Shown here: piece by piece, positions 1 through 64,000 of the stretch
How the letters are laid out: each line of letters begins with the position of its first letter
How positions within the stretch are numbered: position 1 is the first letter of the stretch
Origin: Chloroflexota bacterium
Lineage (GTDB): Bacteria > Chloroflexota > Anaerolineae > Anaerolineales > Villigracilaceae
DNA: 64,000 nt
Reading direction: 5' to 3'
Assembly: GCA_016191955.1 (NCBI GenBank)
Contig: JACPVC010000006.1
Coordinates: 7,920-71,919 of the forward strand
Made by a program: the position numbers and the translations under genes
Notes under the pieces: model-generated
The model's input: only the letters and a program-made list of their open reading frames with translations
Told to the model about the DNA's origin: nothing
The model's database searches: none

Positions 1-189
1 GCCCTTGCCTTCTTCGGGAAACGGAGCGACTTGATCCGCAAAGATCGCCACCAGGAACACAAGCACGATGATGAGCGTGCTGATGAACGAAAGCGGATCG
101 CGCAAAATAACAGACAGCACATGCCGCGCTGTGCGTTGATTAGCTGACTCGACGGGCGGCGAGATAAATCTCGCGATGCTGGTTTTCAT
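1..189 (-). CDS. Peptide/nickel ABC transporter permease (DppC/OppC-like), 5' part only; runs off the window edge
   Basis: ATG at 189-187 overlaps the stop of the upstream permease (ATGA). Hand translation MKTSIARFISPPVESANQRTARHVLSVILRDPLSFISTLIIVLVFLVAIFADQVAP resembles the OppC N-terminal TM segment. Not in the ORF track because it is truncated. Confidence 0.8.
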   Translation of the reverse strand, partial: MKTSIARFISPPVESANQRTARHVLSVILRDPLSFISTLIIVLVFLVAIFADQVAPFPEEGKG

Positions 190-1208
190 CTCAGACTCAC
201 GCGCGGGTCAACCCAGGCTTGCAGCAGGTCAACGACGAGATTGATGAGGACGTAGCCCGTCGCGCCGAAAAGGGTCATGCCCATGATGGCGGGATAATCA
301 AGGTTGAGCAATGAGCGAACGGTGAAAAGTCCCAGCCCGGGCCAATTGAATAAAACTTCGACGAAGAAAGTGCCCGTCAATGCGAAGGCGAAGGTCAAAC
401 CAATGACGGTCAGAGTTGGACTGATGGCATTCTTCAAGGCGTAAAAATAGATGATGAAATATTGACGGATGCCATATGCCTTCGCCGTGCGGATGTAATC
501 CTGCTCCAACACTTCAAGCATGGCGGCGCGGGTCATGCGGGCGATCAAGCCAATGGGATACGCCGCCAAAGTGAGGGCGGGAAGGATCAGGTGTAGGAAA
601 GCATCCTTGAGTGTGACCCAGTTCGAGGTTAAGAGTGAATCGAGCAGGATGAAGTTGGTAATCTCCGTCAGCGGATTCGAAAATCGCAGGTCGCTATCTA
701 CTCGTCCTGCCAATGGAAGAATGTCCAGGTTTCTGAAAAAGACAATTTGAAAAATAAGTCCAAGAAAAAAAGCGGGCATCGAAACGCCCACGATGGAGAT
801 CACGCGCACTCCCCAGTCAAACGGCTTGCCCTGCCAGCGCGCGCTGAGAACCCCCAACGGTACGCCGAATAAGATTGCGATGAACATGCCTGAAAAAAGC
901 AACTCCATTGTGGCGGGGATGCGCCCCGCAAGTTCCTCGGTGATCGGGCGCTTGGTGGAAATGGAATTGCCCAGGTCGCCGCGCAAAAGTTCCTGCATGT
1001 AAACGGCATATTGAACGGGCAGTGGCTTATCGAGACCGAGCTGTTTGGTGACACGCTCAATATCCTCCTGCCTGGCTTTGGGTCCGATGTACAAAGCGGC
1101 CGGGTTGGATGGCACGACGCGCGCAATGAAGAACGTGATGATCGAGACACCGATCAAAACGAAAAGAGACGTGCCCAAACGGCGGAGGAGAAATTCGATT
1201 TTTTGCAT
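186..1208 (-). CDS. Peptide/nickel ABC transporter permease (DppB/OppB-like)
   Basis: Multiple TM segments; EAA-like loop RMTRAAMLEVLEQDYIRTAKAYG; C-terminal NLVVDLLQAWVDPRV. Confidence 0.93.
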   Translation of the reverse strand: MQKIEFLLRRLGTSLFVLIGVSIITFFIARVVPSNPAALYIGPKARQEDIERVTKQLGLDKPLPVQYAVYMQELLRGDLGNSISTKRPITEELAGRIPATMELLFSGMFIAILFGVPLGVLSARWQGKPFDWGVRVISIVGVSMPAFFLGLIFQIVFFRNLDILPLAGRVDSDLRFSNPLTEITNFILLDSLLTSNWVTLKDAFLHLILPALTLAAYPIGLIARMTRAAMLEVLEQDYIRTAKAYGIRQYFIIYFYALKNAISPTLTVIGLTFAFALTGTFFVEVLFNWPGLGLFTVRSLLNLDYPAIMGMTLFGATGYVLINLVVDLLQAWVDPRVSLR

Positions 1209-1222
1209 GAAGATGGCATTCC

Positions 1223-1364
1223 GTAGGGGCGACCCGTCAGGGATTTATGAAACCTTTTCTCATAAAGGAAGGGTCGCCCTTGTTGGCGGAAATGTATTGC
1301 TGAAATTGGGCGACCCTCCACTGGCGCAACAAAGTGATGTATTGAGTGGACGGGTCGCCCCTAC
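1223..1364. repeat. Nested REP-like palindromic element of the GTAGGGGCG family (two doublets)
   Basis: Perfect 16-bp terminal inverted repeat GTAGGGGCGACCCGTC (1223-1238) / GACGGGTCGCCCCTAC (1349-1364), plus an inner 10-bp pair AGGGTCGCCC (1270-1279) / GGGCGACCCT (1308-1317). Intergenic. Confidence 0.85.
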
Positions 1365-1378
1365 AATTTTATTATCCC

Positions 1379-3037
1379 TTAGTTCGCCGGGCGCAGGTTG
1401 TAGAACCAGTAGCGCACGTCGGGATAGTTCAGGTTGTACTGGAAGCCCGCAACTGTGTTCGGGACAACGAAAGCAACCATCGTGTCGAAGAGGAAGGCGG
1501 CAGGCGCCTGGTCCACGAGCAGGGTTTGCGCTTCGGTGTACTTGGCGGTGGAGGCAGCCAGGTCCGTGCCACTCAGCCCACCGGCTGCGTCCACGAGGGC
1601 GTTGTAGTCTGCGTTCATCCAGTAGGACAGGTTGAATTTGGTGGCGTTCAGGTTGCCGGGGTTTGCCGGGTTGCCATAGAACATGCTCCACATGTTATCC
1701 GCACCGGCATCCGAGTAGGTGGGCCAGTAGAGGAGGAGGAAGATGTCCTGCGCGTTAGCGGGGTCGGTCTTGGCAAGTTCCCATTGCTGGGTGAACTCAA
1801 GCGCTTCGATGGTAACGTCCACGCCGATCTGAGCGAAGGAGTCTTTGATCAACGGAGCGAAGGTCTCTTCGGTGGAGTTCTCAGAAGCATAGGTCAGTTT
1901 GAGGCTGAAACCGCCGCCTTCATGACCCGCTTCTGTGAGCAGCGCCTTGGCTTTTTCGATGTCGTAGGTGTATTGCGGAACATCTTCCGAGTACGGGAAC
2001 ACACCCGCAGGCACCGTACCGCGACTTTGCGTGCCGCGTCCGTTCGCGCCGATGGCTATGATGTCTTCGTAGGGAATCGCGTAAGACAGCGCCTGACGAA
2101 CCTTCACATCATCCAATGGCGCTTTCAAGGTGTTGAAGAAAGCCGTATAGTTGAACAGCGCGGGTTCGAGGGATGTGAAGTAGTCGGGGTTTGAAGCGAA
2201 GGAGTCGAACGCATCCGCAGGGACGCTAGTGACGAGGTCCACTTCACCGCTTTCCAGCAATTGCTGGCGGGTGGTGGCTTCCGGCACGATGGTGACCAGC
2301 ACCTTTTCGTATTGACCCGCTTCCCAACCGCCCCAATAATCTGCAAATTGGGTCAGGACAATTTCCTGGTCGGGCGTATAGGATTCGAGTGTATAAGGAC
2401 CCGTGCCCGCATCCACGCCTGAAGTCCAGAAGTTCTCATCAGTTGCAGCGGCATCCAATGCCTTGGGGCTGATGATGTAAGCGGCGTATTCCGAGCCGAG
2501 GATCAATTCCAACGGCTGAGCCCATGCAAGCGTAAATTTCACGGTCAGGTCATCCACCACTTCCACGCTTGAAAGCGGGAGCCAGATGAAGGACGCTCCA
2601 GCGCTTTCCTTGGCAAGCATGATCGATTTCACAACGGCATCCGCGTTCATCGTCTCGCCGTCGTGGAACTTCACACCGGGGCGCAGTTTGAACGTCCACA
2701 CCAAACCATCATCGCTCTTCGACCAGCTTTCAGCCAGCAGGGGCGAGAATTTCTCGGCGCTTCCGGGCGGGTTGACTCGCACCAGTTGCTCATACATGTT
2801 CGCCATGTAGGCAGCCTCGGTCGAGAAGGAAGCAATCGGATCCCAGGTTGTGATGTTCGCCGAGCTGGCGTACTTCAACACGATGGGTCCAGCCGCGGGG
2901 GCTTCGGTGGCTGCCGGGGCAGTGGCAGCTTCAGTTTCTGCGGGGGCTTGGGTTTCGGCAGGTGAGCCTCCGCCGCAGGCGCTCAACACCAACGAAAGCG
3001 CAACCAGCAAGGACAGGAACAAGGTTATTCGTTTCAT
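1379..3037 (-). CDS. ABC transporter substrate-binding lipoprotein, family 5 (peptide/nickel)
   Basis: Start reassigned to ATG 3037 (MKRITLFL, SD AGAGGAGA); lipobox LSAC; family-5 motifs WTFKLRPGVKFHDG, GTGPY, VRQALSYAI. Confidence 0.93.
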   Translation of the reverse strand: MKRITLFLSLLVALSLVLSACGGGSPAETQAPAETEAATAPAATEAPAAGPIVLKYASSANITTWDPIASFSTEAAYMANMYEQLVRVNPPGSAEKFSPLLAESWSKSDDGLVWTFKLRPGVKFHDGETMNADAVVKSIMLAKESAGASFIWLPLSSVEVVDDLTVKFTLAWAQPLELILGSEYAAYIISPKALDAAATDENFWTSGVDAGTGPYTLESYTPDQEIVLTQFADYWGGWEAGQYEKVLVTIVPEATTRQQLLESGEVDLVTSVPADAFDSFASNPDYFTSLEPALFNYTAFFNTLKAPLDDVKVRQALSYAIPYEDIIAIGANGRGTQSRGTVPAGVFPYSEDVPQYTYDIEKAKALLTEAGHEGGGFSLKLTYASENSTEETFAPLIKDSFAQIGVDVTIEALEFTQQWELAKTDPANAQDIFLLLYWPTYSDAGADNMWSMFYGNPANPGNLNATKFNLSYWMNADYNALVDAAGGLSGTDLAASTAKYTEAQTLLVDQAPAAFLFDTMVAFVVPNTVAGFQYNLNYPDVRYWFYNLRPAN

Positions 3038-3080
3038 TTCTTCTCCTCTATAGTCTTGGGTGATGCATGATGCTACCATG

Positions 3081-3109
3081 CCCAATTTGCAAAAAGTTTG
3101 CAAATTGGG
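3081..3109. promoter_or_regulatory. Candidate operator: perfect 13-bp inverted repeat in a divergent promoter region
   Basis: CCCAATTTGCAAA-AAG-TTTGCAAATTGGG; TTTGCAAA also repeats at an 11-bp period; TATAAT at 3122-3127 lies before the regulator gene. Confidence 0.55.
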
Positions 3110-3149
3110 ATTTCTGAAGGCTATAATTCCAGCAGTCCAACGTCCATCT

Positions 3150-6100
3150 ATGAAACCCTCCATCCTCCTCCGCACCAAATTCCTCGTCCCGCGCCCACGC
3201 CCCGAGTTTTTGCCACGCCCGCGCTTGATTCAATGGCTTGATTCCACAGCGGATAAACGCCTGACCTTGCTTTCCGCCCCGGCTGGATACGGCAAAACGA
3301 CCCTGCTTGCCGACTTTATCAACGCCTCTTCCCTACCCTTTGCCTGGTACACCCTCGACGCGCAAGACTCCGACCCGACAGTTTTTCTCACCTACTTGAT
3401 CGAATCCCTCAGGAGCATGAAACGCGCTCCCGAGTCTCTCACACGCGCCATCGGTCAGACCGCTCAATCCCTGCTCGACAGCGCCGAAGCGACCCTATCC
3501 CCCCAGCGCGTGTTGACCGTGCTGGTCAACGAACTCGCCGAACAGATCGAAGCTCCCTGGCTGATCGTGCTGGAAGATTATCATTACGTCACCAGCCCCG
3601 TCGTCCATCAACTGGTGGACTTCCTGCTCGAAAACACCCCCGAAAGTTTACGGCTCATCATCTCCACCCGCATGGACCCTCCGCTCGCGTTGGCTCGTCT
3701 GCGGGCACGCGGTCAACTGGCGGAACTGCGAGCTTCGTCCCTGCGCTTTCGCGAAGAAGAAGTATCGAATTGGATGCAAGCCAGCCTGCCCGATATATCC
3801 AGCGAGAACCTCAACTTGTTAAGCGAAAAGACTGAAGGCTGGGTGGCGGCGTTGCAAATTATCCGTTCGTCGTTGAGCGGCCGCGACGCGCAGGATGTCA
3901 ACGCCATGCTGGCGGGCTTGAGCGGTTCCCAGCAATTCGTCTTCGACTACCTGGCAGAAGAAGTCTTCAAACGCCTGCCCGACGACCTGCAAGGATTTTT
4001 GTTACGCACCTCCATCCTTAACCAAATGGACGCATCCGCTTGCAATGCGGTGGCGGGTGTGAAGAACGCCCAGTCTATTTTGGAAGAGTTGGAGAAGCAG
4101 AACCTGTTCCTCTCCAGTTTGGATTCACAGAGACGCTGGTATCGCTATCATTATCTTTTCCGCGAATTCCTCGTCAGCCGCCTCGGGCGCGTCGAAACGG
4201 AATCAGTTGTCGGCGTAGAAAGAAGCGCGGGCGCGTACTACGAGTCGCAAGGCGAGTTGGAAGCGGCGCTGTCCCATTATCTCAAAGCGCAAGATTTTGA
4301 CTCCGCCGCGCGAGTCATCTCCATCTTCGCCGCCGATTACGTCGAGCGCGGGCGCGTGGAAGTTTTGCACCGTTACCTGAGCGCCCTGCCCGCCGATGTG
4401 ATGAAAGCCAACCCCGAATTATTTTTGCAGCACGGCAACACCCATTGGCGGCTGGGGCAAACCGGCGCGGCAATTGCGGCATTCGAAGATGCGCGTTCAT
4501 CGTTTGCTGCGCAAAAAAATTCAAACGGGGTCTGCCGCGCTCTCACGCGCCTTGCCGAAGTCAACCGCGCGCAGGGCAACTACCGCCAGGCGGAGACGTT
4601 ATCCACCGAAGCGTTATCTTTTGCAGATGAAAACCACGCCGCCCGCGCCGAAGCCTTGATGTCGCTGGCGAAGAGTGTGGGTTTTCTGACAGGCATGGAT
4701 AAGGGACGTCAACTCGCGGAAGAAGCTGTGGATGAAGCGCGGCTGGCGGTGGCGCACATCAGCGCATTGGCGCGCGCGAACTTTTTGCAATCGCTTGGGC
4801 AAATCTGCTGGTGGCACGGCGACCCGCAAGCCACCGTGCGCTATTGTCAGGAAGCCCTGCAAATCGCGCCCGAAGAATTTTCACCCATCGGCGCGCAGGC
4901 ATATATTTCGTTAGTCACGCCGTACTTGTATTGGCGCGAGTTCGATAAGGCGCTGCAATATGCCGAGCGCGGATTGCAAATCGCGCAGACGCTACATTTA
5001 AAAGAATTACTCCCAAGCGCATACACGGCGTTGGGCAATGCGCTTACACGGTTGGGCGAAACGGCGCGCGCCGAAGCCAGTTTGCGTCAGGGCATGGAAA
5101 TCGGTCAACAGTTGGGCTTGGCTTCGTATGAGCAATTGATGGCAACGGGTTATCTCGCTTACAACCTGTGCGGACAGGGTCGCGTGGAAGAAGCCCGTCA
5201 ACTTGCGGAAGGCGCATTGTGGTCATACACCGGAAGCGCCGATACCTATGAAGCCTATGTTTGCCGAAGCGTGCTGGCAGACGTGGCGTTGGAAAACCGT
5301 CAGCTCGACAAAGCCGAACGGTTATTCGGTGAATTGATCGAAGTCGGTGAACGCCGGCAATTCCGCATTCCACTGGCGATGGTCTATTTTGGTCTGGCAT
5401 ACATCCACCTCGAAACCAAACGCGCCGAAAGCGGCTTGGACTATGCCCGCAAGGCGCTGCGTTTGATCGAAGCCTCGCGCACATTCCAACTCTTTCTCGA
5501 TCAGGGCGTGCGCTCGCAAGTGGTGAGCGAGGCCTTGATCCGCGCGGGGGAGAAGAGTCCCTTCCTTGAACGCGTCTTGGAAAATCTTCCCGAAAAGCCG
5601 GTTCAAGTTTCGTTGCAAGACCGGTATTCGATTCAGGTCCGATGCTTTGGGAATTTCCGCGTGCTGTTAAATGGAAATGAAGTTTCGCAGGAGCGCTGGG
5701 TCTCAGCCAAGGCGCGCGACCTGCTCGCATATTTCGTCACCATGCGTGGCGAGAAGATGCCAGCCGATAAAGCCTTCGATGCGATCTGGGGCGAAAAGGA
5801 ACGGACGAGCCGCACTGCCTTTCACACCGCTCTCTCCCGCCTCCGCAACGCGCTCAAGGCTGGGGACGACAGCCCAAGATTTATCCTCGTCGAAGTCGGC
5901 GAATACTGGCTGGACTCCGCCCGCTTCAGTATCGATGTGGATGAGTTCAACACTGCCATGGCAAAAGCACGCTCCGCGACAAATACCGAGTCTGCTGCAG
6001 AGTGGTACGAACAAGCCGTGTCGTTGGTTCAGGGCGAATATTTACAGAACTTGTATTACGAATGGGTTTTCCCCGAACGGCGCAGACTGGCGCAAACCTA

Positions 6101-6368
6101 CTTGAACGCTTTGCAGGAATTATCGGCGTATCACCTCTCCATTCAATCGCCCAGGCAGGCGGCTGCCTATGCCGAGAAGGCGATTGCGCTCGATGTTCTC
6201 AACGAGGAATTGTATTGTCTGTCCATGCGGTCATACGCGCAGGTCGGGGACCGCTCCAGCGTGGCAAGAATCTATGCTGAGTTACAGTCACACCTGCGGA
6301 CAGAGTTGAACGCCAAACCCATGCCCGAAACTGTTAAACTCTATGGTGAGTTGATGAGTGGGAAATAG
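3150..6368 (+). CDS. MalT-like STAND ATPase/TPR transcriptional regulator with C-terminal wHTH-BTAD (SARP-type) region
   Basis: Likely start MKPSILLRTK (3150); Walker A APAGYGKT, LEDYH, LIISTR, TEGWVAAL, WYRYHYLF; TPR-like middle; C-terminal VRCFGNFRV, FHTALSRLRNAL, IDVDEF, LNEELY, PMPET. Confidence 0.9.
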   Translation: MKPSILLRTKFLVPRPRPEFLPRPRLIQWLDSTADKRLTLLSAPAGYGKTTLLADFINASSLPFAWYTLDAQDSDPTVFLTYLIESLRSMKRAPESLTRAIGQTAQSLLDSAEATLSPQRVLTVLVNELAEQIEAPWLIVLEDYHYVTSPVVHQLVDFLLENTPESLRLIISTRMDPPLALARLRARGQLAELRASSLRFREEEVSNWMQASLPDISSENLNLLSEKTEGWVAALQIIRSSLSGRDAQDVNAMLAGLSGSQQFVFDYLAEEVFKRLPDDLQGFLLRTSILNQMDASACNAVAGVKNAQSILEELEKQNLFLSSLDSQRRWYRYHYLFREFLVSRLGRVETESVVGVERSAGAYYESQGELEAALSHYLKAQDFDSAARVISIFAADYVERGRVEVLHRYLSALPADVMKANPELFLQHGNTHWRLGQTGAAIAAFEDARSSFAAQKNSNGVCRALTRLAEVNRAQGNYRQAETLSTEALSFADENHAARAEALMSLAKSVGFLTGMDKGRQLAEEAVDEARLAVAHISALARANFLQSLGQICWWHGDPQATVRYCQEALQIAPEEFSPIGAQAYISLVTPYLYWREFDKALQYAERGLQIAQTLHLKELLPSAYTALGNALTRLGETARAEASLRQGMEIGQQLGLASYEQLMATGYLAYNLCGQGRVEEARQLAEGALWSYTGSADTYEAYVCRSVLADVALENRQLDKAERLFGELIEVGERRQFRIPLAMVYFGLAYIHLETKRAESGLDYARKALRLIEASRTFQLFLDQGVRSQVVSEALIRAGEKSPFLERVLENLPEKPVQVSLQDRYSIQVRCFGNFRVLLNGNEVSQERWVSAKARDLLAYFVTMRGEKMPADKAFDAIWGEKERTSRTAFHTALSRLRNALKAGDDSPRFILVEVGEYWLDSARFSIDVDEFNTAMAKARSATNTESAAEWYEQAVSLVQGEYLQNLYYEWVFPERRRLAQTYLNALQELSAYHLSIQSPRQAAAYAEKAIALDVLNEELYCLSMRSYAQVGDRSSVARIYAELQSHLRTELNAKPMPETVKLYGELMSGK

Positions 6369-6428
6369 ACAGACCATTTTCCTTCAATTCGGGGTTGGGA
6401 CCATCGCAGTTGGACTTTATAAATTATA

Positions 6429-6465
6429 CAGAAACAGGACAGGCGAATTGCCCATCCTGTTTCTG
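6429..6465. terminator. Probable bidirectional terminator hairpin between convergent genes
   Basis: 11-bp stem CAGAAACAGGA / TCCTGTTTCTG between the regulator stop (6368) and the kinase stop (6518). Confidence 0.5.
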
Positions 6466-6517
6466 AAATGCCTTTATTGCCATGTACTAATGAAGGTCAA
6501 TGGTTGAGGCAATTACA

Positions 6518-8074
6518 CTAGGGCAAATCCACGCAGTTTCCAGTGTTTAGCTGAACAGAATGATTCGAGTTGGCTACCAGTGCGCACATTTGGGTTGCAT
6601 TCGCCGGACGGGCGGCAAGGCTATATTGTGTGAAGGGTGGGTTGCCATAGGCGCCCCAAGTCAATTTCCAGGGACCTGATCCGGGAGAGCCTGCTTGTTC
6701 CGGTGGAACTGTGTTGAAAAATATATGCACATGCAATCCGTCGGTAAAATTGTGAACATCATAATCCACCGCGTAAAGATTTCCTTCAACTCTTATTGCG
6801 GTGATGACTACATAAGTACCTGAAGGAGTTGCCGTAGCCGGGATCAGTGTTTCGGTTGGAACTTCTGTCTCGAGCGGGGCTACGATCGCGAGTTGAGTAT
6901 TGGTTGCGATCACAACAGGTATTTCTGTTGGGGCAACATTTCCAAAGAGCTGATTTGCCACGAAAATAGCTCCTCCAGCAAGGCAAATTAATCCAATACC
7001 CGCTACGGCGATGATCGGCAGCATCAACGAATTTTTCCGCTTCGGAGCAGGCGCCGCTGGCGGGGTCGAGTACATCGAACTTGGCGCTGAATTTTCGATC
7101 ATCGTCCCGCGTGCAGGAACAATGGGTGTACTTTCCACATACGTCCCCGCATAGGGCTTTTCTATGGTTGTTCCGCGCGATGAATTCATTATGGTGGCAT
7201 CTTCCATCATGGTGGCTAGAGGCGAAGATGTACCAGCGGAAAGTGTGTTTCGTAGGGCGGCTGCCATTTGTGCAGCGGTCTGATAGCGATCGTTCGGGTC
7301 CTTTGCAAGCGCTTTTTGGATGACTGCGACCAAAGCATCGGGCACATCAGGATTAAGCTTTTTGGGATTCGGTACCGGATCGTTTATGTGCATCATCATC
7401 AGAGTCATGGCTGATTCAGCTTCAAAGGGCGGGCGGCCGCTGACCATTTCAAACAAGGTTACACCCAGGGAGTAAATATCTGTACGCCGGTCGGGTTGTT
7501 CTCCCTTGATCTGTTCGGGTGACATATACATTGCGGTTCCGACAACCGCCCCGGTTGCCGTATGACGCGTGCCACCGACGATCTTGGCAATCCCAAAATC
7601 CATCAAAATTACCTGACCTGTGGTGGTAAGCATCAGGTTGGCTGGTTTAATATCACGGTGGATCATTCCACGTTGGTGGGCGTAATCAACTGCATCGCAA
7701 ATACCAGCCATATATTCAGCGGCTTTTATGGGGGAGAGCTTTCTCCCGCCATCGTTGAGTCTTTTCAGATGATCCTGAATGGTTTCCCCTGGCACAAATT
7801 CCAAAATCATATAATAAAGGTCATCATCCCGATTGAAATCATAGACTTGAATGATCCCAGGGTGGCGCAATTGTGCCACTGCCGCAGCTTCCTCTTCGAA
7901 GCGCTGGACGAAATCAGGGTTGCTCGATAAATGGGAGTGGATGACCTTAATAGCCACAACTCGCTTCAGATTGGGATCATTGCCCTTATAGACTGCCGAC
8001 ATCCCTCCCTGACCCAACATTTCTTCGATAACATAGCGTTTGCTGATGGTCTTTCCAAATAAGTTGTTAGCCAT
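6518..8074 (-). CDS. Membrane-anchored Hanks-type Ser/Thr protein kinase with small extracytoplasmic C-terminal domain
   Basis: LGQGGMSAVYK, VAIKVI, HRDIKPAN, DFG, MSPEQ; Pro/Thr linker; TM LMLPIIAVAGIGLICLAGGAIFVA; C-terminal domain with two Cys. Confidence 0.95.
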   Translation of the reverse strand: MANNLFGKTISKRYVIEEMLGQGGMSAVYKGNDPNLKRVVAIKVIHSHLSSNPDFVQRFEEEAAAVAQLRHPGIIQVYDFNRDDDLYYMILEFVPGETIQDHLKRLNDGGRKLSPIKAAEYMAGICDAVDYAHQRGMIHRDIKPANLMLTTTGQVILMDFGIAKIVGGTRHTATGAVVGTAMYMSPEQIKGEQPDRRTDIYSLGVTLFEMVSGRPPFEAESAMTLMMMHINDPVPNPKKLNPDVPDALVAVIQKALAKDPNDRYQTAAQMAAALRNTLSAGTSSPLATMMEDATIMNSSRGTTIEKPYAGTYVESTPIVPARGTMIENSAPSSMYSTPPAAPAPKRKNSLMLPIIAVAGIGLICLAGGAIFVANQLFGNVAPTEIPVVIATNTQLAIVAPLETEVPTETLIPATATPSGTYVVITAIRVEGNLYAVDYDVHNFTDGLHVHIFFNTVPPEQAGSPGSGPWKLTWGAYGNPPFTQYSLAARPANATQMCALVANSNHSVQLNTGNCVDLP

Positions 8075-8166
8075 TGCTTCTCCTAGAAGGTAAAAACATC
8101 GATACTCTTAAATGCCATTAATAATACTGAAATAAAACGATCAACTTCATATCCGACTTAGATCAC

Positions 8167-9123
8167 CTATGGCGAATCTATTAAGAAGAGCCACGTGTTA
8201 TCGAACTTGCAATTCGTAGTACGTCCCGATTCGCTTAACGCCACCATCGCCATAAAGCCCCGCTCGAAGACTGTTTCTGCTGAATTATAGGCTCTTTGAC
8301 GCGCGGCATAATCTGCCTGAATTTGTTCGATAATAGCCTGGTGCTCAATTTTCTGTTGTTCATAAATTGCCATCGCCTGCGGATCTGACTGATTGGCAGG
8401 TTTATCCGGTTCGGGCGGGAGATTGGGTTGGGGTGGGGGAGCGCTTGGGTCAACTTCTCCGATTAAGGTATCGTTGGTATATACCCAAAAATGATTCCCA
8501 CGCCCTACGATTGTCAGGCGATTGGTTGTGTCGTTTTCCCATCTGAAAGTTTTGTCTTTGTAGCGTGCATACATATCCCGACCGGTTACCACCTCGCCAT
8601 CTGACATGGTGGCAAAAAGGAAATGCCCACTTGCCACACGAGTAATAATCGCCACATATTGATCCAAGGCATTTTCGTTCCCATCAGACCGCAGAACAAA
8701 CCCACACCCTGAAGTGCTGCCAACCGTATTCCATGTAATATCCGAAGAGATGACAAAGTCTTGCGCCAGGGTCCCGATAAAATTATTGACATATTCAAAG
8801 TGGTGATAACCGGACGCATCCAGAGATACCGGCTGATGCACCCAGGCCATATTTCCCTCAGACGGATCGACCCCGTACTTGGGCAGTTCTGCCAGGATCG
8901 GAGCAAAGGCGGCCGCTGTGGCTGTTAGCGATTCAGAACTAGCGTCTCCTGCCGGCTGCGTGGGTTGTGACCCTTGCACTGCAGAGGCGGTACCGGTCCC
9001 GCGCACCTGAGCGCTAATCGCATCGAGAGTGGCTTGCTTCTCAGGACTGTTGCCGCCCACACCGCAGGCTAACGTGGTCAAAATTAACGCCAATAAGAGT
9101 AGTACAGGTCGAGATTTTTTCAT
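8167..9123 (-). CDS. Lipoprotein of unknown function (beta-rich domain interrupted by a Pro-rich/coiled-coil insert)
   Basis: Lipobox LTTLAC; co-oriented and closely spaced between the FHA-ABC gene and the kinase. Confidence 0.75.
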   Translation of the reverse strand: MKKSRPVLLLLALILTTLACGVGGNSPEKQATLDAISAQVRGTGTASAVQGSQPTQPAGDASSESLTATAAAFAPILAELPKYGVDPSEGNMAWVHQPVSLDASGYHHFEYVNNFIGTLAQDFVISSDITWNTVGSTSGCGFVLRSDGNENALDQYVAIITRVASGHFLFATMSDGEVVTGRDMYARYKDKTFRWENDTTNRLTIVGRGNHFWVYTNDTLIGEVDPSAPPPQPNLPPEPDKPANQSDPQAMAIYEQQKIEHQAIIEQIQADYAARQRAYNSAETVFERGFMAMVALSESGRTTNCKFDNTWLFLIDSP

Positions 9124-9129
9124 TAGATC

Positions 9130-12100
9130 CTAAATCACATCTTTTCGTTTTTGAAGATATAGAATTGCACCAAACAATAGCATAACGATAAATAACTGCG
9201 CAGCCCATGTAAGGGTAATCTTGGCAAAATAAGCCACTTTATCGTTCTTGTCAACATAAGCGAAACCTGACCCATTGTAGAAGGTTCTGATGACACCTTC
9301 TGCGCCAAAACTTGCCACCTCTAATTGGGCTTTTGCTGACTGATAGGCAGCCAAATCCCTTGTGTATTGGTCGACCTGCTGCTTATACACTTCAACTTCG
9401 ATTTCATACAACTTAAGCTTGGCAAAGAAATCCGCCATGGCGATATTGTCCGATTGGTCCTGGGGTTCCACCGGGCGGACCGGTTCTGGCGGCGGCGGTG
9501 TCGGTTCAACGGGCATGGGTTGGTCAACCAGGTCTATGTGGAATTTTCCCAAGCCCGGTTGATTGCAGGACTCTTTCTTGAGCGCGTTTACACCCAAACA
9601 CTTGCAGTTATTCGCAAGCTTTTCCTCCAGCGTCATGGAATCACGGACATCTGGGGGGAGCGCCCAACAAATATCCGCCGCAACATCAGACCCGGTGCCC
9701 GAGATTGCGATTAACGATTCGAAAGCCCAGCGCGTTGAAAAAGGCGCACTGACAAAACTCGGGACCGGGATCAACGCACCAGCCAAAACGATTTGCGGCA
9801 GCATCAAAATAATGACGAGTAACGGGGCTGAACTTGCATTCGGTGCAAGCGCTGAAGCGAATAACCCAAGCATCATGCCCGCAAAAGTTGCCAGTGTCAT
9901 GGTGATAAATACCTGGAAGAATTCAAGCACGCCTCCCGGCATTTTGAACGAGAAATAATGCATCACCGTGTACACTGCCGCCTGATAGAAAGCCAGCAAG
10001 GCTGCCACCCATATTTTCGAAACAACATAAGGCAGGATCTTAAGGTTGACCAGCCGTTCGCGTTTGTAAATATCCTGTTCCTTGACGATCTCACGCATTT
10101 GCGAAATTCCGCCGACCATAATGCCGTAGATGGTCATTAGGAAAAGGGTGATCATGACCTGAGACATATCCCCATCATAAAAATCAAAAATATTTCTTCC
10201 CATCACCAGGGAGAGGATTACATCCAGCAAACTCACTACCGGTGCAGTTGCCAGCATCAAACCCAGGGCAAAGCGGTCACGAGTTAATATTTTTATGTTG
10301 CGCGCGGAAAGGATGAGGAATTGCCGTAGCGATGAAACTTGTCTGGCATTCCCGGCTTTTTGCGGCAATCTTTCGGGCTGAGGTATGGTCATTGCCCTTT
10401 CTGGAGACGTCTTGCCAGCCAAAGGTTTTGAGACATATTCCACATGGGCTGAGCTTTCGCGATATCGTTTCGCCCACTCTGCAGGATTGCCCTTGCTTGG
10501 ATCATCCAGGATGGCATAGATTTCATCGAACTCGATCTTGCCAGCCCTGCGGGCCCGTTCTGAACGATATTGATCAAAATAGGCCAGTGCTTCATCGGGA
10601 GGACCGAACCATGCCAGAAAACCGCCTCTTGCCAGGAAGATCACCTTATCTGCCAACATTACATTTTTCGTGGCATGGGTGATCAATATGATGGTTCGTC
10701 CCTGGTCTGCCAGACGCCGCATCAATTGCATAAGAGCTGTTTCTGTGCCAGGGTCCAGACCGGACGTGGGTTCATCAAGGAAGAACAGACCGGGCTTGGT
10801 CAACAATTCAACGCCAATGGACACGCGCTTTTGCTGTCCACCGCTTAGACCGCTGATCTGAACATCTTTGCGGTGTGTTAGATCCAGGTCTTCAAGGACT
10901 TCCATAACTCGCGTGTGCCGTTCTTCGGGTGACGTATCCGCAGGCATGCGCAATTGAGCGGCATAATCGAGCGCCTGATAGATTGTCAACTCCATGTGAA
11001 TGATATCTTTTTGGGGTACAAACCCGATCTCATTGCGGATCGCATCGAAATGAGTATATACATCAATGTCGTTGACGTACACCTTCGAAGGAGGTGTTGC
11101 CGGGCGATAGCCCGCAACCGCATCCACGAATGTGGATTTTCCACCGCCGCTTTGCCCAACCACAACGATAAACTCTCTAGGATTAAATGAAGCGTAAATA
11201 TTCTGAAGAATATTTAGATCCTTGCGAACCCACTTGTTCAACCCAATGACATCGACCCGAAGTCCGTTCCCGTCATCGTAACCAGCTAGTTGATCCTTGC
11301 CCATCACAAACCGATATTGCCCGATGCGAATGGAATCATTAGGTTTCAGCCACACCGATCCATCAATGCGTTCTCCATTCACATAGGTTCCGTTGGAACT
11401 GCGCAGGTCTTCCACGCGATAGCGCTGTCCTACTTTTTCGATCTGGGTATGGAATCGGGATACGTTGGGGGAGGGGATCACAACATCGTTGCCGGGGTCG
11501 CGCCCTATCTGAATGAGCGTCTTTTCGCCGAAGACGATATCCCGCTCCACTTGCTGCGACGCCTCACTCGGGGCATTGTACGTTATGGTAACCATAACGC
11601 CGGGGTCCATGCTGCCAATTCTTAGCATGTCGCCGTGACGCAGAACTCGTGAGCCCTCCTCGATAGGGCGCCCTTCAAATTGGACCGGATTTTTTGCTTC
11701 GGGTATCACAACCAACTTGTATCCCCCGCCATTGACCTGCTCGAGCCGTGCGTGCCGGCTTGATACGATCTGTGATGGGATGACAATATCATTGCTTTCA
11801 AGCCGACCAATTGAAAAACTCGAACGGGTTAAGGAATACGTTTGTGTGCTGCTCCCTGCAATGGTGACGATCAGTTGCCGGGGTTCTGCGCTCACCTGCG
11901 GTATGGGTGCTTCTCCAAGAATAGTTTGCATCACATGTGCAGGCTTGGCAGGACCGGAACGCCTCACGGTTTTATTCGATTCTTTAATACCCACTACAGT
12001 AAGATTGGATTCTTCTGTAACTGGTGCGTAATACACCAGATTGATGATTTGCCCCAACCGAATTTTGTCGCCTGATTTTAGTATGCGCTGCTGAACTAGT

Positions 12101-12333
12101 TTTTCCCCGTTGACGTACGTGCCATTACTGCTCCCCAGATCTTCCAGTATATAATTCTCGCCATCCAACAGCAGTCTGGCATGTCGGCGTGACACAGCGG
12201 AGGCAGGGATGGTGACATCCACACTGTCTTCACGACCAATGATGATCTCTGATTTTGTTAGTTCAAAGTCTTTGGAAGGTGTGCTGCTGTGATCATTGAT
12301 AAGGCTTAATTTGAAACTGTTCGATTGGCTCAA
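9130..12333 (-). CDS. FHA-domain ABC transporter (Rv1747-like: 3 FHA + ATPase + ABC-2 permease)
   Basis: TTG start with SD AAAGGA. FHA motifs GR..SRRHA..DLGSSNGT, GR..SSRHA (degenerate) and GR..SRFH..DLRSSNGT; Walker A GQSGGGKS, LSGGQQKR, FLDEPTSGLD; C-terminal TM segments. Confidence 0.93.
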   Translation of the reverse strand: MSQSNSFKLSLINDHSSTPSKDFELTKSEIIIGREDSVDVTIPASAVSRRHARLLLDGENYILEDLGSSNGTYVNGEKLVQQRILKSGDKIRLGQIINLVYYAPVTEESNLTVVGIKESNKTVRRSGPAKPAHVMQTILGEAPIPQVSAEPRQLIVTIAGSSTQTYSLTRSSFSIGRLESNDIVIPSQIVSSRHARLEQVNGGGYKLVVIPEAKNPVQFEGRPIEEGSRVLRHGDMLRIGSMDPGVMVTITYNAPSEASQQVERDIVFGEKTLIQIGRDPGNDVVIPSPNVSRFHTQIEKVGQRYRVEDLRSSNGTYVNGERIDGSVWLKPNDSIRIGQYRFVMGKDQLAGYDDGNGLRVDVIGLNKWVRKDLNILQNIYASFNPREFIVVVGQSGGGKSTFVDAVAGYRPATPPSKVYVNDIDVYTHFDAIRNEIGFVPQKDIIHMELTIYQALDYAAQLRMPADTSPEERHTRVMEVLEDLDLTHRKDVQISGLSGGQQKRVSIGVELLTKPGLFFLDEPTSGLDPGTETALMQLMRRLADQGRTIILITHATKNVMLADKVIFLARGGFLAWFGPPDEALAYFDQYRSERARRAGKIEFDEIYAILDDPSKGNPAEWAKRYRESSAHVEYVSKPLAGKTSPERAMTIPQPERLPQKAGNARQVSSLRQFLILSARNIKILTRDRFALGLMLATAPVVSLLDVILSLVMGRNIFDFYDGDMSQVMITLFLMTIYGIMVGGISQMREIVKEQDIYKRERLVNLKILPYVVSKIWVAALLAFYQAAVYTVMHYFSFKMPGGVLEFFQVFITMTLATFAGMMLGLFASALAPNASSAPLLVIILMLPQIVLAGALIPVPSFVSAPFSTRWAFESLIAISGTGSDVAADICWALPPDVRDSMTLEEKLANNCKCLGVNALKKESCNQPGLGKFHIDLVDQPMPVEPTPPPPEPVRPVEPQDQSDNIAMADFFAKLKLYEIEVEVYKQQVDQYTRDLAAYQSAKAQLEVASFGAEGVIRTFYNGSGFAYVDKNDKVAYFAKITLTWAAQLFIVMLLFGAILYLQKRKDVI

Positions 12334-12700
12334 GTGGGTATTCCTTTCTTACAGACTTTCAGCACAGTTTCGAAAATTATTGGGGCTAAATCCGATGTTG
12401 CGTGAGATTTAGTACAAAAATAAGACAACTCAGACAAGATTATACCTTTTTCTTAAAATGCATGTCAACCTACTAATGGGGGATTAGGAAAAGCCATCGA
12501 AATAATCGTGTTTGTTTACACTTGCTTTACTAAAAAAGACTGGCAGCCTTCTCGACCAGTTTGAAACATCCAGAATTATTTAAATTTGAACGTCGAAAAA
12601 TTCGCCCTACTGATGGGCTATGTTATCTGGAACGATAAGTGTGTTACGCTTGGTTTTTATGATATAAATTTAAAAGCCTGTTTATTAATGGTGAAAATTT

Positions 12701-15700
12701 ATGATGAGATCGTCTGCGCTTTCCCCTAATATATCTCACGAAAAAAACACACTGGTTCGTGTTCTACGGTGGCGGGCAGACTTGCACCCTGAGACACTGG
12801 CTTTCAGGTTTTTGCAGGATGATGAATCTGAAAACATCACCATTAACTTTGGAGAACTTGATCGCCGGGCGCGGGCTATTGGCGCGTGGCTTGAAAGTTT
12901 CAACGCAAAAGGGGAACGTGCGCTTCTGCTCTATCCGCCTGGTTTGGATTACATTGCCGCTTTCATGGGCTGTTTATATGCTGGCGTAACAGCCGTCCCT
13001 GCATATCCGCCTCGTCTTAACCGCCCCGTGCCGCGCATCCAATCCATCGTTGACGACTCGCATGCGTCCTTTGCGCTTACTACGACAACCATCCTCTCGA
13101 ACATCGAAAAACGCTTCGAACATGCTCCAGACTTGAAAGCGCTTCATTGGTTAAACACCGAACAGGTACCGGCGGGGTTGGGAGCGGATTGGCGCGATCC
13201 CAATGTCTCGCCCGATACGCTGGCATTCCTTCAATATACATCCGGTTCCACCAGCCAACCAAAAGGGGTCATGCTCAGCCACGGCAACCTGATGCACAAC
13301 CTCGAAGCCATCAGCCGCGGGTTCCATATTGACTCGACCGTGATGGGAATTTTCTGGCTGCCAAGTTATCACGACATGGGGTTGATCGGCGGAATCCTGG
13401 AGCCGATGTATTTGGGCGGGGCAACGACTTTGATGTCGCCGCCATCATTCTTGCAGCGTCCGGTGCGCTGGCTTGAAGCCATCACTCGTTATCGCGGCAA
13501 TACATGCGGCGCGCCCAATTTCGCTTATGACCTATGTGTTGATAAAGTCACGCCTGAACAAAAGGAAACGCTGGATCTGAGTTCGTGGACTCTGGCGTTT
13601 TGCGGAGCCGAACCGATTCGACCTGAGACGTTGGAACGCTTCGCGCGCGCCTTTGCCGGGTGCGGCTTCCGAAAGGCTTCTTTCTACCCTTGTTATGGCA
13701 TGGCAGAAAGTGCGTTGATCGTCTCCGGTGCGGACGGTCCGTCTGAACCGCGGACGTTTACGGTTGATCGTAAATCGCTGGAAAGCGACCTTGTGGTTCC
13801 TTCCTCAGCAAATGAAGAAGGTTCCGTGACCATGGTGAACTGTGGTCCACCGGTCATTGACCAGAAGATCATCATTGTTAACTCAACCACCTTGCTGCAA
13901 TGTGAATCAAATCAAGTTGGCGAAATTTGGGTGGCTGGTCCGAGTGTGGCACAGGGATATTGGGGCTTGGAAGAGGAATCTCGCAGAACGTTTCAGGCAT
14001 ATGTGGCGGATACCGGCGAAGGTCCCTTTCTTCGCACGGGTGATCTTGGCTTCCTGCAAAACGGTGAACTCTTTGTCACAGGTCGTTTGAAAGACTTGAT
14101 CATCATTCATGGCAGCAATCACTATCCCCAGGATATTGAACTGACAGTCGAGACTTGTCACCCTGCTTTGCAACCTGCTGGTGGGGCAGCGTTCTCCATC
14201 ACGGGAGAGGGCAAAGAACAACTCGTCATCGTTCAAGAGGTCACACGCCAAAACAGACAGGCTGATATTAATGAAGTCGCCGGGGCAATTCGTCAGGCAG
14301 TGGCAGACAAGCATGACTTGCAGATCTTCGCCATCGTGTTGATCAAGCCGATGAGCATTCCCAAAACATCCAGTGGAAAGATACAACGCCGCGCTTGTAA
14401 AACAGCATTTCTAAATGGCGAGTTGGAAATTGTCGGTGAATGGCGGGCGAAGGCACCCTCATCCCCAGCCCTTCCCCCAAAGGGGGAAGGGAGTCGTTCC
14501 CCTCGCCCTTTGGGAGAGGGGCTAGGGGAAGTGCCCCGAAGGGGTATGAGGGCGGATGTCATTCAAGCCTGGCTGGTGACTCGCATTGCCTCCATCTTGG
14601 AAATGGACGCTACATCCATCGATCCTCGTCAGCCGTTTACATATTATGGTTTAGGTTCTGTTCAAGCCGTCAGCCTCACAGGAGACTTGGAAGATCTGCT
14701 AGGTCGCAAACTCGCACCCACTCTCGCGTGGGATTACCCAACCATCGAGTTATTGGCGAACCATCTTGCAAATGATTCTCAGCCTACAAAAACAATATCA
14801 GCACTCTCCTCAAGCCAACCTTCATCATTTACCAGAGAACCGATTGCCATTATTGGGATGAGTTGTCGCTTTCCTAAAGCGGCAAGTCTGGGTGCATTTT
14901 GGGATTTGCTCCGAAACGGAGTCGATGCCATCAGTGAGGTCCCTGTGGATCGTTGGAATGTGGATGCTTTTTATTCATCCGATTTTGCCACGCCTGGAAA
15001 AGTCACTTCTCGTTGGGGCGGGTTCCTTGAAAATGTGGATTTGTTTGATACGCATTTCTTTGGAATTTCTCCTCGTGAAGCAACGCGCATGGACCCACAA
15101 CAACGCCTCTTACTTGAAGTGAGCTGGGAGGCGCTTGAGAATGCATTCATCCCACCTGCATCATTAGCGGGGACTCGCACAGGTGTATTTGTAGGCATCA
15201 GCAGCAATGATTATTCACGTTTGCAATTTGATGATGCCGAAAAAATTGACGCCTACGCGGGGACAGGTAACGCCCATAGCATTGCAGCAAATCGCCTGTC
15301 ATATTTCTATGACTTGCGCGGACCCAGCATGGCAATTGATACCGCTTGTTCATCATCATTAGTGGCGGCGCATCTGGCGTGTCAAAGTCTCCAGAACGGC
15401 GAATCAGATTTGGGCGTGGTCGGGGGCGTGAACTTAATCCTCACTCCCGAATTGACCATCACGTTCTCCCAAGCGCGAATGCTCTCTCCTGATGGTCGTT
15501 GCAAAACATTCGATGCAAGCGCGGATGGATACGTGCGCGGCGAAGGCTGCGGGGTCATTATTTTGAAGCGCATGTCCGATGCGATCCGCGATGGCGATAA
15601 CATTCTGGCGTTGATTCGCGGCTCGGCGGTGAATCAAGATGGACGCAGCAATGGCTTGACCGCCCCGAACGGGCTTGCTCAACAAGATGTCATTCGGCAG

Positions 15701-18700
15701 GCGTTGGCGAATGCACAGGTCGCGCCGCATCAGATCGGTTATGTGGAAGCGCATGGCACGGGCACGCCGCTCGGTGACCCGATTGAGATGTCGTCGTTGC
15801 ATGCGGTTCTTGATGATGGGCAGGCGAATGGCAAGGTGCTGGTCGGTTCGGTAAAAACGAATATCGGTCATCTTGAGTCTGCGGCGGGAATTGCCGGGCT
15901 GATCAAATCGGTGCTTGCGATGCAGCACGAAGCCATTCCGCCTCACCTTCATTTAAAAGAAGTCAATCCATATCTCTCCCTGGAAAACTCACGGCTTGAA
16001 ATTGGAACCTACCTCCGTCCGTGGAAGCGCCGCGAGCAACCGCGCTTTGCTGGCGTGAGTTCATTTGGCTTTGGCGGCACAAACGCACACATCATTCTTT
16101 CCGATGCGCCGTTTGTCACCCTGAGCGATAGCGCATCGTCCTCGAAGGGGAAAGGGTCTCCACCCCAAGAACGTGAGAGCGAGCGTCCACGGCATTTGCT
16201 GACTTTATCTGCCAAAACTGAAAAAGCTTTAGAAGAATTAACTTTATCTTTTAGCGAAGCAATACATAATAAACAATATGTACTATCTGATCTTGCTTTC
16301 ACATCTAACTCCACTCGCAGTCACTTCGAACATCGCCTTGCCGTGCAAGCCTCTTCAAAAGAAGAGATACTCAAAAGGCTGGATGACTACCTCAACAAAT
16401 CTGAGGTATCTGTTGTTTTAACGGGTCACGCAAAACCGGGCGCGCAGCCCAAGATCGCTTTCCTGTTCACGGGGCAAGGCGCGCAATATACAGGTATGGG
16501 ACGTCAGCTTTATGAAACGCAGCCCGTCTTCCGCGCGGCGCTGGATCAGTGTGCGGATATTCTGAGCTCCATTTTGGATCGCCCATTGTTGGATGTAATG
16601 TATCCGCAAGATAAAAATGATACGTTACTCAATCAAACCACCTACACCCAGCCCGCGCTCTTCGCTTTCGAATACGCGTTAGCTATGCTGTGGCGCTCCT
16701 GGGGTTTTGAGCCGCAAGCGGTGCTTGGACATAGTGTCGGTGAATATGTTGCTGCATGTATCGCTGGCGTCTTCACGCTGGAAGATGGTCTGCGCCTGAT
16801 TGCCGAACGCGCGCGCTTGATGGGCAGCCTTCCAAACAACGGAAGCATGGCGGCGGTCTTCGCGGATGCTTCGCGCGTGGCAGATGCCTTGAAGCCGTAT
16901 CAAGCTCAAGTTTCCATCGCTGCTGTGAATGGCCCCGATAACACGGTCATCTCTGGTGAGAAATTCGCCGTGCAAAATATTTTGGATGCGCTGACCAAAC
17001 TTGGCATTTCGTCCAAACCGCTCACGGTTTCACATGCGTTTCATTCCCCGCTGATGGATCCGATTCTAGATGACTTTGAATCAGCCGCGCGTCGCACAGA
17101 ATTCTCCACTCCTCGCATCTCCCTCGTCTCCAACCTGACTGGCGATATTCTCGATCAACTCCCCGACGCGTCCTACTGGCGGAAGCACATCCGCGCGGAA
17201 GTGAAATTTGCCGAAGGGATGCAGTCTCTCGCCAACCTCGGTATCGATGCCTTCATTGAAATTGGTCCCAGCCCCACATTGTTGAGCATGGGCAAACGCT
17301 GCCTGCCAGAATCCAAAGCCGCGTGGCTGCCATCCTTGCGTCAGGGACAGGACGATTGGCAGATCATTTTAGACAGCCTCGGCAAACTCTACACCCAGGG
17401 CGCGAATGTAAATTGGGCTGGCTTCGATCAAGGCTACTCACGCCAAAAAGTTTCCCTGCCCAATTATCCATTTGACCGTCAACGTTATTGGTTTGAGTCC
17501 GCTGCGAAGAAGTTTGTGGTTTCAGAAGAACCTCAGGTAATGGCAACTGCAAAGGTTCACCCTGAAAAAAATAATGGCAAGACTCCAAGCCACCAGAAAG
17601 CGCCAAAGGCAAAAGAACTTCCTGCGAATGACCTGGATCGCGCTCTTCTATTAAATACGGAACAAGCGAAACGCCAGCATGTTCTGGAAGATTTCATCCA
17701 ACGAAACGCCGCTCGTGTATTGGGCATGGATGCCGTCCGCCTTAAGCTCGATCAATCGCTGGATACAGTGGGGCTCGATTCGTTGATGGCAATTGAACTC
17801 AAGAATTCGCTTGAATCCAAACTGGGAATTAATCTTTCGATTGCCAGTCTGCTTCAAGGTCCGACGATCTCGAGTCTCGCCAGGGAAATGCTTGGGGAAC
17901 TGGATTCTCCTGAGGCTTCGAATGAGGCGCCGCTTGTCATCGCACAAGAACCTACAGACGAGAGTCCGCTTTCGTATGGGCAGCAGGCGCTTTGGTTCCT
18001 GCATCAACTTTTGCCTGAAGATAATTCTTTCAACGTGGCGGGAGCAGTTCGTATTCTTGGCGAATTGGATGTGGCTGCGCTTGACCATGCCCTTATGCAG
18101 GTAGCCGCTCGCCACGAAGCATTGCGCAGCACCTTCCATGTCGTGGATGGAGAGCCAGTTCAGCGCGTTCATGAAACCGCAAGCGTTAAGATACAGATCA
18201 TAGATGCATCGGTTATTGGATTAGAAGAGTTGCGTAGCAGACTCGCCATCGAGGCGCATCGTTCATTCGACCTGGAAAATGAGCCAGCTTTACGCGTGCT
18301 GTTATTTAGGACGAAAGAAAATTCTGAAAATATCCTTCTGCTTTCGATGGACCACATCGTCACCGATTTTTGGTCGATGACGATATTTGTGCGTGAACTG
18401 CTTGCGACTTATGAAGCGAATAAGTCTGGCAAGCCTATCGAATTGCCGCAGCTTCAAGCTCGCTACTCAGACTTTGTCCGCTGGCAGGCAACGATGTTGG
18501 AGAGTCCGCGCGGGGAGAAGCTTTGGGAGTATTGGCAGAATAAACTTTCTGGCGAGCTGCCCGCCTTGAACCTGCCGACGGACCGTCCGCGCAAGGCGAT
18601 GCAGACCTACCGAGGCGACTCTGAACATATATTTATGGATGGTGACTTGTACAAGGGGCTGAAATCCCTTGCACAGGAAAACGGCTCAACTTTATTCATG

Positions 18701-21700
18701 ACTCTGCTAGCCGCCTTCCAAACTTTGTTGCATCGTTATTCAAATCAAGAAGATTTTGTGGTTGGGTCTGTCACCGCGGGACGAAGCCATTCAGAATTGA
18801 CCGACCTGATCGGTTACTTTATCAACCCGATCGCATTGCGCGCGGACTTTTCCGGCACGCCCACATTTCAAGAGATCCTTCAGCGCGTCCGTCAGACGAC
18901 ACTTGGCGCGTTTGAACATCAAGATTATCCGCCCGCGCTGCTTTCCAAGCTTTTGGGATTGCAACGTGATTCCAGCCGCCCGCCGTTGTTTGAAACCATG
19001 TTCATTTTGCAAAAAGCGCAGGAAGCGGAAGTGCAGGCACTCAGTCCATTTGCGCTGGGAATCGACGGCGCACGCATGCAGATGAATGAACTGGTCATTG
19101 AATCCATCGCCTTAAAAGGCGAACCCGCGCAATTCGACCTAACCATGATGATGGCAGAATCAGACGATGGTCTGGCGGCGGCTCTTCAATACAATACCGA
19201 TCTATTTGACTCTGCGACAATCCGGCGTATGCTGGGGCATTTCCACGCTTTGTTGCGGGATATTGTCTCCAACCCGTTGAAACCCATATCGTCCTATAAC
19301 TTGTTGAGCGAGTCGGAGCGAGAACAAATCCTCATCGCGTGGAATGAGACTCAAACAGATTATCCGCGCGAGCTTTGCATTCATGACTTGTTTCAAGAGC
19401 AGGTAAAACGCACACCAAATGCAGTCGCTGTGCAATTTGAAGATCAGAGTCTTACGTATAAAGAACTGGATAAGCGAGCTGACGAGCTCTCAAGAATCCT
19501 GATCAGTCAGGGAGTGAAACCAGGGATGCTGGTCGGTATCTATATGAAGCGTTCACTCGATATGATGGTTGGTTTGCTAGGCGTCCTCAAGGCTGGCGGC
19601 GCATACTTGCCTTTGGATCCTTCATTCCCATCCGAGCGACTTGCATTCATGCTGGAGGATTCTGAAGCTTCTTTTCTTTTAACACAAACCAGCCTTCAAT
19701 CGAACATGCCGGAGCATAAGGCTCACGTCATTTATTTGGATGCGCTTGAGCAAGTGGCTTTGCAAAGAAGAAAGCGACGCCCTGAGTTTATCGAAGGGAA
19801 GAAAGAAGCCAAATCTAGTGACCTTGCCTATGTAATCTACACGTCTGGTTCCACGGGAAAGCCAAAGGGAGTTCAGATACACCATCAGGCGGTGGTTAAT
19901 TTCCTGTGTGCAATGCGGCAGAGTTTAAAGATCAGTGCAGAGGATACGCTTCTGGCGGTCACTACGCTTTCATTTGACATTGCGGTATTGGAATTGTTGC
20001 TGCCGCTGATAGTGGGAGCGCGGGTGGTGGTTGCCAGTTCTGAGACGGTTGCAGATGGAACACTTCTGGCTGATGCCTTGATTAAATCAAATGCAACCGT
20101 GATGCAGGCGACACCCGCCAGCTGGAGGTCCTTGCTTGAGACGGGCTGGAAAGGGAAAGCAGACCTCAAGATCCTGTGCGGCGGCGAAGCGCTGGTCTCC
20201 GACCTGTCGGAGCGGTTGTTGGAACGCGGCGCGGAATTGTGGAATCTCTATGGTCCAACCGAGACCACAATCTGGTCTACGCTGTATCAAGTTACATCGA
20301 ATGAAGCGCATGGAATTTCCAATTCCATTCCTGTTGGCAGACCGATCGCAAATACGCAGATATATATTTTGGATTCCGATCTGCAGCCAGTTCCTGTGGG
20401 TGTGATCGGTGACCTCTACATCGGCGGGGATGGGGTCAGCCGCGGATATTTGAATCGCCCCGAATTAACCGCCGAACGGTTTATTTCAAATCCATTTGGT
20501 GCATCTTCCATGATCTACAAAACAGGCGATATTGCTCGCTACCTTTCAGATGGAAATATTGAATTCTTCGGGCGCAGTGACCAGCAAGTGAAAGTCCGTG
20601 GCTTCCGTATAGAGACGGGAGAAATTGAAGTTCGTCTGGCGAGTCATCCATCCGTGCGACAAGCTGTCGTGGGGGTTTGGAAGGAAAAGACTTCAGAGGC
20701 GAGTCTGGTTGCTTATGTTGTACCCGCTTTGGCTGGGAATGAAGCGGATGCTCATCAATTACGCGAGTTTCTGCGTCAGGCGCTTCCTGAATATATGGTC
20801 CCGTCTATTTTTGTGAATATCGAATCACTGCCATTGACTCCAAATGGAAAAGTGGACCGCAAAGCGTTGCCGCAGCCGATACCGGCGCGGCCTGATCTTC
20901 GTTTGCCGTATGTCGCGCCGCGCACGTCGTTGGAAAGAGAACTGGCGCAGATTTGTGCAGAAGTGCTTGGGCTCGAAACTTCAAACGGTCATTTCGCGGT
21001 TGGTGTGCATGATAACTTTTTTGACCTGGGTGGTCATTCGTTATTGGGAACGCGGCTGGTCTTTAAGCTGCGTGAAAAATATAAACTTGAATCTGCGCAT
21101 CTGCCTTTGCGGGCGTTATTCGAACAACCGACCGTTGCCAACCTGGCGAGGATCATTGACGTGGCGATAAAAGGGGAAGGCGAAGTGGTGTATGCAAGCC
21201 GCGGCAATTTTATTCAGAGCGGGCAATTAAGTTTGGAGAAATTGGCAGCGGAAGCGCAGCTTGCCCCGGACATTATTGCGAACGGTCTTGTTTACAATCA
21301 TATCGACGAACCGAAACATATTTTGCTCACTGGTGCAACTGGCTTCGTTGGAGCGTTCCTGCTGCATGACCTGCTCAGGAGGACATCTGCAGATGTGCAT
21401 TGTTTGTTGCGCGCTGAAGATGTTGAGATGGGCATCCAGCGTTTGAAGCGCAACTTGAATAATTATTTATTGTGGGACGATGCGTTCGCGGATCGCGTCA
21501 AGCCCATATTGGGTGATTTGGGTGAACCTCGACTGGGTATTACAGATGAAGGCTTCGAACAACTTACCCGTGAGATAGATGTGATCTATCACAATGGTGC
21601 ATTGGTTAACTTTGTTTATCCATATCACGCGCATAAGGCATCCAACGTGCTAGGGACGCAGGAAGTTTTGCGGCTTGCAAGCCGGATAAAACTAAAGCCG

Positions 21701-22453
21701 GTTCATTTCGTTTCGACGTTGTCCATTTTGTATTCAGGCGATGCCAACGATGGGCGCATTATCCGTGAAGATGTGAATTTGGATGATGTCGGTGCGCCGT
21801 TCGGTGGATATGCCCAAAGCAAATGGGTGGCGGAGAAACTGGTAAGGCAGGCAGGTGAGCGCGGTATTCCGTATGCTATTTATCGTCCTGGCTTGGTTTC
21901 GGGTCATAGCATCTCCGGTGCGTGGAACAACGACAACCTGATCTCCAGCATGACTCGCGCTTGCATTCTTCTGGGAAGTGTCCCCACTCTTGATGTGATG
22001 GTCAACATTGTGCCAGTGGATTTTGTGAGCGCCGCGATTGTGAGCCTTTCTCAAAACCCGGAAAACTTTGGTAAGGTTTATCACTTGGATAACCCCGAAG
22101 CGCTTCACTTTAGCAAGCTCGCAGAATGGATGACTGAGCAGGGATTCGATGCCCGTCGATTGCCTTTCGATGAATGGCGTGCAGAACTTTTCAGACAGAC
22201 TGCTTATATGCCGTCTGATGGTTGGGAACCTTACCTGCCATTGCTTGAAGAAGTGGAAGAAAAACAAGTCTTCATGCCCGAGTTCGATCTCACCAACACG
22301 CTCACAAGGCTGGAAGGCAGCGGCATTGTCTGTCATCCGGTGAATGGTCTACTGCTTTCACGATACCTGAAATATTTCACTTCAGATGGCATCCCCGAAG
22401 GTTTATACAAGAACTCTCCGTTCAGCACTCAAAGTTCGCAAAGCGTCCAGTGA
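12701..22453 (+). CDS. Hybrid FAAL-ACP-KS-AT-ACP-C-A-PCP-thioester reductase PKS/NRPS (3250 aa)
   Basis: FAAL: LQYTSGST, WLPSYHDMGLIG, CYGMAE. ACP GLGS. KS: DTACSS, HGTGT, NIGHLE. AT: GHSVG, HAFH. ACP GLDS. C: DHIVTDF. A: YTSGSTGKPKG, FDIAV, NLYGPTE. PCP GGHS. R: TGATGFVG, YAQSK. Confidence 0.96.
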   Translation: MMRSSALSPNISHEKNTLVRVLRWRADLHPETLAFRFLQDDESENITINFGELDRRARAIGAWLESFNAKGERALLLYPPGLDYIAAFMGCLYAGVTAVPAYPPRLNRPVPRIQSIVDDSHASFALTTTTILSNIEKRFEHAPDLKALHWLNTEQVPAGLGADWRDPNVSPDTLAFLQYTSGSTSQPKGVMLSHGNLMHNLEAISRGFHIDSTVMGIFWLPSYHDMGLIGGILEPMYLGGATTLMSPPSFLQRPVRWLEAITRYRGNTCGAPNFAYDLCVDKVTPEQKETLDLSSWTLAFCGAEPIRPETLERFARAFAGCGFRKASFYPCYGMAESALIVSGADGPSEPRTFTVDRKSLESDLVVPSSANEEGSVTMVNCGPPVIDQKIIIVNSTTLLQCESNQVGEIWVAGPSVAQGYWGLEEESRRTFQAYVADTGEGPFLRTGDLGFLQNGELFVTGRLKDLIIIHGSNHYPQDIELTVETCHPALQPAGGAAFSITGEGKEQLVIVQEVTRQNRQADINEVAGAIRQAVADKHDLQIFAIVLIKPMSIPKTSSGKIQRRACKTAFLNGELEIVGEWRAKAPSSPALPPKGEGSRSPRPLGEGLGEVPRRGMRADVIQAWLVTRIASILEMDATSIDPRQPFTYYGLGSVQAVSLTGDLEDLLGRKLAPTLAWDYPTIELLANHLANDSQPTKTISALSSSQPSSFTREPIAIIGMSCRFPKAASLGAFWDLLRNGVDAISEVPVDRWNVDAFYSSDFATPGKVTSRWGGFLENVDLFDTHFFGISPREATRMDPQQRLLLEVSWEALENAFIPPASLAGTRTGVFVGISSNDYSRLQFDDAEKIDAYAGTGNAHSIAANRLSYFYDLRGPSMAIDTACSSSLVAAHLACQSLQNGESDLGVVGGVNLILTPELTITFSQARMLSPDGRCKTFDASADGYVRGEGCGVIILKRMSDAIRDGDNILALIRGSAVNQDGRSNGLTAPNGLAQQDVIRQALANAQVAPHQIGYVEAHGTGTPLGDPIEMSSLHAVLDDGQANGKVLVGSVKTNIGHLESAAGIAGLIKSVLAMQHEAIPPHLHLKEVNPYLSLENSRLEIGTYLRPWKRREQPRFAGVSSFGFGGTNAHIILSDAPFVTLSDSASSSKGKGSPPQERESERPRHLLTLSAKTEKALEELTLSFSEAIHNKQYVLSDLAFTSNSTRSHFEHRLAVQASSKEEILKRLDDYLNKSEVSVVLTGHAKPGAQPKIAFLFTGQGAQYTGMGRQLYETQPVFRAALDQCADILSSILDRPLLDVMYPQDKNDTLLNQTTYTQPALFAFEYALAMLWRSWGFEPQAVLGHSVGEYVAACIAGVFTLEDGLRLIAERARLMGSLPNNGSMAAVFADASRVADALKPYQAQVSIAAVNGPDNTVISGEKFAVQNILDALTKLGISSKPLTVSHAFHSPLMDPILDDFESAARRTEFSTPRISLVSNLTGDILDQLPDASYWRKHIRAEVKFAEGMQSLANLGIDAFIEIGPSPTLLSMGKRCLPESKAAWLPSLRQGQDDWQIILDSLGKLYTQGANVNWAGFDQGYSRQKVSLPNYPFDRQRYWFESAAKKFVVSEEPQVMATAKVHPEKNNGKTPSHQKAPKAKELPANDLDRALLLNTEQAKRQHVLEDFIQRNAARVLGMDAVRLKLDQSLDTVGLDSLMAIELKNSLESKLGINLSIASLLQGPTISSLAREMLGELDSPEASNEAPLVIAQEPTDESPLSYGQQALWFLHQLLPEDNSFNVAGAVRILGELDVAALDHALMQVAARHEALRSTFHVVDGEPVQRVHETASVKIQIIDASVIGLEELRSRLAIEAHRSFDLENEPALRVLLFRTKENSENILLLSMDHIVTDFWSMTIFVRELLATYEANKSGKPIELPQLQARYSDFVRWQATMLESPRGEKLWEYWQNKLSGELPALNLPTDRPRKAMQTYRGDSEHIFMDGDLYKGLKSLAQENGSTLFMTLLAAFQTLLHRYSNQEDFVVGSVTAGRSHSELTDLIGYFINPIALRADFSGTPTFQEILQRVRQTTLGAFEHQDYPPALLSKLLGLQRDSSRPPLFETMFILQKAQEAEVQALSPFALGIDGARMQMNELVIESIALKGEPAQFDLTMMMAESDDGLAAALQYNTDLFDSATIRRMLGHFHALLRDIVSNPLKPISSYNLLSESEREQILIAWNETQTDYPRELCIHDLFQEQVKRTPNAVAVQFEDQSLTYKELDKRADELSRILISQGVKPGMLVGIYMKRSLDMMVGLLGVLKAGGAYLPLDPSFPSERLAFMLEDSEASFLLTQTSLQSNMPEHKAHVIYLDALEQVALQRRKRRPEFIEGKKEAKSSDLAYVIYTSGSTGKPKGVQIHHQAVVNFLCAMRQSLKISAEDTLLAVTTLSFDIAVLELLLPLIVGARVVVASSETVADGTLLADALIKSNATVMQATPASWRSLLETGWKGKADLKILCGGEALVSDLSERLLERGAELWNLYGPTETTIWSTLYQVTSNEAHGISNSIPVGRPIANTQIYILDSDLQPVPVGVIGDLYIGGDGVSRGYLNRPELTAERFISNPFGASSMIYKTGDIARYLSDGNIEFFGRSDQQVKVRGFRIETGEIEVRLASHPSVRQAVVGVWKEKTSEASLVAYVVPALAGNEADAHQLREFLRQALPEYMVPSIFVNIESLPLTPNGKVDRKALPQPIPARPDLRLPYVAPRTSLERELAQICAEVLGLETSNGHFAVGVHDNFFDLGGHSLLGTRLVFKLREKYKLESAHLPLRALFEQPTVANLARIIDVAIKGEGEVVYASRGNFIQSGQLSLEKLAAEAQLAPDIIANGLVYNHIDEPKHILLTGATGFVGAFLLHDLLRRTSADVHCLLRAEDVEMGIQRLKRNLNNYLLWDDAFADRVKPILGDLGEPRLGITDEGFEQLTREIDVIYHNGALVNFVYPYHAHKASNVLGTQEVLRLASRIKLKPVHFVSTLSILYSGDANDGRIIREDVNLDDVGAPFGGYAQSKWVAEKLVRQAGERGIPYAIYRPGLVSGHSISGAWNNDNLISSMTRACILLGSVPTLDVMVNIVPVDFVSAAIVSLSQNPENFGKVYHLDNPEALHFSKLAEWMTEQGFDARRLPFDEWRAELFRQTAYMPSDGWEPYLPLLEEVEEKQVFMPEFDLTNTLTRLEGSGIVCHPVNGLLLSRYLKYFTSDGIPEGLYKNSPFSTQSSQSVQ
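14456..14535. repeat. REP-like palindrome (CCCTC..GAGGG family) in frame in the FAAL-ACP linker
   Basis: Perfect stem CCCTTCCCCC-AAA-GGGGGAAGGG (14469-14491), then CCCCTCGCCCTTTGGGAGAGGGG; encodes PSSPALPPKGEGSRSPRPLGEGLGEVP. Confidence 0.7.
16114..16160. repeat. Single arm of the TGTCAYCCTGAG palindrome family in frame in the KS-AT linker
   Basis: TGTCACCCTGAGCGATAGCG-[18 nt]-AAGGGTCTC matches the reverse complement of 23986-24014 (TGTCATCCTGAGCCATAGCGAAGGATCTC). Confidence 0.65.
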
Positions 22454-22466
22454 ATTAATTTCGTTC

Positions 22467-23204
22467 ATGAAAAATCGTTGGCTCGTTTGCCCACAGCCCA
22501 ATTCAAGCGCGGTTGCGCGCTTGTTTCTCTTTCCGTATGCGGGCGGAGCTCCAACGTCGTTCAATAAGTGGACTGCCGAGTTCCCAAATGATATTGAGGT
22601 AAGCACTGTTCACTATCCCGGAAGAGGTTCGCGCTATAACGAACCTCCGATCAATGAGCTGTCCGTTTTGGTTGAAGAAATTGCGAATGCCATCCAACCA
22701 TTATTAGACAAGCCGTTTTTTTTCTTTGGTCATAGTTTTGGGGGCATGCTCGCATTTGAGCTTGCACGCCGATCAAATCCCCAGCCGCAAATTCTTTTTG
22801 TTTCGGCATGTGGCGCGCCGCATATGCCCAATCCGAATCGTCCCATTCATTCGCTGTCCGATCCTGAATTTATAAAGTCATTGCATGAACTCAATGGTCT
22901 CCCTGCCGAGGTAATCAACAATTCGGAACTGCTGCAATTACTACTCCCAACCCTGCGCGCTGATTTTGAAGCCTTTGAAAATTATAAATACACAACCAAC
23001 GAACATCAGCTGGATTGTCCCATCGTTGCTTTTGGCGGGTCGGATGATTCTCACGTAAGCCGAGATCGTTTGGATGCTTGGGAATATCACACCAACAACA
23101 ACTTCAAATCACAAATTTTTTCGGGCGACCATTTTTTCATCAATACCGCGCGGCAATCTGTGATAACTTCCATGATCGCTGAGATAAGGTCTCTCCATGC
23201 ATAA
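22467..23204 (+). CDS. Type II (editing) thioesterase
   Basis: Likely start MKNRWLV; LFLFPYAGG, GHSFGG (GxSxG), LRADF, GDHFF. Confidence 0.92.
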   Translation: MKNRWLVCPQPNSSAVARLFLFPYAGGAPTSFNKWTAEFPNDIEVSTVHYPGRGSRYNEPPINELSVLVEEIANAIQPLLDKPFFFFGHSFGGMLAFELARRSNPQPQILFVSACGAPHMPNPNRPIHSLSDPEFIKSLHELNGLPAEVINNSELLQLLLPTLRADFEAFENYKYTTNEHQLDCPIVAFGGSDDSHVSRDRLDAWEYHTNNNFKSQIFSGDHFFINTARQSVITSMIAEIRSLHA

Positions 23205-23943
23205 GGATAACTGGACTCTTCCGCCGGACTCGCTTGATCTGGCGAGTCATCACGTCCACATCTGGCGCATCTCGCTGGACCTTTCAACTGATTCTGTTAA
23301 ATTGATCGAATCCAACCTGTCGGTGGATGAAGCAAACAGAGCCACTCGCTTCCGCTTCGAGGTAGATAAGAACCGTTTTATTGTCGCTCATGGTGTTCTG
23401 CGTAAAATATTAGGGCATTATCTTCATAGCAACCCCGCCGAATTGACTTTTTCCTTAAATCAATATGGAAAGCCCGCTTTGGTTAATTCAACTTTGGAAT
23501 TCAATCTCTCGCACTCCGGCAACTTTGCTTTGGTCGCAGTAACTCAGGGACGAAAAATTGGCGTGGACGTGGAACGCATCCGGCAGGGCATCTCTTCAAA
23601 TGTAATTGCCCAGCAATATTTTTCCAAATCTGAGGTCGCAGAGTTGCAGTCATTGCCCCTTGAACAAAGAGAGAGCGCATTTTTCACATGTTGGACGCGT
23701 AAAGAAGCGTATATCAAAGCGCAAGGAGTGGGGCTGTCATTACCGTTGGAAAGTTTTGATGTTTCCCTTACGCCCGGTCAACCAGCTATTCTCCGCGCAA
23801 CCCGCCCAGACCCGCAGGAATCCGCTCGTTGGACGTTGCATTCGCTAGACGTTGACCCAAATTATGCAGGTGGGCTGGCGGTGGAAGGTACGGCTTTGGA
23901 ATTTAGATTGTTTTCTTTTCTCAAAAACACCATGTCACCCTGA
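23197..23943 (+). CDS. Sfp-type 4'-phosphopantetheinyl transferase
   Basis: FNLSHSG, IGVDVE, WTRKEAYIKA; start overlaps the thioesterase end. Confidence 0.93.
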   Translation: MHKDNWTLPPDSLDLASHHVHIWRISLDLSTDSVKLIESNLSVDEANRATRFRFEVDKNRFIVAHGVLRKILGHYLHSNPAELTFSLNQYGKPALVNSTLEFNLSHSGNFALVAVTQGRKIGVDVERIRQGISSNVIAQQYFSKSEVAELQSLPLEQRESAFFTCWTRKEAYIKAQGVGLSLPLESFDVSLTPGQPAILRATRPDPQESARWTLHSLDVDPNYAGGLAVEGTALEFRLFSFLKNTMSP

Positions 23944-24014
23944 GGGAGCGCTTTTCGCGACCGAAGGCTCTCTTACAACGAGGTAGAGATCCTTCGCTAT
24001 GGCTCAGGATGACA
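23933..24014. repeat. REP-like palindromic element (TGTCAYCCTGAG...CTCAGGATGACA family)
   Basis: Ends TGTCACCCTGAG / CTCAGGATGACA; inner CGAAGGCTCTC / GAGATCCTTCG; lies between convergent genes and supplies the PPTase stop codon (23941-23943). Confidence 0.8.
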
Positions 24015-24025
24015 ATTTTAGATAA

Positions 24026-25279
24026 CTAATAAATGTATTTCCGAATTATCTGCACCGCTTGATTAACCCCGTCTTCTGCAGTGATGGTTGCACCCAAACG
24101 GCTTGCTTGTTCGCGCATCGCCGAATCGTTTAATGCGGTTGAAATTGCCCTGGAAAAGTTTTCTGCTGTAAGTTTTTTTCGCACAATGGGTTCAGGTCCC
24201 ACACCGAGTGCAGCGACGCGCCTTCCCCAATAATACTGGTCACCAAAATGTGGAATGACCAAACTTGGCACCCCGGCACTTAATGCGGCTCCGGTGGTCC
24301 CCGCCCCGCCATGATGCACTATTGCAGCCATTTGAGGAAATAACCACCGGTGAGGAGTATCTTTAATAAGAAAAATATTCTCCGGCAACGGACGGTCAGT
24401 GCCCAGTCCGCTCCACCCGGTGGAAAGAACTGCTCTCACACCTGTTTTGGCGAGAGTTTCGAAAATAATATTTGCAGTGTCCTGGTTTTTTGCAGAATTC
24501 CCCATGCTGCCAAAGCCGATATAGATCGGTCGCGGAGTTGATTTCAAGAACGCAATCAGCGCCGAGTCTGGCTGCCAATTAGGATGTGGATTCAAAAACC
24601 AATATCCAGTAATGAACACATGCTTTGGAAGATCTTCAGACACCGGAAGCACAGAAGGACTGTATCCGCATAAAACTGGTTGTGGTCCTTTCAAAATTTC
24701 CCAGTAGGGTCCGATGAATGGAGGATTTTTATGTCCATTCCAGTGCTTGCGGACAACAGGCAGAAACACCTGCCAGGAAATTTGATGAACCAGCAAGTGA
24801 GTCAATAAATTTAATGTCTTGCTTGGGCTGCGGTCTATATTCGACAATATCGCTGGATATGACCTGGTAGGCATTGGATGCAAGCTCGCCGGAATACAAG
24901 GAATACCCAACAGTTTGCTTATATAGTAGACAAAAGGCAGGGCATAGCTATGATAGACAATTGCATCGCTTCCCTGACAGGCAGCGAATACATCCGTCAT
25001 GATCTGGTCCAGCATAGGTCGAATAACGCGATTGGTACTCAGAATAAGATGCGGAATTGATTCCGCGTCAAGCCACGATTGCGTTTTGCTATTTTGCGTA
25101 AACTCAAACGAATCCAGCTGGATCGAAAAGAACTCCAAACCATAGCTGGCTGCCACATTTGAAAAATTTGAGTTTGCTGCGAATCTAACGCTGCACCCCG
25201 CGTTCTTCAACCCAACCGCTAAAGCAAGATAGGGGAGAACATCTCCCTGAGAGCCGATCGCTAAAACTGTGATACTCAT
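24026..25279 (-). CDS. GT1-family glycosyltransferase (sterol-glucosyltransferase-like)
   Basis: GSQGDVLPY N-terminal motif; IYIGFGSM; VHHGGAGTT; PHFGDQ. Confidence 0.92.
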   Translation of the reverse strand: MSITVLAIGSQGDVLPYLALAVGLKNAGCSVRFAANSNFSNVAASYGLEFFSIQLDSFEFTQNSKTQSWLDAESIPHLILSTNRVIRPMLDQIMTDVFAACQGSDAIVYHSYALPFVYYISKLLGIPCIPASLHPMPTRSYPAILSNIDRSPSKTLNLLTHLLVHQISWQVFLPVVRKHWNGHKNPPFIGPYWEILKGPQPVLCGYSPSVLPVSEDLPKHVFITGYWFLNPHPNWQPDSALIAFLKSTPRPIYIGFGSMGNSAKNQDTANIIFETLAKTGVRAVLSTGWSGLGTDRPLPENIFLIKDTPHRWLFPQMAAIVHHGGAGTTGAALSAGVPSLVIPHFGDQYYWGRRVAALGVGPEPIVRKKLTAENFSRAISTALNDSAMREQASRLGATITAEDGVNQAVQIIRKYIY

Positions 25280-25407
25280 TGATTACAATATACTATAATT
25301 CGCAGCATCGCAAAATGTTGTACGTGTAATTTCTGATGCTTGCTTATTCGCGCATCAACTCTTATCGGTGATATATACAGAAAAGCTTCAGAAGGAGCAT
25401 TGCAACA

Positions 25408-26007
25408 ATGGAGAGTTCCAATAAAATCCTGGATGTCTTGTACAAATATCGCTTTTCCAAAGACATTGTTTATCGAATATTGAAGTCCAGAGCAAGGGAC
25501 CTATCCAATATGGTCTCGCCTTACCTAAGTAAAAGTGACCTTATTCTGGATATCGGACCAGCCAGTTGTACAGTGACCGAAACATTAATTAAGCAGGATC
25601 TAAAAGTTTTCCCATTGGATGTTGAGAATTACAGCATTGTCGACACAGTACTTCCAACCCTATATGACGGATACAGAATGCCGTTCAAGGATAACCAATT
25701 CGACACTTCCTTGATCCTCTTCGTGTTGCACCATACCCCCGACCCCGTCCAAGTATTGACCGAAGTAAAACGGGTATCGAGAAAGATCCTGATACTTGAG
25801 GATATTGTCACATCGCCCGCTCATAAATCCATGACGGCTGCCTTAGACAGCTTGATGAACCTGGAATTTTATGACCAGCCGCATACCAACAAAAGTGACG
25901 AAGAGTGGCGGTCTATTTTTGGCGATTTAGGTCTCAAATTAATAGCCCAGGAATTCAAATCGTCCGCGGCGATCATGAGACATGCGTTGTATGTTCTTAA
26001 AAACTGA
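25408..26007 (+). CDS. Class I SAM-dependent methyltransferase (Methyltransf_11-like)
   Basis: ILDIGPAS (variant motif I), MPFKDNQFD, VLHH, ILILED; SD AAGGAG. Confidence 0.8.
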   Translation: MESSNKILDVLYKYRFSKDIVYRILKSRARDLSNMVSPYLSKSDLILDIGPASCTVTETLIKQDLKVFPLDVENYSIVDTVLPTLYDGYRMPFKDNQFDTSLILFVLHHTPDPVQVLTEVKRVSRKILILEDIVTSPAHKSMTAALDSLMNLEFYDQPHTNKSDEEWRSIFGDLGLKLIAQEFKSSAAIMRHALYVLKN

Positions 26008-26110
26008 TCGCATATCAGAATACTCAATCATAAACGCCTTGATCTTTCGAGGTGTTTACTCGTAGCCTAAGACAGGCTCAGCACGCCGCTTTCAACCTGC
26101 ACTGGTTGAC

Positions 26111-26222
26111 TCAAGCTAAGGCGAAGACATCTCAATTACAGAGAGACCATGAGTGGAGGCAACAGATGAACTTCAATTACAAGAGGAAATCAAAAAGATA
26201 ACTGCAGAACGTCAGGAGTTCA
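26111..26222 (+). pseudogene. Frameshifted remnant homologous to the small coiled-coil ORF at 57395-57634
   Basis: Translates TQAKAKTSQLQRD / DELQLQEEIKKITAERQEF across a 1-nt deletion; aligns by eye to 57442-57554. Confidence 0.6.
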
Positions 26223-26262
26223 TCTTCTTCATACCATTAACAATTTCGATTATAGTTAATCC

Positions 26263-28044
26263 ATGTCCCTGCGCACGCGGTTGATCGTATTCGTCTTGCT
26301 TTTTGGCTCGGCAGTATTGATAAATATTTTCGCGCTGGTATATCTGGCGCGTTCGATTTCAAATTCGCTGGATGCCATCGAGAATATCCGCCAGCGGCAA
26401 TTGGTGGCGGTACAAATGAACGCGCATTTGCGCGATGCCGAGGCGGCGTTGTATCGTTATCAGATCAACGGCGAGGCGGGTTTCAAATCCCAATTTATCG
26501 AGCAATTGAATAATTTCTCCAACGACCTGGTGCAATACCGTGCGCTGGCAATTGACCCAGATGAATTGCAATGGGCTTCCACTCTGGAAGTGGCGTATCA
26601 ACAGGCGTTGACCACTGGCAGCGACTTGATCGAACTGCGCGACAACCAGACCAGCCGCCTTGATGAATTCCTGGGGGCGCAATCGCAATTATCTGCTTTC
26701 CTTTCCAACGACGTCATGCCAAATCGTTCCGATGACCCTGAATATCAGGCAATTGTTTCAGCCATGCAGGACTCGTCGCGCGCCATGCTGTCTGCGGTGA
26801 CGGGATATCTGGCGTCGCCAGAAGAAAACAAACGCGTGCAATTTACCGATGCGGTTGTTGCATTCCAGCAGGCGGTGAATGGCTTCAGCGACATGGCGCG
26901 ATCAGATGATGAAAAACGCTGGGCGGGTGAAACCCTCGCCATCTTCAATCAATTAAAGTCGCTTGGCACTCAATTGATCAGCGGACGTGATTTGCAGCAA
27001 TCGCTGTATGCAAATTTTATTTCCATCGTCTTCAATGCGGGGCAGCAAACCATTGTCGGGCAAATCGAGCCGCATGAAACAGAAAGATTCACACAGGAAC
27101 AACAGGCATTATTGAATGCGGTCGGCACCGCCAGCATCGTAAGTATTCTTGCCGCAGCCTTGATCTCAGGCTTCGCGATTCTGTTTATGACCCAGCTATC
27201 TCGGCAAATCAATTCGCGTGCCACTGCTCTGCTTGATGGCGCAGAACGCGTGACGCACGGTAATCTCGAAGAACCAGTTGCGATTACCGGCGAGGATGAA
27301 TTCGGAAAGCTGGCGACCTCTTTTAACACGATGATGCGCGAACTCGCCAACCGCGAAGATCGTCTGCGCGCGATGATCGGCAGAATGGCACAGATACAAG
27401 ATGAAGAACGTCGCCTCATTGGTCTGGACCTGCATGATGGATTGACCCAACTGATTATCTCAGCCAATATGCATTTGAACACACTCAACTCACAAATCGG
27501 TTCAAGATTGAACGCGCAGACGCTTCAAGCCCTGGACGTGAGTCGGACTCTGATCAAGCAGTCCATTGACGAAGCCCGTAGGGTGATCTCAGAACTACGC
27601 CCAACGATGGTCGAAGACCTGGGGTTGGAGCGTGGACTCCGGCAATATGTAACTGAAGTGTGCGAAGAACAAAATTGGGAATCAGAGATTGTCACCGATA
27701 CACAAGGATTACAAATTGCGCATTCGATAGAAGCATCCATCTTCCGTATTGCGCAGGAAGCATTGACCAACGTCCGCAAGCACGCGCGGACTGGACGGGT
27801 GCGAGTCGAACTGTCAGCGGAGGATCAAAGCCTGGTGTTGCGGGTGCAGGACTGGGGTCAGGGGTTTGACGCGTTGTTAATCCAAAAAGATGAAGCCGAA
27901 CATTTGGGCTTGGTCAGTATGCAGGAGCGGGCGCAAATGATCAATGGAGTCTGTCAGATCGAAAGCCAATTGGGGGAAGGGACAAGCGTCAAGGTGTGCA
28001 TCCCGCTGGCGTCGCTGGCGCAGAGGAGCGAAAATGGAAAATGA
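26263..28044 (+). CDS. Sensor histidine kinase (tandem four-helix periplasmic sensor, HAMP, HisKA_3, HATPase)
   Basis: Two TM segments; HAMP GEDEFGKLATSFNTM; H-box LDLHDGLTQ; QEALTNVRKHA; QDWGQGF; HLGLVSMQER. Confidence 0.93.
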   Translation: MSLRTRLIVFVLLFGSAVLINIFALVYLARSISNSLDAIENIRQRQLVAVQMNAHLRDAEAALYRYQINGEAGFKSQFIEQLNNFSNDLVQYRALAIDPDELQWASTLEVAYQQALTTGSDLIELRDNQTSRLDEFLGAQSQLSAFLSNDVMPNRSDDPEYQAIVSAMQDSSRAMLSAVTGYLASPEENKRVQFTDAVVAFQQAVNGFSDMARSDDEKRWAGETLAIFNQLKSLGTQLISGRDLQQSLYANFISIVFNAGQQTIVGQIEPHETERFTQEQQALLNAVGTASIVSILAAALISGFAILFMTQLSRQINSRATALLDGAERVTHGNLEEPVAITGEDEFGKLATSFNTMMRELANREDRLRAMIGRMAQIQDEERRLIGLDLHDGLTQLIISANMHLNTLNSQIGSRLNAQTLQALDVSRTLIKQSIDEARRVISELRPTMVEDLGLERGLRQYVTEVCEEQNWESEIVTDTQGLQIAHSIEASIFRIAQEALTNVRKHARTGRVRVELSAEDQSLVLRVQDWGQGFDALLIQKDEAEHLGLVSMQERAQMINGVCQIESQLGEGTSVKVCIPLASLAQRSENGK

Positions 28045-28687
28045 AATCACGCTATTGATCGCGGACGATCATCCGATGGTGCGCGCTGGCTTGCGGAGCA
28101 TGTTGAGCGATTCGCGGATTAAGATTGCAGGCGAAGCCAGCAGCGGACGCGAAGCGCTTGAGATGGTTATGAGACTCAAACCGAAAGTGATCCTGATGGA
28201 CATCCGTATGCCAGACATGGATGGCATTCAGGCGCTCGAAGCGATCAAGGCGGCGAAATTGGAGACGCGCGTCATCATGGTAACAACGTATCGCAGTACG
28301 GCATATTTATTGCGTTCGCTCTCCGCGGGCGCGGCGGGATTTGTGTTGAAGGATATTTCGCGTGAAGAATTACTGGCGGCGGTGTATTCCATCGCACAAG
28401 GGACGTCGCTGGTAGATAGCCTGTTTTTGCAGGATGTTTTGCGAAATCTCGAAAGTGCGGAAAAGACAAATGAATCGCCGGAAGATTTAATCGAGCCGCT
28501 GACCGCGCGTGAAATGGACATTTTGCGTTTGATGGTGGAGGGCTTGACCAATCAAGCGATTGGCGATGTACTTGGAATCAGCGCAGGGACAGTGAAAGGT
28601 TATGCCCAAACGGTCATGCACAAGTTGGGGACGAATGACCGCACACAAGCGGCAGTGAAGGCGATTCGGTTGGGGTTGGTGAAGTAA
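28034..28687 (+). CDS. NarL/FixJ-family response regulator
   Basis: Start MENEITLL overlaps the kinase end; ADDHPMVR, MDIRMPDMDG; LuxR HTH LTAREMDILRLMVEGLTNQAIG. Confidence 0.94.
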   Translation: MENEITLLIADDHPMVRAGLRSMLSDSRIKIAGEASSGREALEMVMRLKPKVILMDIRMPDMDGIQALEAIKAAKLETRVIMVTTYRSTAYLLRSLSAGAAGFVLKDISREELLAAVYSIAQGTSLVDSLFLQDVLRNLESAEKTNESPEDLIEPLTAREMDILRLMVEGLTNQAIGDVLGISAGTVKGYAQTVMHKLGTNDRTQAAVKAIRLGLVK

Positions 28688-28726
28688 AAAACACTTTGCA
28701 GCGCGAAGCGAATCGATTAAGAATTT

Positions 28727-28803
28727 AACCGCAAAGCCCGCAAAGCCCGCGAAGAACGCAAAGAAAAATCTTTAAACTTCGCGAACTTTGCGCTCTTCGC
28801 GGT
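28727..28803. repeat. REP-like element of the AACCGCAAAG...CTTTGCG..CGCGGT family
   Basis: Reiterated CGCAAAG/CGCGAAG units on the left and CTTCGCG/CTTTGCG units on the right; intergenic. Confidence 0.7.
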
Positions 28804-28816
28804 AAAAATTTGCCCC

Positions 28817-28855
28817 ACTCCCAAACGGGGGGACAAAATCCAGCCGTTTGGGAGT
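28817..28855. promoter_or_regulatory. Candidate operator: perfect 12-bp inverted repeat upstream of the lyase operon
   Basis: ACTCCCAAACGG (28817-28828), 15-nt spacer, CCGTTTGGGAGT (28844-28855). Confidence 0.45.
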
Positions 28856-28892
28856 TTTGCATTTAAACCCCAAACTGTATCCTTTACCCAGA

Positions 28893-29768
28893 ATGACAGC
28901 TAAAGTATTTCGTAATTTACTTTCCCAGCCAGAGATTCTGGTTGTGCCTGGCGCGGCGGATGCAATGTCCGCGCGCATTGTTGAAGATGTCGGTTTCAGC
29001 GCGGTTTACGCCAGCGGAGCAGGAATCGCAAACGTGCAGTTCGCTTTGCCAGACATCGGCTTGCTGACCATGACCGAAATGATCGAGCCAATTCGCCGCA
29101 TTGTCGAAGCGGTGAACATTCCCGTGATTGCAGATGCAGATACGGGCTACGGAAGCGCCGTCAACGTGACGCGCACGACCCAGGTCTATGAAGATGCGGG
29201 CGTCGCCGCCATGCAGCTCGAAGATCAGGTCACGCCGAAGAAATGCGGTCACTTCAACGGCAAGGAAGTCATCCCCACCGAAGAGATGATTCAGAAAATC
29301 CATGCGGCAGTCAAAGCGCGCAAAGAAATGTTGATCATTGCCCGCACCGACAGCATTGCCACGCATGGAATGGAAGAAGCGATTCAGCGCGCAAATTTAT
29401 ATGCCCGCGCAGGCGCAGACATCATCTTCGTCGAAGCGCCCACGCAAAAAGAACAAATCGCCGAACTCCCAAAACAAATCAAAGCCCCCCTGCTTTTCAA
29501 CATGACCGAAGGCGCGAAGACGCCGATCATTTCTCATGATGAACTTCACGAGATGGGATATCGCATTGTGATCCATCCCAACCTCGCCATGCGCGTCGCC
29601 GCCCGCGCCATGCAAAGCGCCCTCGCCGTTTTGCAAAAAGCGCGCAGCAGTGAACTGCTCCTCCCCTCGATGCTCGAATGGAACGAACGTCAGCGATTGG
29701 TGCGCCTGCCCGAATGGGAGACGCTTGACAACGAATTGAGCCGCTTCGAAATAGCGGATTCGAGATGA
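28893..29768 (+). CDS. Isocitrate lyase/PEP mutase superfamily C-C lyase (PrpB-like)
   Basis: Likely start MTAKVFR; LPDIGL, DADTGYG, EDQVTPKKCGH (catalytic Cys loop), IIARTDS. Confidence 0.88.
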   Translation: MTAKVFRNLLSQPEILVVPGAADAMSARIVEDVGFSAVYASGAGIANVQFALPDIGLLTMTEMIEPIRRIVEAVNIPVIADADTGYGSAVNVTRTTQVYEDAGVAAMQLEDQVTPKKCGHFNGKEVIPTEEMIQKIHAAVKARKEMLIIARTDSIATHGMEEAIQRANLYARAGADIIFVEAPTQKEQIAELPKQIKAPLLFNMTEGAKTPIISHDELHEMGYRIVIHPNLAMRVAARAMQSALAVLQKARSSELLLPSMLEWNERQRLVRLPEWETLDNELSRFEIADSR

Positions 29769-29791
29769 CAAACTCACCAAGGAGAAGAAAA

Positions 29792-30952
29792 ATGAATCGC
29801 AAATTGAACCTGTTCCTTTCTTTGACGCTGGCATTGGCATTTGTAATGGCTGCCTGCGCTCCCGCTTCAACCCTGACCGAAGCGCCTACCACTGAACCCC
29901 CAGCCGTAGATGCCCCGACAGAGGCTGCCGCCACCGAAGCCCCTGCGGAAGATCCGCTTGCCGCGCTTGCCGAAGAATCCAAAGGCGAAACCGAAGGATT
30001 GCTCGTTCACTCCATCATGGGCGAAAACAACTGGGCTCCTGTCATCGATGCATTCAATGCCAAATATCCGTGGATTACCGTCACAGCGCTGGACCTTGGC
30101 ACCACCGAGACCTTCGAGAAGTATTACACCGAAGCCGCCGGCGGCGCGCGCACAGCAGATATGATCATCACATCCTCAACCGATGGCTGGCAGGATTTCA
30201 TCGCCAAAGGTGAGTTGCAGGTCTACAACCCCGTCAACATCGAAGGCATGCCTGATTTTGCAACTCTGGCTGATGGCGTGTATGCCGTCTCCACCGACCC
30301 GATGATCATCATCTACAACAAGCAATTGGTTACTACTCCGCCCGAAACGATGGAAGCGGTAGCCGCCTTTGCATCCGACCCTGCCAACGCTGGCAAGATC
30401 GTCACCTATGATGCCGAGAAAAACGGCACGGGCTATGGTATCAACTGGTTCTGGGCTGCGAACAAAGGTGATGCGGGTTGGGTAACTCTCGAAACCATCG
30501 GTAAATCCAATGTCAACATGCAGACCTCGGCGGGTAATATGGTTAATGCAGTGTTGACTGGTGAAGCATCAGTCGGTTACTTTGTCTCTGCGATTTCGGT
30601 TTTCCCGAAATTTCCAGATGCAGAACCCATTCTCGGCTATTCGTATCAGAAAGACGGTCAGGTTGTGCTCGTGCGCGGTATGGGTATCACCAAAGCCGCC
30701 GCATCCCCCGCATCCGCCAAACTGTTGATGGAATTCATCCTGTCTGCCGAAGGTCAGATCGCATGGGCTGATGGCGGGCTGACTCCCTACCGCCCTGACG
30801 TTGCTGACAAAGCCAAGTATCACTTGCAGAATGTCATTGATGCCGTCGGCGAAGAAAATATCATCCCCTTCTTCTTTGACCCGAACATCGCCTCTGCCGA
30901 CAACCGCGCCGCCTTCCTCGCCAAGTGGAAGACTGCCTTCGGTCGCCCGTAG
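29792..30952 (+). CDS. ABC substrate-binding lipoprotein, FbpA/AfuA-like class
   Basis: Start MNRKLN with SD AAGGAGA; lipobox MAAC; PTEA linker; AKLLMEFILSAEGQ. Confidence 0.85.
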   Translation: MNRKLNLFLSLTLALAFVMAACAPASTLTEAPTTEPPAVDAPTEAAATEAPAEDPLAALAEESKGETEGLLVHSIMGENNWAPVIDAFNAKYPWITVTALDLGTTETFEKYYTEAAGGARTADMIITSSTDGWQDFIAKGELQVYNPVNIEGMPDFATLADGVYAVSTDPMIIIYNKQLVTTPPETMEAVAAFASDPANAGKIVTYDAEKNGTGYGINWFWAANKGDAGWVTLETIGKSNVNMQTSAGNMVNAVLTGEASVGYFVSAISVFPKFPDAEPILGYSYQKDGQVVLVRGMGITKAAASPASAKLLMEFILSAEGQIAWADGGLTPYRPDVADKAKYHLQNVIDAVGEENIIPFFFDPNIASADNRAAFLAKWKTAFGRP

Positions 30953-30965
30953 CTAATCATCCTAT

Positions 30966-31004
30966 GAAGGTTGGCAGTTGAACACACTCCGACTGCCGAC
31001 CTTC
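30966..31004 (+). terminator. Stem-loop after the binding-protein gene (terminator or mRNA-stabilising hairpin)
   Basis: GAAGGTTGGCAGTTG / CGACTGCCGACCTTC, a 15-bp stem with two G-U pairs. Confidence 0.45.
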
Positions 31005-31014
31005 AAAAGGTTTA

Positions 31015-31109
31015 TGTCATTGCGAGGAGGGCACTTGCTCTTACCGACGAAGCAATCTCCTTGTTGATAGGCGGGAGATTGCTTTGGGGAGATCGCCCTC
31101 GCAATGACA
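31015..31109. repeat. REP-like element (TGTCATTGCGAGG...CCTCGCAATGACA family)
   Basis: Perfect 13-bp terminal inverted repeat, plus inner AGCAATCTCC / GGAGATTGCT. Confidence 0.85.
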
Positions 31110-31136
31110 TAGAATGATTTGTGGAGAACCCCTCCG

Positions 31137-32861
31137 ATGACAACTGCGGAACAAAATCTGCGTCCCATAGCAATCTCCCGTCCCAAATTTTCGTGGGATA
31201 GAGGCGTTCAATGGCTGGTCGTGATCGTGACAGCTTTGCTGGTGGCATTCCCCGCCTGGCCAATCATCCTGCAAAGTTTCATGTCGAAACCTTTGTATGA
31301 AGAAGACCGCGCCTTTACGTTTGACAACTATTCCAACCTGCTCGGCAACGCGCGCTTCTGGGATGTGCTCGTTTACACAGCCGCGTTTGCCGTGGCGACC
31401 ACGATCATTGCAGTGATCATCGGCATCGTGCTGGCGGTCATAATCAATCGCACGAACATCCCTCTGCGGAATCTATATTCCAACCTGGTTACGATTCCAT
31501 ATTACGTCTCGCCGCTTGTATTGGCTTTCGCATGGATGCAGATGTACGGTCCGCAGGGATTCGGTACCATTCTTGTGCGCACACTCAAATTGCCCATCTG
31601 GCAACTCTATAGTTTTGGCGGCATCGTCATCGTCTCGGCGATGTATTACATTCCCTATACATTTTTATACGCATCCTCCTCGCTCGCTCTTGCAGACCCG
31701 CAACTTGAATCTGCCGCGCGGATTGGCGGCGCGTCCCCATTCCGCACCATCCTGAGTGTGACCATCCCGCTTCTGCGGCCCGCCATCACCTACAGCGCCT
31801 TGCTGACATTGGTCTCATCATTCGAGTTACTGTCCATTCCACTGGTGTTGGGCAACTCGGTTGGCATTGATACGCTGGCAACTTATCTCTATACCATCGG
31901 CGTGGTCGGTGTGAACAAGGATCAAGGTGCAGTGGCTGCGGTGGCTGTGCTGGTAGTCCTTCTTGTGACGATACTCGTATATTTGCAGGGCAAACTCGTT
32001 TCCCTCGAACGCCGCTTCGTCACTGTCGGTGGAAAAGCCACACGTCCCAAAGCCATTGACCTTGGAATTTGGAAAGGGATCGTTTCATTTTTCGTCGGGC
32101 TGTATGTCCTGCTCGGCATCATCCTTCCGTTGGGTTGTATCGTGTTGACATCTTTTGTCCCGTTCCTCAGCCCGTTCATGAATCCGCTCAAAATGCTTAC
32201 CCTTGAAAATTATCAGGGCATTTTCGGCAGCCCTGCATATCGCCAATCGGTGGTCAACAGTATTAACATCTCGATCTTTGCCGCTGCGATTGGCATTGTC
32301 TTTATGGCAGTCGCGGCTCTCATCGCGTATCGCTCAACATTTAAGTATCGCAACGCGGTCAAGTATCTGGCGCTTTATCCGCGCGCCTTTCCAGGCATTA
32401 TTGTGGGCATCGGTTTTTTGTGGGCGTTCCTGCTCGTGCCTGGACTCGGCTCTCTGCGCAACACCATCATCGCCATCTCGGTCGCGTTCATCATGCGTTA
32501 CCTGCCGCTGGGATTCAGCGCTGTCAGCCCCGCAGTGCTTCAAGTTTCGGATGAACTCGACAGGGCGGGAAGAGTCGCGGGCGCAACCTGGTTAGGGACG
32601 ATTCGCCATATCCTGCTCCCAATCTTGAAGCCCGCGCTGGTATCGGGATATATCCTGCTGGCGATTTCGTTTTTGAAGGAATATTCCACCGCGCTCTTTC
32701 TCGTCGCGGAGGGGTCGCGCGTCATCGGGACGACCATGCTTGAGTTGTGGAAACAGGGTGGGGCGGAGCCTGTGGCGGCTCTTTCCACCATCCAAATGGC
32801 GATTACCGCCGTGCTCATCATCGGCGCGCGCAAACTATTAGGAGTGAAACTCCATGAATAA
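31137..32861 (+). CDS. ABC permease, FbpB-like (duplicated TM domain)
   Basis: Two EAA loops (LESAARIGGA; LDRAGRVAGA); likely start MTTAEQ after GGAG. Confidence 0.9.
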   Translation: MTTAEQNLRPIAISRPKFSWDRGVQWLVVIVTALLVAFPAWPIILQSFMSKPLYEEDRAFTFDNYSNLLGNARFWDVLVYTAAFAVATTIIAVIIGIVLAVIINRTNIPLRNLYSNLVTIPYYVSPLVLAFAWMQMYGPQGFGTILVRTLKLPIWQLYSFGGIVIVSAMYYIPYTFLYASSSLALADPQLESAARIGGASPFRTILSVTIPLLRPAITYSALLTLVSSFELLSIPLVLGNSVGIDTLATYLYTIGVVGVNKDQGAVAAVAVLVVLLVTILVYLQGKLVSLERRFVTVGGKATRPKAIDLGIWKGIVSFFVGLYVLLGIILPLGCIVLTSFVPFLSPFMNPLKMLTLENYQGIFGSPAYRQSVVNSINISIFAAAIGIVFMAVAALIAYRSTFKYRNAVKYLALYPRAFPGIIVGIGFLWAFLLVPGLGSLRNTIIAISVAFIMRYLPLGFSAVSPAVLQVSDELDRAGRVAGATWLGTIRHILLPILKPALVSGYILLAISFLKEYSTALFLVAEGSRVIGTTMLELWKQGGAEPVAALSTIQMAITAVLIIGARKLLGVKLHE

Positions 32862-33945
32862 CGATTTGATTATCGAAGGCTTGACCAAACAATTTGCTAC
32901 GTCCAATTCCGTTGCCATCGCGGACGTGAATATCACCGTCAAAGAGGGAACGTTTACCACACTGCTTGGTCCATCTGGATGCGGCAAAAGCACCACGCTC
33001 AACTGTGTGGCTGGACTCGAACAGCCGACCGCTGGATCCATCCGCGTTGGCGATTTCGTAATGACCGACACCGCGCGCGACCTGATCCTGCCGCCTGAAC
33101 AGCGTCACCTTGGCATGGTCTTTCAATCGTATGCGTTGTGGCCCCACATGAAAGTTTTTGATAACGTGGCGTTCGCTCTCAAACTACAGAAACGCCCCTC
33201 GGACGAGATCAAGCAGCGGGTACAGGAAAGCCTCGCTTTAGTCGGCTTGGAAGAACTCGCGGACAGGTATCCCTTCCAACTTTCAGGCGGACAACAACAG
33301 CGCGTCGCCCTCGCTCGTGCCGTGGTCAGTCGTCCCAAAGTTTTGTTGCTTGATGAGCCGCTTTCCAACCTCGACGCGAAAATCCGCGAGAACGCGCGCA
33401 TCTGGCTGCGCGGACTGCAACAGCAGCTTGGGATTACAACCGTGTACGTCACACACGACCAATCGGAAGCGTTCGCCATGTCCGACATGATTGCGGTCAT
33501 GTCAATGGGCAAGCTGCAACAGTACGCGCCGCCCGAAGAAATTTACGAACGCCCCGCGAATCGATTCGTGGCTGAGTTCATCGGCGTGACCTCCTTCATC
33601 ACAGGCATTCTCCAAAATGTGGACGGTAAAAAAGCTACATTGAAACTTGCTTCAGGTGAATTGCTCAACATTCGCAAAGAAAATAAATCAGATTATGTTT
33701 GGAAGGAAGGTGAGCATACCGCGGCAGCCATCCGCTCGGAGCGCGTGGAAGTGTTGACCGAAGGCGCGGAGCGAGAGAACACGGTCAAAGCGCAGATTAC
33801 CAGCCGCACCTATCTCGGCTCGAAGTGGCAATACACCGTGGAAACCTCTGGCGGCTCATTGCGGCTCGAATCCACCGACGCGATTCAAGGCGATAGTCTG
33901 TTTATGTACCTGCCGCCTGATTCGATTATCTTACTGGCAGGATAA
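32854..33945 (+). CDS. ABC ATP-binding protein, FbpC/PotA-like with TOBE domain
   Basis: [32 protein letters not shown]. Confidence 0.94.
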   Translation: MNNDLIIEGLTKQFATSNSVAIADVNITVKEGTFTTLLGPSGCGKSTTLNCVAGLEQPTAGSIRVGDFVMTDTARDLILPPEQRHLGMVFQSYALWPHMKVFDNVAFALKLQKRPSDEIKQRVQESLALVGLEELADRYPFQLSGGQQQRVALARAVVSRPKVLLLDEPLSNLDAKIRENARIWLRGLQQQLGITTVYVTHDQSEAFAMSDMIAVMSMGKLQQYAPPEEIYERPANRFVAEFIGVTSFITGILQNVDGKKATLKLASGELLNIRKENKSDYVWKEGEHTAAAIRSERVEVLTEGAERENTVKAQITSRTYLGSKWQYTVETSGGSLRLESTDAIQGDSLFMYLPPDSIILLAG

Positions 33946-33958
33946 TAGTGTAAATCGT

Positions 33959-34115
33959 TGGTCGAGTAGGTGGCGGGATTCACATGCTGGTGCAAGGCTG
34001 CTTGCTTCCGCCGCCGTATCGAGACCAACAATAGCAAGTAAGCACGAAATAATATGTGACTTGAAATTGGTGGTCTCGATACGCCCTGCAAAGAACATGC
34101 AGGGCTACTCGACCA
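33959..34115. repeat. REP-like element (GGTCGAGTAG..GTATCGAGACC family)
   Basis: Outer TGGTCGAGTAG (33959-33969) / CTACTCGACCA (34105-34115); inner CGTATCGAGACCA (34015-34027) / TGGTCTCGATACG (34071-34083). Confidence 0.8.
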
Positions 34116-34151
34116 CCAGTGGATAATTGAAAAGATAATTATTTCGCTATC

Positions 34152-35630
34152 ATGACCCACACCCCAAACCTCCGCCCCGCACCCGACAAAGAACTCGTTG
34201 ACATCGCCGAGTACGTGACCAATTACCAAGTCACCAGCGACCTCGCCTACGAGACCGCGCGTTACTGTCTCATGGACGCGCTTGGCTGTGCCATGCTCGC
34301 GCTTAACTTTCCCGAATGCACGAAGTTACTTGGTCCAACCGTGAATGGAACCATCGTTCCCAACGGCGCGCGCGTCCCAGGCACAAACTATATCCTCGAC
34401 CCCATCACCGCCGCGTTCAACCTCGGCTCCATGATTCGCTGGCTCGATTACAACGACACCTGGCTCGCCGCCGAATGGGGACATCCCTCCGATAATCTCG
34501 GCGCGATTTTGTCTGTTGCAGATTTCATTTGTAGGGGGCGGGTTTCCCGCCCCGTTAATGTGGGCGGGGAAACCCCGCCCCTACGAGTACGCGACATTCT
34601 TACCGCTTCCATCAAAGCCCACGAAATCCAAGGCATCCTCGCGCTCGAAAACAGTTTCAATCGCGTCGGTCTTGACCATGTCCTCCTCGTCAAAGTTGCA
34701 TCTACCGCTGTTGTGACTCATATGCTCGGCGGCGACAAAGAGAAAATCATCAACGCGCTTTCAAATGCGTGGATTGATGGTCAATCCTTGCGGACGTATC
34801 GTCACGCGCCAAACACAGGTTCACGCAAATCGTGGGCGGCGGGTGACGCGGCTTCGCGCGCAGTGTGGCTTTCGCTTATGGCGATGAAAGGCGAGATGGG
34901 TTATCCCACCGCATTGACAGCTCCCACATGGGGCTTCTATGATGCCTCATTCAAAGGACATCCATTTCGGTTTGGTAGGGGCGCAGCATTGCTGCGCCCC
35001 TACAATTCATATGTAATGAAAAATGTGCTCTTCAAAATTTCCTTCCCCGCCGAATTCCACGCGCAGACCGCCGCCGAGTGTGCGATGATTCTGCATCCGC
35101 AAGTCAAAGACCGTCTCAACGACATCGAACGCATCGTCATCACTACGCACGAGTCAGCCATCCGCATTATTGATAAGTCGGGTCCGCTCCACAACCCCGC
35201 CGACCGCGACCACTGCCTTCAATATATGACCGCCGTCCCGCTCATCTTCGGTCGCCTCACCGCCGACGATTACGAAGACAACGTCGCATTCGACCCGCGC
35301 ATTGATTCTCTCCGCGCGAAAATGCAAGTCATCGAAAATAAAAAATACAGCGCCGATTATCTCGACCCCGAAAAACGTTCCATCGCCAACGCCGTGCAAA
35401 TCTTTTTCAACGATGGTGCATCCACCGAAAACATTGCTGTTGAATATCCCCTCGGTCATCGCCGCCGACGCGCCGAAGGCATTCCGCTGCTCATCGAAAA
35501 ATTTAAAAACAATCTTGCCACGCGCCTTCCCGAAAACCGCATCGCAGCCATTCTCAACCTTTTTTCCAATCCACAAAAACTTGAAGGCACCCCCGCGCAC
35601 GAGTTCATGAATCTCTTTGTCGTAAAATAA
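34152..35630 (+). CDS. prpD: 2-methylcitrate dehydratase
   Basis: Long stretches match E. coli PrpD as recalled: [60 protein letters not shown]. Confidence 0.93.
34531..34584. repeat. GTAGGGG-family REP doublet in frame within prpD (site 1)
   Basis: GTAGGGGGCGGGTTTCCCGCCC...GGGCGGGGAAACCCCGCCCCTAC, 54 bp. Confidence 0.85.
34975..35003. repeat. GTAGGGG-family perfect palindrome in frame within prpD (site 2)
   Basis: GTAGGGGCGCAGCA-T-TGCTGCGCCCCTAC, 14-bp arms. Confidence 0.85.
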
Positions 35631-35634
35631 GACC

Positions 35635-37053
35635 ATGAAAACTTTTTTTGGGATTTCGCGTCTCCAGGCATTTTTCCCCGCTTTGATTTTGATTCTCTTA
35701 ATCGGATGTTCCTCCCCTGCGACTCAACCGCTTCAGACTCCGCCCGTGCCTGATTCTGCTTCGACAGATTCATCCTCCCCGAAAATTATCCCGTTCTTCA
35801 CCACCGAAAGCGACCCTGACCAACTGGCAGTGTTGCAATCACTCATCGCCGAATATCAGAATCTCAACCCTGGCATCGAAGTGGACATTGTCATTGCCTC
35901 GCCAGCATCGCGCGGAACACGGCTTCTCACGTCCCTTGCCTCAGGTGCAGACCTCGGCATCTTTGAAATTGAACCCGCCCTCATGTCCCAGTGGGCTGAT
36001 GCTGGTTATCTGCTTCCGCTCGATGACGTGGTCACAAACATCGGCGCAGACGATTTTGTGGAAGGCAGTCTCTTCCGTCAAAATGAAACAACGTATGCCG
36101 TGCCGTACGCGGTCAGTGTATATGGATTGTGGGTTCGCAAGGACTTGTTTGAACAGGCAGGTTTATCTCTTCCAACCACGTATGAAGAAGTTTTAAGAGC
36201 CGCAAAGATTCTCACAAATAACCAAACCTATGGCATTGCCCTGCCCGCGGGACAAAATATCGCCACTGTCAATTACTTTTCCACTTTCCTCTGGCAGAAT
36301 GGCGGCGACTATTTCACCTGCGATGGAGGCGTCGCATTCGGCGAACCGCAAGCCCTCGAAGCAGTCCGCCACTGGCAGGCATTGACTCAATACGCCCCGC
36401 CTGGTTTTACCACCTGGGGCTTCCCCGAACAAATAGACGCCTTCGTCAATGGACGTGTTGCAATGGCAATGTATGCGGGTCGTCTCGGTGTGCAGCTCGA
36501 AGAGTCGCATCCTGAACTGGCAGATAAAGTCACGGTCATCTTCCCGCCCTGGGGTGAACAAAAAGTAACTCTAGGCGTGTGGAGTCGCTTTGCGATTGCA
36601 TCTGGAACAAAGAATCAAACCGAAGCCAAAGCCTTTCTGCAATGGCTGGTCAGCGGCGATAGATTATTGCGCTACGATAATGTTCTGCCTGGGCACATGA
36701 TCCCGCCGTTGAATTCCGTCCGCGAAGAAACACTGATCAACCCATCCGCATATACACAAAAGCATGCCGATTGGATCCAATCCTTTTATGAGTGGTCAGC
36801 CTTCACCAATCATCCTGCCATGAATATGGGATCTGTCAGTGGGGGGCAGTTCACCCGCTCCGAAATCGCTCCACCCTGGGCATGGGAAGTCTTCGGCACG
36901 CCAGGCATCGTAGACACCATGCTTCAAAACGTGGCAAATGACAATGCCCCCGAACAAGCCTGGCAGGATGCAGTCAATGAAATGAAGCAGGCTGTAAGTT
37001 CATGGAAATCCATGCATCCGGAGTGGGAATCGGCAGGGTGTAAACAACATTAA
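35635..37053 (+). CDS. Carbohydrate-type (family 1) ABC substrate-binding lipoprotein without adjacent permease
   Basis: Lipobox LLIGC; PYAVSVYGLWVRKDLF; QIDAFVNGRVAM; EAKAFLQWL. Confidence 0.85.
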   Translation: MKTFFGISRLQAFFPALILILLIGCSSPATQPLQTPPVPDSASTDSSSPKIIPFFTTESDPDQLAVLQSLIAEYQNLNPGIEVDIVIASPASRGTRLLTSLASGADLGIFEIEPALMSQWADAGYLLPLDDVVTNIGADDFVEGSLFRQNETTYAVPYAVSVYGLWVRKDLFEQAGLSLPTTYEEVLRAAKILTNNQTYGIALPAGQNIATVNYFSTFLWQNGGDYFTCDGGVAFGEPQALEAVRHWQALTQYAPPGFTTWGFPEQIDAFVNGRVAMAMYAGRLGVQLEESHPELADKVTVIFPPWGEQKVTLGVWSRFAIASGTKNQTEAKAFLQWLVSGDRLLRYDNVLPGHMIPPLNSVREETLINPSAYTQKHADWIQSFYEWSAFTNHPAMNMGSVSGGQFTRSEIAPPWAWEVFGTPGIVDTMLQNVANDNAPEQAWQDAVNEMKQAVSSWKSMHPEWESAGCKQH

Positions 37054-37091
37054 ATTGCTGCTTCTGACAGATTTTGTGGTTTCGGCAAAAT

Positions 37092-37234
37092 GAGGCATGA
37101 CAGGCTAAAACTCCACCACGAGCCTAGCCGCCATGCCTCTAGTGTAACAACAGAATAAAAATGTAGGGCAATTTGCTAAATGGCCCTGGCAAGATGCCAT
37201 CTTGCCCTACAACTTAACCTTGTTGGTGTACTAG
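37092..37234. repeat. Cluster of palindromes including a GTAGGGC-family element
   Basis: GAGGCATG/CATGCCTC (37092-37139); TGTAGGGCAA/TTGCCCTACA (37162-37211) inside imperfect CTAGT..AACA / TGTT..ACTAG ends. Confidence 0.6.
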
Positions 37235-37336
37235 TAAGGTGAAGAATTTTATTTTCACCGCTCCCTCCTTGACCACCCTGTATTGCATACGTTGCGCACA
37301 TGATAAAATGACCACATTAATTTTTCAGACAAAATA

Positions 37337-37879
37337 TCAAAGATATGAGTTTTTATCATGCAGGGGAGCGCGGGTGTAGATGGAAGGAAGAATAAAACGG
37401 GAGATTAGAGAAGGAGTGGGTTGGGAAGTAGGGGACTTGCTCACCGATTCTCTGATCTCTACTCCTCCAAACTCTATTCTCGTTGCCGCCGCAAAGTTTT
37501 CCCCACTCTCCGCATCACTGCGCCATTCGCGGATCGTGATGGAGTCACCAAGCGCTTTCACCGTCGCTTCATCCAGCAAAATATCACCGCGTTGCGCGAG
37601 ATGTTCGGCGTTGGCATCATCGAACCAACAGGTGATGGCATCCCCTGCAAATCCAAGCACGCTTCCGCCGTGTTTTTCGACCTCGGTGATCAGCGCGGTG
37701 TCGACCGCATTGAGGTGTTTCGTTAATTCCTCTGCGCCGAGGCGTGTGCCAAGCGAATTGCGCAACGACTCGGTCAACCGCGTGAAGCCGGAGATATCCG
37801 CAAACAAGACCGAGCCGTGCGTGCGGTCGGACAATGATTCACCCTGCGCTAATGCTTGCAGGCGGTTTTGCGCAAGCTA
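37337..37879 (-). pseudogene. Class III adenylate/guanylate cyclase remnant
   Basis: LFADISGFTRLTE..GGSVLGFAGDAITCWF motif. In-frame TAG at 37879-37877 just before LAQNRLQALAQG; the middle of the cyclase domain appears deleted (WFDDAN jumps to AEHLAQRGDILL); ends after ILPSIYTR. Confidence 0.75.
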
Positions 37880-38185
37880 CCTGTATGGAAATGCCCATTA
37901 AACGCTCCTGCATCACTCAGTGAAAGTAATCTCGCATATTGTACGGTTTTTGTGTTGATTGCAGTCTCAATTTTTCTGCAATCAAATATGGAAAGAGACG
38001 GAAGAAACAAAAGGAGTGATCGGGCAATCCAATTTGGGCACACTTTGAGAATGCTGATATTGCATCTGCCAGCATCTCATTTTGTTGTGAAAACATCTTC
38101 ACCAATTCTTTACAATTCAAACAACTATTCTTCACGGGGAAAATTTATGATTTTGCCAATATCAAGTAGTAACAAGGAGCAAATC

Positions 38186-39493
38186 ATGAAGTTTTTCAAT
38201 AATCGTTTTAACCTTATTGTCGGTGGGCTGGTCTTAATCGCACTTCTCGCAGTGGCTGTATTTTATTTTCAGAACTCTGCAAACACAGCCGCTGCTAAAA
38301 CCTCTGTCCTGCAAACTGCAAAAGTCCGCACGGGAGATTTGGTCATCATCGCCAGCGGCGCGGGCGTGGTCGAACCTGCCGTACAGGTTGACCTTGCCTT
38401 TCGTTCTGCGGGTGTATTGAATGACTTGAATGTTCAAGTAGGCGATCAGGTAACGTCTGCTCAGGTGCTTGCGCGGCTCGAAGAAAACCTGCAGGCTGAA
38501 ACTGATTTTCAGGCATTGTTCTCTGCGGAAGGAATCGCACAGGCAGAGTTGGCGCTTGCGAATGCCGAGGATCATCTGGTTGACACAACCAACACATACA
38601 TTTACTCCATCGGCGATGAAGCATGGTATTGGCAGGGCGAATTGGAAAATGCCGAGGCGGCGTTGAATGCCCTTGGCGCAGCGGCAACTACAAGTCAAAA
38701 AGAAGAGGCGCAGAAATTGATCGATGATGCTCGCGCGCATTTTGATTACTATGTCAGCGTGCAGGAAATCCCAGCCGTTGATATCGCTCTTGCCCGTGCC
38801 AATCTTGAATCTGCAAAGGTGGCATTGACCGACGCCCAAGCCGCTCTCGATATCGTCACGGCTGGACCCGCTGCTTTGAAATCATCCATCTCGATCATTG
38901 GCAAGGAAACATCCAGGCTGGAAAGCGCGCGCCTTGCGGTGGAAAGCACACGCCTGACCGCGCCATTTGATGGGACTGCCATCTCTGTAAAAGTTGTCGA
39001 GGGGCAGATGGTGAACACATCGCCTGTGATGACCATTGCCACAACCGACAAACTATTCGCGCATATTTATCTCGATGAAACCGATCTTGAGAAAGTGGGG
39101 GTTGGAAAACGCGTGACCATCACTTTTGATGCATACCCAAACACACCCGTTGAAGGCGAGATCGTTCTTGTTGAACCCGCCCTGCAAAACGTGGATGGTT
39201 CGTCCGTTGTCGCTGCATGGGCAACTTTTGCAGAAACAAACTTTACGATCTTATCTGGCATGAACCTTGAAGCGGAAGTGATCGCAGGCGAAGCCCGCGA
39301 TGCGCTCATCATCCCGAAACAGGCGCTGCGCGAATTGGAGCCTGGCAGCTTTGCAGTCTTTGTCGTTGCCGCCGATGGACAGTTACTCCTCACCCCCGTT
39401 GAAGTCGGTTTGATGGATTATGCCAACGCTGAAATTTTGAGCGGCTTGCAAGTCGGCGACGTGGTCAGCACGGGCAATGTGGAAACGAAATAA
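38186..39493 (+). CDS. MacA/HlyD-family periplasmic adaptor
   Basis: Start MKFFNNR after AAGGAG; N-terminal TM; lipoyl-like halves (VQVGDQV, LTAPFDG); helical hairpin; VEVGLMD. Confidence 0.9.
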   Translation: MKFFNNRFNLIVGGLVLIALLAVAVFYFQNSANTAAAKTSVLQTAKVRTGDLVIIASGAGVVEPAVQVDLAFRSAGVLNDLNVQVGDQVTSAQVLARLEENLQAETDFQALFSAEGIAQAELALANAEDHLVDTTNTYIYSIGDEAWYWQGELENAEAALNALGAAATTSQKEEAQKLIDDARAHFDYYVSVQEIPAVDIALARANLESAKVALTDAQAALDIVTAGPAALKSSISIIGKETSRLESARLAVESTRLTAPFDGTAISVKVVEGQMVNTSPVMTIATTDKLFAHIYLDETDLEKVGVGKRVTITFDAYPNTPVEGEIVLVEPALQNVDGSSVVAAWATFAETNFTILSGMNLEAEVIAGEARDALIIPKQALRELEPGSFAVFVVAADGQLLLTPVEVGLMDYANAEILSGLQVGDVVSTGNVETK

Positions 39494-39501
39494 AGCCCGC
39501 C

Positions 39502-40230
39502 ATGAACAATCATCTTATTGAAATTCAAGGGTTGACCAAAGTGTACGGTGTGGACGAAGCCACAGTCCATGCGCTCGCAGGCATCGAGATGAGCGTGGAT
39601 AAAAACGAATTCGTCGCCATCATGGGGCATTCCGGTTCGGGCAAATCCACGCTGATGAACATCCTCGGCTGCCTTGATCTTCCAACATCGGGAAGCTACA
39701 TGTTCGACGGACGCGATGTTAGCAAACTGAGCAAAAACGACCTGGCTGAAGTCCGCAATCAAAAACTCGGTTTTATTTTTCAATCGTTCAACCTTTTGCC
39801 GCGTTTGAGCGCGCTTGCGAACGTCATGCTCCCCATGCTTTACAACATGGATGAAGATGTGAGCGATGAAGAAGCCAAACGACGGGCAATTGCTTCGCTC
39901 GAAGCGGTCGGACTTGGGGATCGCCTGCATCATCATCCCAATCAGTTATCTGGCGGACAGCAGCAGCGCGTGGCGATTGCCCGCGCACTGGTGAACAACC
40001 CGCCGCTCATTCTGGCGGACGAACCCACAGGCAATCTTGATTCAAAGTCCAGCGTAGAGATCATGGATATTTTGCACAAACTTCATAAGGGTGGCGCGAC
40101 CATCATCATGGTAACGCATGAACCTGATATCGCCGAACACGCCGAGCGCGTGATCTGCGTGAAGGATGGAGTGATCCTTTCTGATGGGCGCGATGGGAAT
40201 AATCTGTGCTTGAATAAGAGGACGCTATGA
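39502..40230 (+). CDS. MacB/LolD-like ABC ATP-binding protein
   Basis: [43 protein letters not shown]. Confidence 0.94.
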
Positions 40231-41438
40231 AATTCAAAAAAATATTGCGCACCGCATGGGAAGGACTCATGCTGAACAAAGTGCGCTCCTTCCTCACTAC
40301 GTTGGGAGTCATTATCGGCGTGGCTTCGGTGATCGTGATGCTGTCCGTCAGCGCGGGCACGGAAGCCGCAATCGCAGACCAGATTAACGCGCTTGGAGCC
40401 AACCTGATCATCGTCGCCCCGATGCGCGGCATTCCAGGCGCGGGACGTACGATGATGATCGATGATGCGTACGCAATTCAGGATCAAGTCGTTGGCATTG
40501 ACGGAATCTCTGCCGAGCAAGGACCCGCTCCGCAAACGGTTAAAGGAAACGGCGTGACGCTTGATTCGATCGCAGTGATTGGCACAACCGCGAGTTTCCC
40601 TTCCGTGCGTGATTACGCAGTCGCTTCGGGCGCGTATTTCACTGAAGGCGAAGATGAACGTAAAGCGAAAATCGCTGTACTGGGAGCGGGCATTGCCAGG
40701 GATCTATTCGGCGATACGAGTCCGCTTGGGCAGACGGTCACGGTGGGCTCAGTGAAACTGACTGTTATTGGCGTGATGGAAACTAAAGGCATGGTCGCGG
40801 ACGTGGATTACGACGGACGTGTGTATCTGCCCATCAACCTCGTCTTCCAAAAATATATGTCCGAAATGGCAATTGGCGGGGATCGTGTGCGCACTATTTA
40901 CGTCAAAGCCAGCAACCAGGAAAACATTCCCAGCATCATCACGCAAGTAACAGCGTTATTGAGCGAGCGGCATGACGTCAACCCATCTCAGCCTGATTTC
41001 ACAGTCCAGACCCAGCAGGACATCATCGCAACGCAGGAAGCAACCACAGCGGCTTTTCGTGACCTGCTTGGGTGGGTGGCGGGCGTGTCACTGCTTGTCG
41101 GCGGCATCGGTATCATGAATATCATGCTGGTCTCCGTCACAGAACGCACCCGCGAGATTGGTCTGCGTCAGGCATTGGGGGCGCGCTCATCGGATGTGCT
41201 GCTTCAATTTTTACTCGAAGCCATCATCCTGAGTCTCGCTGGCGGGTTGGTTGGAGTTGCCTCGGGAGTCGGCGGCTCATATCTCTTCAGCATCTTCGGC
41301 GGGATGCAAACCTCCATCGTGCCAGGCTCCATTCCGCTGGCGTTTGGCGCAGCGGCTGTGGTGGGCATCTTCTTCGGATATTACCCCGCGACCCGCGCCG
41401 CAAAGCTCTCTCCCATTGAAGCGCTAAGGCGCGAGTAA
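40227..41438 (+). CDS. MacB/FtsX-family ABC permease
   Basis: RSFLTTLGVIIGV; GGIGIMNIMLVSVTERTREIG; PIEALRRE. Confidence 0.94.
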   Translation: MKFKKILRTAWEGLMLNKVRSFLTTLGVIIGVASVIVMLSVSAGTEAAIADQINALGANLIIVAPMRGIPGAGRTMMIDDAYAIQDQVVGIDGISAEQGPAPQTVKGNGVTLDSIAVIGTTASFPSVRDYAVASGAYFTEGEDERKAKIAVLGAGIARDLFGDTSPLGQTVTVGSVKLTVIGVMETKGMVADVDYDGRVYLPINLVFQKYMSEMAIGGDRVRTIYVKASNQENIPSIITQVTALLSERHDVNPSQPDFTVQTQQDIIATQEATTAAFRDLLGWVAGVSLLVGGIGIMNIMLVSVTERTREIGLRQALGARSSDVLLQFLLEAIILSLAGGLVGVASGVGGSYLFSIFGGMQTSIVPGSIPLAFGAAAVVGIFFGYYPATRAAKLSPIEALRRE

Positions 41439-41443
41439 ACATC

Positions 41444-41513
41444 CACTGTGAGCGAAGCCAGGCAATCCCATTGCAACAGGAGATTGCTTCGGGCTATCGC
41501 CCTGGCAATGACA
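41444..41513. repeat. Degenerate copy of the GCAATC..GATTGC..GCAATGACA palindrome family
   Basis: GGCAATCCC / GGAGATTGCTTC and terminal CCTGGCAATGACA, similar to 31015-31109. Confidence 0.65.
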
Positions 41514-41541
41514 TAAAAAATCATAAAAAGGAAACATAATC

Positions 41542-42108
41542 ATGAAACGTATTTTGATCTTCACCTTATTGCTCTCTGCTCTTTTGATCGCATCCTGTGG
41601 CACGAATGCCGCTGCTTCTTCAACCAGCGATGAATACACCAGCTCAAGTCTCCCCGTAGATTATGAAAACGCCTTACCTGTCCGCAACCAACTTGCCATT
41701 GGCACCATGAAACTGGACGGCACAGCACAGGCAGTTACACCCAATCAGGCGAAAACATTGCTTCCGCTGTATCAAGCCCTGCGTGGAACCAGCGCCAGCG
41801 GCGGCAGTTCACAAGAAGAAATCTCCGCTTTGCTTTTGCAGATCGAATCTACAATGACAGCCGAACAATTAAGTGTGATCGGCGGAATGAAATTAACCTT
41901 CACCGACATGCAAACCTGGGCGACTGAGAACGGAATCACTCTCAGCCAAAACGGCGGACAGCCCGGCTCTGGCATGGGGCTGTCTGCTGAAGAACGTGCC
42001 ACCAAGCAAGCCGCCGAAGGCATGACAGGACAAACTCCCGGCAGCAGCGGCGGCGGCACGGCAGTGATGGATGCGGTCATTAACTACCTTGGCGGGCTTG
42101 CTCAATAA
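41542..42108 (+). CDS. Lipoprotein of unknown function, likely associated with the efflux operon
   Basis: SD AAAAGGAAA; lipobox IASC; helical; Gly-rich tail. Confidence 0.75.
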   Translation: MKRILIFTLLLSALLIASCGTNAAASSTSDEYTSSSLPVDYENALPVRNQLAIGTMKLDGTAQAVTPNQAKTLLPLYQALRGTSASGGSSQEEISALLLQIESTMTAEQLSVIGGMKLTFTDMQTWATENGITLSQNGGQPGSGMGLSAEERATKQAAEGMTGQTPGSSGGGTAVMDAVINYLGGLAQ

Positions 42109-42191
42109 AAATATATAGTCATTCCATCGATTGAATATTCTGTCTCGTCATAAATTGCTGTCGGCTCATCTATAAACAATGAACGGACGTT

Positions 42192-42244
42192 GCACCTGCC
42201 ACATTGGCATCGCTCTGCGAATGCGAAGCCGATGTGGCAGGTGC
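42192..42244. repeat. REP-like palindrome (GCACCTGCC family)
   Basis: Perfect 13-bp arms GCACCTGCCACAT / ATGTGGCAGGTGC. Confidence 0.7.
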
Positions 42245-42621
42245 CAGGGGAGAACGTCTGCCTACGCCAGCGTAAAAGACGCTCTCTAGTGGTGCGTTTG
42301 AAAAGTATTTTAACCTTCAGAGTTGATCCAAGTCTGGGATGTGTGGATCAGGCGTCGCGTAGGCTTGGGAGCTTTGATCGCGTCTGTGTACTCTTAACTT
42401 CGATTCAATCATTCTATCGACATCTTGACCGATAGAATATTCACGTATTTCCGTTAAATCCATGCAGAATGGCATGTTTGGTGACAGGTCTTTCATTCCA
42501 ACTACCTCCTGCGGCGTCAAGTACGATACTCGGTTTTCCAATTACAAAGCCCCCACCGTCAACTTTGGATGACTGCAGGGCATGCATGTCTTGCTTGTGT
42601 ATAGCGAAGATTTGCCGTTGC

Positions 42622-43116
42622 TCAGAATATCTTACTTGAAATTATCTCCCGCACAATTTCACTCAACGGCATGGATATATCCATGGTAAGTGAATTCGTT
42701 GGTTCTTCGAGCGCGTCGAATTGACTCTTCAACATGTATGGCTTCATGTAATGTTCCGTCCGCTTTTCCATTCGCGACGAGATCAATTCGTAACTGCCTT
42801 TGAGGTAGACGATTTGCACGCCCTCGTTTCCATCCATGAGTTGTTGACGATAACGTTCTTTGAGAGCAGAGCAAGCCAGCACACCGGGGCGATCCGCTTT
42901 CAGCGAAGATGAAATCAACTCGTGCAGGGCAGCCAGCCACGGGGCGCGGTCAGAATCGTCAAGCGGAACCCCGTTTTCCATTTTGGCAACATTTGCAGAC
43001 GGATGAAAATCATCGGCGTCGTAAAAATCCCATCCCAGGGAATCCGCGAGAGATTTTCCCACGCTAGTCTTGCCGCATCCAGAGACTCCCATCACGATAA
43101 AGAAACGAACCTTCAT
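42622..43116 (-). CDS. gntK: Gluconokinase (GntK/IdnK type)
   Basis: MGVSGCGKT, DADDFHP, PLDDSDRAPWL, LACSALKERYR, LKSQFDALEEP. Confidence 0.92.
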   Translation of the reverse strand: MKVRFFIVMGVSGCGKTSVGKSLADSLGWDFYDADDFHPSANVAKMENGVPLDDSDRAPWLAALHELISSSLKADRPGVLACSALKERYRQQLMDGNEGVQIVYLKGSYELISSRMEKRTEHYMKPYMLKSQFDALEEPTNSLTMDISMPLSEIVREIISSKIF

Positions 43117-44372
43117 GTCTTCAACCGATATAAGATCTCGCCCGCTTTGGGCACAAATAAAATCCCATCTTCCTCACGATCCTTCCATTCATCCGCATTG
43201 ACCTTTGAGGGGTCGAGATAGCCAAGATTAAGTCTTGCACAATCCTCTGCTGAGATTTTACTCGCCAGCGTCACACGCACGTTCGGTTTTTCGATTCCGT
43301 TTTGCATCACGCCTGAGCCGCGTAAATGCGTGCTGTGAGCCAGCACACCGAGCGGAATATTTTTGAATCGCTCCCACTGATTTAAAAAATACGGCAGGAT
43401 GTGATAACCCACCTCGTAAATATATTTTCCATGCACATGACTTACCACATCCAAATGCGGCGCATAAATCACGACCTCTCCACCGAGCGCCACCGCAGGC
43501 TCCAGTTTATACATCGCCTTCGCGCCCGTCCATAGTTCATCGTACATGGGAGGAGCTACAGATAGGACTCGCTTAAATGGTTTCTCACACCAGCGGATGT
43601 GACGTTGCGCAGATAGCTCCGCCGCCTCATTCCAAGCCGACAAATGGTCGCCAACGAATAGCCCACTCAAGCCTTTGCCTTCCACCACCAATGCAATCAG
43701 CGTGAGCGGTGTCTTCAGTCTCTCTGCTGCCGCATGGATCATCGCGCGCACGGGCGTATCTTTAATGCCAATTGTCCCAACAACACCAGCTAGAGCTCCA
43801 AGCCAATGCGTAGCATTGATCATCTCCGCGCCAGAGATGCCAGGGAAGAGATATTTTGCGCCGCCCGAAAACCCAACCACTTCATGCGGGAACGTCGGTC
43901 CCAGAATCAGGATGTGGTCATATTCCAACGCCGCCTTGTTGATGCGGATGTCCACTTCGTTGGGTAAAGATGAATGCCAATTATTTCCTGCGATTTGTTT
44001 AATTTCATCTTGCTCAATCACCCCAAGCGAAATTAACGCAGACGGTGTGTCCCACGCATGATTCAGTAAACCGACATGTTTGAATGTTGTTGTTCGTTCT
44101 TCTTTTGTAACGCCAACCAGCTTATTGAGACTCTCTTCGCTCAATGGCGGATGGGTTCCCAATGCAACCATGAAATCAAGTTGTTTCGTGTCATGCAGCG
44201 CATCCACAAGCGAACGGAATAAAAATGGCAACGGTAATGAGCGTGTGTGGTCAGGGATCAAAACCAGTATACGTTTGTTTTTAAATTGACCATCAAGTAC
44301 GCCAAGGGTTTTGCGTATTTCATCGTCCGTAAGGAGTTGTCCAGGTGAGGCTATTGCTTGAGTCTGAATCAT
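43113..44372 (-). CDS. LarA-family nickel-pincer racemase/epimerase (candidate D-gluconate/D-mannonate 2-epimerase)
   Basis: PDHTR, ALGTH, HEVVGFSGGAKYLFPG motifs; overlaps the gntK start. Confidence 0.85.
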   Translation of the reverse strand: MIQTQAIASPGQLLTDDEIRKTLGVLDGQFKNKRILVLIPDHTRSLPLPFLFRSLVDALHDTKQLDFMVALGTHPPLSEESLNKLVGVTKEERTTTFKHVGLLNHAWDTPSALISLGVIEQDEIKQIAGNNWHSSLPNEVDIRINKAALEYDHILILGPTFPHEVVGFSGGAKYLFPGISGAEMINATHWLGALAGVVGTIGIKDTPVRAMIHAAAERLKTPLTLIALVVEGKGLSGLFVGDHLSAWNEAAELSAQRHIRWCEKPFKRVLSVAPPMYDELWTGAKAMYKLEPAVALGGEVVIYAPHLDVVSHVHGKYIYEVGYHILPYFLNQWERFKNIPLGVLAHSTHLRGSGVMQNGIEKPNVRVTLASKISAEDCARLNLGYLDPSKVNADEWKDREEDGILFVPKAGEILYRLKT

Positions 44373-44506
44373 CCGTTATCCGTTTCCAAATCCGTTTGTA
44401 AAATCCGTGTATCCGTTAAATATCCGTTGAAATCATCCGTTTATCCGCTTGGCGAAGCCATCCGTTGACCACATCCGTGCATTCGTTTTGCGAAGCCATC
44501 CGTTGA
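44371..44506. repeat. Irregular tandem array of about 12 ATCCGT(T) units
   Basis: All units co-oriented with variable short spacers; GCGAAGCCATCCGTTGA occurs twice; fills the uxuB-larA gap. Confidence 0.8.
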
Positions 44507-45349
44507 TTACACACCGCTGAATGCCGAGAACCCACCGTCAATTGGAATCACCGCTCCCGTCACAAAAGCGGATGCGGGGGAGATCAGCCACATCGTCGCA
44601 CCGAGCAGGTCATCGGGAGTCCCGAAGCGGTTCATTGGGGTGTGAGTCAAAATGGATCGACCTCTCGAAGACAATTCGCCAGCGTCCTTATCCGTAAGCA
44701 GGAATCGATTCTGTTCTGTCAAGAAAAACCCAGGCGCAATCGCATTGACCCGGATGTGCGGTGAATAGTTCTGCGCCATGTGGACAGCCAACCATTGCGT
44801 GAAGTTACTGACTGCCGCCTTGGCAGCCGAATACGCAGGGATGCGCGTGAGCGGACGAAAGGCATTCATCGAAGAGACATTGAGGATCAGTCCCTCGCCG
44901 CGTTCTGCCATGCCACGCCCAAATACCTGACACGGTAGAATCGTGCCGAGTAGATTCAAATCACCAACGTAATGAAGCGCATCGAGCGGCAGATCGAAGA
45001 AGGAGAGATCAGGCTTCGTTGTCGCAGAAGGATGATTGCCTCCCGCTGCGTTGACGAGAATATCCACACTGCCAAATTGTGCGCGGATGATATCGTGCGC
45101 CTGTTGCAGCGATTCGGAATCCAACACATCCCCTTTGACGTAAATCACCTTGCCTTTGTTCTTTATTTCGTTGTTGATCTCTGAAACTGATTTTTCCCCA
45201 CGCTCTGCATTGCGACTCAAAATCGCCACGTTCGCATTGCACTCCATAAGTATACGGGCAATACCGACTCCAAGAACACCCGCGCCGCCAGTTATTAAAA
45301 CCGTGCGATCTGTAAAATCATAAAACGACAGAAACTCTTCTCGATCCAT
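44507..45349 (-). CDS. uxuB: D-mannonate oxidoreductase (fructuronate reductase), SDR type
   Basis: TGGAGVLG, NAAGGNHPSATT, RPLTRIPAYSAAK, NAIAPGFFLTEQNR, DGGFSAFSGV; adjacent to uxaE. Confidence 0.85.
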   Translation of the reverse strand: MDREEFLSFYDFTDRTVLITGGAGVLGVGIARILMECNANVAILSRNAERGEKSVSEINNEIKNKGKVIYVKGDVLDSESLQQAHDIIRAQFGSVDILVNAAGGNHPSATTKPDLSFFDLPLDALHYVGDLNLLGTILPCQVFGRGMAERGEGLILNVSSMNAFRPLTRIPAYSAAKAAVSNFTQWLAVHMAQNYSPHIRVNAIAPGFFLTEQNRFLLTDKDAGELSSRGRSILTHTPMNRFGTPDDLLGATMWLISPASAFVTGAVIPIDGGFSAFSGV

Positions 45350-45350
45350 G

Positions 45351-46517
45351 TTATGGCTTGAGCAAACTCAGGTGCTTTTCGAAATGTGTTCGCAAACCTT
45401 CGTAATAGGCGGTTTCGTGTTTTAACAGCGCCGCTTTCAATTCCGCGCCGAACTTTCCAAGCGCAGACCCAAACGTCACATGCAAAACTTCACGCGCGTG
45501 GAAATCTTCCAACAACGAAGGCAGGTCATTGGTTTGTGGTAACTTGCTCAACTCCGCTGAAACGTGATAGGTCTTTTTGTCGTTTTCATAGTGTTTACGT
45601 CCGAGCGAGTAAATTTTCAAAAATAAATCAGGCTCATGTTTCGCCAGCACGCGCAGCGCTTCGAGATAACTCGTCCCCGCCGTCTTCACATGAATCCGTT
45701 CGCCCCAATGTTTCGCCACCAACGGATAGACGCTGAATTTATCAGAACCCGAATGCAAACTCAACTTATATGTCCCGAAATGTGCGGTCACTGCGGCATG
45801 TTTTGACAACTCGATATCGAGTGCATTCAAATCACCAATGTAATCCACGCCCTTTTCAAAGCGACCAATAAAGCGCGGTGCAAGCGATGTGAACTTCACG
45901 CCCTTGCGCGTCAACTCATTGGTGATGAAGAAATGTTCGAGCGGGGCGGTGGGGGAGTCAGTTTCGTCCACGGAGACTTCAAAATCGAATGCCTCTTTCA
46001 AATCGGATAAACGCTTGAACATCGTAACTGCATGTCCGATGGCTTTGCTATACTTGACCGCCGCCCGCATCAACGACTCCGCCTCGAACCGCCCCCAAGT
46101 CTGATCCCCATCCCCCGACAGATACAACGCTGCCAGTTCATCCCAATTAAGACTTGCAATCTTTTGCTTCAACATTTCGAGAGAGTCTGTATCCGCTCCA
46201 TTGTCCACATGTTCACCGGGGTCAACCGTGAAGAAGGTATACCCTGCTTGAATGAACGGCGGGATGTCATCCACCGTCTTCAAGTGATCGGCATCTGCTC
46301 CCCAAGCGGAATCCCATTTCGAGGCTTCGACGGCGCGTTTGGCATCGTCCATTACCTGTTGCGGGGTGCGTCCCGTCCGCGCGTTCTCACGGACGGATTG
46401 CTGTGCAAAGAGCGGCGCGAACTTTGTGCCTTTGACCGCGGCAATGTGACCAGGCGTGGCTAAACCAAGACGATCACCGAAGCCGAAAGAAGAAGCAAGT
46501 GAGAGTGATGTCAGCAT
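45351..46517 (-). CDS. uxaE: Tagaturonate/fructuronate epimerase
   Basis: SFGFGDRLGLATPGH, AQQSVRE, GADADHLK, FEVSVDET, LAPRFIGRFEKGVDY, LSLHSGSDKF, HVKTAGTSYLEALR, LHVTFGS. Confidence 0.9.
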   Translation of the reverse strand: MLTSLSLASSFGFGDRLGLATPGHIAAVKGTKFAPLFAQQSVRENARTGRTPQQVMDDAKRAVEASKWDSAWGADADHLKTVDDIPPFIQAGYTFFTVDPGEHVDNGADTDSLEMLKQKIASLNWDELAALYLSGDGDQTWGRFEAESLMRAAVKYSKAIGHAVTMFKRLSDLKEAFDFEVSVDETDSPTAPLEHFFITNELTRKGVKFTSLAPRFIGRFEKGVDYIGDLNALDIELSKHAAVTAHFGTYKLSLHSGSDKFSVYPLVAKHWGERIHVKTAGTSYLEALRVLAKHEPDLFLKIYSLGRKHYENDKKTYHVSAELSKLPQTNDLPSLLEDFHAREVLHVTFGSALGKFGAELKAALLKHETAYYEGLRTHFEKHLSLLKP

Positions 46518-46573
46518 AAGGAGTTCCAAATTTTCGTTTCATTCAATCTGAACGTTGAGGTACAGAACATCAA

Positions 46574-47038
46574 CTATTTCGCAGGCGCTTGGAGCAATTC
46601 CAGCGTGATGCCATCGGGGTCAAGGAAGTAAATGGTGTAGCCGCCTTTGTTGATGCCCGCTTCAATGGCAATCGGTTTGTCCGCTTTGAACTGGACGCCC
46701 AATTCCTTGAGCCGCTTGAACTCCACATGAATATCGTCCACCATGAAAGCCCAGTGACCTACGCCGGTGCGGTTGGTATCGAGCGGAATGTCTTCGCCGC
46801 GCGGATTAATATATTCCACCAATTCAATGTGATGGCGCGATATGGGTATCGTTTGCCCCGGCACGCGCAGTTGGGCTACTTTAAGATGCGCGTCTTTATA
46901 CGCCACCAGTTTGTCGGTGTATTCATTCTTCTGAACCTGGTCGCGTACAAATTCCAAGCCTAATACTTCGGTGTACCATTTCACCGACGCTTCGATATTG
47001 CTTACTGTAAACGAGACATGCCAGAATCCTTGTATCAT
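46574..47038 (-). CDS. VOC/glyoxalase-family metalloprotein
   Basis: WHVSFTV, IELVEY, GHWAFMVDD, FLDPDGITLEL. Confidence 0.88.
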   Translation of the reverse strand: MIQGFWHVSFTVSNIEASVKWYTEVLGLEFVRDQVQKNEYTDKLVAYKDAHLKVAQLRVPGQTIPISRHHIELVEYINPRGEDIPLDTNRTGVGHWAFMVDDIHVEFKRLKELGVQFKADKPIAIEAGINKGGYTIYFLDPDGITLELLQAPAK

Positions 47039-48213
47039 GTGAGAACCTCTCGTACCTGCTTTTCCATGAGCAGCAGGGTCTCTTTGGCGGTATGTTTTCC
47101 GGTCATGGCTTCCTGCACGCCAGCCCAGAGAATATCCTCGATCAACGGGTATTTTGCGAACTTCGGCGGCACCATGGCATATTGTGTAACCGTTTCTTCC
47201 AGAACAGCCATCCTTTTCGCATCGCGCCCGGATTGAGTTTTCTTTATCTTTTCAAAAATACTTTGCCGCACGGGGGTATGTCCGCCTGCGCTGGCTTCGA
47301 ACCATTGCACTTCAGGGCTGGTGAGGTATTTCGCCAGCGCCAAGCCGCCTTCGGGGTTGCGCGCGGCTTTGGGAATGGCAAAGGAATGTCCGCCAGCGTA
47401 GGATTTGCGAATCCCTGCCGGACCCGCAGGATAAACCGCCACATCGAATTGATCGTACACAGCGCAGGTTTCCCGTTTTTGATACAGCCCATAAAAGCCC
47501 GGGAAGTCACCCACCATCAACACATCCCCATCGCGGAAACGCCCGGAGATTTCATCGTAATACCAGTTCTCGATCAAATCTAGCGGGGTAACGTGCTCCA
47601 CCGAATGCAAGCGATGCAGAAAGTTCAACGCCCATTCACCGGCTTCGCTGTTGAAGATCGGGTTGAGTTCAACGTCAAACAAATCGCCGCCTGCCATACC
47701 AAGCAATTCGTAAAAGGTACCAAACAAGCCGGAATGCCGCCCAGGGAAGGCAAAGCCATAAAAGCCTTCGCGTCTGTATGTAGCCATTTGCAGGGCGGCT
47801 TCATCCCATGTTTGCGGGGCGTTGATCAGATCGGCGCGGTAAAAAAGTATTCGGGCGTCAAAGTTTCGGGGAAGCTGCATCAGCCTCTCCTGAGTCGGAT
47901 GCGTTCCTGTGGCAAAGCGGCATAACTCCATCACGCGCGGCACAAAGTCGCTTAATTCGTTCGCATCCACAAGTTCATCCAACGGGCGCAAATGTTCCGC
48001 CTGAGACGGGCAATACTTGGTGTGCGTGGAGATCATGTCATAACGACCGTTCTCCGTCCCAAGGTCTTTTGCCATGCGCTCGTTCAATTCAACGTGCGGC
48101 AGGCGCACATCCACGATGAGGCGATAGCCCGTTTGTTTTTCAAAAGCAGGAAGCATTTCGAGAAGACCGTCATATTGCGGTCCGCTGATGAGCGCGAGAT
48201 GTAATTCCTTCAT
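47035..48213 (-). CDS. Family-1 solute-binding-fold protein lacking a signal peptide
   Basis: LPRNFDARILFYRADL, PQTWDE, YAGGHSFAIPK. The ATG overlaps the upstream TAA (TAATG), so no N-terminal extension is possible. Confidence 0.8.
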   Translation of the reverse strand: MKELHLALISGPQYDGLLEMLPAFEKQTGYRLIVDVRLPHVELNERMAKDLGTENGRYDMISTHTKYCPSQAEHLRPLDELVDANELSDFVPRVMELCRFATGTHPTQERLMQLPRNFDARILFYRADLINAPQTWDEAALQMATYRREGFYGFAFPGRHSGLFGTFYELLGMAGGDLFDVELNPIFNSEAGEWALNFLHRLHSVEHVTPLDLIENWYYDEISGRFRDGDVLMVGDFPGFYGLYQKRETCAVYDQFDVAVYPAGPAGIRKSYAGGHSFAIPKAARNPEGGLALAKYLTSPEVQWFEASAGGHTPVRQSIFEKIKKTQSGRDAKRMAVLEETVTQYAMVPPKFAKYPLIEDILWAGVQEAMTGKHTAKETLLLMEKQVREVLT

Positions 48214-49184
48214 TAGAACATCGCCTCCACTGCATTCACAATGTCCGCGGTCTGCGGCAGGACTGAATCTTCGAGTGACTCTGCCATCGGAATTGGGACG
48301 TGTTTCGCTCCCAAGCGACGGGGCGGCATAATCAACGAATCTGGGGCTTGTTCATATACCCGGGCAATGATCTCCGCGCCCAAGCCGCAATTGTTGTGGG
48401 CTTCATGCACAACGAGTAGGCGCCCGGTCCCCTTTATCGATTCGAGAATCGTGGGCATATCCAGCGGTTCGATGGTTCTCAAATCAATCACCTCGGCTTC
48501 GATGCCTTTTTGCGCGAGGGTTTCTGCGGCTTCTAATGCAAATAACAAAGTACGGGAATAAGAGACAATCGTAATATCTCGCCCGTCGCGCTTGATCTCT
48601 GCCTTGCCGATCGGAATGGAATAATCCCCTTCGGGCACATCGCCTTTGGTGTTGTAAAGAAGTTTATGCTCGATGAAGATGACGGGATTTCCTGTACGCA
48701 TACTGCTCTTTAGCAAACCCTTTGCATCAGCAGGCGTGGAAGGCGCGACGACGATCAGCCCCGGCACCTGGGCAAACCAGGTCTCAAAAGATTGCGAATG
48801 TTGCGCGCCGTTGCCGCGTCCGCCGCCTTGTTGCGCGCGCACCACCATCGGGATGGACACCGTGCCGCCCGACATGTATCGCAGTTTCGCAGCTTGATTC
48901 ACGATCTGGTCGGCGGCGACCAATGCGAAATCCATGAATAATAATTCGACCACGGGGCGCATCCCAACCATCGCCGCGCCAATGCCCAAGCCCACAAAAC
49001 TGGATTCGCTGATGGGCGTATCGCGCACGCGGTCTACGCCGAATTCATCGATCAAGTCTTTCGTCACGCGAAAGATACCGCCATGATGACCGATATCCTC
49101 GCCCATCAAAAAGATGCGCGGGTCAACTTTCATTTCTTCACGAAGGGCTTCGTTCAAAGCCTGTACATACGTTATGTTTGGCAT
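48213..49184 (-). CDS. 2-oxoacid/acetoin dehydrogenase E1 beta subunit
   Basis: [42 protein letters not shown]. Confidence 0.93.
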
Positions 49185-49198
49185 GATTCATTCACCTA

Positions 49199-50155
49199 TC
49201 AAATAAATACATCTGTCAACGCATCGGCGGGCGGTGGGGCGGGGCTGGTTTCGGCAAATTCCAGCGCATCGGCAATCACGGCTTCAGCTTCTGCATCCAG
49301 ACGAGTCAAATCTGCATCACTACACCCAAGTTCAAGCAGGCGTTTGCCACAACGCACGATTGGTTCATTCTCTTTCGCCTTTGCCACTTCTTCTTTCGTG
49401 CGATAAATTTCAGGATCGCCCATCATGTGACCCCACAGCCGATACGTCATCGCTTCGATGTAAAACGGACCACCTCCCGCCCGTGCCTTGGCTGCCACTG
49501 TTTCGACGGTGTTATACACCGCCTCGACATCGTTCCCGTCAATTTGAACAGCCTTAAAGCCGAAGCCTTCTGCGCGTTTATAAGTCTCCACTACCGAGGT
49601 GGTTTCGTGCGAGGGCGACATTTCCGAATACAGATTGTTTTCACATACAAGGATGAGCGGTAATTTCCAAATGACGGCAAGGTTCAGGCTTTCAAGGAAT
49701 ACACCCTGGTTGACCGCCCCTTCTCCAAAATACGCGATGGCAACATTGTCCTTCTTTTGTAATCGCGAGGCGAGTGCCGCCCCTGCCGCGTGAGGGACTC
49801 CGCCTGCCACAATCGCATTGGCTCCCAGCAACCCAACCGAAGGGTCGGTAAAGTGCATCGAACCGCCTTTGCCTTTGGAGCAACCTGCTGCCTTGCCCAG
49901 CATTTCCGCCATCGCCGCGCGGACGCTTAATCCCTTCGCAATCGCCTGACCATGCCCGCGATAGGTGCATGTCAGATAATCATCCTGTCGCAGCGCCCAA
50001 CAGCCGCCCACGGCGGTCGCTTCCTGCCCGACACAGGGATGGAACGATCCGCGAATCTTTCCCTGCTGATACAAACTACGAATGGCTTCTTCGAATTTTC
50101 GGATTACAAGCATCTGCCGATAGGCATCTTGCAATCGTTCAGGTGTCAAAGGCAT
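49199..50155 (-). CDS. 2-oxoacid/acetoin dehydrogenase E1 alpha subunit
   Basis: GQEA, TYRGHG, GKGGSMH; TPP motif GEGA..CENN; TYRLWGH. Confidence 0.93.
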   Translation of the reverse strand: MPLTPERLQDAYRQMLVIRKFEEAIRSLYQQGKIRGSFHPCVGQEATAVGGCWALRQDDYLTCTYRGHGQAIAKGLSVRAAMAEMLGKAAGCSKGKGGSMHFTDPSVGLLGANAIVAGGVPHAAGAALASRLQKKDNVAIAYFGEGAVNQGVFLESLNLAVIWKLPLILVCENNLYSEMSPSHETTSVVETYKRAEGFGFKAVQIDGNDVEAVYNTVETVAAKARAGGGPFYIEAMTYRLWGHMMGDPEIYRTKEEVAKAKENEPIVRCGKRLLELGCSDADLTRLDAEAEAVIADALEFAETSPAPPPADALTDVFI

Positions 50156-50306
50156 GTAACCATCTCCTAATTCAATAAATAATGTTGCGCAGTGCGCCGC
50201 ATATCATCCCTTGTGGGACCGAACGGGTCAGAGTAATCAGTAAACCGGCGAATCTACTCGTAAGACTCGTCTGTTTCTGGCTGGTGCGACGCACCCTCCT
50301 TATAGT

Positions 50307-51401
50307 CTATGCTGTGATCTCCAACGGATTCACACTGCGCCCTTCATTCATCGAACGATAGGCGGCTTCCACAACCCGCAAGGTGCCGAGGTTGTCTCTT
50401 GCAGACGTAACAGGCTCACTGCCGGTTTGAATCGCTTCCATTAGAGAAGCCATGGGTCCGTAAAAGGCATCCGGTATCCATTTGCCTGGCAGGGTGGCTG
50501 AAAAATTTTGTTCCAAATGTTCCCGGCTGGTAAAGGTCAATGTGTCATTGCGTCCATCGGGGTAATCGTAGTTTGTGCCAATCGTCCCTTCGATCACGCC
50601 GTCTGTGCCGAGGACGCGGAAATTCGAATAAAGCGCGGGAGACCAATCGTAGTGGCAGATGGCGATCAGAATTTGCATCCCATTTGAATATTCCCAAGTG
50701 GTTATTGTTTTTGTCTCTCCCTTTGCTTTCTGCGCTGGATTCTTTGCATGGCGGCTCGTAACCAGTGCAGGCTCGCCGAAGAGATAACGCAGAGAGTCAA
50801 GATAATGAATGGAATGGAACATGACTTCAAGACGCGGCTGATTTGCGATCCAGGGCCACATGTCCCAGGGGGTGTGAATGCTCACTTGAACCTGCGCATC
50901 GAGAATGTCGCCCAGCCAGCCTTCATTCATGAGAGCGCGTGCGGCTTGAATGATGGAACTCCAACGAAATTGCTGTTGGACCGCCATCTTCAACCCGGCT
51001 TGCTGAGCAAGATTTGTCATCTCCACCGCTTGCGCATAATTCGTGGAAAAAGGTTTCTGGCAAAGCAATGGCTTTCCCGCAGCAATCACCGTTCTGGCAA
51101 TATTCCATTGATCTTCCGGCAGAACGGCAATATCCACGATCTCAACCGCAGGGTCAGCCAGTATTTCATCGAGCGACTTGAATACTTTTTTCATGTCGTG
51201 AGTTTGAACCGTTTTTTCAGCCGTTTCCTGATTGATGTCGTACCCACCAATTAGATTGAAGCCACTTGCTCGGTAGGAGGGGATGTGGCCATAATTCACG
51301 ATCCCGCCACAGCCGACGAAAGCGATGCCATAATCTGTTTTCGGGGGCAGTTTCCGCGTCAATGCTTTTTGAATAAACAGAGGGATTGAGTCACTTGTCA
51401 T
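50307..51401 (-). CDS. Gfo/Idh/MocA-family oxidoreductase
   Basis: FVGCGGIV, LCQKPFS, HSIHYLDSLRYLFG. Confidence 0.9.
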   Translation of the reverse strand: MTSDSIPLFIQKALTRKLPPKTDYGIAFVGCGGIVNYGHIPSYRASGFNLIGGYDINQETAEKTVQTHDMKKVFKSLDEILADPAVEIVDIAVLPEDQWNIARTVIAAGKPLLCQKPFSTNYAQAVEMTNLAQQAGLKMAVQQQFRWSSIIQAARALMNEGWLGDILDAQVQVSIHTPWDMWPWIANQPRLEVMFHSIHYLDSLRYLFGEPALVTSRHAKNPAQKAKGETKTITTWEYSNGMQILIAICHYDWSPALYSNFRVLGTDGVIEGTIGTNYDYPDGRNDTLTFTSREHLEQNFSATLPGKWIPDAFYGPMASLMEAIQTGSEPVTSARDNLGTLRVVEAAYRSMNEGRSVNPLEITA

Positions 51402-51405
51402 GTGA

Positions 51406-52434
51406 TTAACCCTTGACCGCGCCGATCAACAACCCGCGGGTGATATAACGTTCCAGAATGATGGCGATCACGATCACGGGAACGATCATGATCAAGATCA
51501 ATACGGACATGTTCCACCATTGCGGTCCGCGTGTGGCGTTTTGCGCGGCAATGGTCAGCGGCAATGTTTGCACCTTGGCACTGGAGAGGAACAAAGCCAG
51601 CAGATATTCATTCCAGGTAAAGACCAGGACAAATAAAAAGGTGGCAACCAGCCCCGGTACTGCAAGCGGTAGCACAATGGACCAGAAGATACGATATCGC
51701 GAAGCGCCATCAATCGAGGCGCATTCCTCCAACTCAATGGGAATGTTGCTGATGTAATCGCGCATCAACCAGATGACGATAGGCAGGTTGCTGGCGACAT
51801 AGGTGATGATCAATGCCGTGTAGGTGTCGAGCAGGTGCAATTGCTGAAAGATGAGATAGATCGGAATGACCACTGCGATGGGCGGGAGCATACGCTGTGA
51901 GATCATCCAAAAGGCGATGTCGTTGTTCCCAAGCGCGCGTTTGAAACGGCGTCCAATGGTTTGCAGGAGAATAAAGAATAAAACAAAGGAAACGACAAGT
52001 GCAATCTGCCATGTTAGACCTGCCGAGACCAACAGGATGCTTAAGATGACACAGCCGATAAAGGTTAATATTGCCCCCACCCGCGGACGATATTCAAAAC
52101 GAACCAGCGCATAGGCTGCAGTTGCGCCGAAGATCAAAGCCAGCAAGGCGCTGATGGGCGCGACGATGGCGGTGTTTGTGAAATTTCGGATGGTATCCTT
52201 GCTGAGATCTCCCACCAGAATATATTTCCAGGCATCCAGGGTGGGTTTGAAATCCACAAATGGGATGTAAAAGGGACCTTCATTGACCTGGCCAGAATTT
52301 TTGAACGAGGTGACTATCAGCCAGTACAGCGGAAACAGGATCAAAACCGCCCAGAACCCCAATACCAAATAAGAGAGGATCGCACCCACCGGCGAGGGGG
52401 TATTGATCGATTTGCTTTGAAACCAACGCTTCAT
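51406..52434 (-). CDS. Carbohydrate ABC permease (MalG-like) with extra TM insert
   Basis: IPIELEECASIDGASR, FVFTWNEYL-type motif. Confidence 0.9.
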   Translation of the reverse strand: MKRWFQSKSINTPSPVGAILSYLVLGFWAVLILFPLYWLIVTSFKNSGQVNEGPFYIPFVDFKPTLDAWKYILVGDLSKDTIRNFTNTAIVAPISALLALIFGATAAYALVRFEYRPRVGAILTFIGCVILSILLVSAGLTWQIALVVSFVLFFILLQTIGRRFKRALGNNDIAFWMISQRMLPPIAVVIPIYLIFQQLHLLDTYTALIITYVASNLPIVIWLMRDYISNIPIELEECASIDGASRYRIFWSIVLPLAVPGLVATFLFVLVFTWNEYLLALFLSSAKVQTLPLTIAAQNATRGPQWWNMSVLILIMIVPVIVIAIILERYITRGLLIGAVKG

Positions 52435-52464
52435 AAATTCTGCTCCGATACCGATAGGGGTTTG

Positions 52465-53601
52465 CTAAAGTGTTTCCACGGTTTGTTGACGAATCAAATT
52501 AACAAAGATCATGCTGAAAAATGTCACCAAGAATAGCAGCATGTAAGCCACTGCCGCCGATGCGCCCAGGTCGAGGGCGCGCCAGTTGATATAGGCATGG
52601 TAGGTGAGTGATTGAGTGGCTGTTCCCGGACCGCCATTGGTCATCACGTTGGGCAGGTCTACGATTTTGAAGGCTTCGATCAGGCGGATCAAGATCAGGG
52701 TCATGCTGACGGGAATAATCGAGGGCCAGGTGATGTGTCGAAAAATCTGCCAGGAATTAGCTCCGTCTACGGTGGCGGCTTCGATGGGTTCGGTTGGCTG
52801 GCTTTCCAATGCGGCGACCAGCACGATGAACATAAATGGCGTCCATTGCCAGATATCGCCGATCAGAATGGCGGTTCGTGCGCTCCAGGGGTTATTCACC
52901 CATGAAAAATCGGTTAGCCCAAACGCCTGCCAGATCGGAGTGAATGGTCCCTTACTGGTGTCGGTCAACATCCGAAACATATATGCGACTCCCACCGGTG
53001 TAATCATCATGGGCAGAAGGAAAATGACACGGAAGAAACGCCGCCCGGGCAGGTTTTGCACGGTGAGAAGCGCCAACCCCAATCCCAAAATGTATTGAAA
53101 AAAGATGCCTACAAAAACATAAACGAGGGTGATGCTTGCTGTCCCCAATCGGCCGCCGTTCCATAAGGTGTGAACCAGCATCCAGGATGACAGCCCCAGC
53201 CCAAGGGTTAGCATGAGGCGCCCGATGAGTCCGCCAATGGAAATTCTGGCGTTCAAAAAATATCGAGCCAGAAAAATAGCCAGCGCAATGACGATCAAAC
53301 CAAACACGGTCCAGGTTAGCGGGGTGTTGGGAGCGAATTCTCCCAGGAAGTGTGTTCCTTCGGAACCGGTGAATAAATCTTTGTAATTTTTTAGCCCAAC
53401 AAATGTGAGCTTGAAACCTCCCAGGGCAATATCGAATTTTGTCAGCGATACATACAGGGAGGCGATCAATGGGAAGATGGACAGGAATAAAAGAGCCAGG
53501 ACGGTGGGCAATAAAAATATGGTTCCTACCAGCCGATCGGCGGTGCCTGAAATAATGGTATGAAGGCGTGCGGGTTGAGTCTCGTCGTTTCTCGTGTCCA
53601 T
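52465..53601 (-). CDS. Carbohydrate ABC permease (MalF-like)
   Basis: WQWTPFMF, EAATVDGANSWQIFRHIT, TNGGPGTAT. Confidence 0.9.
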   Translation of the reverse strand: MDTRNDETQPARLHTIISGTADRLVGTIFLLPTVLALLFLSIFPLIASLYVSLTKFDIALGGFKLTFVGLKNYKDLFTGSEGTHFLGEFAPNTPLTWTVFGLIVIALAIFLARYFLNARISIGGLIGRLMLTLGLGLSSWMLVHTLWNGGRLGTASITLVYVFVGIFFQYILGLGLALLTVQNLPGRRFFRVIFLLPMMITPVGVAYMFRMLTDTSKGPFTPIWQAFGLTDFSWVNNPWSARTAILIGDIWQWTPFMFIVLVAALESQPTEPIEAATVDGANSWQIFRHITWPSIIPVSMTLILIRLIEAFKIVDLPNVMTNGGPGTATQSLTYHAYINWRALDLGASAAVAYMLLFLVTFFSMIFVNLIRQQTVETL

Positions 53602-53622
53602 GAATAGTCATCCAGTAGAAGG

Positions 53623-53657
53623 CTCAATGCCCAACCCAATTTGAATTGGGCATTGAG
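53623..53657 (-). terminator. Stem-loop between the binding-protein and permease genes
   Basis: 12-bp stem CTCAATGCCCAA / TTGGGCATTGAG. Confidence 0.45.
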
Positions 53658-53684
53658 TGTTTGGGTTCAACTTATACGATGGGG

Positions 53685-55235
53685 TTACTTTTGTCCAAGG
53701 GTACCCTTGTAGAAGGTAAGTTGCGCTTCACGGTCGGCTTCCTCTGTGATCGCTTCCCAGGAGTCGTATAGCTGTTGCGCGGCTTCGTCGGTGGTGAGGT
53801 TTCCAGCGATATATTCGGCAAGGATGCGGTCAAGTTCTACCTGAATATATTCGTGGTTCTTGGGAATACGCAGATCGGCAGCCATGTTGGGACTGTTCAA
53901 GCTCTGTTCGATGCCGCTCAAGTATTGTTCGGCAGCAACCTGGCTAAAGCCTGCGTCGACCCAAGCCTGCTTGTTCTCGAATTGGGAAATACGGAAGGGG
54001 TTGTAACCGGTTTTCCCAACGACCACATCTGCATTGGATTGTGCAGGTTGAGCCATGTAAGAGAAGAAGGCGTAGGTGGCATCTTTCTGCTTTTGATCCA
54101 CAGCCGCGTTGACTGCGCCAGCCCAACCGCCGAAAGAGGCGAAGGGGGCATGATTCACGCCGTCAACTGCGTAGGGGCAGGTTGTGGCGTCACAGGCGAC
54201 GAGTTTACCGGTCTCCCAATCGAGAACTTCGGTTGAACCCGGATTCTGGATTGCGCCTGTCTTGTCCACCACCTTTGAGTTTTCGGCATCAATGGCGAGC
54301 GGACCAATATCGCCCCAGTCCATGGTGAGGGCACAGCGACCGGAGAGGAACAAACCGCGAGAATCGCCTACGCCCTGGTTGGTTTCATCGGGGGGACCAT
54401 ACAGACCTGTTTCCTTGTACACTTCCAAGGCGCGTTTGAAGGCTTCATTGTTGACAAGTGGGGTCATATCCTTGGTGTTGAAGAACGGTCCCTGGTTGCT
54501 GCCCTGGCTTTGAATATAGGGCGCCGCAATGGACCAAATCCACCAATACGATTGCTGACCGGGAGCCTTGGAGATACAGGAACCGTAATCGCCTTCGCCG
54601 TCACCATTCAGGTCTTTGCCGTGCAGAGCCTTCGCTACTGCCAAATAGTCATCCCATGTTTTGGGAGGTTCGAGACCCGCTTCTTCCAGAGAGTCGATGC
54701 GATAATAGACCATGTGCATATCGCCATCGAGCGGAATGCTGTAGACCTTGCCACCGTAGGAGTTGAAGTCGCGGAAGAATGGTGCAACATCGTCCCACTC
54801 CAAAGCCGCATCTTTCTCGACATAGGGAGTCAGGTCTTCGATCAAACCAGCGGGGGCAAAGTCCACAATCCAGCTTGGCGCAAAGAGATAACCATCATAG
54901 GAGTTTGTACCGGAAACGGCGTCGGTCAACACCTTTTGATATAACTCACTATTGGGGACGGTAATGATGTTGACCGTGGCTCCCGTAAGGGCGGTGAAAT
55001 CGGGTCCGCGGCGCTGGAGCGGTTCGGCAACTTGAGGACCTACAAAGGTGAGAATGTCAATGGTCACTCCTTCGTACATCTTGTCTGCGGTTTCAGTTGC
55101 AGGGGCCTCGGTTGCCTCAGGAGCATCTGTCGCAGCTTCGGGCGCTGTGGTTGCGGGTGTTCCGCAGGATGCCATGAGTACGCTGGAGACGATCATTAAA
55201 CTTAATAGTTTCAATAGCACGTTCTTGCTTTTCAT
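53685..55235 (-). CDS. Carbohydrate ABC substrate-binding lipoprotein (family 1)
   Basis: Lipobox MASC; PEAATDA linker; PLDGDMHMVYYR, PPKTWDDY, APFASFGGW; SD AAGGAGAG. Confidence 0.92.
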   Translation of the reverse strand: MKSKNVLLKLLSLMIVSSVLMASCGTPATTAPEAATDAPEATEAPATETADKMYEGVTIDILTFVGPQVAEPLQRRGPDFTALTGATVNIITVPNSELYQKVLTDAVSGTNSYDGYLFAPSWIVDFAPAGLIEDLTPYVEKDAALEWDDVAPFFRDFNSYGGKVYSIPLDGDMHMVYYRIDSLEEAGLEPPKTWDDYLAVAKALHGKDLNGDGEGDYGSCISKAPGQQSYWWIWSIAAPYIQSQGSNQGPFFNTKDMTPLVNNEAFKRALEVYKETGLYGPPDETNQGVGDSRGLFLSGRCALTMDWGDIGPLAIDAENSKVVDKTGAIQNPGSTEVLDWETGKLVACDATTCPYAVDGVNHAPFASFGGWAGAVNAAVDQKQKDATYAFFSYMAQPAQSNADVVVGKTGYNPFRISQFENKQAWVDAGFSQVAAEQYLSGIEQSLNSPNMAADLRIPKNHEYIQVELDRILAEYIAGNLTTDEAAQQLYDSWEAITEEADREAQLTFYKGTLGQK

Positions 55236-55425
55236 GGATTAGTCTCTCCTTCTTGACGAATTAATAGTTGATCTGTTACTGAGGAAATCGTTTACAATTG
55301 GAATAAGCGGTACATACCATCAAGTCAATAGGCTATTTCCTTTCTATACAGAAATGATCACCAGCGTCCAGCGGGTTCGTGTCTGCGGCAAGGATTTAAG
55401 CTTAGGGTGTGTGCCGCTTTCTTAT

Positions 55426-55773
55426 TCAGCCAAGTGGAGGAGTAAAAAAGGTCAATAGTTGAACCATCGTTTGACCTTCATTCCGCAAAGCATGTTCCAA
55501 ACCAATCGGAATGGCAATGATTTGCCCATTCCGAAAAGGTATATCGGTCTGATCCAAAGTCAGAACGGCGTCGCCGCTCACGACCCAGATCGTTTCGACT
55601 TGTTGCGCATGGTGGTGGCGTCCGATCACGCCGCCGGAAGGAACTTGCACTACATTGACATTTGCCAGAGGGTTATCCTCTGTAGTCAGCAGGTTCTTCC
55701 AATAAATACCGGGAAAACGAACATGTTCCTGCCATTCTCCGGCGTTGAGGTCGGCGAGACGGGGGAGAGGCAT
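55426..55773 (-). CDS. Cupin-domain protein
   Basis: ATG 55773 overlaps the SDR stop; HHHAQQVETIWVVSG and PIGLEHAL cupin motifs. Confidence 0.85.
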   Translation of the reverse strand: MPLPRLADLNAGEWQEHVRFPGIYWKNLLTTEDNPLANVNVVQVPSGGVIGRHHHAQQVETIWVVSGDAVLTLDQTDIPFRNGQIIAIPIGLEHALRNEGQTMVQLLTFFTPPLG

Positions 55774-56531
55774 CAATTCATTTCCATTCCACCGTCTACA
55801 TTCAGCGCCTGACCCGTGATATATGCCGCATCTGGAGAGCACAAAAACGAAACGGCTCCGGCAACATCTTCAGCCTTTTCCAACCTGCCCAGGGGGATTT
55901 TTGCCGCCATGCGAGCCAATGATTCTTCCGGTGTGATGCCAAGAGTTTTTGCCCTGACTTCATGGATGGCCGTTGTCATAGGTGTGTCTACCACGCCTGG
56001 ACAGACTGAATTGACTGTAATTCCATGCGAAGCAAAAGCGAGCGCAGCCGATTGCGTAAGGCTGATCACACCGCATTTTGCAGCGGCGTAATGCGGCTGG
56101 TCTGGGCGACCCGAACGACCGGAGATGGAAGATAGGTTTACGATGCGCCCGCCGCTCTGCATACGTTTGGCTGCAAATTGGATCGCGAAGAAAACTGTCT
56201 TGAGATTAAGAGTCATGATCGCGTCCCATTCCTGCTCGGTGATGTCAAGAAATGGATTGATGAGCACGCGACCCGCATTGTTGACCAGTACGCTCAATGA
56301 TCCCCATTCGGCGGAACGATTGATCGCGGTTTGAATATCGTCGAGCTTGGTAAGGTCGGCTTGCAATGCCAGCGCCTGACCTCCCTGAGTTTCAATTTCT
56401 TTTTTAACTTCATTCAATGTGGTTGTATTAATATCCACAAGCGCGACTGCAAAGCCATCTTTAGACAATCGGCTTGCAATTGCCCTGCCGATTCCCTGCG
56501 CTGCGCCCGTAATAACAGCTACTTTTTTCAT
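55773..56531 (-). CDS. SDR oxidoreductase (acetoin-reductase/polyol-dehydrogenase-like)
   Basis: TGAAQGIG, VNNAG, YAAAK, NSVCPGVVDTPM. Confidence 0.9.
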   Translation of the reverse strand: MKKVAVITGAAQGIGRAIASRLSKDGFAVALVDINTTTLNEVKKEIETQGGQALALQADLTKLDDIQTAINRSAEWGSLSVLVNNAGRVLINPFLDITEQEWDAIMTLNLKTVFFAIQFAAKRMQSGGRIVNLSSISGRSGRPDQPHYAAAKCGVISLTQSAALAFASHGITVNSVCPGVVDTPMTTAIHEVRAKTLGITPEESLARMAAKIPLGRLEKAEDVAGAVSFLCSPDAAYITGQALNVDGGMEMN

Positions 56532-57298
56532 AACTTTTTATCCTTTTGCGCCTGCGAAATATCCTCCAAAACGTTTCGCGAAAAGGCGAGATGCTTCGCC
56601 ATCGCCTGGCGCGCCTCTTCGGCATCCCCGCTTTCCACAGCCGCAACAATCGCTTCGTGCTGGTCGAGCACCACGCTAACCGGGCGCGGAAAATCCTCCC
56701 ACGTTAGGATGATCTGATCGCGCAACTGATTAATCAAGGGCGCCAAAAGCACCTTGAATAATTCGTTTTGCGTGGCTTCTGCCAGGGTGACATGTAGGCG
56801 AAAATCCAATTCAGCCATCTGCTTTGACGTGTTATCGCCTTCTCGCATCTCTTTGCAAATTTTGCGGAGCTGCTTCTTTTGCTCTGTTGAAATCCTGTTG
56901 GCGGCAAGGGCAACCATCTCCACTTCCAATACTTGTCGCACTTCATTTAAGCGAATCTCGAAATCCTCAAGGTTCGTAAGCTGCATATAGGTTTTTAATG
57001 ACTGCGAAACCATGTTGAAATCGGCGTGCCGAACCGAAACCCCGCTGCCCGTCGTCGACTCAAGCACCCCTCGCGCTTCCAATGCTTTGACTGCCTCGCG
57101 CACAACCGTACGGCTGACGCCAAATGCTTCAGACAGTTCGCGTTCTGGGGGTAGGCGGAAGCCTGGCTTCCATGCCCCGCTTGAAATCAGCTCCAATACC
57201 TTGTCTACAACCCGTTCATAGAGACGTTGTTCACGTTCAAGGGGCTCGATTGCTGCGCTTTCTGGGATTGGATTGAGATTTGTTGGTTCGTCAGACAT
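56528..57298 (-). CDS. GntR-family, FadR-subfamily transcriptional regulator
   Basis: LPPERELSEAFGVSRTVVREA; FCD domain DFRLH, QHEAIV, MAKHL. Confidence 0.94.
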   Translation of the reverse strand: MSDEPTNLNPIPESAAIEPLEREQRLYERVVDKVLELISSGAWKPGFRLPPERELSEAFGVSRTVVREAVKALEARGVLESTTGSGVSVRHADFNMVSQSLKTYMQLTNLEDFEIRLNEVRQVLEVEMVALAANRISTEQKKQLRKICKEMREGDNTSKQMAELDFRLHVTLAEATQNELFKVLLAPLINQLRDQIILTWEDFPRPVSVVLDQHEAIVAAVESGDAEEARQAMAKHLAFSRNVLEDISQAQKDKKL

Positions 57299-57342
57299 TG
57301 ATAATCCTGTGAATTTGTATCTGTATTATGGAATTCTATATT

Positions 57343-57371
57343 ATGGTATACCAAATAACTGGATTTGTCAA
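57343..57371 (-). promoter_or_regulatory. Sigma70-type promoter of the FadR gene with overlapping palindromic operator
   Basis: TTGACA (57371-57366), 17 nt, TACCAT (57348-57343); palindrome TGGTATACCA at 57344-57353. Confidence 0.7.
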
Positions 57372-57394
57372 TACGATAATTTCGACCAAAATTC

Positions 57395-57634
57395 ATGATT
57401 AAAAGTAAGCGAATTTTTTATCAACCCCGATTACCTTCTGCTCAAGTAGAGGCTAAAGTATCTCAGCTACAGAAAGACTACAGACAAGTGCAGCAGGAGG
57501 AATTGTATTTACAAGAGGAGATCAAAAGGCTAGACGATGAACGTCAGGAATTCACTCCACAAATCAACGCACTTTATGAAAAGGAACGAGGAGTGCAGCG
57601 CACACTGACACCAATAAGCCAATTCGGAACATAA
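57395..57634 (+). CDS. Small coiled-coil ORF, possibly a gene remnant
   Basis: 79 aa with heptad-like QLQKDYRQVQQEELYLQEEIKRLDDERQEF; followed by a hairpin; a diverged homologue lies at 26111-26222. Confidence 0.4.
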   Translation: MIKSKRIFYQPRLPSAQVEAKVSQLQKDYRQVQQEELYLQEEIKRLDDERQEFTPQINALYEKERGVQRTLTPISQFGT

Positions 57635-57669
57635 CAACAAGGCGACTCAATTTCGAGTCGCCTTGTTGT
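57634..57669. terminator. Intrinsic-terminator-like hairpin
   Basis: Perfect 15-bp stem ACAACAAGGCGACTC / GAGTCGCCTTGTTGT with 6-nt loop. Confidence 0.6.
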
Positions 57670-57946
57670 GTAAAAGCCCACTCCCGGCACTGACGCGGGG
57701 GAGTGGGGCATGATCGCTTATGAGGGAGAAATCGATACCCGTAAACGAGTATTCCGCATATATGCCCCGCATTGGTTTTGACCGCTCGTTTGTAACTGGT
57801 TTGATCAGATGTCATCCAGGTCGTCATCAAAATCGCCTGACATTTCACTGGGATCAAAAGACGGTTCGTAACGAAAAGTCAAATAAAGGCGACTTGACAA
57901 TTGAAGGGTATCCAAGCATACTCATCCCAAAGGGAAAGGCAGGTAT

Positions 57947-60900
57947 ATGAATAAACGACTGGTTGTTTGGATTGTAGTGGGCATCCTTGCGGCAACTGCC
58001 GGGGGAATTATAGTAAAGCGCAATTCAGATTTAAGCCCCGATATCGGTGTGGAAGAGACTGGTCCACAAGTTGTAATGCAGTCTCCGGCAGAGGGACAAT
58101 GGCTGGACTTGAACGCTCCCATCACAATTACCTTTGACCGTGACATGGATTCCGAAAATACAGTGGATTCCTTCTCGCTTCTCGACGCGGACCTTGAGCC
58201 TGTCTCCGGCAAAATCAGTTGGGACAACGTCCGAACGTTGTCCTTCACTCCAGATGAACGATGGATCCCTTCCTCAGAATACCAGGCTGTCATTGCGAAA
58301 GGTGCCAAAGCCGCAGACGGCGAGTCTTTGCAGGATGAGATGCGTATCCGCTTTTTCACCATAGACAAATTGGGTGTCACCGATTTCTTCCCGGCAAATG
58401 GAGCCGAAACGGTGGATACGCAATCGAGTATTACGGTGGTGTTCAACCATCCCATCGTGCCGCTGACCGTCTCAAGCGTGAAAGAAAAGCTTCCCCAGCC
58501 GCTTACGATCACACCGGAGGTAAAAGGTAAAGGGGAGTGGATCAGTTCGTCGGTGTATATCTTTGAGCTAGAAAAAGGCTTGAAGAGCAATACCAAGTAT
58601 CAGGTCCGGGTGGAGGCGGGGTTGGAGGATGTAAGCGGCAACCCGATGGAGGAGTCCTATTCGGCGGAGTTCACCACGCAAAGCCCGATCATCGATTATA
58701 TACATTTTTGGTATGGACCCTGGCTGGATTACAACGGCAAATCAGACCATATTCGGTTGGATGATTCGTTGATCGTTCAATTTAATTCAAGCACGCCTAT
58801 GAACCATAAAAGCGCGGAGAAAGCCACCACGATCACGAACAAGGAAACGGACATTAAGGTTCCCTTGAAATTCGAATGGAACGAAGCAGGCAATGCGATG
58901 ACGGTGAAGCCGGTGGAACTGTACGACATCCAGAGTTTTTATCGTTTATCAATTGATGAGTCGGCGCAGGCGGAAGATGGGGGGAGCTTAGGTATTACCT
59001 GGACAACCGATTTTGCCACTGTGGGCTACCCGGCAGTAGCAGGTATTTATCCCAACTCTGACGATGAAGAGCAGAAATACTCTCCATATCTGCAAGTTAA
59101 CTTTGCCACTGCGATGGATGTAGAAAGCCTCAAGGGACATATTCAGCTTACACCGCCATTAGATGATAGTGGTGAATATTCTTCTTCTGTATATTGGAAC
59201 TCAGATTCAGTGGAATTCTACGGCTTGAAACCTTCCACCGATTATGTGGTGCGCATCCTGCCGGGCGCGCGCGATATTTACGGTAACAAGATCAAAGAGG
59301 AATACGCCTTTGCATTTACCAACCCGGCTTACAGCCCATATTCACAGTTGATGCTGCCTTACAACCCATTGACCTTCCGCTATGCCGGGACGCAGGATAT
59401 TTTTTATGAACATTTGAATGTGGAATCAGAAACGATCAATATTTATTCACTCGAATTGGATGATGTATTTTCCCTGGTGAAGGATTCCGATGCCATGCCG
59501 GAAGTGGAGTGGGACGCTCCAGCACGCAGGTGGGATTTCCAATTTGAAGACGAGTTGAACGATTTGAAGACCGAACAACTGCTTTTGGAAGATGAGCAGG
59601 GCAACCCGTTGGAACCTGGGAATTATTTCATTATGCGGAATCAGGAAGGTGTTGATGCCGTATCTTTGCAGAAGAGCTTTTTCTTCGTCGCCACCGACAA
59701 TGTAGTTCTAAAGAGTTCTTCTAATGAAGGGCTGGCATGGGTCACAGACCTCGAGAGCGGCGAGCCGCAGGCAAATGTGCCAGTTGCATTCTATGATGCG
59801 AACTACAAAAAGATTGGAGAAGGTCGCACAAACCTTGAAGGCGCGGCGCTGGTCAAAGACCTGAAATCCCAGCCAGTTTTTGCAGTTGTGGGTGATGGAA
59901 GGCATTTCGGCTTTACAGCCTTATATTGGGGTGACGGTGCAAGACCGGGGAGTTTTGGAATCAGCAGCGGATATTACGGCGAACTGAAAAGTCTCTTTGC
60001 CTACATGTACACCGACCGCGCCATTTACCGCCCCGGTCAGGTGGTGTATTTCAAGGGCATCCTCCGCAGAGACGATGATTTGCATTATTCGCTGCCCGGA
60101 GATGAGCCAGTCTATGTGATCTGCCAATTCGGCGATGAGGTTGTTTACGAGAAATATGTTTCGATCTCAGACATGGGAAGTTTCACCGATATATTGACCC
60201 TTTCCCCGAATGCTGCGGTGGGAACGTATACCATCCGCGCTTTGGGAGAAAAGGGTAACGACGATTCGGTCATCAACAGCGTCAGCTTCCGCGTAGCGGA
60301 GTATGAAAAGCCGGAGTTCGAGGTGGCGGTTGTTCCGGATAAGGCGGACCTTCTGCTCGGCGATAGCGCTACATTCAGCGTGGATGCGACATATTATTCC
60401 GGTGGCTCCGTTTCCAATGCCAGAGCGAGTTGGTATATCGAGTTGAAAGATTATGCCTTCCAACCCACGCAGGGATATGAAGGCTACAGCTTCAGCGATT
60501 GGGAACGTGATATGTACTATTCCGATGTCGACCGTCCCAGCGGTTATGTAATCAATGGTGAAGATGTGGAAATGGATGCCAAAGGGCATGTGGAAGTTTC
60601 GCAAAAGTTTTTGCCAGCAGACGTCCGCAAGAGTCAGCAGGCAACCTTCGGGGTCAATGTCACCGATGTGACTGGCAATCTGGCTAGCGGCGGCACAAGT
60701 TTTATCGTCCATCAGAGCGAGTATTACACGGGCATCCGTTCCAATTCGTACGTGGCAGTGCAGGGCGAGCCGCGAGCCTTCGATGTAGTCGCGCTCAATT
60801 GGGACTCGAACCCCGTCCCGAACCGGCAGGTAACCGTCAAGTTCGTGGAGCGGCAATGGTACAGCGTGCAGGAAAAAGACCAGCAGGGCAACCTGACGTG

Positions 60901-63868
60901 GAAAACATCGGTGAAGGAAATTCCCGCCGGGCAGCAGAATACAGTTACGGACGAAGAAGGACGCGCAACAGTCTCGTTCACACCGTCGAAGGGCGGAGTG
61001 TACAAGGCGTTGGTCACCGTCAAAGACAGCAAGGGAAATCCAAATCAAGCCTCGACCTATATCTGGGTGGCAGGGACAGATTATGTGCCGTGGCGACAGA
61101 CCAATGACCATTCGTTCAGTCTGATCGCGGATAAGGAACTCTACAACCCCGGCGATACCGCGAAGTTGTTGATCGCCCAGCCTTTTGAAGGCGAGGTTTA
61201 TGCGTTGGTGACGTATGAGCGCGGTCACATTTACAAGAATGAGGTCTTGAAGTTGACCGGCAATAGCACGATCTATGAACTGCCCATCACAGATGAGTTT
61301 GCGCCGATTGCCTATGTTTCTGTGACGGTCATCAGCGGGGTAAATGATTCGGGGGTGCCGAACTACAAAGTGGGCATGGCAACGATCAACATCGATACGG
61401 CTCAAAAGGAATTGAATGTAACGGTCACTTCGGATAAGCAGACAGCGGGACCCGGTGACGAGATAACTTATTCCATTAAGACCGCCGATTACACGGGCAA
61501 GCCGGTGATTGCCGATGTCTCTTTGGCAGTCATTGACAAAGCCGTGCTGGCATTGACCGGACCGAACAGCCAACCCATGCTGGAAAGTTTCTATGCTCCT
61601 CGCGCTTTGAGCATTCTGACTGCCAACGGTTTGATCACCAGTGCCGATGCCTATAATCAGGAATTCCGCGAAGCATTGAACGACGGTTCATCGGCTGGCG
61701 GCGGTGGCGGCGGCAGTGAAGGCGTGATCACCGTGCGTGAGGATTTCAAAGATACGGCTGTCTTTCGGGCACAAGTCACAACCGATGAGAACGGCGAGGC
61801 GCAAGTCACATTCACCTTGCCGGAGAATCTCACCACCTGGGTGGCGGATGTCCGTGCTGTGACGGAGGATAGTTTGGTGGGTGAAGGTTCGACGGAGATG
61901 CAAACCAACAAGCCGTTGTATGTGCAGATCCAAACTCCGCGCTTCTTTATGGCAGGGGATGAAGTGGAGATCGGCGCGGCAATTCACAACAATACCAAGC
62001 GAGACCTGGCTGTGGATGTGACCCTCGAAGCCGAAGGCTTGGAACTGACCGCTGAAACAAAACAGCGTGTGGATGTACCCGCTGGTCAGCAAGTGTATGT
62101 TACCTGGAACGGCGCAGTGGATTCCAATGCCGAACGGGTCGACCTTACAGCCACAGCCGTCAGCGGTGAATATAGTGATGCCAGTAAACCATCCCTGGGT
62201 ACGCTGCCGGGGCAGGGCATTCCTGTCCATCACTATACCGTGCAGGAGACAGTGGGCACAACGGGCATGATCACCGGGCGCGGTTCGGTGACGGAGGCAT
62301 TGTTATTGCCGGACCCATCTGCATACACCAACGCTTCGATGGATGTCCAAATTTCGCCTTCGTTGGTTGCGTCCATTCAGCCAAGCCTGACTTATCTTGA
62401 AGATTTCCCCTACTTGTGCATGGAGCAGACTGTCTCGCGTATTTTGCCGAACGTTATTACCAAACGCATTTTGGACGAAGCAGGTGTTGCTAACGAGTTA
62501 AGCGCGAATTTGGATGAACAAGTCAATGAAGCCTTGCAGCGCATCTATGCAAATCAATACTATGACAACGGCTGGAGTTGGTGGGGCGGCGTCGAAAGCG
62601 ACCCCTATGTATCGGCATATGTCGTTTATGGTTTGCTTGAAGCTCAGAAGGCGGGTTATCCCATTTCTGACGTAGTCTTGAAAAACGGCTTGACTTATCT
62701 AAAAAACAACCTGCCTTATCTCAACGACAACGCGCCTGCTTGGGAACGAAACCGCCAGGCATTCATTCTGTATGTGTTGGCGGTGGGTAATGAATTAACT
62801 TCCGGCTCTTCGGAGTTGAATTACCTTTACGATAACAATGATCGCCTAAACTTGTATGGAAAAGCCTACCTGGCGCAGACGCTTCATTTGCTAGACCCGG
62901 AAGATGAGCGCATCCCTTCGCTTCTTTCGGACCTCCAAGCTACTGCTGTGCTTTCGGCTTCAGGCGCCCATTGGGAGGAGGACTTCCGGGATTATTACAA
63001 CTGGAATTCAGATATCCGCACCACGGCAATTGTCTTGAACGCCTACGTGCAAATCGACCCGGAGAATCCCACCACTATGAATGCCGTCCGCTGGTTGATG
63101 GCGAACCGCAACGGCGACCGTTGGTCGTCCACGCAGGAAACGACTTGGACTCTGATCGCATTGGTCAACTGGCTGGCGAAGCAGGGTGAGTTCCAAACGC
63201 AATATAACTATGCCGTTGGCTTGAACGGTGAGACATTGACCGAAGGCAAAACCGACCCGCAGCACCTCACCGAAACCACCGAATTGAAGATCGAGTTGGA
63301 AAAGATGTTGAAGGATGAAACCAACTTCCTCGTCGTCTCGCGTGGAAGCGGCGAAGGCAACCTGTATTACACCGCTTTCATGAATGCCACGCTGAATGTA
63401 CCGGACGTGGAACCCGTGGAGCGGGGTATTTTCATCAAACGCGAGTATTTCACTTTAGATGATGAAGAGACTCCCGTCACATCCGCGGAGATGGGCGACC
63501 TGTTGCATGTGCGCCTGACCGTCGTCGTGCCGTCGGCGTTGTATTATGTCGCGGTGGATGACCCGTTACCGGCGGGGTTCGAGGCGGTCGATTCCACATT
63601 GCAAACCGATACGACCGTCCCATCCACGATCACGATTGCCGGGTTGAAGGAGCGCGGCTGGGGCTGGTGGTATTTCGACAGCATCCAAATTCAGGATGAG
63701 AAGATTTCTCTTTCTGCCGATTACCTGCCCGCCGGGACGTATGTGTACACTTATCTGGTACGTGCTAGCAACCGTGGCACATTCAACGTCATGCCGCCCT
63801 CGGCGTTCGAGTTCTACTTCCCCGATGTCAGCGGGCATGGGGCGGGGAGCACGTTTACGATTAAGTAA
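57947..63868 (+). CDS. Bacterial alpha-2-macroglobulin with N-terminal Ig-like (Big_5-type) repeats
   Basis: N-terminal TM; repeated ITITFDRDMD / ITVVFNHP modules; YTDRAIYRPGQ, FRVAEYEKPEF, VREDF, LPENLTTW; thioester PYLCMEQ; WSSTQE; DDPLPAGFE. Confidence 0.95.
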   Translation: MNKRLVVWIVVGILAATAGGIIVKRNSDLSPDIGVEETGPQVVMQSPAEGQWLDLNAPITITFDRDMDSENTVDSFSLLDADLEPVSGKISWDNVRTLSFTPDERWIPSSEYQAVIAKGAKAADGESLQDEMRIRFFTIDKLGVTDFFPANGAETVDTQSSITVVFNHPIVPLTVSSVKEKLPQPLTITPEVKGKGEWISSSVYIFELEKGLKSNTKYQVRVEAGLEDVSGNPMEESYSAEFTTQSPIIDYIHFWYGPWLDYNGKSDHIRLDDSLIVQFNSSTPMNHKSAEKATTITNKETDIKVPLKFEWNEAGNAMTVKPVELYDIQSFYRLSIDESAQAEDGGSLGITWTTDFATVGYPAVAGIYPNSDDEEQKYSPYLQVNFATAMDVESLKGHIQLTPPLDDSGEYSSSVYWNSDSVEFYGLKPSTDYVVRILPGARDIYGNKIKEEYAFAFTNPAYSPYSQLMLPYNPLTFRYAGTQDIFYEHLNVESETINIYSLELDDVFSLVKDSDAMPEVEWDAPARRWDFQFEDELNDLKTEQLLLEDEQGNPLEPGNYFIMRNQEGVDAVSLQKSFFFVATDNVVLKSSSNEGLAWVTDLESGEPQANVPVAFYDANYKKIGEGRTNLEGAALVKDLKSQPVFAVVGDGRHFGFTALYWGDGARPGSFGISSGYYGELKSLFAYMYTDRAIYRPGQVVYFKGILRRDDDLHYSLPGDEPVYVICQFGDEVVYEKYVSISDMGSFTDILTLSPNAAVGTYTIRALGEKGNDDSVINSVSFRVAEYEKPEFEVAVVPDKADLLLGDSATFSVDATYYSGGSVSNARASWYIELKDYAFQPTQGYEGYSFSDWERDMYYSDVDRPSGYVINGEDVEMDAKGHVEVSQKFLPADVRKSQQATFGVNVTDVTGNLASGGTSFIVHQSEYYTGIRSNSYVAVQGEPRAFDVVALNWDSNPVPNRQVTVKFVERQWYSVQEKDQQGNLTWKTSVKEIPAGQQNTVTDEEGRATVSFTPSKGGVYKALVTVKDSKGNPNQASTYIWVAGTDYVPWRQTNDHSFSLIADKELYNPGDTAKLLIAQPFEGEVYALVTYERGHIYKNEVLKLTGNSTIYELPITDEFAPIAYVSVTVISGVNDSGVPNYKVGMATINIDTAQKELNVTVTSDKQTAGPGDEITYSIKTADYTGKPVIADVSLAVIDKAVLALTGPNSQPMLESFYAPRALSILTANGLITSADAYNQEFREALNDGSSAGGGGGGSEGVITVREDFKDTAVFRAQVTTDENGEAQVTFTLPENLTTWVADVRAVTEDSLVGEGSTEMQTNKPLYVQIQTPRFFMAGDEVEIGAAIHNNTKRDLAVDVTLEAEGLELTAETKQRVDVPAGQQVYVTWNGAVDSNAERVDLTATAVSGEYSDASKPSLGTLPGQGIPVHHYTVQETVGTTGMITGRGSVTEALLLPDPSAYTNASMDVQISPSLVASIQPSLTYLEDFPYLCMEQTVSRILPNVITKRILDEAGVANELSANLDEQVNEALQRIYANQYYDNGWSWWGGVESDPYVSAYVVYGLLEAQKAGYPISDVVLKNGLTYLKNNLPYLNDNAPAWERNRQAFILYVLAVGNELTSGSSELNYLYDNNDRLNLYGKAYLAQTLHLLDPEDERIPSLLSDLQATAVLSASGAHWEEDFRDYYNWNSDIRTTAIVLNAYVQIDPENPTTMNAVRWLMANRNGDRWSSTQETTWTLIALVNWLAKQGEFQTQYNYAVGLNGETLTEGKTDPQHLTETTELKIELEKMLKDETNFLVVSRGSGEGNLYYTAFMNATLNVPDVEPVERGIFIKREYFTLDDEETPVTSAEMGDLLHVRLTVVVPSALYYVAVDDPLPAGFEAVDSTLQTDTTVPSTITIAGLKERGWGWWYFDSIQIQDEKISLSADYLPAGTYVYTYLVRASNRGTFNVMPPSAFEFYFPDVSGHGAGSTFTIK

Positions 63869-63887
63869 CTTGTTGTATGCTCTGTTT

Positions 63888-63925
63888 TGCTCGGTTGGGG
63901 GCTTAGCCCCCAACCGAGCATTTTT
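63888..63925 (+). terminator. Rho-independent terminator of the macroglobulin gene
   Basis: Perfect 15-bp stem TGCTCGGTTGGGGGC / GCCCCCAACCGAGCA followed by TTTTT. Confidence 0.75.
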
Positions 63926-64000
63926 ATTCACTCAACACATTTACCGTAACTACATCAGTCTTGATCTTTTCCCCATTCCCATTCACTGCCTCCGCCCATA

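Follow-up and report, generated by a model that had tools for sequence, protein, structure and literature searches.

We observed that the prpD gene of a Chloroflexota genome carries two palindromic repeats within its reading frame. These palindromes are probably ordinary members of a GTAG REP/REPIN population, which were retained in frame in permissive spots and are translated, with the enzyme remaining functional. The window, i.e. the whole stretch of 64,000 nucleotides analysed here, comes from contig C10 (7920-71919) of a MAG of 4.34 Mb, which consists of 370 contigs and has 52% G+C.

Two palindromes are read in frame within an intact prpD gene

The gene and the two elements are as follows (positions are those of the window).

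34152..35630, plus strand: prpD (2-methylcitrate dehydratase), intact open reading frame of 492 aa, based on Pfam, the 1SZQ match and dN/dS

34531..34584, plus strand: site 1, inverted REP dimer (REPIN-like) of 54 bp, translated in frame as 18 residues, based on sequence and fold; left REP 34531-34553, spacer 34554-34561, right REP 34562-34584

34975..35003, plus strand: site 2, perfect-palindrome REP of 29 bp, in-frame reading (G)RGAALLRPY, based on sequence and fold

The prpD product contains the Pfam domains MmgE_PrpD_N (residues 17-274) and MmgE_PrpD_C (residues 298-466), and E. coli PrpD (PDB 1SZQ) matches it with an E value of 2e-209 in the HMMER alignment. The operon is composed of a prpB-like gene, an ABC transporter, prpD and a binding protein, and this order is kept in relatives. 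The nearest prpD records are labelled as Anaerolineales or Chloroflexi bacterium. We compared prpD with eleven orthologues, leaving out both sites, and obtained dN/dS values of 0.06-0.15 (about 0.08). The gene is under strong purifying selection despite the inserts.

The first-pass annotation of this DNA had reported two GTAGGGG..CCCCTAC palindromes in an intact prpD, retained in frame and each adding six residues in comparison with E. coli PrpD. Both palindromes are indeed present and in frame at the positions given above, and the HMMER alignment to 1SZQ showed six additional residues at each of the two sites. The ends of both elements are GTAGGGGCG/CGCCCCTAC. The expected number of GTAGGGG..CCCCTAC palindromes in the shuffled window was 0.00, and GTAGGGG alone was observed 9 times in the window vs 2.3 expected. 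Site 1 is built of two inverted hairpins with 8-bp stems and an 8-nt spacer, with GTAG/CTAC outermost, and the peptide GGETPPLR is encoded within it. Its fold has a free energy of -39.9 kcal/mol (z -4.6), while site 2 forms a 13-bp stem with -26.9 kcal/mol (z -8.0); in neither case was any of 200 shuffles as stable.

Site 2 is located in the linker joining the two Pfam domains of PrpD. Site 1 is located in a loop between predicted helices 112-132 and 146-167 of an AlphaFold2 model (49 sequences), a model of low quality (mean pLDDT 69) that gives no information on residues 251-311. The inserts are therefore placed in surface loops chiefly on the grounds of variability and of the domain boundaries.

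The palindromes belong to a dispersed GTAG repeat family

There are 98 GTAGGG..CCCTAC elements in the genome, in sub-families of 27, 29, 47-48, 66-73 and ~140 bp. The 27-bp and 29-bp classes are single hairpins, and the 47-48-bp and 66-73-bp classes are inverted doublets. The 29-bp class has 11 copies; the 29-mer of site 2 is found in identical form at four other loci, and five more copies differ solely in the central loop base. We also counted GTAG followed by a perfect hairpin and found 377 units in the genome vs 75-176 for control tetramers. Every sub-family of this kind, including GTAGGTCACGC, GTAGGGGCG, GTAGCGCGAG, GTAGGGCAAG and others, begins with GTAG. After merging there were 272 elements, about 20 of them within verified genes. 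Two intergenic elements are present in the window.

1223..1364, no strand assigned: intergenic long form of the same family, 142 bp, with 16-bp terminal inverted repeats starting GTAGGGGCGACCCGTC; shares the 9-nt termini GTAGGGGCG/CGCCCCTAC

37163..37210 (C10:45082-45129), no strand assigned: intergenic 48-bp dimer of the sister sub-family GTAGGGCAA...TTGCCCTAC, downstream of a substrate-binding-protein gene

The 9-nt termini that the first of these has in common with the prpD elements bear out the kinship proposed for it earlier. Genome-wide, the long form has ~25 copies of 134-144 bp and three more of 159 bp. Single units of the GTAGGGCAA...TTGCCCTAC sub-family are found in frame in the pheT, transketolase, Mo-hydroxylase and TP_methylase genes.

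We did not find any target-site duplication or conserved flanking bases around eleven 29-mer and seven 27-mer copies. The surroundings of the other inspected 29-mer and 27-mer copies were unrelated and A+T-rich. The GTAGGGGCG-type family was present in 5/5 genus genomes tested (11-60 copies apiece). In G062 prpD is empty at both sites, yet there are 15 family copies. Therefore the empty prpD sites of G062 are not due to absence of the repeat.

In summary, the prpD palindromes are GTAG REP/REPIN elements, i.e. G+C-rich stem-loops with a 5' GTAG, with dispersed and mainly extragenic copies and with inverted doublets. Two other identities were considered and rejected. The elements have the inverted-repeat ends of a MITE, but there is no target duplication at their flanks, and the intragenic copies replace codons and duplicate none. 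Membership of the Rickettsia palindromic element (RPE) family does not agree with the GTAG tag and with units of 27-54 bp, so the elements are RPE-like in behaviour but are not RPEs.

Both sites are polymorphic among prpD orthologues

In the full-genus search prpD was present in only 4/95 genus genomes, with two copies in G046 (loci L009, L091-L099); in a first, smaller search of relatives it was found in 0 of 24 congeners. The whole-protein contig search for prpD returned mostly distant PrpDs and one close locus (L011). Because prpD is rare in the genus, the genus-level before/after comparisons were made on housekeeping genes.

The site-1 insert recurs in P0001, P0010, P0011 and P0014, all from other assemblies, and site 2 is empty in these alleles. 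P0002, P0003 and P0007, again from other assemblies, share the insert of site 2 and have something else at site 1. Since there are alleles with only one of the two sites filled, the two events were independent of each other, as had been suspected, and since the same inserts occur in independent assemblies, they are not an assembly artefact. The empty sites that the first-pass annotation had predicted for close relatives were thus present. The gene itself is a recombination mosaic, with P0001 as the nearest relative in the region of site 1 and either P0002 or P0007 in that of site 2, so shared inserts may have spread by recombination. On a prpD tree of 70 sequences with both sites masked, we counted at least 26 state changes at site 1 and at least 6 at site 2, and these counts are upper-biased, as event numbers are inflated by the mosaic structure of the gene.

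Empty alleles of site 2 read F-Q-R-P-Y, with the R-P-Y codons CGT CCA TAT, CGC CCG TAT, CGG CCT TAC or similar and never CCCCTAC. In filled alleles the same residues are encoded by the end of the REP itself, CGC CCC TAC. The earlier remark that the CCCCTAC end coincides here with conserved R-P-Y codons was therefore correct; R and Y of this motif are nearly invariant in the PrpD family and are re-encoded by the REP end. The events were not plain insertions, as first assumed. A REP usually takes the place of several native codons: at site 2 the 29-nt element together with one G supplants 12 native nt, which gives a net gain of 18.

P0002 and P0007 carry the same element at site 2 with one compensated stem pair altered. 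P0025 has a third stem there, which corresponds to the collapsed termini of the ~140-bp form, and its position and length are identical. All three stem types are common as extragenic variants within single genomes, e.g. G046, and on the P0002 contig an identical REP copy lies in the spacer immediately upstream of prpD. At site 1 some alleles have a native loop and others the 54-bp doublet, in some cases with deletions or nested inserts. A 27-bp single REP (CRGGVTPPL) of less than the length of the native loop was also seen, as were a third hairpin (PTLAP...) and an unrelated repeat with 28 copies in this genome, in which CCCTCTCCC-loop-GGGAGAGGG precedes GGGGTGAGGG. The boundaries are thus re-used among orthologues by different REP sub-families, by unrelated hairpin repeats or by nothing.

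A palindrome of the CCCTCTCCC-loop-GGGAGAGGG type was also observed in a megasynthase reading frame of the window (14456-14535). The same type is present at prpD site 1 of P0002, P0004 and P0025.

REPs are found in frame in other genes of the genome

We screened genes by a coding score followed by a Pfam check, and counted only verified genes with recognisable family members. Some hits of the coding score were chance hairpins in genes, and these were excluded from the count. About 20 family REPs were found in frame in Pfam-verified genes of this genome. The hosts include pheT (in the B3_4 domain), transketolase (in an inter-domain linker) and dnaE (in the C-terminal region), genes of a Mo-hydroxylase, an FGGY kinase and an AMP-binding enzyme (in the hinge), hemD, a tetrapyrrole methylase, a GT2 glycosyltransferase, EamA and MBOAT proteins, and aroK-aroB with two copies. 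Two of the loci are given with coordinates.

G000:C257:7571-7636 (ORF C257:6314-9439): glyQS fusion, 66-bp REP doublet in place of six codons (DKDGKP) in the beta portion of glycyl-tRNA synthetase

G000:C75:1362-1388, minus strand (ORF C75:447-2138): aroK-aroB linker REP between the shikimate kinase and dehydroquinate synthase domains

Replacement by a REP changed the net length by +18 in pheT, by +6 in transketolase and by +9, +45 or +48 in glyS. In genus codon alignments of these three genes, the same boundaries hold other sub-families or decayed relics, depending on the species. For glyS, precisely these boundaries enclose singlets or doublets of different sub-families in seven further species and a decayed relic in one more. 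We did not observe any likeness of the overwritten native codons to REP ends in pheT, transketolase, glyS or aroK-aroB.

In almost every member of the genus that was examined (L215-L243), the aroK-aroB linker derives from a REP, with the sub-family varying by species. A read-through intergenic REP may have created this fusion linker, or may now form it.

We compared the reading frames of 14 copies with GTAG in the sense strand. Eleven of them are read as GTA GGx (VGQVANLP.., VGHAFSVT) and three, namely both prpD sites and hemD, as xGT AGG. The third frame of GTAG gives a TAG stop.

Stems change less than their surroundings

At site 1 the stems and tags differ from those of P0001 at 1/40 nt, while the spacer and loops differ at 4/14 and nearby four-fold sites at 22/69. 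At site 2 the sole two differences from P0002 form one compensated pair, while 26/61 four-fold sites differ. The site-2 copies of our gene and of P0002 are each identical to extragenic copies in their own genome or contig. By these comparisons, the hairpins either stay unchanged or are copied anew from the family, and the surrounding positions drift. The conservation of the stems could also reflect selection on mRNA or DNA hairpin function.

RAYT genes and their REPs

GTAG REP/REPINs are the kind of element recognised by HUH tyrosine transposases (RAYTs). The first-pass annotation had proposed a search for a RAYT gene, and we found two.

G000:C300:7927-8439 (L005): RAYT gene flanked on both sides by GTAGGTCACGC REPs (classical REPtron); NF047646, 145 bits, cut-off 80

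C86:5405-5953: second RAYT gene, flanked by another hairpin; 94 bits

The orthologues of the C300 gene in G009, G046 and G083 are likewise flanked by REPs. Among the genomes examined, we did not find a RAYT with GTAGGGGCG REPs on both sides in the classical arrangement. The best candidate partner of GTAGGGGCG is a RAYT-like gene with a sub-threshold score of 51 bits. The RAYT-like gene G046:C16:71937-72368 (L261) takes its stop codon from the TAG of a GTAGGGGCG doublet and has no internal insert. Two paralogues of the RAYT-like HUH gene in this genome, G000:C64:3605-4303 and G000:C182:24765-25445 (both on the minus strand), have GTAGGGGCG doublets in frame directly after the HUH motif. The peptide GGETPPLR of prpD site 1 is also encoded by the in-frame doublet of at least one of these two paralogues. 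The link of the GTAGGGGCG sub-family to a transposase is circumstantial, with the RAYT-like gene as a candidate only.

Discussion

As members of the GTAG REP/REPIN population, the prpD palindromes may have had the following history. REP copies would occasionally be written into coding DNA, and the survivors would be those which kept the frame, avoided the TAG frame of GTAG and hit a permissive loop or linker. In prpD such places would be the helix-connecting loop of the N domain and the inter-domain linker. The REP overwrites a few native codons, and at site 2 its CGC CCC TAC end encodes the conserved R and Y anew. It would then be translated as a short extra loop, and PrpD would stay functional. 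In a resident copy the stems and GTAG tags would be kept or re-homogenised to the current sub-family of the genome, while the spacers drift. Dimers would form or collapse (27 <-> 54 bp), and other repeats would nest in the resident REP or supplant it. Recombination between related lineages would then shuffle the two prpD sites. We infer a RAYT behind both the writing and the replacement, and take the inserts to be neutral passengers. The DNA may have entered by RAYT-mediated cut-and-join of single strands, by microhomology or by capture in the course of repair. A bolder version, which we consider possible but rather doubtful, would treat intragenic REPs as exchangeable cassettes, whose GTAG/CTAC ends are cut by a RAYT-type enzyme to swap, double or collapse them, so that loop positions in enzymes and in the RAYT-like gene are continually rewritten at the DNA level. 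If this were true, an enzyme would drive variation in the loops and linkers of proteins, and possibly also the formation of gene fusions like aroK-aroB.

We weighed this explanation against several others. The first-pass annotation had supposed that the elements land on pre-existing CCCCTAC-like sites, i.e. that integration takes place beside such a sequence or by microhomology with it. The last 9 nt of the site-2 REP encode R-P-Y, of which R and Y are nearly invariant, exactly this junction is used by three different REP stems across lineages, and 29 nt less an 11-nt overlap gives the observed +18; moreover, HUH enzymes of the IS200/IS605 type select their targets by short sequence. However, the empty prpD alleles never have CCCCTAC, the close native alleles of site 1 read L-P-I and not P-P-L, the overwritten codons in pheT, tkt, glyS and aroK-aroB are unlike REP ends, and intergenic copies have no conserved flanks. 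The coincidence at R and Y is explained by purifying selection alone, and we regard such directed landing as unlikely. The origin of the palindromes on the spot, by template switching on native sequence, would draw on the native Q-R-P-Y codons, which could resemble half of the site-2 palindrome. The identical 29-mer is present at four other loci here and also in other genomes, though, and the stem reaches past anything that the native flank could template; an assembly chimera is opposed by the inserts common to independent assemblies. Neither local origin nor a chimera is credible to any appreciable degree.

The conservation of the stems raises the question of function. A domesticated hairpin might act in translational pausing at a domain boundary, in mRNA stabilisation or as a gyrase or nucleoid site, or the extra loop itself might be beneficial. 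Stems and tags which are far more conserved than adjacent four-fold sites, compensated pair changes, strong folds and the position of site 2 exactly at the inter-domain linker are all in line with this. On the other hand, relatives with an equally conserved enzyme have one or both sites empty or occupied by unrelated repeats, REPs behave alike in about 20 unrelated genes, and intragenic copies equal extragenic ones in sequence, as homogenisation at the level of the family predicts. We therefore find a functional role very unlikely, and retention of ordinary GTAG REPs in permissive spots remains the explanation that we prefer.

Among known systems, REPIN-RAYT systems (Bertels and Rainey, 2011) are close to the one described here. 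Our elements resemble them in the inverted REP doublets, in the single-copy RAYT flanked by its own REPs and in the presence of several populations per genome, and differ from them in that the cognate RAYT of the GTAGGGGCG sub-family is here merely a candidate. The REPORTH preprint reports that REPINs at conserved extragenic positions switch type with the RAYT of the genome, and proposes that RAYTs modify or replace REPINs (10.1101/2024.10.14.618302). Those positions are extragenic and in Pseudomonas (10.1101/2024.10.14.618302), whereas the fixed positions described here are codons within enzymes.

In-frame REPs have been described before. Di Nocera, De Gregorio and Rocco (2013, BMC Genomics 14:522) found GTAG and CGTC REPs wholly within ORFs of known proteins in several species, sometimes two per gene and with dnaE among the targets, and proposed that they form flexible linkers or loops (PMC3733652). 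Their GTAG REPs are similar to ours as G+C-rich hairpins with a terminal GTAG, which occur as singletons and inverted dimers and are mostly intergenic with a minority in ORFs (PMC3733652). From the parts of the survey that we consulted, the Anaerolineales (Chloroflexota) and the GTAGGGGCG... family appear to lie outside it, and codon replacement, the re-use of boundaries by other sub-families and stems conserved vs a neutral spacer go beyond it (PMC3733652). The phenomenon had been taken as undescribed at first. This holds for the lineage, for which we found no description, but not for in-frame intragenic GTAG REPs as such (PMC3733652). The novelty of our case lies in the lineage, in the sequence family and in a detailed series of orthologues, which extends position-fixed turnover of REPs to coding DNA.

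The analogy to Rickettsia RPEs that was drawn at first is apt with respect to behaviour. RPEs (Ogata et al. 2000, as cited in PMC3733652) are likewise palindromes which are read in frame within conserved proteins, and their translation products are tolerated at surface positions. The 2013 survey describes RPE-1 as longer, and RPE-4 and RPE-6 as CGTC-tagged and without a dedicated transposase; RPE-4/6 are equated there with CGTC REPs (PMC3733652). There is no sequence relationship between the two, and the host here is a free-living Chloroflexota, whereas that of the RPEs is obligate intracellular.

These results are a warning to annotators and structure predictors that unusual loop inserts rich in Gly, Arg and Pro come from repeats in these genomes. 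The before and after states are unusually clear and can be used to measure the entry of REPs into coding DNA and their persistence, and to ask whether RAYTs supplant them in place. In a large uncultured genus of Chloroflexota, selfish hairpin repeats shape the loops and linkers of core enzymes, namely tRNA synthetases, the replicative polymerase, transketolase and PrpD.

Follow-up and report, generated by a model that had tools for sequence, protein, structure and literature searches.

A GntE-type LarA homologue under purifying selection in Anaerolineales genomes in which larB, larE and larC were not found

Can an epimerase of the LarA family be of use to a bacterium in whose genome the genes for its nickel-pincer nucleotide (NPN) cofactor are not found? 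To our knowledge, larB, larE and larC provide the only route to NPN, and the literature treats LarA homologues as clients of LarB, LarE and LarC. Only the opposite imbalance, in which genomes contain LarBCE but lack LarA (~15%), has been described there (PMC11796402). The question is raised by a locus in a metagenome-assembled genome of the Anaerolineales (G000; 370 contigs, 92.7% complete, 4.5% contamination). The locus is located in a stretch of 64,000 nucleotides, which is here called the window.

The four-gene locus and its predicted pathway

The locus consists of four contiguous and co-oriented open reading frames on the minus strand (window positions 42622-46529), which encode UxaE, an SDR-type D-mannonate oxidoreductase, a GntE-type LarA homologue and a gluconokinase. 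The first-pass annotation had proposed both this arrangement and these identities, and profile and PDB matches support all four. The features are:

42622..43116, minus strand: gntK, a small P-loop gluconokinase of the GntK/IdnK type (164 aa; TIGR01313, Pfam SKI/AAA_33)
43113..44372, minus strand: GntE-type LarA homologue, a putative NPN-dependent D-mannonate/D-gluconate 2-epimerase (419 aa; Lar_N, PDB 4NAR)
44371..44503, minus strand: spacer between the SDR gene and the LarA homologue, with 10 copies of ACGGAT(G)
44507..45349, minus strand: SDR-type D-mannonate oxidoreductase/fructuronate reductase (uxuB; uxaD in Thermotoga maritima) (280 aa; NF006132)
45351..46529, minus strand: short-form uxaE, tagaturonate/fructuronate epimerase (PF16257; PDB 9lhu)

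The stop codon of the LarA homologue overlaps the start of gntK by 4 nt. The gntK product scores 166.4 bits against TIGR01313, which is above the cut-off of 113.75, and falls below the cut-offs of the equivalog models for E. coli-type gluconokinases. The SDR protein scores 362 bits against the D-mannonate oxidoreductase model NF006132 (cut-off 281). Models for gluconate 5-dehydrogenase were also considered for this protein, and were rejected as their scores were below their cut-offs. UxaE may start at a TTG codon at 46529 (392 aa) or at an ATG codon at 46517 (388 aa). It matches PF16257 with 430 bits, but only over profile positions 81-475, and its best PDB matches are 9lhu (E 4.3e-101, chain residues 111-505) and 6il9 (E 1.7e-83). 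The protein thus lacks the N-terminal ~100 residues of the solved UxaE proteins, and there is no space for a longer N-terminus since the end of the VOC gene upstream lies at 46574. The genes located 5' of uxaE encode VOC, SBP-like, E1 alpha/beta and Gfo/Idh/MocA proteins and an ABC importer.

In the predicted pathway, UxaE would interconvert tagaturonate and fructuronate, the SDR protein would reduce fructuronate to D-mannonate, the LarA homologue would invert C2 of D-mannonate to yield D-gluconate, and GntK would phosphorylate gluconate to 6-phosphogluconate, which may enter the pentose-phosphate pathway via a short-form 6PGD encoded elsewhere in the genome. This is the order of steps suggested by the first-pass annotation, and its logic holds, although the substrate and the direction of flux are what we infer from gene content. 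The earlier observation that uxuA, eda and uxaC are missing from the window is true for the entire assembly, in which UxuA, UxaC and KDPG aldolase (Eda) were not found and no Edd was identified above the cut-off. A search for gnd, also proposed at that stage, recovered the short 6PGD-like gene, while the one proposed for uxuA recovered none. UxuA was likewise not found in the 5 genomes examined, all of which have a 6PGD match, and searches of G000, G001, G019 and G115 recovered no UxaC. As mannonate dehydratase and KDPG aldolase were not found, mannonate has no visible exit other than the four-gene branch, and the presence of the 6PGD-like gene together with the lack of detectable KDPG aldolase and Edd points to the pentose-phosphate pathway. 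Of the two exits named previously, the pentose-phosphate route is therefore retained and the Entner-Doudoroff route is not. The notion of a complete bypass stands in its logic from mannonate to 6-phosphogluconate, but not in its completeness, because UxaC was not found and the assumed supply of substrate is therefore not demonstrated.

The bypass is a known pathway rather than a new one, since the gene order is that of uxaE-uxaD-gntE-gntK in T. maritima. There, the pectin/galacturonate operon aldH-pelB-gnd-uxaR-uxaE-uxaD-gntE-gntK belongs to the UxaR regulon (Rodionova et al. 2012; PMC3750489), and the segment gnd-uxaR-uxaE-uxaD-gntE-gntK is induced by pectin (PMC3750489). The two loci share the four functions in identical order, both are tied to gnd and the pentose-phosphate pathway, and other Anaerolineales contain gnd and uxaC in the same locus. 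However, T. maritima has LarB, LarC, LarE, uxaC and uxuA, none of which was found in G000, and the place of the pectin genes is taken in G000 by the upstream VOC, SBP-like, E1 alpha-beta and Gfo set. The two systems also differ in UxaE, which is in the short form in G000, and in the kinase, which is of the small P-loop GntK/IdnK type in G000 and presumably of the FGGY type in T. maritima. Taken alone, the four-gene cluster is an extension of the known Thermotoga pathway to the Anaerolineales.

To describe the gene context in the order, we used a sample of 201 Anaerolineales genomes with at least 90% completeness, 53 of which carry the GntE-type gene. The neighbours at these 53 loci include the SDR gene (39 loci), Gnd (25), UxaC (20) and UxaE (19). 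The hexuronate/gluconate context, with uxaE, mannonate oxidoreductase, gluconate kinase and gnd, is thus seen in the window and among the loci of the order. The SDR gene adjoins the LarA homologue in both classes of genomes, with and without LarBCE, and in G001 and G168 gnd lies directly 3' of the LarA homologue. The accompanying kinase can be GntK-type, PfkB or FGGY, three families that are unrelated to each other.

The LarA homologue

The LarA homologue is the sole gene of this family in the genome and matches Pfam Lar_N (PF09861) with 74.7 bits (cut-off 23.3). Its best PDB match is GntE2 of T. maritima (4NAR, E 4.8e-58, residues 10-418), with a score of 200 bits compared to 35-40 bits for lactate racemases and 20 bits for malate racemase. 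The protein therefore groups with GntE and not with the lactate racemases, which bears on a comparison that the first-pass annotation had proposed. Among the NCBIfam models, the best match is NF052594 (169.4 bits), an untested group 18 model called "putative hexonate epimerase", followed by MAR (94 bits) and LarA (72 bits). The score for NF052594 is short of its cut-off of 500 bits, and no equivalog cut-off was reached, which places the protein in a separate, uncurated subgroup of the GntE-type proteins.

The residues D41, T43, R44, H74, H163, S169-G171, K173 and H189 are invariant across the 53 homologues in Anaerolineales and correspond, in the same order, to D72, T74, R75, H108, H174, S180-G182, K184 and H200 in LarA of Lactiplantibacillus plantarum. 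These include the position of the NPN tether (K173), that of the nickel ligand (H189) and the two catalytic histidines. In the L. plantarum protein, NPN is bound by Arg75, Lys184 and His200, and the catalytic set consists of Asp72, His108, His174 and Lys298. K285, likewise invariant among the 53, is the equivalent of Lys298 in the L. plantarum protein, as mapped by hand from the 4NAR alignment and PMC7583248. The specificity signature H163-E164-V165 and W281 is also invariant in the 53 homologues. Two small residues, A284, which precedes K285, and G342, correspond to G286 and N348 in GntE2 (mapped by hand, PMC7583248). The protein thus contains the E-[V/S] loop, the helix 11 tryptophan and the small substrate-facing residues that characterize GntE2 and groups 18-20.

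Both T. maritima GntE2 (LarAH20) and C. glutamicum GntE1 (LarAH19) are NPN-dependent D-gluconate 2-epimerases, and in vitro GntE2 epimerises D-mannonate in the presence of NPN (PMC7583248). The protein studied here resembles them over its full length and has identical NPN-binding and catalytic residues as well as the same loop and tryptophan, and the remaining two specificity positions are likewise occupied by small residues. It differs from them in that it represents a distinct subgroup and occurs in genomes without the cofactor pathway. L. plantarum LarA shares the fold family and the equivalents of Asp72, Arg75, His108, His174, Lys184 and His200, but it shows a similarity of only 35 bits and acts on another substrate class, and its partnership with LarB, LarE and LarC is missing in G000. 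We therefore consider the LarA homologue a putative GntE-type D-mannonate/D-gluconate 2-epimerase, where the identity of the substrate is suggested by the gene context and a few signature residues, as the score reaches 169 of the 500 bits set for the NCBIfam equivalog.

Distribution of larB, larE and larC

The first-pass annotation held that the epimerase needs larBCE elsewhere in the genome. However, no LarB, LarE or LarC was found in G000 with HMMs, and a tblastn search with the Anaerolineales proteins gave a best E-value of 0.011 and not even a fragment. The T. maritima genome, used as a control, matches all three models. For G000 alone, a 3-kb larBCE cluster could have been missed because the genome is a fragmented and incomplete metagenome assembly. 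The three genes are nevertheless missing from four of five well-assembled carriers, one of which is a closed chromosome of 3.2 Mb, and none of them was found in any of the 23 genomes from the same family.

Within the order sample, the 53 carriers of the GntE-type gene are divided into 23 with full LarBCE, 2 with a partial set and 28 with none. The closed genome G019 is one of the 28, and another closed carrier without LarBCE was identified outside the sample. More generally, larB, larE and larC are lacking in 48 of the 86 LarA-bearing genomes of the order sample. Outside of the order, LarC accompanies LarA in 124 of 136 LarA-bearing Chloroflexota genomes and is lacking in 12. In G056, compared with its congener G105, a 3.5-kb larC-larE-larB block is cleanly absent between conserved flanks. 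The LarBCE status changes at least seven times on the tree of the LarA homologue, and 8 of the 10 closest homologues stem from genomes without LarBCE.

Constraint on the enzyme

The cofactor and catalytic residues are invariant both in the 23 sequences from genomes with LarBCE and in the 30 from genomes classified as lacking it. The dN/dS values of the LarA homologue range from 0.06 to 0.22 in pairs without LarBCE and from 0.10 to 0.20 in pairs with LarBCE, and are thus near 0.1 in either class. The low values include pairs with dS above 1 inside family f7, where neither LarB nor LarE was recovered from any of 24 genomes and LarC came from a single genome that does not carry the gene. The LarA homologues in G056 and G105, which belong to opposite classes, are near-identical (dN 0.034). 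These results show that the LarA homologue is under purifying selection although larB, larE and larC were not found. The absence of larBCE had been named beforehand as an observation that would speak against the proposal, but to call it refuted is not the right conclusion, because the enzyme is under purifying selection and every cofactor and catalytic residue is intact.

Source of the cofactor

A constrained NPN-type enzyme thus occurs without larB, larE and larC in about half of the carriers in Anaerolineales, and it is this observation that is new. The mismatch spans the whole order and is backed by closed genomes and a syntenic deletion. Our main reading, to which we assign a probability of roughly 0.55, is that the locus encodes a Thermotoga-type branch with an NPN-charged epimerase, and that the cofactor does not come from the known pathway in the cell but most likely from the community. 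Community members would provide NPN, or a late precursor of it, for the charging of the apo-enzyme, and the cell would thus be auxotrophic for the cofactor. Since all residues for NPN binding and proton-coupled hydride transfer are kept, the epimerase most likely still works with NPN; this dependence, like the external origin, is suggested by comparisons of genes and residues. A broader and more tentative proposal, to which we give somewhat less than even odds, is that NPN is shared or scavenged, so that many Anaerolineales, G000 among them, have lost larB, larE and larC, keep working apo-enzymes and need the NPN or precursor of their neighbours. We know of no uptake system for NPN. This weakens the acquisition reading, as does the lability described for free NPN (PMC11796402). 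Neither a transporter nor any other gene specifically tied to the LarA homologues was found in the genomes without LarBCE.

Alternatively, the cell could make NPN or a close analogue with enzymes that share no homology with LarB, LarE and LarC, as may be suggested by the conserved and constrained enzyme in lineages without any LarBCE, by the closed genomes, and by weak matches of PP-loop ATPases to the LarE model in G000 and five other genomes searched. However, these matches are equally present in G004, which has LarBCE, and they therefore probably represent housekeeping enzymes of the NadE or GuaA type. Such a route would also require the replacement of three unrelated enzymes, and no conserved neighbour gene specific to the class was found. 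The repeated flips in LarBCE status among close relatives and the single cassette indel within one genus fit better with the repeated loss of a dispensable function than with a second, hidden pathway, and we consider this alternative unlikely. It is even more doubtful that the LarA homologue is independent of NPN here and uses another cofactor or metal, or has a different role. The persistence of selection in the 28 of 53 carriers in which the NPN genes were not found would agree with this, as would the divergence of a subgroup that scores below every NCBIfam equivalog cut-off. But K173, H189, R44, S169-G171 and the catalytic histidines are the same in both classes, with zero changes at cofactor or catalytic sites over at least seven independent transitions; proteins as similar as those in G056 and G105 fall into opposite classes, and the only GntE enzymes tested biochemically need NPN (PMC7583248).

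The order of the steps may also be reversed, as in Lactobacillus suebicus, where mannonate is phosphorylated first; the LarA homologue would then epimerise 6-phosphomannonate to 6-phosphogluconate. Both routes lead from mannonate to 6-phosphogluconate with no dehydration and are redox-neutral to ribulose-5-phosphate, but the kinase and the epimerase act in the opposite order in L. suebicus. A homologue of T. maritima gntE is abundant among the proteins of L. suebicus grown on galacturonate (PMC6978723), and the specificity of the kinase in Anaerolineales is not fixed by homology since three unrelated families fill the slot beside the LarA homologue. On the other hand, GntE of T. maritima and C. 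glutamicum uses free D-mannonate (PMC7583248), and the kinase in the window exceeds the cut-off of the gluconokinase family, which makes the reversed order improbable. Least probable by far is that the organism has larB, larE and larC and that they were lost to assembly gaps or binning. As larB, larE and larC usually lie next to each other, a single gap in an assembly of this quality could hide them together. But no fragment was recovered, the family and the genomes of most of the closest homologues lack the genes, true absence in the order is shown by the closed genomes and the clean syntenic deletion, and LarBCE, where present, is located on large chromosomal contigs and not on plasmid-like ones.

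If the enzymes are active, either there is a second biosynthetic route or NPN is exchanged between microbes, in which case it would be a new "public-good" cofactor whose importer is undescribed. Acquisition of NPN would imply an undescribed route for uptake and loading, while synthesis in the cell would imply a biosynthetic pathway that is new to science. For the annotation of metagenomes, the larBCE content is no basis for concluding that a genome has no NPN enzymes or that a LarA-family gene is inactive.

Repeat array ahead of the LarA homologue

The LarA homologue is separated from the SDR gene by a spacer of 134 nt, and the last copy of its ACGGAT(G) repeat includes the start codon of the LarA homologue. 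A search of Rfam gave no match, and no CsrA was found when looked for in this connection. The 4.34-Mb genome contains just four arrays of this type, with the motif occurring at a background density of 0.24 per kb per strand, and in one relative (L027) a matching array precedes the LarA homologue.

A hexuronate gene module with a GntE-like LarA homologue

Four adjacent open reading frames occupy positions 42622-46529 of the window, all on the minus strand. They are listed here together with the repeat array inside the module and the genes upstream of it.

gntK, minus strand: GntK/IdnK-type gluconokinase, 164 aa (TIGR01313, 166 bits against a cut-off of 114)
LarA homologue, minus strand: 419 aa, between gntK and the SDR gene
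SDR gene, minus strand: SDR-type D-mannonate oxidoreductase, 280 aa (NF006132, 362 bits against a cut-off of 281)
uxaE, minus strand: UxaE, 392 aa (PF16257, 430 bits)
44371-44503, minus strand: ACGGAT(G) array occupying the spacer 5' of the LarA homologue, whose ATG it includes
46574-55235, minus strand: VOC protein, signal-less SBP-fold protein, E1 beta and E1 alpha of a TPP enzyme, Gfo/Idh/MocA oxidoreductase and ABC permeases

gntK shares 4 nt with the LarA homologue, a gap of 1 nt lies between uxaE and the SDR gene, and the SDR gene is followed by a 134-nt spacer ahead of the LarA homologue. The UxaE of the window is a short form: its aligned part matches residues 111-505 of the solved UxaE, and the space upstream is too small for the missing N-terminus. 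The plus-strand genes past gntK are unrelated to the module. The contig is the largest (75 kb) in the Anaerolineales MAG to which the window belongs (G000; 4.34 Mb, 370 contigs, 92.7% completeness, 4.5% contamination), and its GC content is the same as that of the genome.

The best match of the LarA homologue among solved structures is 4NAR (E 4.8e-58, residues 10-418), versus only 35-40 bits for lactate racemases and 20 bits for malate racemase. The clustering with lactate racemases that the first-pass annotation had set against its own proposal of a hexuronate bypass was thus not seen. 4NAR is GntE2 (LarAH20) of T. maritima; supplied with the LarA cofactor, nickel-pincer nucleotide (NPN), this enzyme converts D-mannonate and D-gluconate into each other in vitro (PMC7583248). 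HMMER alignments to 5HUQ and 4NAR place D41, R44, H74, H163, K173 and H189 at the positions of D72, R75, H108, H174, K184 and H200 in LarA_Lp, the lactate racemase of Lactiplantibacillus plantarum. PMC7583248 defines three specificity regions. In the window protein the loop reads E164-V165 versus E155-S156 in GntE2, where E-V/S is the signature of groups 18-20 (PMC7583248), and W281 is present. The small residue ahead of the catalytic lysine is found in A284-K285 versus G286-K287 of GntE2 (mapped by hand), and the helix-14 position is G342 versus N348 of GntE2 (printed alignment, mapped by hand). The specificity regions thus look GntE-like. Because none of the NCBIfam equivalog cut-offs was reached, and the best model, “group 18 putative hexonate epimerase”, itself a model for a putative activity, gave 169 bits against a cut-off of 500, the protein represents a GntE-like yet separate subgroup. 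We have filed it as a putative GntE-like member of the LarA superfamily on the basis of fold, residues and context, and the PDB and family matches are enough to settle its fold and subgroup. Two features of membership were not found, namely a curated equivalog and a partnership with LarB, LarE and LarC.

The mannonate route and its exits

The order uxaE-uxaD-gntE-gntK in the window matches that in the T. maritima operon aldH-pelB-gnd-uxaR-uxaE-uxaD-gntE-gntK, which is induced by pectin (PMC3750489). A role for GntE as the entry of mannonate into the pentose-phosphate pathway was proposed by Rodionova et al. 2012, as cited in PMC7583248 and PMC6978723. In L. suebicus, mannonate is phosphorylated first, and 6-phosphomannonate is then epimerised (PMC6978723), and the two steps in the window may run in either order. 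The pathway is an ordinary one that is already known, and the gene cluster on its own is a further example of a known system.

UxuA gave no match in any of five carriers, G000 among them, and KDPG aldolase gave none in G000, where the match to the Edd model is IlvD-like and falls far below the cut-off. A short 6PGD-like gene is located on contig C238 of G000. Since UxuA, KDPG aldolase and Edd were not found while a 6PGD-like gene is present, the module is the sole visible exit for mannonate in G000 and would lead to the pentose-phosphate route. The Entner-Doudoroff outlet that the first-pass annotation had offered as an option is therefore unsupported, and as for the uxuA and gnd genes that it had proposed to look for, only the latter has a candidate, the short gene on C238.

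No match to UxaC was obtained in G000, G115 or the closed genomes G001 and G019. Upstream of uxaE, the genes at 46574-55235 form an unbroken run of tightly packed, co-directional genes, in which the E1 alpha and beta components lack an E2. This set, which only G000 and its two close relatives L015 and L018 keep beside the module, may supply the keto-uronate otherwise made by UxaC.

The array in the spacer is one of only four in G000, the others being located at C223:3180-3355, C274:16-193 and C288:5631-5875. They consist of 7-24 copies of ACGGAT(G) on the coding strand at an irregular spacing of 7-20 nt, directly 5' of start codons, and the same array precedes the LarA homologue of a relative (L027, 2077-2168). 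They look like CsrB-type GGA arrays in sequence. No CsrA gene was found in G000, and the arrays have no match in Rfam.

The module across the Anaerolineales

The module occurs widely in the order: matches to the LarA homologue with 67-90% identity were obtained in 129 stretches from the species-level collection of genomes. In a fixed sample of 201 Anaerolineales genomes with a completeness of at least 90%, 53 contain a GntE-type gene. Clustering of the neighbours of these 53 loci and annotation of representatives showed that the typical locus includes an SDR (39 loci), Gnd (25), UxaC (20) and UxaE (19); genes for a kinase and a LacI regulator also belong to it. A full-length gnd directly 3' of the LarA homologue is found in G001 and G168. 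The kinases that adjoin the LarA homologue or gnd (L094-L145) belong to three unrelated families, GntK/IdnK small P-loop, PfkB and FGGY, an apparent non-orthologous displacement of a required hexonate phosphorylation step. Within the window's genus (g1), the sample includes six further genomes, none of which has the LarA homologue, and the nearest homologues belong to other genera and families, with 84% identity within the same family and 78% in family f7. This pattern suggests that the module has spread laterally inside the Anaerolineales.

Genes for NPN biosynthesis are missing

The first-pass annotation had supposed that larB, larC and larE, the only known route to NPN, would be located elsewhere in the genome, and had counted their absence as grounds against its scheme; none of them was found in G000. 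The LarB (NF033503) and LarC (TIGR00299) models gave no match, the LarE model (TIGR00268) recovered only PP-loop motifs in two ORFs of 519 and 623 aa, and tblastn with LarB, LarE and LarC of a related Anaerolineales genome gave at best a PP-loop match (E 0.011). The LarB model finds PurE in all controls and nothing here; the suspicion that G000 lacks PurE was dropped after a weak PurE-like match on contig C102.

A larB-larE-larC cluster was present in only one of five well-assembled carriers, and the closed 3.2-Mb chromosome OY969578.1 contains none of the three. LarB and LarE occur in the same 45 genomes of the fixed sample, and LarC in 50. Among the 53 GntE-type carriers, 23 have the full set (LarBCE+), two have a partial set (just LarC, or a fragment) and 28 lack all three, among them G019, a single contig of 2.57 Mb with 99% completeness. 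All three are absent from each of the 23 sampled genomes of the window's own family. For any LarA-family gene (86 genomes), the corresponding counts are 34, 4 and 48. It is unlikely that divergence or a plasmid location hides these genes, since where they exist the models score 280-490 bits on large chromosomal contigs. In a control sample of 301 Chloroflexota genomes, only 12 of 136 LarA-family genomes outside the order lack LarC (12 of 133 without the three unpublished LarA+, LarC+ genomes G229, G351 and G443), so the usual partnership of LarA and LarBCE holds in the rest of the phylum.

Two congeners provide a direct comparison. In G105 (L192, C74:3033-6556), a cassette is located between two conserved flanks:

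3246-4367: larC
4527-5297: larE
5420-6040: larB

In G056 (L195, C12:282425-282590), the distance between the same flanks, within a contig of 369 kb, is 165 bp, and the interval has no match to LarB, LarE or LarC. The 3.5-kb larC-larE-larB block is a true presence/absence polymorphism within the genus, and NPN biosynthesis behaves as an accessory cassette there. The LarA homologue itself is retained in both (dN 0.034, dN/dS 0.054).

Three genes of the LarA family are encoded in the closed genome G019 (loci L150:6093-7358 and L151:15112-16347): one is of the GntE type and the other two are canonical. One of the canonical copies comes after genes for an FAD-linked oxidase, a DAO-type dehydrogenase and an FGGY kinase.

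LarA homologues are treated as clients of LarBCE, and the imbalance reported is the opposite one, LarBCE without LarA (LarA/NPN literature, including PMC11796402). We found no report in this literature of LarA homologues in genomes without LarBCE, which is absence of evidence only, and an earlier mention is possible. The new element is an NPN-type enzyme that is kept without the known NPN genes, not the pathway itself, and the gap in cofactor genes has good support, spans the order and can be tested directly.

Selection on the LarA homologue and the source of its cofactor

In an alignment of the 53 sequences, D41, T43, R44, H74, H163, S169-G170-G171, K173 and H189 show no variation in the 23 LarBCE+ or the 30 LarBCE- sequences. 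The dN/dS ratios (Nei-Gojobori) are 0.06-0.22 within LarBCE- pairs and 0.10-0.20 within LarBCE+ pairs. Some LarBCE- pairs with dS above 1 fall inside family f7. None of the 24 genomes of f7 has LarB or LarE, and only a single non-carrier has LarC. A quick maximum-likelihood phylogeny was inferred with IQ-TREE, omitting the truncated sequences L136 and L142. LarBCE status is interspersed on this tree, with at least seven changes forced by well-supported branches, and the window protein belongs to a clade of 11 sequences with 97% support, of which 10 are LarBCE-. Only one pseudogene was identified among the sampled copies (G091). Residue invariance, dN/dS, the tree and the single pseudogene together indicate that the LarA homologue is kept by selection, notably at its cofactor-binding positions, over the long term in LarBCE- lineages.

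How such an enzyme could obtain NPN may be explained in several ways. Loss of larB, larE and larC in an assembly gap is possible in a draft such as G000 but unlikely, given that its own family and the nearest relatives of its LarA homologue also lack them. The protein could have switched to another cofactor, but in that case the nickel ligand or the tethering lysine would be expected to show relaxed constraint in one or more independent lineages. Both are retained in every one of several, which argues that the enzyme would still use NPN. It is also possible that three unrelated enzymes have replaced the biosynthetic ones and that NPN is made in the cell, although such a hidden pathway fits poorly with the repeated gains or losses of LarBCE among close relatives. 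Given the residue pattern and these flips, we favour the reading that NPN, or a late precursor, would be acquired from neighbouring organisms. LarBCE is present in about a quarter of prokaryote genomes (PMC11796402). Speaking against this reading, an NPN importer is not known, and the NPN literature describes the free nucleotide as labile.

ORFs around the 53 GntE-type and 42 canonical LarA loci were clustered in a search for class-specific neighbours. No candidate importer or maturase specific to LarBCE- loci was found in these neighbourhoods: an ABC pair beside LarA was confined to one genus (g21), and a larger cluster first taken for transporters consisted of aldehyde:ferredoxin oxidoreductases. 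Canonical LarA homologues in LarBCE- genomes (L172-L177, L184, L189, L190) often adjoin one or two genes for the latter enzyme, sometimes together with a class-III aminotransferase and a sodium:solute symporter. Such a gene adjoins canonical LarA at 8 of 22 LarBCE- loci versus 2 of 20 LarBCE+ loci, in genomes that are related and thus non-independent.
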